From the IMG/VR virus record IMGVR_UViG_3300037445_000008, positions 1-18,330 of that record: DNA of 18,330 bases; one strand, given 5' to 3'. Below the pieces are notes generated by a model. That model worked only from the letters and a program-made list of their open reading frames with translations. It was not told where the DNA came from and ran no database searches. Numbering within the stretch: the first letter of the stretch is position 1; each line of letters opens with the position of its first letter. This DNA comes from a virus. Of this stretch, positions 1 through 18,330 are shown in pieces. A program made the position numbers and the translations under genes.

Positions 1-127
1 ATTTCGTCCTCGGTCATTTGGCACCATTGCCCTCACCACAATAGCAAACGGCACCAAATGACACAACAGGTATGCGGTAAACTGTCCCTTGCATGTGGCT
101 AGCATCACCGTCCTTTCCCAAACGCCA
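1..127. repeat. Left copy of an exact 127-bp terminal duplication (identical to 18204..18330)
   Basis: 1-127 (atttcgtcctcggtcatttggcacc...tttcccaaacgcca) matches 18204-18330 base for base. The boundary falls inside the HNH ORF (codon 6), so it looks like an arbitrary breakpoint of a circular or permuted molecule. Confidence 0.95.
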
Positions 128-172
128 AGTAACACGCGAAATAGATCAACAGCAGGAAGAGCAGCGTATCCA

Positions 173-454
173 TCATGCGACACCCAATTCCGAGATATCG
201 TTGGTCTGGCGAATACAGAACTGCACATAGCTCAGCATGTAATCACGCGCCTGCTGGCCGCTCTCCGCTTCCGTGAGCAACAGCATCCTGTGATCACGGA
301 TGTAGCACTGGACGAAATGATTATGGTTGGTGATGCGCCGCCAGCCGCCAAGCCCGTATTGCTCTAGCTGCGGTGCGAACAGGTCGGTGGCCGGCTTGCC
401 GTCCTCATCCAGGGCGCGGATTTCGTCGTCTTCAAAGTTCCATCGATACTTCAT
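173..454 (-). CDS. Hypothetical protein, 93 aa, last gene of the array
   Basis: The ATG at 454 forms an ATGA overlap with the stop of the upstream ORF. Third codon positions are GC-rich like the backbone and composition is balanced. No TM segment and no motif I recognise. Confidence 0.6.
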   Translation of the reverse strand: MKYRWNFEDDEIRALDEDGKPATDLFAPQLEQYGLGGWRRITNHNHFVQCYIRDHRMLLLTEAESGQQARDYMLSYVQFCIRQTNDISELGVA

Positions 455-651
455 CGGATCGCGATCCCCGTACCAATGCCAGCCAACTGCAACAGCACCA
501 GGATCACCACCAGGCAGGCGATCACCATGGCGACGACGCGGATGATCTGGCCAAGCGGTTCCGGTATCGGCAATGCCGTGGTGATGTAGTAGATCAGCGC
601 CACGACAACACCGATCACGATCAGATAGATCAATAAGGATATCAGGCTCAT
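451..651 (-). CDS. Putative holin (two predicted TM helices), 66 aa
   Basis: Two long hydrophobic stretches (LISLLIYLIVIGVVVALIYYI and IIRVVAMVIACLVVILVLLQLAGI) are separated by a PIPEP turn. It lies in the lysis cassette downstream of the endolysin, with ATGA coupling at both ends. Confidence 0.55.
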   Translation of the reverse strand: MSLISLLIYLIVIGVVVALIYYITTALPIPEPLGQIIRVVAMVIACLVVILVLLQLAGIGTGIAIR

Positions 652-851
652 TGCGGATGCTCCCCTGGATAACAGCGCTCCATCAGGATATCGACCGTCT
701 TCGATCTGCGGTCTGCGTCCCGTTGCAGCCCGACAAACGTCAGCACCGAGAACAGGCCGGCGAGAACAATCGCAGCCAAACAGGCCGGATTGTTCTTGAA
801 TGCGTCTATGGCCGACGTTGCGACCTTACCTGCTTCCTCCGGCAGCGACAT
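648..851 (-). CDS. Lysis-cassette membrane protein with a single TM helix (holin/antiholin-like), 67 aa
   Basis: A central hydrophobic helix (ACLAAIVLAGLFSVLTFVGL) is followed by a charged tail (QRDADRRSK). The ATG at 851 lies 26 nt before the endolysin stop (TAA at 826-828). Confidence 0.5.
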   Translation of the reverse strand: MSLPEEAGKVATSAIDAFKNNPACLAAIVLAGLFSVLTFVGLQRDADRRSKTVDILMERCYPGEHPQ

Positions 852-1566
852 ATTCGGTTACCTCGCCGTTGATCGTCAGCGTTACCCTGGTGCCATTGGC
901 CACGCTCATGCCGATATCGATGGAAGACGCGACCGGCTCAGGCACAGGGATGGCCGGCCCCATCCAGTCGGCGCAATGCTCGCGCGATCCGTTGAACTCA
1001 TTGCCATCCACAGCACCGACAACAGCGCCAGTGATCGTCACCGCGTCCGAGTATTGCCACAGCGAATAGAAAGGCCACGTCGTCTTCGGCCATTCCGGCG
1101 AACTGACGCCATAGTGGGCAATCCACAGCGATGTTTTCTCTGCCAATGTTGGACTATAGCCATCGCCAAGCTGTTCGCGGATCAAGTGGCCGGAATAGAC
1201 CGTGATCTCAACGGTGATGCGCGACGGCAGAGACGGCAGATGGTCCAGATAGTTCACCGCCTCTTCCAACTCTTCCAGGCTGGCATCCGTCTCGTGGTCG
1301 ATCACCATGCGCTCGCCGTCTTCCGGCTGCACCACGCCATAGAACCAGTCCATCTGCGCTTCGATGTCGCCCGAATGCAGGAAATGATAGCTCGCCACCC
1401 GCAAGCCTGCCTCACGCGCCTCATAGGCACGTTGCGCATACATGCTGTCCTCATAGCCGACACCTTCCGTCGCCTTGAGAATGACGCCGATCACGCCTTG
1501 CGCCTTCATCTCATCGAAGGATCGGACGTCGTTGTGGTGGCTGAGGTCTACGATATCCAGCCTCAT
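826..1566 (-). CDS. Endolysin, glycoside hydrolase family 25 (muramidase), 246 aa
   Basis: GH25 hallmarks are in order: DLSHHNDV, ILKATEGVGYEDS, ASYHF, MVIDHETD (D-x-E). There is no signal or SAR segment. A ~55-aa C-terminal extension has unknown function. The start is ATGA-coupled. Confidence 0.85.
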   Translation of the reverse strand: MRLDIVDLSHHNDVRSFDEMKAQGVIGVILKATEGVGYEDSMYAQRAYEAREAGLRVASYHFLHSGDIEAQMDWFYGVVQPEDGERMVIDHETDASLEELEEAVNYLDHLPSLPSRITVEITVYSGHLIREQLGDGYSPTLAEKTSLWIAHYGVSSPEWPKTTWPFYSLWQYSDAVTITGAVVGAVDGNEFNGSREHCADWMGPAIPVPEPVASSIDIGMSVANGTRVTLTINGEVTEYVAAGGSR

Positions 1567-1772
1567 TTGCTCACACCCTCGACCATGCTTTCGGTGATGG
1601 TGACGCCGATCTGTTTGAACGCGCTCGCCAGCTTCAACAGCCGCGCCATCTGCTCAACGTCGCAATCGTCCAGCGTGCCGGCCAGCATTTCCAGGTCATC
1701 CATGATTTCGGACAGATGTGTTTCTATATCCCACATCTGCTCGTCCCATTTACGCCGCTCTATCGCGTTCAT
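1563..1772 (-). CDS. Hypothetical acidic protein, 69 aa
   Basis: ATGA overlaps at both ends (1563-1566 and 1769-1772). Helical, Asp/Glu-rich sequence with no recognisable motif. Confidence 0.55.
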   Translation of the reverse strand: MNAIERRKWDEQMWDIETHLSEIMDDLEMLAGTLDDCDVEQMARLLKLASAFKQIGVTITESMVEGVSK

Positions 1773-2152
1773 TCGATATCCCCCGTCGCCGTCAGCCTGT
1801 GGCGCTCACCGGTCGCGTCGTCCCAGGCAAATTGCAGTTCGAACTGATTGGCATTGGCCGCAGCACGCTTGGCCTTGACGCTCACAGGACCATACAGGCG
1901 ATCCGATATCATCAAGGCTAGCCGCGCCTGGTCCGCTATCGGCATATCCACCTTGCTGCCTGGTCTGCCTGCCTTGTAGAGCAGCGCCGCGGCCACCACG
2001 AGCGGCTCATTCTTGAGGATCGATGTCACCATGTAGTGCAACTGGCCATCGGACAGGCGCTCATCCACGATTTCCCAATCCTCACGCGTCGAGGCAATCC
2101 GCTCTATGCGGGAAATGAAGCGGCGGCTTGCGGAGTCCAGAAAACGTGACAA
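1769..2152 (-). CDS. Hypothetical protein, 127 aa (TTG start)
   Basis: The start of this frame is TTG at 2152 with AAGGA 7 nt upstream. The nearby ATG at 2156 is out of frame and closes after ~24 codons. No motif recognised. Confidence 0.55.
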   Translation of the reverse strand: MSRFLDSASRRFISRIERIASTREDWEIVDERLSDGQLHYMVTSILKNEPLVVAAALLYKAGRPGSKVDMPIADQARLALMISDRLYGPVSVKAKRAAANANQFELQFAWDDATGERHRLTATGDIE

Positions 2153-2182
2153 GCATTTATCCTTTGTGTTCAGTGCCTTACA

Positions 2183-2893
2183 CTAAATCAGCATCTTGAA
2201 GATGTTGCCGATAGAGCCAAGCACCATGTGCTTCAACGGGTTTTGGCCGGCCATCATGTCCTTCATGAACTGGTCGCCCGTCCAGCCTTGCTGCATCGTT
2301 GACATGGCGTCCTGCATTGGCTTGAATTTCTGGCCGAGGATGTCCATTGGCGCAAAGCCATCCCCTGGCTGTGTCTGTGCCAGCGGTGGCAGCATGGAAT
2401 TAGGTGGCGACAGCAGGGACGGAGCACCGCTGCTGCCGCCGGGGGCCGGTTGCATCAGCGCCTGTTGACCGGACTGAGGCACCGGATTGGTGACATTGTT
2501 GCCAGCGTATTCGAAATGCATCGGGTCGGGTCGGCCCTTCCAGTTGCCGCCCCACTCCAGACCATGGCGCTGTGCCAGCTCTGCAACGTTGCTGGGAAGG
2601 TCCGTCGAGCCGCCGAGCGGGTTGGTGGCAGCATTGATGTCAATCGCCGTGCCAAAGGCGTGTTGCGACAGCTTGTCGGAACCACGAATGTTGCGGTAAT
2701 TGAAGCCGCCAGAGGATTGTACGGGATAGCCAGTCGCTGCCAGGTCTTTGAGGAAGCCGACGAACGCGCCAGCCGCCGGCCCATAGACGCTAAAACGCTG
2801 GCCGGGGACTGGCTCAATCTCCGTCAGGTTTTTTTTCCGCCATTCCGGGTCGGATGGATCGCCCAAACGCCCGATTGTTCCCCAATTGGCCAT
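2183..2893 (-). CDS. Peptidase M15 (VanY/Hedgehog-type Zn D,D- or L,D-peptidase) with a low-complexity C-terminal extension, 236 aa
   Basis: SQHAFGTAIDIN (His-x6-Asp) and GRPDPMHFEY (second His) form the M15 zinc signature. The C-terminal ~100 aa are Pro/Gln/Met-rich and end in a hydrophobic/amphipathic tail (HMVLGSIGNIFKMLI). Confidence 0.8.
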   Translation of the reverse strand: MANWGTIGRLGDPSDPEWRKKNLTEIEPVPGQRFSVYGPAAGAFVGFLKDLAATGYPVQSSGGFNYRNIRGSDKLSQHAFGTAIDINAATNPLGGSTDLPSNVAELAQRHGLEWGGNWKGRPDPMHFEYAGNNVTNPVPQSGQQALMQPAPGGSSGAPSLLSPPNSMLPPLAQTQPGDGFAPMDILGQKFKPMQDAMSTMQQGWTGDQFMKDMMAGQNPLKHMVLGSIGNIFKMLI

Positions 2894-2920
2894 AGATTAG
2901 TCGCCCTGTCGTCAGGTTAA

Positions 2921-2940
2921 CCCATTCTATAGCCTCTTGA
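2921..2940. repeat. Downstream copy of an imperfect direct repeat (cccattcta-N3-cctcttga) flanking the winged-helix gene
   Basis: On the minus strand it reads TCAAGAGG-cta-TAGAATGGG and heads a 2-codon remnant, ATG GGT TAA. The partner at 3425-3446 reads TCAAGAGG-ggaat-TAGAATGGG and is the real RBS plus start of the 155-aa ORF. Confidence 0.75.
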
Positions 2941-2961
2941 TTCCGCTGAATAGTCTGGCGG

Positions 2962-3429
2962 CTAGCCCTGTATCGCCAAAATCATCGCGATATGCTCCTC
3001 AGAGCGGCCTTGTCCACGTAAATCCTCGACTGTCCACCGTCTTTTTTTATAAAGATCCGTCTTAGATACGCAAACCGTTGCATGTACAGAATGGCTTTGG
3101 AGAGGTTTACGCGGCTTACGTGTAGTCACCTCATTATACCACGCCATTAGGTTGCGCCAGTTTCCTTGCAGCAAGAAATAGCTGCTGGCGCAGCGGTAAG
3201 CTTTCTTCCCAATTGTGCGATAATTATACTTCCACGCGATTAATCCAGCCTGTCGGAGTCTTTCAAGGCTTGATTGCAGCGTTCTGAGAGAACAGCCACA
3301 CCACTCCGCCAATGTAAGCTGGCTAATGGTAAGTTTACCCATGCGTAATAGTTTTATGCCGCGTTCCCTAAGGATAGCCATTACTTGGTAGTCGCGGGTT
3401 AATAACTTTACGGATTTGTAATGTCCCAT
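2962..3429 (-). CDS. Winged-helix/HTH DNA-binding protein (HTH_36-like, Rep/repressor-type), 155 aa, in a low-GC cassette
   Basis: ISQLTLAEWCGCSLRTLQSSLERLRQAGLI fits the S..tLAe..g.S.rTv.r.l..Le..Gli winged-helix pattern of phage/plasmid Rep- and repressor-like proteins. A second HTH-like stretch lies at the C-terminus (VEDLRGQGRSEEHIAMILAI). Strong SD (AGAGGGGA) sits 6-7 nt before the ATG. Hand counts on four 60-nt lines give 43-50% GC, against 65% for one neighbouring structural-gene line (4441-4500). A 155-codon ORF is unlikely by chance at that GC. Confidence 0.7.
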   Translation of the reverse strand: MGHYKSVKLLTRDYQVMAILRERGIKLLRMGKLTISQLTLAEWCGCSLRTLQSSLERLRQAGLIAWKYNYRTIGKKAYRCASSYFLLQGNWRNLMAWYNEVTTRKPRKPLQSHSVHATVCVSKTDLYKKRRWTVEDLRGQGRSEEHIAMILAIQG

Positions 3430-3446
3430 TCTAATTCCCCTCTTGA
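3425..3446. repeat. Upstream copy of the imperfect direct repeat (cccattcta-N5-cctcttga)
   Basis: Shares a 9-mer plus an 8-mer in the same order and orientation with 2921-2940. It contains the start codon and SD of the winged-helix gene. Confidence 0.75.
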
Positions 3447-3454
3447 CAGGGGAA
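3435..3454. promoter_or_regulatory. Perfect 7-bp inverted repeat (ttcccct-N6-aggggaa): SD-sequestering hairpin and/or operator
   Basis: In minus-strand RNA it reads uuccccu-gucaag-aggggaa, and the 3' arm is the SD of the winged-helix gene. On the plus strand the loop and arm spell TTGACA (3443-3448). Confidence 0.45.
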
Positions 3455-3472
3455 ACGCAAATCGATCATACA
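3443..3472 (+). promoter_or_regulatory. Candidate plus-strand sigma70-type promoter (TTGACA-N17/18-TCATAC/CATACA)
   Basis: Perfect -35 hexamer at 3443-3448 but only a weak -10 (3466-3472). A minus-strand TATGAT (3465-3470) overlaps it and could be the -10 of a divergent promoter for the winged-helix gene, though no good -35 accompanies it. Confidence 0.3.
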
Positions 3473-3477
3473 GTTAC

Positions 3478-3591
3478 TATGACCTTCGATGCGTACCCTC
3501 GTGTCTTTTGCTCTGGTCATCGCGCTTAGGGACTAGCCGGTCCGCTAAGCACTCATTAGGCCCGCCGTGGTGACATGGCGGGCCTTTTGTT
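3478..3591 (+). ncRNA. Candidate ~110-nt structured small RNA (orientation inferred from the terminator)
   Basis: The interval runs from the predicted TSS to a plus-strand terminator. It contains a 6-bp closing stem (3479-3484/3515-3520), a 10-bp bulged hairpin (3524-3533/3540-3550) and the terminator hairpin. There is no plus-strand ORF here except a 16-codon micro-ORF. Confidence 0.35.
3558..3591 (+). terminator. Rho-independent terminator, plus-strand orientation
   Basis: ggcccgccgtg-GTGA-catggcgggcc forms an 11-bp stem (one G.U) with a GNRA-type tetraloop, followed by TTTTGTT on the plus strand. On the minus strand the hairpin is followed by uaaugagugc, with no U-tract. It abuts the TAA stop (3590-3592) of the 574-aa gene. 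Confidence 0.6.
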
Positions 3592-5314
3592 ATCGTCCCA
3601 TTAATTGGTTAAGAATTCCCATCGTGCTGCCGCCAACCAGGCCAGCACCAGCCGTATTCAGTCCCAGGTTGGCAAGAGCGCCGGCTGTGCGCACACCTGT
3701 CATCGGTATTCCGTTTTCGTCGCGGTTCATCACGTCCAGCAGGTCGAAGGCACGCCGCGCCGGCCCGTTGTTGCGCGGCCCCAGGTGGCCAAATCCGCCG
3801 GATCGCGGATCGCGTTTCATCGCATTGATCAGCGTTCTGGGGTTCACGTCGCCGGCATTGCTAGTGGCACCCACTTTCTTGACCATGCCATAGACTTGCC
3901 ATTGCTCGCGCGCCTGCGCCCAACGCTGCGCAAATGTGCGGTCTCCCTGTTCCGCCGCTTTCTTCGAAATGAAATCGTCCAGCTTTTCCAGCGCCTGACG
4001 CATCAAATCGCCCTGCGAAACGGTTCCCGGCTTGTCGTAAAACCCAGCCATCAGGTCGGCCATCGTCGAGCGCGCCCGCATGATGGTTTCACCGCCGATT
4101 TCGCCGCCATGCGCCTCCAAATTGCGAATAGCGCCGTCTATCTCTTTCTGTGCCTGGCCCTTGTCGAAGACGTTGAATTTCTGCTGCAATGTCTTGAACA
4201 GGTCGGCATATTCCTGTGCCTGGCCGCGCGGCATCTGCTGTCCGGCATTTTCGAAGACCGTTTTCAGGTTTTCGCCGGCCTGGCCAATCGTGTGACTGTC
4301 CAACACCTTTGCATCTGGCACGGTCATCGCCTCGCCAACGGTCTTTGCCGCAAGCTCCTGGTTCGCCGCCTTGTCGGCGGCCACGTTCATCTGTCCCCAT
4401 GGCGTGGTGTCGTTGACGCCTGACAGCCAGCGCGGGATAGAGCCGCTGCGCGTGTCTGCGTGGCTGGGTGAGCGATAGCCTATATCCTCGACCCTCTGCC
4501 GCTGCGCCAGTCCGGCGTTGCTTGCTGCCTCACCGCTCGCGCCCGCCGCCTCCATTTCCGCATACGGATCTGGCGGCGCGTTCGGATTGCGCGCAGCACC
4601 CGCGCTGCCCGCGCCTTGATCAGCCGCCGCACCACCGCCACCAGGCACGGCATTGCCCTGGCTATCGACCGTGAAATCTGCGCCGCCAGCACCGCCTTCG
4701 GCCTGTGACGCCTCGAAGGCGGCGCGGTCAGCGGCATTCTGTATTCGCTGACCGCCCACCTCAACGCCGCGCGCTACGCTCGCCGCGTTCCTGGTCGCTA
4801 TCGTCTCTCCTACCTTCAAAGCCGCCGTCACCCCTTTTACCGCCGCTTCATTCAATCCGACGCCCGTCGCACCGAGCGCGCCGCCAATCAGCGCATTCTG
4901 CACGCGCTCTTCAATCGTCCCTGGCCTGACAAAGCCAGACAGCGCGCCACCCGCAGCACCGCCCGCCAGCATGGCCGGCACTGACATGCCCCCGGTAAAA
5001 GGCGTCAGCGCCAAGCCAGCGGCCACGTCGGGAAGCCCCTCGCCAATCGCCTCTGTCCAGGGTGCAGCGCGACTCGCCGCTTCCTTCTGTAGATTGAGAA
5101 CCTTGATCCGAGCTTGTATCTGTGGATCGTTCGGCTGCGCCAGTTGCTCAATGCCAAGGCCGATATCCTGCGCCCCACGGCCAAAGGCGCGCGCCAGATT
5201 GCCAGGGACAGAGCCTTGCGCCATCGCCGGATCGACGCCCACCCACTTGCCGGCCTCCGTGTCCCAGCCCCAGGCACCACCACCCTCATGCGGAACGATC
5301 TGGGTAATTGGCAT
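3590..5314 (-). CDS. Internal virion / DNA-ejection-type protein, Gly/Ala-rich, 574 aa
   Basis: The preferred start is ATG at 5314, preceded by GGAGG 5 nt upstream and just after the TAG stop (5317-5319) of the upstream gene. The N-terminal half has glycine-zipper-like hydrophobic stretches (GGMSVPAMLAGGAAGGALSG, LIGGALGATGVGL) and the C-terminus is Gly-rich. It is the last and largest of three low-complexity genes after the tail genes. Function is inferred from position and composition only. Confidence 0.5.
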   Translation of the reverse strand: MPITQIVPHEGGGAWGWDTEAGKWVGVDPAMAQGSVPGNLARAFGRGAQDIGLGIEQLAQPNDPQIQARIKVLNLQKEAASRAAPWTEAIGEGLPDVAAGLALTPFTGGMSVPAMLAGGAAGGALSGFVRPGTIEERVQNALIGGALGATGVGLNEAAVKGVTAALKVGETIATRNAASVARGVEVGGQRIQNAADRAAFEASQAEGGAGGADFTVDSQGNAVPGGGGAAADQGAGSAGAARNPNAPPDPYAEMEAAGASGEAASNAGLAQRQRVEDIGYRSPSHADTRSGSIPRWLSGVNDTTPWGQMNVAADKAANQELAAKTVGEAMTVPDAKVLDSHTIGQAGENLKTVFENAGQQMPRGQAQEYADLFKTLQQKFNVFDKGQAQKEIDGAIRNLEAHGGEIGGETIMRARSTMADLMAGFYDKPGTVSQGDLMRQALEKLDDFISKKAAEQGDRTFAQRWAQAREQWQVYGMVKKVGATSNAGDVNPRTLINAMKRDPRSGGFGHLGPRNNGPARRAFDLLDVMNRDENGIPMTGVRTAGALANLGLNTAGAGLVGGSTMGILNQLMGR

Positions 5315-5316
5315 GG

Positions 5317-6444
5317 CTACCTCCATGCTCGCGTGCGGGCTGGACGGCCACCAGGCGTGTCAAGCAGGCCGGTTCCGGGCTTCTGTGGCGTCGGCTGGCC
5401 ACGCTCCCAGCGCTCGCGCCGTGGTGCCGGCTGATTGTCGTTCTCGCCATAGCCTGGAGGAGCATCTTTCGGCGGCGGTGATGTCGGGCGCAGGTTGCTG
5501 CCCTCAATGCTCGACGGCACCTGATCCAGCGGAATGCCCCACTTGCCCGACGCCGCCTGCGCCCTTGACGCATAAAGCTTCGCCTGAATTTGTAGCTGCG
5601 TCGCCTTGGTCTTCAACAGATCCGGCGTCCAATGCGTTTCGTTCGGAATGACGCTATCAATAAATTCCTGCAAGCCGGCGTCAAAGGTGCCCTTGCCCTT
5701 CATCACGTCCTCGACCACCGAGCCGCGCACCGCGTTCCAAACGCCCTGATCGAATGGCACCTTGCCGCTCGCCATATCCGCCAGCGTTGTCACCGCGTCG
5801 GCGCTGTTCTTTAATGGCGAAATCTCGTCAAATCCCTTGATCCACGTCGGACTGCCACGGATGATCTGCGTTTGCAGCATCCCGGTCTTCTGATCAACGC
5901 CGGTAAACATCGAGTCCTGCGGCGGCTTGATCCCCATCTTATCCATCGCCGCCGTGGTGCCCAACGCTCCCGGCAGCGACAGCAGATATTGATAGCCTTT
6001 CTGCGTATCCTCCATGTCGCGATTGCGCTTAATCTGATCCATCCGCAACTGATCGTCATAGGTAATTTTCATGCGCTCGCGCGTTAACTGATCGTCAAAG
6101 ATCGTCGCCTGCTTTTGTATGCCAGCGGCTTTATCCTGGCTTTGCGACTGATACATCGCCCCGATCTGCTGCGAGAGCAGATTGTTGCCCATCTGCGAAA
6201 AATCCGGCTGCATCTTCGCCCACAGCGCCATTTGCGCCTTGCTCTGCGCATCGGGATTGGTTGCCAGGTATTCCGGCGACGTCAGCAGGCCGGTCGCCGC
6301 CTGACCAACACGCTGGCGTTCCGCCGCCTGCATGTTGATGGCATCGCGCTGTCCCAGCCAGTTGCTGGCATAGCTGCGGCCACCCAACAACATACCGAGG
6401 ATGTTGAAATTCGACTGGCCTTGTGCCGGATCAAGAATGCCCAT
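5317..6444 (-). CDS. Internal virion-type protein, 375 aa
   Basis: ATG at 6444. Gln/Met-rich helical N-terminal half and a Pro/Arg/Gly-rich C-terminal tail. It sits between two other low-complexity genes. No enzymatic motif recognised. Confidence 0.45.
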   Translation of the reverse strand: MGILDPAQGQSNFNILGMLLGGRSYASNWLGQRDAINMQAAERQRVGQAATGLLTSPEYLATNPDAQSKAQMALWAKMQPDFSQMGNNLLSQQIGAMYQSQSQDKAAGIQKQATIFDDQLTRERMKITYDDQLRMDQIKRNRDMEDTQKGYQYLLSLPGALGTTAAMDKMGIKPPQDSMFTGVDQKTGMLQTQIIRGSPTWIKGFDEISPLKNSADAVTTLADMASGKVPFDQGVWNAVRGSVVEDVMKGKGTFDAGLQEFIDSVIPNETHWTPDLLKTKATQLQIQAKLYASRAQAASGKWGIPLDQVPSSIEGSNLRPTSPPPKDAPPGYGENDNQPAPRRERWERGQPTPQKPGTGLLDTPGGRPARTRAWR

Positions 6445-6453
6445 GCCATCACC

Positions 6454-7203
6454 CTAGAAGAACGAGAAGCCGAATTGGCTGCTCTTGCCGGTCGATTGCT
6501 GCGACTGTTCACCCATCGACTGCGCTTGGCTCAGACCATAGGACAGCGCCGTCGGACCACCGAGAATGCCGGCAAGGCTGGTCAGCGGTGCCCATTGCGC
6601 CTGGAACGGCGACATGCCGAGATTGTACAAACCTTGCGCCGCCTGCGGGATCATCCCCGCCGCCTGGGACGCCGCGTCCGTCAGGCCGGCTGCGGCCTGC
6701 GCGCCGGTATTCCACATGTTCGAATAGATGTCGGTGCCGGCCTTGGCGATGGCGTTCGCCGCATCGCCGCCGGCCAGCCCCTGCGCGATTGCCTGCCGGC
6801 TACCGCCAATATTGCCAGTCAGCCCAGCGCCGGACGTGATCCCAGGCATGATGTTGCGCAAAAAGTTCTGCTGGATATCGCCCGTCGCGCTCGCCAGTTG
6901 CTGCCGCGCCAGGTCGCTGTTCGGGTTGGCATACTGCGCCAGCGGCCCTTGCATATTGGCAATGCCCGACAACGCCGACAATCCGCCCTGGCTTGCCGCC
7001 GTGCCGGTGTTCGCCAGCCCCTGCGCCGTCGCCCCCACCTGGCCTTGCTGCTGGTTGGCGAGGTTCTGCGCCTGCCCGTAAAGGCCGGTCAGCGCCTGCG
7101 CCTGCGGTTGCCACACCTGCTGGCCATTGACCGACTGCGCCAGGCTCTGGTTGTAGCCGTAGCCGCTGGAACTCTGGTTTGACGATCCGCCCGACATGCC
7201 CAT
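6454..7203 (-). CDS. Gly/Gln/Ala-rich internal virion-type protein, 249 aa
   Basis: ATG at 7203 with GAGGTG 5 nt upstream. Composition is extremely Q/G/A/S/N-rich. The C-terminus is aromatic (SSQFGFSFF). Confidence 0.45.
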   Translation of the reverse strand: MGMSGGSSNQSSSGYGYNQSLAQSVNGQQVWQPQAQALTGLYGQAQNLANQQQGQVGATAQGLANTGTAASQGGLSALSGIANMQGPLAQYANPNSDLARQQLASATGDIQQNFLRNIMPGITSGAGLTGNIGGSRQAIAQGLAGGDAANAIAKAGTDIYSNMWNTGAQAAAGLTDAASQAAGMIPQAAQGLYNLGMSPFQAQWAPLTSLAGILGGPTALSYGLSQAQSMGEQSQQSTGKSSQFGFSFF

Positions 7204-7212
7204 GACATCACC

Positions 7213-7722
7213 TCAATTCAGATGCTTGATCAGCCCCAGCCGGATTGTCGGCTGGTCCTCGCAAATATAGCCGTCCTCATCCATCTCCATGCCCATGCGC
7301 TTGATCAGCCGCGACCAGCCGCGCCGGCCCACCACCCTGAGATACCCAGGCGCATTGGTGCCCATAATCCGCTTGTGATCCTGCATACTGGTGTAGAGAT
7401 AAAACGCCAGTTCAGACAGCAATTGCCCCGACAATTCACCGGTATAATACAGCACCGAAAACACCGGCCCGCCGGTTTCGGGATGGTGCATCAGTTCAAT
7501 GCCGAAATGCGTCTCGTTGTCGCCATGCTCGACGATGAACGGCACCACATGGCCGCTCCGAACGTCGGTGGCGAAATCCCAATAGGTCTTGTAATAGCCG
7601 TCGCCGCCGACGCAGAACGCCGCAAAGCATTCGCGCAGCGACAGGTGATCGGCGTCACTGGGTACGCCCAGGAACCGATAGAGCGGCCTATAGCTTGGTC
7701 CAGGTGCCACCGTGGAATTCAT
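7213..7722 (-). CDS. Hypothetical virion-module protein, 169 aa
   Basis: The preferred start is ATG at 7722 with AAGAGGG 5 nt upstream, giving a 35-nt overlap with the upstream gene. The longer form from 7848 would overlap 7688..7978 by 161 nt and adds an Arg/Trp-rich N-terminus. Confidence 0.5.
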   Translation of the reverse strand: MNSTVAPGPSYRPLYRFLGVPSDADHLSLRECFAAFCVGGDGYYKTYWDFATDVRSGHVVPFIVEHGDNETHFGIELMHHPETGGPVFSVLYYTGELSGQLLSELAFYLYTSMQDHKRIMGTNAPGYLRVVGRRGWSRLIKRMGMEMDEDGYICEDQPTIRLGLIKHLN

Positions 7723-7978
7723 ACGTACCCTCTTGCGCGCCAGCCACGCCCGCTTTGAAATAGCGGACCACACCAGAAACGGCCCTAACCGGCAGAACTG
7801 CCGTAATATCCAGCCGTAGTTGCGATTGTCTTCCCTCGTTGAGTGCATCGGCTATCCTCAGCAGTTCGGTATACATCCACGCCGATTTGGCGTTCGGATC
7901 TTCCGATTGCGGTGGTGGTGCCGGCTGGTAAATCGCGCCGTCACCGCCCGCTGTTGCGATTGCCTTCGGCAAGACCAT
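7688..7978 (-). CDS. Hypothetical small tail-module protein, 96 aa
   Basis: The ATG at 7978 shares one base with the TGA of the 509-aa gene (TGATG). Pro-rich N-terminus and a beta-like C-terminus (GTYEFHGGTWTKL). Confidence 0.5.
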   Translation of the reverse strand: MVLPKAIATAGGDGAIYQPAPPPQSEDPNAKSAWMYTELLRIADALNEGRQSQLRLDITAVLPVRAVSGVVRYFKAGVAGAQEGTYEFHGGTWTKL

Positions 7979-9507
7979 CAGAACCGCCCCCCCAGTCGAG
8001 CCTGTGGTGATAGCTGCGTCAGTGTGAATGGATTGGCCGTGGTCGTTGCCACGTTGATGGCCAACAATCTCCCTTCCGTGAAGAAATCCAGTGTCCTGTC
8101 CGTGCCGAGCGTAAAATCGGCCACCGCGTCGAATGTCAAAACATCGCTGTCCAAATCCTGCGACCCGAACGAGAAGCGCAGCACGTCGCCGGTAATGCCG
8201 TTGATCAACGGTCGGAGCCCCGACATCACCTTTCTGTTCGTCAGCTTGTCGAGGTCGATCCCTGAGCGCTGCACGAAGGCCGGCATGGTCGGCGCGCCAT
8301 TCTCCGACAACATCCCGGCTGACCCTGCGGCATAGACCGGCGTTGACGGCAGAACACCACTCGCGGTTTCATCCCACGTCGTCGTATCACTATCCCAAGT
8401 TGTAGTGTCAATATCCCAGGTCTGCGGCACCAGGTTCAACAAGCCCATATCGACCATCCAGACATCAGGCAGATCGATGATGGAGGCGTCCCCCGACGCT
8501 ATCTCTATGGTAATCGCTTCATTCGCAGCAGTGTTGGTGCCAACAGGATATGCCAAGACCACCTGTCCCAGCCGCATATTCCTATATACAAACGTATTGA
8601 TCAGCTTGTTGTAGTTCAGCGCCGTGGAAAAGTACTCGCCCATGACGCCATAGAGCATATCAGTATAGCTGTTGCCGTCATGCTTGATCATGCGGCGATT
8701 GGCCGTCAGCATATATACAAGGTTACCGTCCTCACAGCAACAGTCGGTCGCGAAAATGCCGATACTGGGGAAGACGTCGCGCGTCTGGAATATAAACTGC
8801 CCGCCGACATATTGCAGCGTGCCGGTGTACTCATTCTTCATCACAAAGAACTGGTCGCGGACTGATATACCATCCTGCAATGGCCCGCGCGTGGCGGAAA
8901 AGTCGGCGTCTCCAGCGTCATTGGTGGGTGACGGCACCCAGTCGGAGGGAACCTGACCAGGTGCCGCCGACGTGGACCACGACACCTGGCTTTCCAGTCG
9001 CCCAGTCGGTGTGTCCACATTCAACGCCATCAGAAAATTCTTGTGCGCCCGCATCACGCCGCAGGTCCAGCCGGTCGGCCAGTTCGGCAGCTTGGTCATC
9101 ACCGACGCCGGATTGCCATTCCACCAGTACGGCCCACGCTGCGGATGGTTGACGAACGGCACGCCATTCAGATCGCCCAGCGAATACGAAAACACCGCGC
9201 CGGTAATCGCTCCCCAGCCAGCCGGCGTGATGTTGTAGTGGGTGACGCCATCGGTGACGGCAATGCCAGCATCACCGCCATAGAGCCAGTATTGCGAGCC
9301 GTTCGGCAGGCGCACGAAGCGCAGGAACTGCACCGCAAACAGCCGGCCAGAATTGGCAAACGGCTGCGCCCCAGGCATCCTGATGGTCTTGCCGCTCTTG
9401 AAATAGACGTTGCGCCCGTTCGACCACTTGTCGGCGGCAATCAACGACGCCGGCAGATCCTTGACGATCCCATGCATCATGATTTCGCCGCTCGCCGGAT
9501 GCGTCAT
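7978..9507 (-). CDS. Tail structural protein (nozzle/tubular-type by position), 509 aa
   Basis: ATGA-coupled to the tail-fibre gene. Beta-rich, Trp/Gly/Thr-rich sequence with three tandem 7-aa T-T-W-D repeats. Functional assignment is by synteny only. Confidence 0.4.
   Translation of the reverse strand: MTHPASGEIMMHGIVKDLPASLIAADKWSNGRNVYFKSGKTIRMPGAQPFANSGRLFAVQFLRFVRLPNGSQYWLYGGDAGIAVTDGVTHYNITPAGWGAITGAVFSYSLGDLNGVPFVNHPQRGPYWWNGNPASVMTKLPNWPTGWTCGVMRAHKNFLMALNVDTPTGRLESQVSWSTSAAPGQVPSDWVPSPTNDAGDADFSATRGPLQDGISVRDQFFVMKNEYTGTLQYVGGQFIFQTRDVFPSIGIFATDCCCEDGNLVYMLTANRRMIKHDGNSYTDMLYGVMGEYFSTALNYNKLINTFVYRNMRLGQVVLAYPVGTNTAANEAITIEIASGDASIIDLPDVWMVDMGLLNLVPQTWDIDTTTWDSDTTTWDETASGVLPSTPVYAAGSAGMLSENGAPTMPAFVQRSGIDLDKLTNRKVMSGLRPLINGITGDVLRFSFGSQDLDSDVLTFDAVADFTLGTDRTLDFFTEGRLLAINVATTTANPFTLTQLSPQARLGGRF
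8368..8430 (-). repeat. Three imperfect 21-nt tandem repeats encoding (Q/T)TWD(I/S/E)(D/T)T x3
   Basis: 'atccca' recurs at 8371, 8392 and 8413 (period 21). The protein reads PQTWDIDTTTWDSDTTTWDET. Confidence 0.7.
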
Positions 9508-10484
9508 CGCGCCGCCTCCATTGCCGACAGCCGCCCTTCCAAGTCATCGATCCGGTCGAGCGCCCACGACAGCGCCGCCCACAGGTATGGCGTCCGCTTT
9601 GACTGGTCGATGCCCCACGGATTGTCGCCCTCTGCCGGCGTTGCCAGGTCCTCGCTGACCGCATAGGACGTCTGCGCCCCCCAGCCCACCGCATAGGAAC
9701 CATCGCTAATCCAGGTAAAATCTCTGACGGGATCAGCGCGGATAATGTCAATGGCCTTTTGCGGATCGTAAGGCCCAATGAAATCCTTCAGCCGCTCGTC
9801 GGATGACGTGTTGTAGGCGGTGCTGTTGGCATTGGCGACAGAAATGGATCCGCAAAGCACACCACCCTGATAAAACGCGACAACGCCGCCGTTGCTGCCT
9901 ATTTTGTTGGCGTTTATCATCGTTCCGGTGTGTTCGATGATCATTCCGTTCGCCGGATCGACAGCAAATCCCGCAACACCAATGAGGCCGCCGCCGCTGC
10001 CGGAATGACCGACGACGATTGTATTGGCGGCAGTCGTCGCGCTGTTGATGATGCTGCCAAATTTTGCCGTACCTGTCCCGGTCACATTGCCCGACGCATC
10101 GACGAACAGCACATCGGTGCCGCTGCCATCCGCCTTGCTGTTGAGCGCCAGCCGGTTACTCGGTGTCTTGCGTTCAATCCACGACATATCGGCGTCGGTA
10201 AACCGCAAACCCTGCGGCGATGTGCCGGAAAACGTCAGACTGCCGCTCATCGCGAAATTGCCAGTCTGCGTTATGTCACCTGTGACCGTCACAGTGCCGA
10301 GCTTTGCGCCGTTGGGCGACTCTATCGGCTTGGTGTGCTTGATCGTCGTGCCGCTGTCGTCAAACACCGCCTGCAACGCGCTCTTGACCAGGCGGATATG
10401 GTTGTCGCCTTCCGCCTTGATGTCGGTGCCGAGCGGCCACGCCGCGTTCAGGCCGGATATCGTGGTCGAGCTTTCGACTGCCAT
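9504..10484 (-). CDS. Tail fibre with C-terminal intramolecular-chaperone (peptidase S74) domain, 326 aa
   Basis: The start ATG at 10484 lies 5 nt after the upstream stop. The N-terminus (ISGLNAAWPLGTDIKAEGDNHIRLVKSALQAVF) is a common tail-fibre anchor motif. The middle is Gly/Thr/Ser-rich. The C-terminal 100 aa begin with SSDERLK (S-D-x-R-x-K autocleavage motif) and end in a coiled coil (RIDDLEGRLSAMEAAR). Confidence 0.8.
   Translation of the reverse strand: MAVESSTTISGLNAAWPLGTDIKAEGDNHIRLVKSALQAVFDDSGTTIKHTKPIESPNGAKLGTVTVTGDITQTGNFAMSGSLTFSGTSPQGLRFTDADMSWIERKTPSNRLALNSKADGSGTDVLFVDASGNVTGTGTAKFGSIINSATTAANTIVVGHSGSGGGLIGVAGFAVDPANGMIIEHTGTMINANKIGSNGGVVAFYQGGVLCGSISVANANSTAYNTSSDERLKDFIGPYDPQKAIDIIRADPVRDFTWISDGSYAVGWGAQTSYAVSEDLATPAEGDNPWGIDQSKRTPYLWAALSWALDRIDDLEGRLSAMEAAR
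9507..9806 (-). other. Peptidase S74 / intramolecular chaperone auto-processing domain of the tail fibre
   Basis: SSDERLKDF...WGAQ...LWAALSWALDRIDDLEGRL. Codons for SSDER map to 9792-9806. Confidence 0.7.
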
Positions 10485-10488
10485 CTGA

Positions 10489-11052
10489 TCACCCCGCGAC
10501 CACGGCCATATTCGCCGTGTGACCGGCCATCGCCTTGTTGGCGTTCGCCGTCTCAATGTAATTGTTCAGTTGCGCGTCATAGGTATTGAGCGCATCGAAA
10601 TCCTGGATGAACGTCGCCGCCTGTACCAACAGCGCCGCCAGGTAGATGTTGGGATATTTCGTCAGGATCACGTTGGTTTGCGTGTCCGTCAGTTCCGGCC
10701 AGCGCGAGCCGTAGAACAGCAGCACCGCCCCCGACGCCGACAGGTAGATGTTCTTGCCGGATATGGCGAACAGGTCGCCGCCGCCGTCATAGACCGCCTG
10801 CAAGGGTGCCGAGCGCTGCGCCACATTGTTCAGGCGTAGCGCCTTGACGCGCCCGAAATCGGTGGGAAGCGCCACCGCGTTCAGGTTGGAGACCGCGTCA
10901 AGGCTTGCCGTCATTGCCACCGCCGCTTCGTTATCGAAGACATCCAGACGGGTGGCCATGTCGGCAATCGCACTCGCCTGAAAATCGTCAAACACCAGAT
11001 CCTTGCGGTGGATGAACGACGCGGCGACGGTTTTCATCTGTGACCAGATCAT
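10489..11052 (-). CDS. Head-tail adaptor/connector-type protein (by position), 187 aa
   Basis: ATG at 11052. It lies between the head genes and the tail fibre and is similar in size to podovirus adaptor proteins. No motif verified. Confidence 0.35.
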   Translation of the reverse strand: MIWSQMKTVAASFIHRKDLVFDDFQASAIADMATRLDVFDNEAAVAMTASLDAVSNLNAVALPTDFGRVKALRLNNVAQRSAPLQAVYDGGGDLFAISGKNIYLSASGAVLLFYGSRWPELTDTQTNVILTKYPNIYLAALLVQAATFIQDFDALNTYDAQLNNYIETANANKAMAGHTANMAVVAG

Positions 11053-11132
11053 CCTACGGCTTCCCTGGCGGTATCGCGGTCAGATAGAGCGGCGGCGTTC
11101 CAGGCTTGCCATGCCACTGGATCAATCCGCCC

Positions 11133-11282
11133 TTACTTATCCTGTTTGGCGCTCTTCCGATCATCATAGGGAATATCCTTGTCTTCGGCTTGCTTGTAGA
11201 GATCATCTATCGCTTTAAGTTCAAGCTCCAACTGCTTGATTTGATCGGTGATTTGCTTTTTCATTTCTTCCTTGCTTGCCAT
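11133..11282 (-). CDS. Small coiled-coil protein, 49 aa, in a low-GC patch
   Basis: ATG at 11282 with GGGAG 9 nt upstream. MASKEEMKKQITDQIKQLELELKAIDDLYKQAEDK has heptad character. Hand-counted GC is 40-42% on two 60-nt lines. The antisense frame (11106..11384 +) is also open, so strand assignment rests on the RBS and operon context. Confidence 0.45.
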   Translation of the reverse strand: MASKEEMKKQITDQIKQLELELKAIDDLYKQAEDKDIPYDDRKSAKQDK

Positions 11283-11323
11283 GGCTTTGTACTCCCGTAT
11301 CAGCCATTCAGTGATGAAATATC

Positions 11324-11539
11324 TCATCCCGCACAATGCGACGGTGGAAACGGTGCCGCCTTGTTGGCAACACCGTTGTTGTAGGCCGCGAGCGCGGTCG
11401 GATCACCGCTCAGTTGCACCACCGCGCCGCGATAGCCTTCGGCATACGCCTTTGCGAGCTTGCTGAACGGCGAAATCGCCCTGTTGGCGGCGGTCGGGGA
11501 GACATATGCCAGGTAGTCGATGTGCAGTTTTCCGGCCAT
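11324..11539 (-). CDS. Hypothetical head-module protein, 71 aa
   Basis: The preferred start is ATG at 11539 (GGAG 6 nt upstream, 1 nt after the upstream TGA). The ORF track's longer form uses TTG at 11551. Confidence 0.5.
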   Translation of the reverse strand: MAGKLHIDYLAYVSPTAANRAISPFSKLAKAYAEGYRGAVVQLSGDPTALAAYNNGVANKAAPFPPSHCAG

Positions 11540-11540
11540 T

Positions 11541-11852
11541 TCAATCTCCAAACGTCAGTTTTCGATAGTCGCTGTCATGTGAGAAGCGCTCCCAGGCGCG
11601 GAAGCGCTCATCAGGATCGTTGCTGGCAAGACCTGGATGGCGCTTGATCAGCACGCCCCAGGTCGCCAGCGGGATGGAAGCGATCTGCCGCCCCCAGGCG
11701 AATTTGCGGGGGCCGCCACTCCCCCGCACCGCCGCATTTTCTTCCAGGATGGCGTCCTCGTTGTTGGAAGTGTGCAGCCGATACAGCCGGCCATCCTCTT
11801 GCCTGTAACGATAGGTCTCGACGCCATCCGTATAGTCGAGCGGGTGGGTCAT
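11541..11852 (-). CDS. Hypothetical head-module protein, 103 aa
   Basis: ATGA overlap with the capsid gene stop. No recognisable motif. Confidence 0.55.
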   Translation of the reverse strand: MTHPLDYTDGVETYRYRQEDGRLYRLHTSNNEDAILEENAAVRGSGGPRKFAWGRQIASIPLATWGVLIKRHPGLASNDPDERFRAWERFSHDSDYRKLTFGD

Positions 11853-12895
11853 GCCACCATCGCCGCCTGCTGATCGACGTCATAGATGACGCCGCAACTG
11901 TCCTCGTTCCTGAGGCGCAGCGTGCCATCCACCGCCATCGAGCGCTTGTCGGCCAGGCCGGTTTTGGCCAGCGGTATCGTCTCATAGCCGCTCAACAGGA
12001 CCACATCGATGTATTCGAAATCGAAGATGCCGACGTGGCTGGTGTTGGCTGCGGATGTCGGCTGCAAGCGGTTCGGGATCATTTCGAGTGTGCCGAAATC
12101 GGTGATGAACACATTCACCGCGCCTTGCAGCGTCACCCCTCCCCTGTCGTCCTGGCTGACGGGCGATGTCACAGTCGCCACCCGCGCCGTCGAGGTAAAG
12201 CCGTATTCCGAAATCTTGCGGATGTTCTCAGGCCGCGCCATCAGCACCAGCGTCCGCCGCCCGTCCGGCCCACCCGCCAGGTAGACGTTCTGCACCGTGT
12301 CGCGCAGCACCGTCTCAGTCATCGCTCGCTTGGTGCCGGCTACGACATCCCCGAATAGTTTTGTACCAGTCGAAAAACCTGGCGTGCTACCCGTCGCGCC
12401 ATGCGACGAATTCGCCGTTGTCTGCGCAAAGATCGATGCCATCTTGCCCGCGATTGTCGCACCATCATCGGCTATAGACCCCTGGTTACTGAGCATGATT
12501 GCCTCGCGATCACGGCGAAGCTCACGCTGTCTTTGCATAATCTGATACGCCAATGCATCGGACGATCCCATGGTATCGGACGACTGCGCTCGTTCCGACA
12601 CCTGCACCGTCTTTGTCGAGATCTGACAGTGGTTCCCCTTGCGCGAGCCAGTATTTGTATCATTGGTCGTATTGGTATCCGCACCGTCAACGCGGGCATT
12701 GGCAAGATCCGGCGCGCGTAAAGCATCCTTATTCCACTCCGTATAGCTATTCGAGCAACTGCCGGATGCGGCGCGGTCGGTGAACGGAAGCGGAATATTC
12801 GTGACATCCCAAATCGCATCCATCACGTCTTCATGTATCCACCCGCCAGCCGCCACGGCCTTCAGGTCGGCACTGTCTAGATTGGTCGTTGCCAT
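11849..12895 (-). CDS. Major capsid protein (HK97-fold, SU10/DUF5309-like pattern), 348 aa
   Basis: Follows the scaffold gene. Pattern: YTEWNKDAL...NARVDGAD...GNHCQISTKTVQVSERAQ...GSSDALAYQIMQRQRELRRDREAIML, as I recall for this capsid family. The preferred start is ATG at 12895 (AGGTGG 5 nt upstream); the GTG at 12904 would overlap the scaffold stop. Confidence 0.8.
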   Translation of the reverse strand: MATTNLDSADLKAVAAGGWIHEDVMDAIWDVTNIPLPFTDRAASGSCSNSYTEWNKDALRAPDLANARVDGADTNTTNDTNTGSRKGNHCQISTKTVQVSERAQSSDTMGSSDALAYQIMQRQRELRRDREAIMLSNQGSIADDGATIAGKMASIFAQTTANSSHGATGSTPGFSTGTKLFGDVVAGTKRAMTETVLRDTVQNVYLAGGPDGRRTLVLMARPENIRKISEYGFTSTARVATVTSPVSQDDRGGVTLQGAVNVFITDFGTLEMIPNRLQPTSAANTSHVGIFDFEYIDVVLLSGYETIPLAKTGLADKRSMAVDGTLRLRNEDSCGVIYDVDQQAAMVA

Positions 12896-12896
12896 A

Positions 12897-13919
12897 TCAG
12901 CCACCTATCAATTTGGTCACAGCGCCGAGCTGGTCGCCCTTTTTGGCTAGCTCGCGCGCCTGTTGTTTGAGATCAGGCCGATACTGTCGCTTTGACGTGG
13001 CTGTTTCCGTCGGGCGCTTCTCGCGCTCGCTGCGCATTCGCTCCAAAATCTTCTCGCGCCGCATCATCTTGGTCATGAAATAGATTGTGCGGGCATCGTT
13101 CAGACTGTCGAGTTCCTGCTTGGAAAACCGCCATTTCTTGCCGAATTCGTAGAGTTCCGTGATTTCGGCGCGTTTGGTGCGTTCATCGGCCCATTCGGGA
13201 AACAATTCCCTCAACTCAGCCGCCGCCTTCACCTGGTTCTGCTTCCACGTTTCCTGTGCCACATGGAAGGCAGACGCAAACTGTTCCGGCGTCACCAGGT
13301 TCTTTACTTCCGCCAACAGGCCATCGATCTGCTGACGGGCGGAATAGACTTCATTGAGGCTGTCCGTTTTGTAGATTTCGAACTCATCGCGCTCATGCTG
13401 ATGCGCTTTGACCTTGCCCATGTCGTCGCGCAATTGCTGCACGGTCATCGGCTGTTCGTCGTCGTCCTCAAACGGCAGGTAGAGATTGTAAAGCTCCTTT
13501 GGATCGATCCCGCGTTCTTCCGCGAACTTGGCAATCGTCGTCCTCTGGCCTTTACGTGGACGCTGATACGGCTCTAATTCATCGTCCAAATCTTCCAGGT
13601 CGCTTCTGGACGCATCGGCTGGCGCATCCTTCCCTGACCTGGCCGGTCGATCCACGCCTTTGCCGCGAGCATGGTCGTCCTCATCGCGGGTCACCCCACG
13701 GAAATCCTTGCCTGACAGCAGGTCGGTGACCTGCGATAGCTGATCGCCGTCGCGGCGGGAGGCTTCCCGGCGCGACAGCCCGCCGCGCTCTTCGCGGCGT
13801 GAAAATTCTCGCTCATTCCGTTTCGGGATCGGCCTCGTGACGGTCTGCTGTTCGTCGGCTGCGTCCAGCGTCCGCTGCGCCGCCCTGGAAATTCCATTGT
13901 TCGAGCCGTCCAATGACAT
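12897..13919 (-). CDS. Scaffolding protein, 340 aa
   Basis: Lies between the portal and capsid genes. Highly charged (Arg/Glu/Asp/Lys-rich), predicted helical. GGAG 8 nt before the ATG at 13919. Confidence 0.6.
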   Translation of the reverse strand: MSLDGSNNGISRAAQRTLDAADEQQTVTRPIPKRNEREFSRREERGGLSRREASRRDGDQLSQVTDLLSGKDFRGVTRDEDDHARGKGVDRPARSGKDAPADASRSDLEDLDDELEPYQRPRKGQRTTIAKFAEERGIDPKELYNLYLPFEDDDEQPMTVQQLRDDMGKVKAHQHERDEFEIYKTDSLNEVYSARQQIDGLLAEVKNLVTPEQFASAFHVAQETWKQNQVKAAAELRELFPEWADERTKRAEITELYEFGKKWRFSKQELDSLNDARTIYFMTKMMRREKILERMRSEREKRPTETATSKRQYRPDLKQQARELAKKGDQLGAVTKLIGG

Positions 13920-13960
13920 ATCGAATGCTCCAGATTTCCCTCAACAAATCACTCACATCG

Positions 13961-16036
13961 TCACTGCTTGGTGGGTACCTTAGAACCCCCGCCTTTTCCC
14001 TTAGGACGGCTTCCACTATTTCCGCTTCCAGTGCCGTTAACAGTTGCGGGTCCAGCACGCTGGAGAGCTTCAGCCTCTGCTCGCGCGTTAGCAAAATCGA
14101 TCACCCCTTTCGATTCAGTCTCGGACTGCTTCGTCATCGCCGTCAGCACCGAGTCAAAATATTTGAATGCGGTTTCCTGGTCGGACTTGTACTTGTCCTT
14201 CTCGGCGGCGATCTGCTCAGGCAGCGCAGCGATCTGGCTCGCCTGATCGGCTGTCTGCTGTGCCTGCGCCTGTGCCATCTGCTGCTTTTGCTGTGCTGCC
14301 TGCTGTGCTGCCTGTGATGTCGGGTCGATGAAGTAGCTTTCGGGATTGTCGATCAGGTTCACCCGCAGCCAATCGATGGTCATCTTGTACAGCCCCGCCT
14401 TGCTGACCACTTCACCCTCAAGACCCTGTGCCAGCGCCTGGCCATACATCTGCAAGCCCTGGAACAGCGTCTGTGACACATGCATCCGCTCGCCCATGCT
14501 GTAGCCAACATCGACGTTGCAATAGCTGCGTGCCTTCCATTGGCTGGGATCGACCGTCACATATTGGTCGGCCATCTTGATGTTGATTGGCCCGCCGTCG
14601 CCGTCCCTGAGTTCGGCGTGGCTCAGCAGGAAGACGCCGCGCACCAGGCTTTCGGCCAGGTTGCGGATCATATAACTGATCAGGAGTTCAGCCGACGCAT
14701 ACATGCGCTCGACGCCGTGGGCGCTGTCGCCGGCAATCTGCATTTCCGCGCCGATCATCTCGACCGCAGATCCACCGCGTTCGGTGCGCTGCTTGTCGAG
14801 TTCGCGCAAGGCCATCTGGATCGATGGGCCGACATCCGCCACCGGGATCGGCACGATGCTATCCGGTCGCTTCATGCGGATCGGGCGGCCACCTTTCGGC
14901 GTCAGCACGTCTTCCAGTTCGACACCGCCCACCACCGCGCCCAGGCGTCCGTAGGAGCAGTTCTTCACATTCTCGAGCCATTGTGACAGGAACTGTGTCT
15001 TGCTTTCCTGGATGCCGGCCACCTTGTCGGAAAGCGCTTCGCCCTCGTGGCTGTTGGCGATTGGGAACGCGGTGCCAGCGGCATAGGGTATGCGGCCAGC
15101 CTGTTCCGGCTCCAGCAGCCAATCGGGATCGGGGCCGCCGTCCGGCATCCAGACATGATAGAGATAGGCGCGGTCATCCTTCCTGTCGAACGATAGCCAC
15201 GCATAGAGTTCGAAGACGCGGCAGATGTCCATCTGTGACACCACGCCCTTGCCACCCTGCCATTGCTGCTGGGTGATGGTGCGCCCGCCGTATTCCTCGC
15301 CTGAATTGCGCGCCACCGCCGGCAGATCCTTGACCTTCGCCCACGGCACGCCCATCCTCGACAACTCATTACGGGTTTTATAATGAACTTCACCGACGAA
15401 TGGACAGTTGCCAAGCTCCAGTTCATCCCAATCGGGATCGCGGATAAACCGCTCATTGGCGACGGTTTTAACGCGCAGGCGCTTCTGTGTCTTGACGACC
15501 TCAATCCGCGCGGTCTGGCTGTCCTGGTCGTAGCTGACCAGCCGGCGTTTCTCGTTGTGCCGCTCCTCCGGATCGACGGCCATGACCAGGTCCAGCTCCT
15601 CTGGCAGCACTGGCGTGATCTTGATCACCTGGGTGTCGGTATCCGTCTCCCAGAACACCTTGATATAACCGTTGCGGTACATCAGTGCGTTCTGGATGCT
15701 GCCGAGAATGACGCTGTAGCCGCCATTGTCTTCAATCGCGATCTTGTTGACGGCGCGGCTCTCGGACTGCGCCGCCTGCTCGTCTTCGGCAGACTCGCAC
15801 TCATAGGTGACGACGGTATCGGTGGAAAATGACGTCACCGACTGCGCCAGTGCGGCGGTTATCATCGAATTGACATCCGACGATGATACCTGTGCCGCAT
15901 CGCTGCTGGGTGTGCGGTACGCCGTGAACAGATCCCAGGCGCGCTTGCGCTGCTGGTTGCCACTCGACAGAGTGGTGATGGCGTTTTCTATGCGCCCCAA
16001 CAAATCCTGAAATATCGTGTCGTCACGTGAAGCCAT
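13961..16036 (-). CDS. Portal protein, 691 aa
   Basis: Immediately downstream of the large terminase, overlapping it by 14 nt, and of typical portal size. Gln/Ala-rich C-terminal region (QAAQQAAQQKQQMAQAQAQQ) and a basic Gly-rich tail. Confidence 0.75.
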   Translation of the reverse strand: MASRDDTIFQDLLGRIENAITTLSSGNQQRKRAWDLFTAYRTPSSDAAQVSSSDVNSMITAALAQSVTSFSTDTVVTYECESAEDEQAAQSESRAVNKIAIEDNGGYSVILGSIQNALMYRNGYIKVFWETDTDTQVIKITPVLPEELDLVMAVDPEERHNEKRRLVSYDQDSQTARIEVVKTQKRLRVKTVANERFIRDPDWDELELGNCPFVGEVHYKTRNELSRMGVPWAKVKDLPAVARNSGEEYGGRTITQQQWQGGKGVVSQMDICRVFELYAWLSFDRKDDRAYLYHVWMPDGGPDPDWLLEPEQAGRIPYAAGTAFPIANSHEGEALSDKVAGIQESKTQFLSQWLENVKNCSYGRLGAVVGGVELEDVLTPKGGRPIRMKRPDSIVPIPVADVGPSIQMALRELDKQRTERGGSAVEMIGAEMQIAGDSAHGVERMYASAELLISYMIRNLAESLVRGVFLLSHAELRDGDGGPINIKMADQYVTVDPSQWKARSYCNVDVGYSMGERMHVSQTLFQGLQMYGQALAQGLEGEVVSKAGLYKMTIDWLRVNLIDNPESYFIDPTSQAAQQAAQQKQQMAQAQAQQTADQASQIAALPEQIAAEKDKYKSDQETAFKYFDSVLTAMTKQSETESKGVIDFANARAEAEALQRAGPATVNGTGSGNSGSRPKGKGGGSKVPTKQ
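14291..14314 (-). repeat. Perfect 12-bp tandem duplication (ctgtgctgcctg x2) in the portal C-terminal region
   Basis: 14291-14302 equals 14303-14314. It encodes the QAAQ-QAAQ repeat. Confidence 0.85.
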
Positions 16037-17321
16037 CTTGGCGATTGCGGCGTCTCACCAGCCCTGTGAGCGCTCCCCCCTCTAAGGGCATCGACAACTG
16101 ACGATTGGCACTGTGGGTTACTGCAAACATCCGTAGTGCATCAACGCAATGCGATGTCCAATCATGCAATGGTGCCACTTTGAACGCTCTGCGCTTTTCG
16201 TCATAGTCAAATCTGTAATTGACCAAACATTCCAACGCACGCTCCTGTTGATAATCGATCCACAGGTGTGGACAAATCATCCTCACGGCCTCAATTCCGT
16301 CTTCGACGCTCCAGTTTGGCGCTATGTCAAAGTTTATGCCCATCTGCTCCAGGATGTCGGCGCGCGAGCGACCAGAGCCTAGCTCCCTGACCATGATGTC
16401 ATGCGGCACAATGTGCTGCATGTTGCGGTAGCCCATGCCCTTGATGTCGTTGATGATGTCCACCAGGGATGTCAGCGTCCATTCGCGGTAGTCGATGGCG
16501 CGGATTTCTGTGCCGGCCACCTGGATGAACCACACCGACGTCGCATCGGCAAAGCCAAGGTCCCAGGCACACCACACCGGCAGGCTCTTTTCGTATTTCA
16601 CGGACGTGAAGCGGCCAGCGTTCTGTAGCTCGTTCATCTCGGTGCCAAACACCGCCCCCACCAAGGCGGCGTTGAATGAACACATGAACTCCTGCTGGAA
16701 TAGCGGCTCAGACATCTCTCGGCGTGCTGCTTCCACTTCCATCGGGTCGAGCGCGTCCGTCTGCGTCACGTCATAGCAGTGCCAGGACCATTCGGGATCA
16801 TCGGCTGGCTTGCGGCTGAGATCGTACAGCAGGTTCATCCTGCCCTTTGGCGTGCCAAGGATGAGCGCCCTGCCCTTGCGGTCGGCCAGCGCCGGCCTGA
16901 TCACCTCTGGCCATAGGCGCGGATCGCAGTCGGCCACCTCGTCGATGCACACCCAATCGAAGTAATGGCCGCGCAGCGCATCGACGTTATCGCCGCCAGC
17001 CAGCACAAACTTCGCGTCATTCGGTGTGAAGGTGATTGTCAGTTCAGACTCGTTGATCACGAACTGGCCATTGGCATTGCCGCGCACCATGCGGCGCAGA
17101 TAGTCCCAGGCGAGCTTCTTGGCCTGGATGCGGTACGGCGCGATATAGACGCCCCGTGGAGACGGTAATGGGCAGGCCAAGAGATTGGCCCACCCATCAA
17201 CGCAAGCACATACCGTTTTACCGGCGCGGCGATGCATGGCAACGCCACGGTGCCTGTGCTTATCGGTCAGCACCGCCTTTTGGTGCGGTCGCGGATTGAA
17301 GTTGATCCTGCCCTTGAGCAT
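16023..17321 (-). CDS. terL: Terminase large subunit, 432 aa
   Basis: Walker A-like HRRAGKT and Walker B VCIDEVAD. RNase-H-like nuclease motifs follow: AWDLGFADATSVWF, VPHDIMVRE, LHDWTSHCVDALRMFA. ATG at 17321 is preceded by GAGGGG. Confidence 0.9.
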   Translation of the reverse strand: MLKGRINFNPRPHQKAVLTDKHRHRGVAMHRRAGKTVCACVDGWANLLACPLPSPRGVYIAPYRIQAKKLAWDYLRRMVRGNANGQFVINESELTITFTPNDAKFVLAGGDNVDALRGHYFDWVCIDEVADCDPRLWPEVIRPALADRKGRALILGTPKGRMNLLYDLSRKPADDPEWSWHCYDVTQTDALDPMEVEAARREMSEPLFQQEFMCSFNAALVGAVFGTEMNELQNAGRFTSVKYEKSLPVWCAWDLGFADATSVWFIQVAGTEIRAIDYREWTLTSLVDIINDIKGMGYRNMQHIVPHDIMVRELGSGRSRADILEQMGINFDIAPNWSVEDGIEAVRMICPHLWIDYQQERALECLVNYRFDYDEKRRAFKVAPLHDWTSHCVDALRMFAVTHSANRQLSMPLEGGALTGLVRRRNRQDGFT

Positions 17322-17327
17322 TGCCCC

Positions 17328-17528
17328 TCATTTCTCAATCCCCATCAGCAGGCGCACATCCCGCGAAATTCTAGCCGCCACCTCTTGATAATAGACCGCA
17401 TCTTGCAGCCACTCATTCGGATCAAAGCCATCTTTTGCCGCTTGCTTTGCTTGCTCACGGCATCCCATCGCCATCATGTATCTTTGTGCCGCCTGCGTCT
17501 GCACCACCACTTTCGGATCATCACTCAT
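17328..17528 (-). CDS. Hypothetical protein, 66 aa (possible small-terminase component by position)
   Basis: ATGA-coupled to the upstream HTH gene and ends 6 nt before terL. Helical, with no motif recognised. Confidence 0.5.
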   Translation of the reverse strand: MSDDPKVVVQTQAAQRYMMAMGCREQAKQAAKDGFDPNEWLQDAVYYQEVAARISRDVRLLMGIEK

Positions 17529-17746
17529 TTGATGGCAAACCCCACCTGAATGTAGTTCTTCACCTTCATCGTCTCCATCCAGGCGTCGAGATCCTCAGGC
17601 GCGTACCTGATCGCCCCACCTGGGAAGCGCACGAAATAAGGCCCCTCCCCTGACAAGCGCAGCCGCACCATCGTGCTTTCACTGACGCCGAGATACTTGC
17701 CAGCCTCACTGGCCTTGAGATAGCGTTTGGGTTCACCGTCCGTCAT
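17525..17746 (-). CDS. HTH_17/excisionase(MerR)-family DNA-binding protein, 73 aa (possible DNA-recognition subunit of terminase, or a regulator)
   Basis: YLKASEAGKYLGVSESTMVRLRLSGEGPYFVRFPGGAIRYAPEDLDAWME fits the excisionase/AlpA-type HTH pattern. The preferred start is ATG at 17746; the alternative is GTG at 17755. Confidence 0.65.
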   Translation of the reverse strand: MTDGEPKRYLKASEAGKYLGVSESTMVRLRLSGEGPYFVRFPGGAIRYAPEDLDAWMETMKVKNYIQVGFAIK

Positions 17747-17879
17747 GGATATCACGCTCCAGCTTGGCGCGGCGCGCGCGCATCTCCAGCATGAAATGAC
17801 GCAGTAGGAACCACGCAGGCACAGCCGCTATAGCAACTACGATGATGCCACCATCGTTAAACAACCAATCGAAGCTCAT
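17733..17879 (-). CDS. Small single-TM peptide, 48 aa (below the ORF-track cutoff)
   Basis: Hand translation gives MSFDWLFNDGGIIVVAIAAVPAWFLLRHFMLEMRARRAKLERDIHDGR. The ATG at 17879 forms an ATGA overlap with the HNH stop. It fills the only unexplained gap in the packaging module. Confidence 0.4.
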   Translation of the reverse strand: MSFDWLFNDGGIIVVAIAAVPAWFLLRHFMLEMRARRAKLERDIHDGR

Positions 17880-18220
17880 GCTTCACCTCGTTTCGTGAAG
17901 CCACGGCTTCTCATCTTGAACTTACTCGCTGGCCAGGTGCCGTTGTGCTTGGCTTCCACCCGCTTGACCTTGGCAATCATGGCCGCATCATCAGCCGTCT
18001 TGCCACCCTCGCCGCGATGGCAGGGAATGCACACCACCTGGCAATTGCCGACTGTGCTGTCACGCGTCAGAAAGTAAGGGATGATGTGATCAAACTCGTA
18101 TTTGTGGATACCAGCGTGCAGCACCGCGCCGCAGATCTCGCAGAAGTTCTTGCAGCGCTCGAAAGCCTGCTGTCGCACCTTCATCGTGAACTCGTCTCTA
18201 CTCATTTCGTCCTCGGTCAT
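17876..18220 (-). CDS. HNH endonuclease, 114 aa
   Basis: CEIC...FDHIIP...VGNCQVVCIPCH gives a CxxC/CxxC zinc knuckle plus the H-N-H catalytic residues. It lies upstream of the terminase genes, as in HNH-dependent cos-packaging phages. Confidence 0.85.
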   Translation of the reverse strand: MTEDEMSRDEFTMKVRQQAFERCKNFCEICGAVLHAGIHKYEFDHIIPYFLTRDSTVGNCQVVCIPCHRGEGGKTADDAAMIAKVKRVEAKHNGTWPASKFKMRSRGFTKRGEA

Positions 18221-18330
18221 TTGGCACCATTGCCCTCACCACAATAGCAAACGGCACCAAATGACACAACAGGTATGCGGTAAACTGTCCCTTGCATGTG
18301 GCTAGCATCACCGTCCTTTCCCAAACGCCA
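18204..18330. repeat. Right copy of the exact 127-bp terminal duplication
   Basis: Identical to 1-127. Confidence 0.95.
18241..18269 (-). promoter_or_regulatory. Candidate sigma70-type promoter for the whole minus-strand array (TTGTGT-N17-TATTGT)
   Basis: Minus-strand -35 is at 18264-18269 and -10 at 18241-18246, with a 17-nt spacer. The predicted TSS is ~14 nt before the HNH ATG. It lies in the 155-nt junction region, one of only two non-coding stretches longer than 100 nt, and is duplicated at 38-66. Sequence match only. Confidence 0.3.

Follow-up and report, generated by a model that had tools for sequence, protein, structure and literature searches.

A low-GC winged-helix gene conserved in a family of ~18-kb tailed phages is a candidate replication initiator

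Within the virion-gene block of a small podophage-type genome lies a short gene for a winged helix-turn-helix (wHTH) protein whose base composition departs sharply from that of the surrounding genes and which is bracketed by two copies of a short motif. Read from this sequence on its own, the arrangement had been taken for the scar of a gene cassette inserted or replaced by recombination at a translation-initiation motif. The locus thus raises the question of whether the gene is an accessory acquisition or a constituent of its phage lineage, and of what its product does. Here we compare the window, meaning the whole 18,330-nt stretch of viral DNA that was analysed, with related contigs that cover the same site.

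A compact genome and its low-GC gene

The first 127 nt of the window recur exactly at its end (1-127 = 18204-18330), and this assembly overlap indicates that the window represents a closed, complete circle of 18,203 bp. The genome is of podophage type, has a GC content of ~59%, and carries every gene on one strand. Its packaging genes comprise HNH, HTH_17 and TerL; its structural genes include a portal, capsid and adaptor that Pfam assigns to SU10-type families, together with tail and ejection proteins; and its lysis side holds two peptidoglycan hydrolases and holin-like small genes. Virion, packaging and lysis genes take up approximately 16 of the 18 kb, and Pfam and PHROG scans of the window genes detected no polymerase, primase, helicase, helicase loader or integrase. 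The relatives, at 17-19 kb, share this gene layout. As a TerL scan of 185,579 bacterial genomes recovered no prophage copies, the family has no host assignment and shows no evidence of lysogeny. Rhizobiales may be guessed at as hosts from a 66% nt match between the hydrolase and Rhizobium phage RHph_N65 and from GANTC sites that are conserved. DNA and protein searches of INPHARED returned no relative of the region or of the wHTH protein, a tblastn search of the protein against the INPHARED phages gave no match, and the listed matches to the portal were 24-27% identical, none of them covering 80% of the query.

The wHTH gene (2962..3429, minus strand) encodes 155 aa. Its upstream neighbour is the last internal-virion or ejection-type gene (3590..5326, minus strand; 578 aa), whose product has no Pfam or PHROG match and whose position next to the wHTH gene is conserved in all relatives. 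Downstream lies a gene for a Peptidase_M15_4 peptidoglycan hydrolase (2183..2893, minus strand; 236 aa; Pfam E 1.9e-17), so that the gene sits between the ejection genes and an M15 peptidase, as the sequence-only reading had placed it. That reading was also correct on composition and fold. GC falls to 0.47-0.50 in 300-nt windows over 2851-3600, against ~0.59 genome-wide, and the open reading frame (ORF) itself has a GC of 0.472 and a GC3 of 0.50, where every other gene longer than 100 aa has a GC3 of 0.69-0.83. Residues 36-64 match HTH_36 (PF13730) at 27.3 bits (gathering cut-off 25; E 3.3e-6), and the wHTH proteins of all relatives covering the site match the same family. The AlphaFold2 model places helices at residues 11-30, 37-44 and 48-61 and strands at 64-73 and 76-86, which corresponds to a helix-turn-helix followed by a β-hairpin wing; the core has a pLDDT of 64-84, and the mean is only 57 with 11 sequences in the alignment (44 with 3). 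Foldseek searches with this model against PDB (all E >1e-3; query pLDDT 57) and BFVD returned generic wHTH matches in which initiators and repressors are mixed, the best including the DnaD N-domain and RepA_N initiators.

Conservation of the gene and the nature of its flanking repeat

A homologous HTH_36 gene of 150-200 aa was present in all of the ~20 related contigs that cover the site, representing at least five divergent lineages; its neighbours are invariably the last ejection-protein gene on one side and a gene for a peptidoglycan hydrolase on the other. An empty site was found at none of these loci, nor did the comparison reveal any relative lacking the cassette and collapsed to one repeat copy, as had been predicted for an insertion. 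Low GC in this gene is common to all five close relatives whose wHTH proteins are merely 40-65% identical, which implies that the anomaly is old and has been maintained. Relatives with the gene at backbone GC and without repeats had been named in advance as evidence against a cassette, and the relatives largely conform: in the distant lineages the gene departs from the backbone by 0-7 GC points and has no flanking repeat, whereas the close relatives keep the low GC. These comparisons show that the wHTH gene belongs to the core of a ~18-kb phage family, in which it is inherited vertically and evolves fast; it is not an inserted accessory cassette.

The repeat itself had been described accurately. 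Copy 1 (3425..3446, minus strand; TCAAGAGG-ggaat-TAGAATGGG) overlaps the Shine-Dalgarno (SD) sequence and start codon of the wHTH gene, and copy 2 (2921..2940, minus strand; TCAAGAGG-cta-TAGAATGGG) lies in the 68-nt spacer between its stop codon and the hydrolase start. The pattern TCAAGAGG-N3/5-TAGAATGGG has exactly these two matches in the window and none in 200 shuffles. A third copy had been overlooked: TCAAGAGG-tggcggc-TAGAAT (17368..17388, minus strand), with a 7-nt gap, sits 47 nt upstream of the TerL start, within the 3' end of a genome-specific, low-GC 66-aa ORF (17328-17528) that has no homologue in any fetched relative. The spacing of the half-sites thus varies among copies (5, 3 and 7 nt).

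Conservation of the copies is uneven, and the full 17-nt match exists in the window genome alone. The TCAAGAGG half of copy 1 is semi-conserved, reading TCAAGAGG in L053, GCAAGAGG in L052 and, in degenerate form, GCAAGGGG in L001, whose reads are in SRR22808031; its TAGAATGGG half is unique to the window genome, and close relatives carry GCAGATGGG, CAAAATGTC or GCAAATGGC there. The TAGAAT of copy 2 is kept in four of four close relatives, with the whole block near-identical in L001, and this copy is conserved beyond its surroundings; in the closest relatives it alone of the flanking pair is conserved. Copy 3 is missing from L027. When nine relatives were searched across lineages for an analogous repeated motif at the wHTH start, as expected of an operator or iteron, none rose above control. 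GCAAGAGG does precede the gene start at 7722, as had been pointed out, and the other gene starts carry varied GAGG, GGAG and GGGG motifs, so the repeat is not a genome-wide ribosome-binding site.

Both flanking copies coincide with RNA structure. The SD hairpin of the wHTH gene (3437..3452, minus strand; CCCCU-GUCAAG-AGGGG) has the SD sequence as its 3' arm and undergoes compensatory changes to CCCC/GGGG in L001, CUUCCC/GGGAAG in L052 and UUUCC/GGAAA in L053; the TCAAGAGG half of copy 1 is part of it. Copy 2 supplies the 5' arm of a conserved hairpin in the hydrolase 5'-UTR (2892..2925, minus strand), in which AUGGGUU pairs with AAUCUAU, including the AU of the M15 start codon, and which is maintained as AUAGGUU/AACCUAU in L001 and as AUGGCUU/AAGCCAU-type pairs in L002 and L053. 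The duplicated motif is not a recombination scar: each of the two copies around the gene belongs to a translation-initiation hairpin of its own, and the two hairpins are conserved separately. That copy 2 heads nothing longer than ATG GGT TAA was correctly observed; this mini-ORF is present in the window, L002, L053 and L047 and reads ATA in L001, and we dropped it as a coding unit because the hairpin explains the same bases, with compensatory changes. In L001, copy 2 also pairs with the RKPRKPL-coding segment; we rejected this pairing because the consensus fold did not recover it and the two segments lack nesting in the window.

The wHTH leader as a whole is structured (folding z = -4.4), in agreement with the structured non-coding region first proposed upstream of the gene. 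A box, CGATTTGCG (3456..3464, minus strand), is invariant in four close relatives and recurs in the rest of the genome no more often than chance predicts, and GATTTGC recurs at the equivalent leader position in distant lineages. A second hairpin (3524..3550, minus strand; GCUUAG...CUAAGC) shows compensatory changes in its inner stem. Just past the stop codon of the 578-aa gene, a hairpin with a 12-bp GC-rich stem (3558..3585) is the best terminator-like site in the window; two of its pairs show compensatory changes, and its T-run lies on the plus strand only in the window and on both sides, as in a bidirectional terminator, in most relatives. The wHTH gene is the first gene past this, the strongest terminator of the genome. 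A search of the leader against Rfam gave nothing at E <= 1.

These data leave little room for a cassette of one gene gained by horizontal transfer, encoding a factor for immunity or superinfection and inserted or swapped at a translation-initiation motif that was thereby duplicated. Such an event would explain the strong compositional anomaly and the 17-nt bipartite repeat around the gene, and a second low-GC ORF, also genome-specific, bears motif copy 3; it is very hard to reconcile with the presence of the gene at one site throughout the relatives and the low GC shared among divergent proteins, with an upstream repeat half that is not conserved even in L001, and with the lack of any empty site. 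The family does recombine exactly at a start-codon motif, though within the adjoining hydrolase gene: the catalytic domain of that gene is swapped between L003 and L022 with the breakpoint exactly at the conserved start-codon motif, and this domain, rather than the wHTH gene, is the part that is truly exchanged. The analogy once drawn with P22 immI (mnt-arc-ant and sar RNA) finds no support either. Both loci place a small DNA-binding gene beside a structured non-coding region downstream of podophage ejection genes, but Arc and Mnt are ribbon-helix-helix proteins and the window protein is a wHTH; Pfam and PHROG scans of the window ORFs longer than 60 aa gave no homologue of Arc, Mnt or Ant; no antisense promoter was found to be conserved; its structural genes match SU10-type rather than P22-type Pfam families; and the gene is core, not accessory. 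A perfect TTGACA at 3443-3448, with a poor -10, does accompany the plus-strand terminator at 3558-3585, and is missing in L001 and L052.

A further question is whether the repeat has any common function, or whether two independently constrained hairpins, each with an SD-like AAGAGG followed by an A-rich spacer and AUGG, match over 17 nt by chance, copy 3 having arisen coincidentally or by a small local duplication. Each half of each copy has its own covarying structural explanation, and the full match is unique to the window. By our estimate, chance alone would yield about one bipartite 8+9-nt match in 36 kb when the gap is left flexible, roughly one per genome, so that the pair owes its significance solely to the placing of its copies on either side of a single gene; a generic test for any motif occurring three times is passed by 12 of 60 random genomes (20%) and is not significant. 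On the other side, the three exact TCAAGAGG and three exact TAGAAT of the genome are all on the minus strand and all paired, the probability of a third copy of the pre-specified motif, calculated from base composition, is ~6e-4, and copy 2 is conserved above its surroundings. We consider coincidence unlikely as a full account.

Candidate roles of the protein

A core gene in ~18-kb phages that encode no other replication or regulatory machinery probably specifies an origin-binding or master DNA-binding protein. Between these, we lean, at a probability of roughly 0.45, towards a minimal, translationally throttled replication initiator, which was one of the options listed from the sequence and is now the best supported of them. 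Across the family, a PHROG scan (n = 18) matched phrog_8102 in 12 members (best E 2e-7), phrog_270 in 11 (3e-8), the O-like families 678 and 391 in 10 and the DnaD-like family 186 in 6, whereas transcriptional-regulator families were matched in 2 of 18, a difference that favours initiation. A distant cellular homologue of the wHTH protein, encoded next to a ParA gene, points the same way. The window protein itself matches phrogs 8102, 270 and 1032 at E 1e-3 to 5e-3 over only ~50 residues, and the similarity to initiators is limited to the generic wHTH (about residues 30-80). In such a scheme, the protein would be the sole origin-recognition protein of the phage: it would correspond to the N-terminal origin-binding domain of lambda-O/DnaD/RepA-type initiators in minimal form, bind phage DNA and pass replication to the host replisome. 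The leader hairpin, together with codons that are AT-rich and non-optimal, would keep its synthesis low. Its binding sites may be the TCAAGAGG...TAGAAT copies, three in number and dispersed, which is the weakest step of the proposal.

Known initiators resemble the protein in part. The lambda O-like and DnaD-like families (PHROGs 8102, 270, 678, 391, 186), the commonest PHROG match across the phage family, share an HTH_36-type wHTH with a long N-terminal helix and a β-hairpin wing and are likewise encoded by a promoter-proximal phage gene. The window protein differs in that it is only 155 aa long, is similar over ~50 residues only, and has a C-terminal tail without a match; no C-terminal helicase- or loader-recruiting domain and no adjacent P/DnaC/DnaB-type partner gene were found. 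Tandem repeat finding (TRF), k-mer clustering and local repeat searches detected no iterons or clustered repeats anywhere in the genome, including in or beside the gene. The synonymous-site identity between the window and L001 is 0.75 in the wHTH gene against 0.56-0.62, and deeper pairs show no difference; with so slight an increase, an embedded origin is not visible in the gene, and a cis-element within the ORF was set aside.

HTH_36 Rep proteins also drive small alphaproteobacterial plasmids, among them Paracoccus pAES7, pMARC3, pMOS2 and pAES1, whose oriVs hold only two iteron-like repeats, sometimes with a third copy elsewhere, and in which a partial iteron overlaps the start codon of rep (PMC3832669). 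The window, with copy 1 across the start codon of the wHTH gene and copies 2 and 3 elsewhere, resembles this arrangement, and copy 1 would be the corresponding site. The motif in the window is, unlike these iterons, bipartite, variably spaced and not conserved in relatives, and the gene lies inside a virion-gene block and not in a REP module; moreover, none of the 72,556 plasmids of PLSDB was matched in tblastn, either by the window protein (E < 0.1) or by P0015 (E < 0.01).

The same protein may instead be an autoregulated transcription factor, an early-to-late switch or repressor that times its own gene, the hydrolase and lysis genes, and TerL with the structural genes through TCAAGAGG...TAGAAT, while replication proceeds without a phage protein, for example with host DnaA or from a transcription-primed start. 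Each of these three gene blocks has a motif copy exactly at its start, the wHTH gene is promoter-proximal past the main terminator, and TAGAAT makes a good -10-like hexamer with a poor -35, as in factor-dependent promoters. A PDB profile search matched only HTH domains of CRP/NtcA/GntR-type regulators, and wHTH repressors are among the BFVD matches. The motif is, however, genome-specific, without conservation in L001 (copy 1) or L027 (copy 3), its variable half-site spacing is ill-suited to one rigid binder, and copy 3 lies inside a coding sequence. Nor were promoters confirmed: a sigma-70 scan found none between genes, giving 3 sites where 7.3 were expected, and when -35/-10 elements were read by hand near TATGAT, TAGAAT and the antisense TTGACA, no arrangement was kept in relatives. 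A TTGCGT-N16-TATAAA at 3073-3046 is a further candidate promoter. Regulator PHROGs were matched in 2 of 18 members against 10-12 of 18 for initiator PHROGs. We regard this regulatory role, the main rival to initiation, as somewhat improbable.

Returning to the initiator, a more specific version would have the family replicate with the 155-aa wHTH protein as its only replication function, a plasmid-like module of Rep and a few dispersed binding sites placed inside the virion-gene block and throttled by the SD hairpin, with the TCAAGAGG...TAGAAT sites linking recognition of the origin to the regulation of hydrolase and packaging genes. Such a module would set the minimum that a tailed phage needs for replication and regulation. 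We put this forward as a rather doubtful conjecture. If the protein were the sole replication or regulatory factor, few tailed phages outside the phi29 group would be as stripped-down as these ~18-kb genomes, which would offer a tractable system for what such a phage must bring and what it can take from its host.

Tailed phages of similarly reduced content exist. Rhodococcus RRH1, Arthrobacter cluster AN and Microbacterium cluster EE, for example, are siphoviruses of Actinobacteria with genomes of 14-17 kb and no recognisable replication genes; beyond structural, packaging and lysis genes, which make up almost all of the genome, they have an HNH endonuclease and a small HTH protein, or a few of these. 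The window would be comparable in content; it differs in being podovirus-type, with 59% GC and an SU10-like portal and capsid.

For annotation, the locus illustrates that a sharp GC dip with short flanking repeats is insufficient for calling a cassette, a call that comparative data reversed here, and the neighbouring hydrolase provides a clean example of domain-level cassette exchange.

Genome organisation and base composition

Positions 1-127 of the window are identical to 18204-18330, and this exact 127-nt terminal overlap shows it to be a closed, circularly assembled complete genome of 18,203 bp. Every substantial open reading frame (ORF) lies on the minus strand, where the reading order begins with an HNH endonuclease, a 48-aa ORF, an HTH_17 protein and a 66-aa ORF, and continues through TerL, an SU10-type portal, a scaffold, an SU10-type capsid, an adaptor, and tail and virion proteins to three ejection-type proteins, the last of 578 aa. 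These are followed by the 155-aa HTH_36 winged-helix (wHTH) protein (2962-3429), an M15_4 peptidase, two small ORFs, a GH25 lysozyme and three small, holin-like ORFs. Among the genes of this genome, none was recognisable as a polymerase, primase, helicase, loader, recombinase or integrase. Only two intergenic regions exceed 100 nt: 3430-3589 (160 nt), ahead of the wHTH gene, and about 18-172, upstream of the HNH gene. The latter gap holds a 23-codon hydrophobic mini-ORF (MMDTLLFLLLIYFACYLAFGKGR; 105-176, minus strand) that overlaps the stop of a 93-aa gene. Close cultured phages were not found; no portal match reached 80% query coverage, and those among the matches listed were 24-27% identical. 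When 185,579 bacterial genomes were scanned with TerL, no prophage copy emerged.

The wHTH gene had been described as GC-poor, and this is borne out. GC falls to 0.47-0.50 over 2851-3600 in a sliding window, against a genome mean of 0.588, and the ORF itself has a GC of 0.472 and a GC3 of 0.50, compared with a GC3 of 0.69-0.83 in all other genes longer than 100 aa. The same low GC is found in the wHTH genes of all five members of the window's lineage (0.47-0.53 versus 0.58-0.68 in neighbouring genes), whose proteins are merely 40-65% identical, and is therefore old and maintained rather than the trace of a recent import. The deficit in other lineages is 0-7 points. A second dip (0.50), at 11054-11340 (minus strand), is attributable to the amino-acid content of a small K/E-rich, coiled-coil-like ORF of ~50 aa between a 103-aa gene and the adaptor gene.

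Conservation of the wHTH gene among related phages

Related loci were gathered by protein searches (L001, L002, L052 and L053), by a search with the 578-aa gene (L003, L022, L023 and L024), and with a TerL profile, which returned about 20 IMG/VR contigs, several of them 17.0-18.9 kb in length. L001 has the same synteny and a wHTH protein 65% identical to that of the window. Wherever the site is covered, the 578-aa homologue is immediately followed by a gene for a 150-200-aa protein with a common layout of helix, wHTH, wing, variable linker and short basic C-terminal tail. All wHTH proteins at this position match HTH_36; they fall into five or more strongly diverged types of allele, whose identity to the window protein is 13-24%. 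An empty site was not encountered in any locus covering this position. Judged by this comparison, the gene is core to the phage family and is not a moron. The sequence-only reading, in which a single-gene cassette had been inserted or replaced at this site, is not supported by these data: the gene is carried by all relatives that cover the site, and in the distant lineages it lies within 0-7 GC points of the backbone and lacks flanking repeats. Its likening of the region to the immI module of P22 is likewise not supported: the RHH repressors and Ant that belong to immI are absent here, and an accessory gene, as in immI, is not what this core gene is.

The mechanism proposed for the cassette, recombination at a motif for translation initiation, does occur in this family, but in the neighbouring hydrolase gene. 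The DNA of L003 and L022 is 92% identical across the wHTH gene and on to the tenth nucleotide of the hydrolase ORF, where the left breakpoint falls at the conserved ATGGCAAATT. Beyond it nothing is shared for about 390 nt, which encode an M15_4 domain in one and a VanY-type catalytic domain in the other, and identity returns in a common C-terminal domain (swap seen in L003 1659-2261 against L022 2212-2826). The hydrolase that follows the wHTH gene differs within the family, being of M15_4, VanY-like, CHAP or SLT type (also in the related loci L034, L037, L029-L031 and L041), and its start is nearly always ATGGC(C/A)AA, encoding M-A-N. These sequences suggest that the lysin is virion-associated and that its catalytic head is a module.

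Motif copies and the leader

The duplicated motif reported to bracket the gene is present: TCAAGAGG-N(3/5)-TAGAATGGG has exactly two matches in the window, upstream (copy 1, 3425-3446) and downstream (copy 2, 2921-2940) of the gene, both on the minus strand, and was found in 0 of 200 shuffles. Copy 2 does head only ATG GGT TAA. As Shine-Dalgarno (SD) sequences vary at the other gene starts, the match does not reflect a genome-wide ribosome-binding consensus. By our own estimate, however, a flexible gap yields roughly one 8+9 match per 36 kb by chance, so the pair is notable for its position only. A third copy, overlooked previously, is TCAAGAGG-tggcggc-TAGAAT at 17388-17368, 47 nt upstream of the TerL start. 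Exact TCAAGAGG and TAGAAT each occur three times genome-wide, all on the minus strand and all paired. From base composition, a third copy of the pre-specified motif has p about 6e-4, whereas a generic test for any motif in three places was not significant, being passed by 12 of 60 random genomes.

Within copy 1, the TCAAGAGG half forms the loop and 3' arm of a hairpin sequestering the wHTH SD, with compensatory changes among the window and its close relatives (CCCCU/AGGGG, CCCC/GGGG, CUUCCC/GGGAAG and UUUCC/GGAAA); the leader in four close relatives reads TATGnnCGATTTGCGTyyyCCC-loop-GGGrA...ATG. The TAGAATGGG half is found in the window alone, relatives carrying GCAGATGGG, CAAAATGTC or GCAAATGGC. 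Copy 2 lies in a block, AAGCGGAATCAAGAGGCT(A/T)TAGAAT(G/A)GGTT, whose conservation between the window and L001 exceeds that of its surroundings, and TAGAAT is retained in 4/4 close relatives. Its AUGGGUU pairs with AAUCUAU, which takes in the AU of the start codon of the hydrolase, and this hairpin shows compensatory changes in L001, L002 and L053. Each of the bracketing copies thus belongs to a different, independently conserved hairpin of translation initiation, and their full 17-nt identity occurs in the window genome only. Just upstream of copy 2 (2939-2943, minus strand), a GANTC site (GAATC or GATTC) is kept in 4/4 close relatives, including L001, L002 and L053. In Alphaproteobacteria, CcrM methylates GANTC, and the conservation of the site is no more than a hint as to host and regulation. 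Copy 3 sits near the 3' end of the 66-aa ORF (17328-17528, minus strand; GC 0.52, GC3 0.55), between the HTH_17 gene and TerL. This ORF has no homologue in any relative fetched, and L027, a relative whose TerL is 84% identical, lacks both ORF and motif; the ORF is the best candidate for a recent insertion in the window genome.

The 160-nt leader (3430-3589) is much more stably folded than shuffled sequence on either strand (z = -4.4 and -4.7), and matched no known Rfam family. It comprises the best terminator-like hairpin in the genome (3558-3585), another hairpin with covariation (3524-3550), the covarying SD hairpin, and a CGATTTGCG box that is invariant and whose GATTTGC core distant lineages have in the corresponding position. 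This makes the wHTH gene the first one behind the main terminator, with translation that looks to be held in check. The terminator is bidirectional in most relatives; in the window its T-run is on the plus strand only, opposite to all genes, and some 110 nt upstream the plus strand also has a perfect TTGACA (3443-3448), so that a candidate antisense RNA of roughly 110 nt opposite the leader is conceivable, although the -10 is poor and TTGACA is missing from L001 and L052.

Possible roles of the wHTH protein

The protein is a winged helix (Pfam HTH_36; predicted model), and its commonest PHROG matches across the 18 family members scanned are replication-initiation families: PHROG 8102 (12/18, best E 2e-7) and 270 (11/18, 3e-8), both replication initiation proteins, and the O-like 678 (10/18, 4.6e-7) and 391 (10/18, 2.8e-6). 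The DnaD-like helicase loader PHROG 186 was matched by 6/18 (5.2e-6), and the transcriptional regulators 2030 and 1368 by 2/18 each (1.4e-5 and 1.9e-3). Foldseek matches, at E above 1e-3 and from a mediocre model, include DnaD N-domains and RepA_N initiators. Small alphaproteobacterial plasmids are run by HTH_36 Rep proteins, from origins that sometimes contain no more than two iteron-like repeats and a partial repeat across the start codon of rep (PMC3832669). A ParA gene adjoins a distant cellular homologue. Because of these parallels, and because the genome must replicate and holds no other candidate gene, we favour a minimal origin-binding initiator relying on the host replisome, at a probability of roughly 0.45. 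This reading is weakened by the absence of iterons from the genome, of a helicase-recruiting domain in the protein or a partner gene in the genome, and of a visible embedded cis-element at synonymous sites of the wHTH gene; similarity to initiators is confined to the generic wHTH, and PDB and BFVD matches mix initiators with repressors. The DNA-binding domain of lambda-O/DnaD/RepA-type initiators is the closest functional likeness, but their other defining features are lacking.

The main rival, which we consider less likely, is an autoregulated transcription factor controlling the hydrolase/lysis and packaging/structural blocks via the three motif copies. As to why the three copies exist, the most economical idea is that the wHTH protein would bind them, but their spacing varies (3, 5 and 7 nt) and they are not conserved; no analogous motif shared between the wHTH start and other sites was found in the other lineages compared. 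The HTH_36 protein, uncharacterised and fast in its evolution, is core to a family of podophages of roughly 18 kb that had not been cultured before; its most likely role there is replication initiator or master DNA-binding regulator.

Even highly divergent wHTH alleles end, or nearly end, in a short basic motif (LYKKRRW, LFRNK, LMKQKRWRS and LLKEKRWRS; window 2962-3000, minus strand; alignment A6), which may serve for docking to a host partner that is itself conserved. Towards the 3' end of the ORF, within it and facing the hydrolase gene, lies TTGCGT-N16-TATAAA (3046-3073, minus strand), which may act as an internal promoter or unwinding element; its A-run derives from the AAA AAA lysine codons of LYKKRRW, and the A-tract is kept in relatives, including the distant L024, despite GC-rich codon usage.

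Follow-up and report, generated by a model that had tools for sequence, protein, structure and literature searches.

A conserved gap in the late gene block of an uncultured soil podophage: a candidate plus-strand small RNA beside a minus-strand leader hairpin

What does the sole real non-coding gap within an 18-kb block of minus-strand late genes encode, and on which strand? The window analyzed here (the whole stretch of DNA under study, 18,330 nt) comes from an uncultured podophage, and its late block is interrupted at 3430–3589, between the genes for a winged-helix protein and a 578-aa protein (Table 1). The original prediction had described this as the largest gap of the gene array, which is the case, the only other apparent gap (17756–17875) being occupied by an unlisted ORF of ~47 aa. 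It had proposed a plus-strand RNA of ~110 nt within the gap, with structures acting on the minus strand as the alternative, and had named a comparison of homologous gaps and an Rfam scan as checks. The gap is interpreted here, with a probability of roughly 55%, as two RNA elements on opposite strands, a ~115-nt plus-strand small RNA and a minus-strand leader hairpin, in a reading that infers the promoter, transcript, and regulatory effect.

Setting and relatives of the gap

Five related contigs from soil metagenomes share the layout of the window, consisting of a large ejection-like protein, the gap, the winged-helix gene, and lysis genes. The comparison set, reduced from 10 contigs, comprised six distinct sequences (the window, L001, L002, L031, L037, and L038), with the gene order and a gap of 156–176 nt kept in all six. 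Identity across the gap (60–87%) was at the level of the flanking coding DNA, and third-codon identity was far lower (0.26–0.71). The covariation statistics are thin because only six sequences were available and two of these, L002 and L037, form a close pair (87% identical). Two protein searches, with contigs then looked up by exact protein, supplied all usable relatives. Among INPHARED phages, neither DNA nor protein searches returned relatives (the portal gene had matches at only ~25% identity), three proteins and three DNA patterns searched against IMG/VR returned chance or unrelated coding matches only, two scans of GTDB genomes returned nothing related, and a JGI metagenome scan returned one contig end without the gap and nothing else. 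Overall, no relative of this uncultured soil podophage lineage was found in the phage, IMG/VR, and GTDB collections.

Homologues of the winged-helix protein matched Pfam HTH_36 in all six sequences, and the predicted fold corresponded only to generic ArsR/MarR/Rep-type winged helices; a more precise function could not be assigned, as the searches returned this generic fold alone. For the 578-aa protein, homologues were confined to the related contigs (74% and 57% identity), in which the synteny around the gene is conserved. When the homologues were compared for frame and length, no ORF was conserved in the gap on either strand. A 50-aa plus-strand ORF (3421–3573) was rejected as a small protein gene, being present in the window alone among the homologues, and the minus-strand ATG within an invariant TATG was rejected as the start of an (upstream) ORF, since peptide length and frame vary and there is no third-position bias. 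The window yielded no tRNA or tmRNA.

Table 1. Features of the gap and its bounding genes, in window coordinates.
Feature	Position	Strand	Remarks
Winged-helix (HTH_36) gene, 155 aa	2962–3429	−	First gene past the gap, directly upstream of the lysis cassette
Leader hairpin H4x	3425–3465	−	Covers the ribosome-binding site and AUG of the winged-helix gene
Candidate promoter: −35 TTGACA (3443–3448), 18-nt spacer, −10 CATACA (3467–3472)	3443–3472	+	Conserved geometry, weak
Candidate small RNA, ~115 nt	3479–3592	+	P3 with inner P3a, H2, and terminator H1; putative 5' end, 3' end set by the terminator
Stem P3 (3479–3484 with 3515–3520), enclosing P3a (3488–3493 with 3500–3505, pyrimidine-rich loop UACCCU)	3479–3520	+	Pairing in six sequences
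Hairpin H2, two-tier stem, bulged G on the 3' side, GCC in the loop	3524–3550	+	Architecture common to all six sequences
Hairpin H1 (3558–3585, GUGA loop) and TTTTGTT	3558–3592	+	Predicted intrinsic terminator for plus-strand transcription
578-aa Gly/Ala-rich, ejection-like gene	3590–5326	−	Last gene of the virion block

Strand preferences of the two domains

Folded as a whole, the gap gave z = −4.47 on the plus strand and z = −4.41 on the minus strand, with none of 200 shuffles as good. The gap nevertheless splits into two domains that favor opposite strands, plus for the right and minus for the left. On the plus strand, positions 3476–3592 fold with a minimum free energy of −54.7 kcal/mol (z = −5.13), and the same three-domain fold occurs in all six sequences. 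In each of them, the plus-strand minimum free energy of the right domain (3479–3592) is lower than that of the minus strand, by 5.7–18.5 kcal/mol, with z-scores across the sequences of −3.8 to −5.1 for the plus strand compared to −1.0 to −5.0 for the minus strand. G-U pairs in the domain number 25 on the plus strand compared to 7 on the minus strand. As a caveat, the plus strand of the right domain is the G+T-richer (0.52–0.58), which helps the plus fold by composition alone.

Base pairing in the homologues carries the same strand signal. Across P3 and H1, the plus strand has 97.1% of cells paired and a covariation score of 0.475, and the minus strand has 86.3% and 0.267. Five pairs (11 cells) have changed on both sides, the observed score was attained by 0 of 500 shuffles, and slid controls were 24–54% paired compared to the observed 97%. 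In ten cells, a plus-strand G-U pair corresponds to a minus-strand A-C mismatch, and the converse was seen once. The 6-bp stem of the original prediction (ATGACC with GGTCAT, 30 nt enclosed) was recovered as P3, for which all 36 plus-strand cells are paired and two pairs have changed on both sides; on the minus strand, the stem has an A-C mismatch in five of the six sequences. P3a, which includes G-U pairs, is present in all six plus-strand folds and absent on the minus strand. The predicted bulged hairpin likewise corresponds to H2, with two-sided changes at 8 of ~12 pair positions, every cell paired on the plus strand, and five G-U cells that exist on the plus strand only, being A-C mismatches on the minus strand. 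Overall, comparison of the homologous gaps (n = 6 distinct sequences) found the hairpins between 3479 and 3585 kept by compensatory changes, and within these six sequences the right domain has the properties of a structured non-coding RNA on the plus strand, relative to both shuffled and slid controls.

The Rfam scan (release 15) of the whole window produced no family match at gathering thresholds. Membership of RF02278, a toxic small RNA of Betaproteobacteria and the best sub-threshold match, was rejected (20.2 bits compared to a gathering score of 50); on the plus strand the two share a 5' segment rich in pyrimidines and, after it, a GC-rich terminator hairpin and U-tail, but the match rests on the terminator only, with the middle 45 nt unaligned. 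A covariance model of the RNA had one match in the window, was present in every relative, and matched nowhere else in 0.7 Mb of loci, such that no second copy was found in the window or in these loci. From its sequence features, the ~115-nt plus-strand RNA is a credible candidate for a new phage small RNA. Pairing in trans between the P3a loop and the winged-helix start region was rejected (cognate mean, −14.9 kcal/mol; non-cognate, −14.2 kcal/mol; shuffles beaten in two of six sequences). Elsewhere in the window there was no complement of at least 12 nt and only chance-level matches of 10–11 nt, leaving the perfect cis complement as the one target identified in the window. No consistent case of an activator pseudoknot, or of a loop pairing with the ribosome-binding site, was found.

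In the left domain, a leader hairpin, H4x, buries the winged-helix ribosome-binding site and AUG (3427–3441). Its inner stem (3435–3441 with 3448–3454) pairs the ribosome-binding site, AGGGGAA, with UUCCCCU, and in the relatives its outer stem pairs the start-codon region with an invariant box, CGAUUUGCG (3456–3464). The hairpin is more stable on the minus strand in all six sequences (−15.4 to −20.8 kcal/mol), has G-U pairs on that strand (three each in L001 and L031), and in L001 and L038 is closed by GCAA, a GNRA tetraloop on the minus strand. The perfect TTGACA of the original prediction is present and sits in the loop of this hairpin. From these pairings, the TTGACA-bearing hairpin is predicted to be not part of the plus-strand RNA but part of a minus-strand structure that sequesters the winged-helix ribosome-binding site and AUG, so that the minus-strand alternative is partly true, for the left 40 nt only. 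Conversely, the ~110-nt plus-strand RNA is upheld in its strand and extent by the compensatory changes, the plus-only G-U pairs, the energies in all six sequences, and the invariant GUGA and CUUUU described below. The structure, conservation, and strand of the two RNA elements of the gap are thereby established from the homologues.

Ends of the candidate RNA and competing readings

The GC-rich hairpin H1 (12 pairs, 9 of which are G-C) has the GUGA loop and TTTTGTT tail originally predicted, with the T-tract on the plus strand only, and is the strongest terminator-like hairpin of the 18 kb; no comparable site occurs on the minus strand. RNAfold energies for the plus strand were −21.6 to −27.6 kcal/mol in the six sequences and were better than those of the minus strand in five. 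H1 is 95.5% paired, with two-sided change at three pairs, and both GGTGAC (containing the GUGA loop) and CTTTT (the CUUUU tail) are invariant in the six sequences, the latter although its spacing to the stop codon differs among them. Only on the plus strand does the GUGA loop read as a GNRA tetraloop, and in the window the T-tract abuts the stop codon (3590–3592) of the 578-aa gene. A GC-rich stem-loop and U-rich tail together are predicted to constitute an intrinsic terminator for plus-strand transcription, though the tail has just four consecutive U. A strict terminator scanner called H1 in three of the six sequences (window, L001, and L038) and missed it in L002, L031, and L037 because of a stem mismatch or bulge. 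The scanner found no minus-strand terminator at the gap, where the tail reads UAAUGAGUGCUU, and H1 was rejected as a bidirectional terminator, as a U-rich tail is absent on the minus strand.

At the other end of the RNA, CTTG and CATA are invariant in all six sequences and 17–18 nt apart, and a purine 6–7 nt past the −10 hexamer is the first base of P3. Within TTGACA itself, only TTG is invariant (TTGCGG in two of the six sequences and TTGACG in one), and the candidate −10 element, CATAnn, is a poor one that lacks a T at −7. The perfect TTGACA carries no weight alone (9 occurrences in the window compared to 7.45 expected), and a sigma-70-type promoter scan of the gap in the window and its relatives made no call, though the promoter rules of the host may differ. 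These features constitute weak evidence that a sigma-70-like promoter of the form TTG(ACA), 17–18 nt, CATAnn may start the small RNA. Several other promoters were considered and rejected. A recurring phage promoter or operator motif would require further copies of TATGNNCGATTTGCG, and none occurs in the window. For a sigma-54 promoter, the GG..GC spacing is inconsistent by eye with GGTC...TATG, and the GGTC is accounted for by P3 pairing. For a minus-strand promoter with TATGAT as its −10 element, there is no conserved −35 element, and a start 7 nt downstream would drop the pairing of the box with the start-codon region.

Were only the minus strand to matter, the gap would combine the 3' untranslated region of the virion operon with a structured 5' leader belonging to the winged-helix gene, with H1 stabilizing or weakly terminating the late mRNA and the other hairpins acting in processing or translational control, for example through alternative pairings that open or close the ribosome-binding site hairpin. 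The minus strand does carry every protein gene, the left-domain structure that covers the ribosome-binding site and AUG clearly belongs to that strand, and neither the window nor the relatives yielded a plus-strand promoter call. Further, each phage has a purine-rich motif at mid-gap that is similar to its ribosome-binding site (9-nt identity in L038), and a GGUCAUA/UAUGAUC hairpin is better on the minus strand in four of the six sequences. Such a reading is nonetheless doubtful, given that the minus strand of the right domain folds more weakly in every sequence, by the difference given above, and lacks P3a, with A-C mismatches across P3, P3a, H2, and H1 in most sequences. On that strand H1 is followed by UAAUGAGU rather than a U-tract, the conserved tetraloop becomes UCAC, which is no special loop, and the conserved run beside H1 is an A-tract, useless to a one-directional minus-strand terminator.

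The conserved plus-strand terminator and weak in-gap promoter are also compatible with H1 serving as an insulator against longer plus-strand transcripts begun elsewhere, either spurious or early antisense transcripts from the AT-richer winged-helix and lysis region or from past the contig end, for which P3 and H2 would be 3'-end stability elements. The winged-helix gene occupies a GC dip (0.468) in which chance promoters are likelier, and virulent phages are known to make long antisense transcripts (PMC10914365). What renders this improbable is that toward lower coordinates from the gap, in the window and L031, at least 3.2 kb contain minus-strand genes only, that the spacing between TTG, CATA, and the first P3 base is conserved, and that the folding-strand preference switches at ~3470, which fits a 5' end there because the left domain is unlike part of a plus-strand RNA. 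An element acting at the level of DNA through hairpins that extrude from single-stranded or supercoiled molecules, such as a replication origin, packaging site, or protein-binding array, is highly improbable. The 9-nt box CGCAAATCG is invariant beyond what pairing alone demands and might be bound by the winged-helix protein, as the adjoining gene encodes a DNA-binding protein, and single-stranded DNA also forms G-T wobble pairs; the box, however, has no second copy in the window and is explained simply as RNA, as the 5' arm of the start-codon hairpin. The stems conserve pairing and not sequence, despite many two-sided changes, and a GNRA tetraloop with a T-tract directly after it is characteristic of RNA terminators.

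Proposed role and known counterparts

In the preferred interpretation of two RNA elements on opposite strands, the small RNA would be transcribed from the weak sigma-70-like promoter, whose DNA overlaps the leader hairpin, and H1 would end it precisely where the last virion gene has its stop codon. Late transcripts that continue past the virion genes to the winged-helix and lysis genes would cross the gap, as there is no minus-strand terminator there, and such a read-through transcript would be fully complementary to the small RNA across ~115 nt. This complementarity makes it most likely that the RNA, or its convergent transcription, would limit or time the expression of the winged-helix and lysis genes, possibly by forming a duplex that is then cleaved or by transcriptional interference. 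A second brake, at translation, would come from the leader hairpin.

The original prediction had likened the RNA to sar/ant. The sar RNA of phage P22 is an antisense RNA of ~69 nt in the arc-ant region of immI that overlaps the ant ribosome-binding site. Like sar, the candidate would be a short RNA with a promoter of its own, running opposite to the genes of the phage operon that contains it; it adjoins a regulatory gene downstream of virion genes and would be the perfect complement of the opposing transcript. Unlike sar, the candidate would lie 25–50 nt upstream of the winged-helix ribosome-binding site, is longer, has three conserved hairpins and no sequence similarity, and adjoins a gene for a winged-helix protein instead of an antirepressor. 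An overlap with the target ribosome-binding site or start codon of the sar/ant type was not found here, the conserved plus-strand structure beginning at 3479, and the likeness is a loose one because an RNA from ~3479 would miss the winged-helix ribosome-binding site.

No such overlap is required among the plasmid countertranscripts that control rep genes, which include CopA of R1, the Inc RNA of IncB/IncI-alpha plasmids, and RNAIII of pIP501. The candidate would resemble these in being a structured antisense RNA (60–150 nt) with an intrinsic terminator, encoded in the leader of a winged-helix DNA-binding protein gene, where the ribosome-binding site is itself sequestered by a hairpin. It differs in its position in a phage late region, between virion and lysis genes, and in having no leader peptide or consistent activator pseudoknot, and its winged-helix protein, a generic HTH_36 protein with only ArsR/MarR/Rep-like fold matches, offers no support for a replication-initiator role. 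In phage lambda, OOP RNA overlaps the cII coding sequence at its 3' end, and the duplex leads to RNase III cleavage. The candidate would similarly be a short opposite-strand RNA with an intrinsic terminator at its end and complementarity to the final part of its neighbor's transcript, though unlike OOP it would lie almost wholly in non-coding sequence and reach no further than the stop codon. ONT-cappable-seq has mapped small antisense RNAs that have start sites of their own in virulent Pseudomonas phages (PMC10914365), and these share with the candidate a small size, an origin in lytic phages, a position opposite densely packed genes, and their own terminators and starts, the latter putative here. 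The Pseudomonas phage RNAs were defined by transcripts, mostly without analysis of conservation or structure, whereas the candidate is defined by conservation and structure, and those phage lineages are unrelated to the one described here (portal identity, ~25%).

Taken further, the gap might constitute a conserved two-part RNA timer at the boundary between the virion and lysis genes of a lytic podophage, in which the reverse-strand small RNA and the hairpin sequestering the ribosome-binding site and AUG would set the timing of the winged-helix regulator and lysis cassette, with a logic like that of the plasmid copy-control countertranscripts. This remains a speculative and, in full, rather unlikely proposal. 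As a method, the comparison of G-U pairs to A-C mismatches in a few homologues can assign strands inside a single intergenic region, and here it resolved the gap into two oppositely oriented RNA elements. If transcribed, the right-hand element would represent a new family of phage small RNAs that has no Rfam entry and has conservation, covariation, and an unusually clear strand signal. Its position between the virion block and the regulator and lysis cassette suggests that the lysis genes of a lytic phage may be timed at the RNA level, a form of control that, to our knowledge, is little documented beyond a few model phages.

Gene setting and conservation of the gap

The window is a tailed-phage late-gene block with all of its genes on the minus strand. 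The portal shares only ~25% identity with its counterparts in EBPR podovirus 2, Sulfitobacter phages and LUZ24-like phages, and no close relatives of the lineage were found in searches of annotated phages, IMG/VR and GTDB genomes.

Late genes of the window
Feature	Coordinates	Strand	Remarks
Terminase	16023-17321	minus	
Portal	13961-16036	minus	
SU10-type adaptor, then more virion proteins		minus	after the portal in gene order
Three ejection-like proteins	6454-7203, 5317-6444, 3590-5326	minus	Gly/Ala/Gln-rich
HTH_36 winged-helix gene	2962-3429	minus	155 aa; next gene past the gap
M15 peptidase	2183-2893	minus	lysis cassette
GH25 muramidase	826-1566	minus	lysis cassette
Small membrane proteins		minus	within lysis cassette

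The non-coding stretch at 3430-3589 is, as originally predicted, the largest gap and moreover the only real one, because an apparent 120-nt gap at 17756-17875 is occupied by an ORF of ~47 aa. This ORF (~17735-17878, minus strand) falls below the ORF-listing cut-off and has a hydrophobic core (MSFDWLFNDGGIIVVAIAAVPAWFLL...). Upstream of the gap, the 249-, 375- and 578-aa proteins encoded in a row at 3590-7203 are almost without database relatives, the sole PHROG match of the 249-aa protein being a weak one to ‘DNA ejection protein’; the lineage is poorly sampled, and the trio are likely to be internal virion or ejection proteins. A GC dip spans the winged-helix gene and continues into the left part of the gap (2962-3500; 0.468 at 3001-3500 vs 0.53-0.68 elsewhere), which suggests that the gene has a different origin or is under special constraints. 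The lysis cassette (826-2893) encodes two muralytic enzymes; in the related soil-metagenome contig L031 (1434-3411), the M15 slot immediately downstream of the winged-helix gene is taken by a PF06737 transglycosylase and GH25 is retained, in what looks like a module swap.

Five more distinct versions of the locus (L001, L002, L031, L037 and L038) came from protein searches combined with contig look-ups by exact protein. The layout of a large protein followed by a 156-176-nt gap, a winged-helix gene and a muralytic enzyme is shared by all of them, and their flanking proteins have 41-74% identity to the window proteins. Pairwise identity of the gap (60-87%) is on par with the adjoining coding DNA and far above third-codon identity, which argues that the gap is under selection; no conserved ORF was found among the homologues on either strand. 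The gap and winged-helix gene are base-for-base identical across L031-L036, and the L031 version occurs in four more assemblies. The sequence emerged in independent assemblies of one JGI and one ENA metagenome and of several Logan runs, so the phage type recurs across samples.

Folding strand of the two halves

Relative to shuffled sequence, the gap is strongly folded on both strands (z = -4.47 plus, -4.41 minus), and 3476-3592 reaches z = -5.13 on the plus strand. All of the features in the original prediction were found where it had placed them, including H1 (3558-3585, then TTTTGTT), a plus-strand terminator-like hairpin that is the strongest such site in the 18 kb. Comparison of the six sequences indicates that the preferred folding strand differs between the halves of the gap, settling the strand question that the original prediction had raised.

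For the right half (3479-3592), the comparison favors the plus strand. The stem P3 (3479-3520) is fully paired on the plus strand (36 of 36 cells), and on the minus strand five of six sequences have an A-C mismatch there; the inner hairpin of P3, P3a, forms on the plus strand only. The hairpin H2 (3524-3550) keeps its two-tier shape and bulged G in all six sequences; eight of its positions have changed on both sides, and it has five wobble pairs available only to the plus strand. Five plus-strand G-U cells of H1 (at four positions) become A-C mismatches on the minus strand, with the reverse case seen once, and its invariant GUGA loop has the GNRA tetraloop form only when read on the plus strand, the minus-strand reading being UCAC. 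The CUUUU past H1 is also invariant, while the stop codon of the upstream gene sits 0-17 nt off; H1 is not a bidirectional terminator, because the minus-strand hairpin runs into UAAUGAGU. Overall, the plus strand of the right half is more stable by 5.7-18.5 kcal/mol in every sequence (z, -3.8 to -5.1 vs -1.0 to -5.0 on the minus strand), and the minimum free energy folds contain 227 pairs (25 G-U) vs 209 (7 G-U).

In all six sequences the left half (3425-3465) folds more stably on the minus strand (-15.4 to -20.8 kcal/mol), where its hairpin includes G-U pairs and, in L001 and L038, carries a GNRA tetraloop (GCAA). The ribosome-binding site AGGGGAA is paired with UUCCCCU, and in most relatives the hairpin is extended by pairing of the box CGAUUUGCG with the start-codon region CGCAAAUG. 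At 3456-3464, five of the six phages have the exact box CGCAAATCG (plus strand) and L031 has CACAAATCG, but the sequence near the start codon with which it pairs is variable; more than pairing therefore constrains the box, which could be a protein-binding site.

A candidate plus-strand RNA and its alternatives

The best reading of the structural and strand evidence is a plus-strand RNA of ~115 nt that ends at H1. The originally proposed ~110-nt RNA thus stands in strand and extent on comparative grounds. The TTGACA of the original prediction is the loop of the minus-strand left-half hairpin; with nine occurrences of TTGACA in the window vs 7.45 expected, its presence alone means nothing. CTTG and CATA are invariant in all six sequences, spaced at 17-18 nt as -35 and -10 hexamers, and the purine 6-7 nt past the CATA-type -10 hexamer is the first base of P3. 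This arrangement fits a promoter with an RNA start at ~3479 and the folding-strand switch near 3470. The candidate -35 reads TTGCGG in two of the sequences and TTGACG in a third, the candidate -10 (CATAnn) lacks a T at -7, and a promoter scanner made no call in any of the six gaps; the plus-strand promoter is a plausible candidate.

A covariance model of the RNA had a single match in the window and a single match in every relative, with no other copies in 0.7 Mb. No Rfam family was matched, and the best lenient match (20 bits vs a threshold of 50) was to the terminator alone. A purine-rich motif in mid-gap (3494-3500, minus-strand reading) resembles the winged-helix ribosome-binding site of each phage (3437-3448 in the window), and in L038 the 9-nt GCAAGAGGG is present twice (~506-514 and ~583-591). 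Pairing in trans of the P3a pyrimidine loop with this ribosome-binding site was rejected, cognate duplexes being no better than non-cognate ones, and no other targets were found within the window.

Were the structures to act on the minus strand only, as the 3′ end of the structural operon and the leader of the winged-helix gene, the left half would be well explained; the right half would be explained poorly, given its mismatches, absent U-tail and loop identity. H1 may conceivably insulate against long antisense transcripts, though the low-coordinate flank of the gap carries minus-strand genes only over a length of at least 3.2 kb and the strand switch near 3470 points to a local start. An element acting at the level of DNA is unlikely, since what has been conserved is pairing and not sequence.

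Relation to antisense systems and proposed role

Small antisense RNAs of phages that the candidate resembles in kind include sar of P22 and OOP of lambda. In plasmid countertranscript systems, a winged-helix gene with a sequestered ribosome-binding site is preceded by a leader that encodes a structured antisense RNA. The layout of the candidate is nearer to the countertranscripts than to sar, both of which the original prediction had named as parallels; overlap with the ribosome-binding site of the target is a defining sar trait that the candidate would not share. Unlike the plasmid systems, the winged-helix protein here has a generic fold match only, and the gap shows no leader peptide and no consistent pseudoknot. 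In kind, the candidate would be a phage small antisense RNA of the sort mapped in virulent Pseudomonas phages (PMC10914365).

Late transcripts probably pass through the gap, since no minus-strand terminator was found there between the virion genes and the winged-helix and lysis genes, and such read-through transcripts would be the full complement of the small RNA. An additional brake, on translation, may come from the hairpin that covers the ribosome-binding site and AUG. The most economical role for the small RNA would be in restricting how much, or setting when, the winged-helix and lysis genes are expressed, possibly through duplex formation and cleavage or through convergent transcription.
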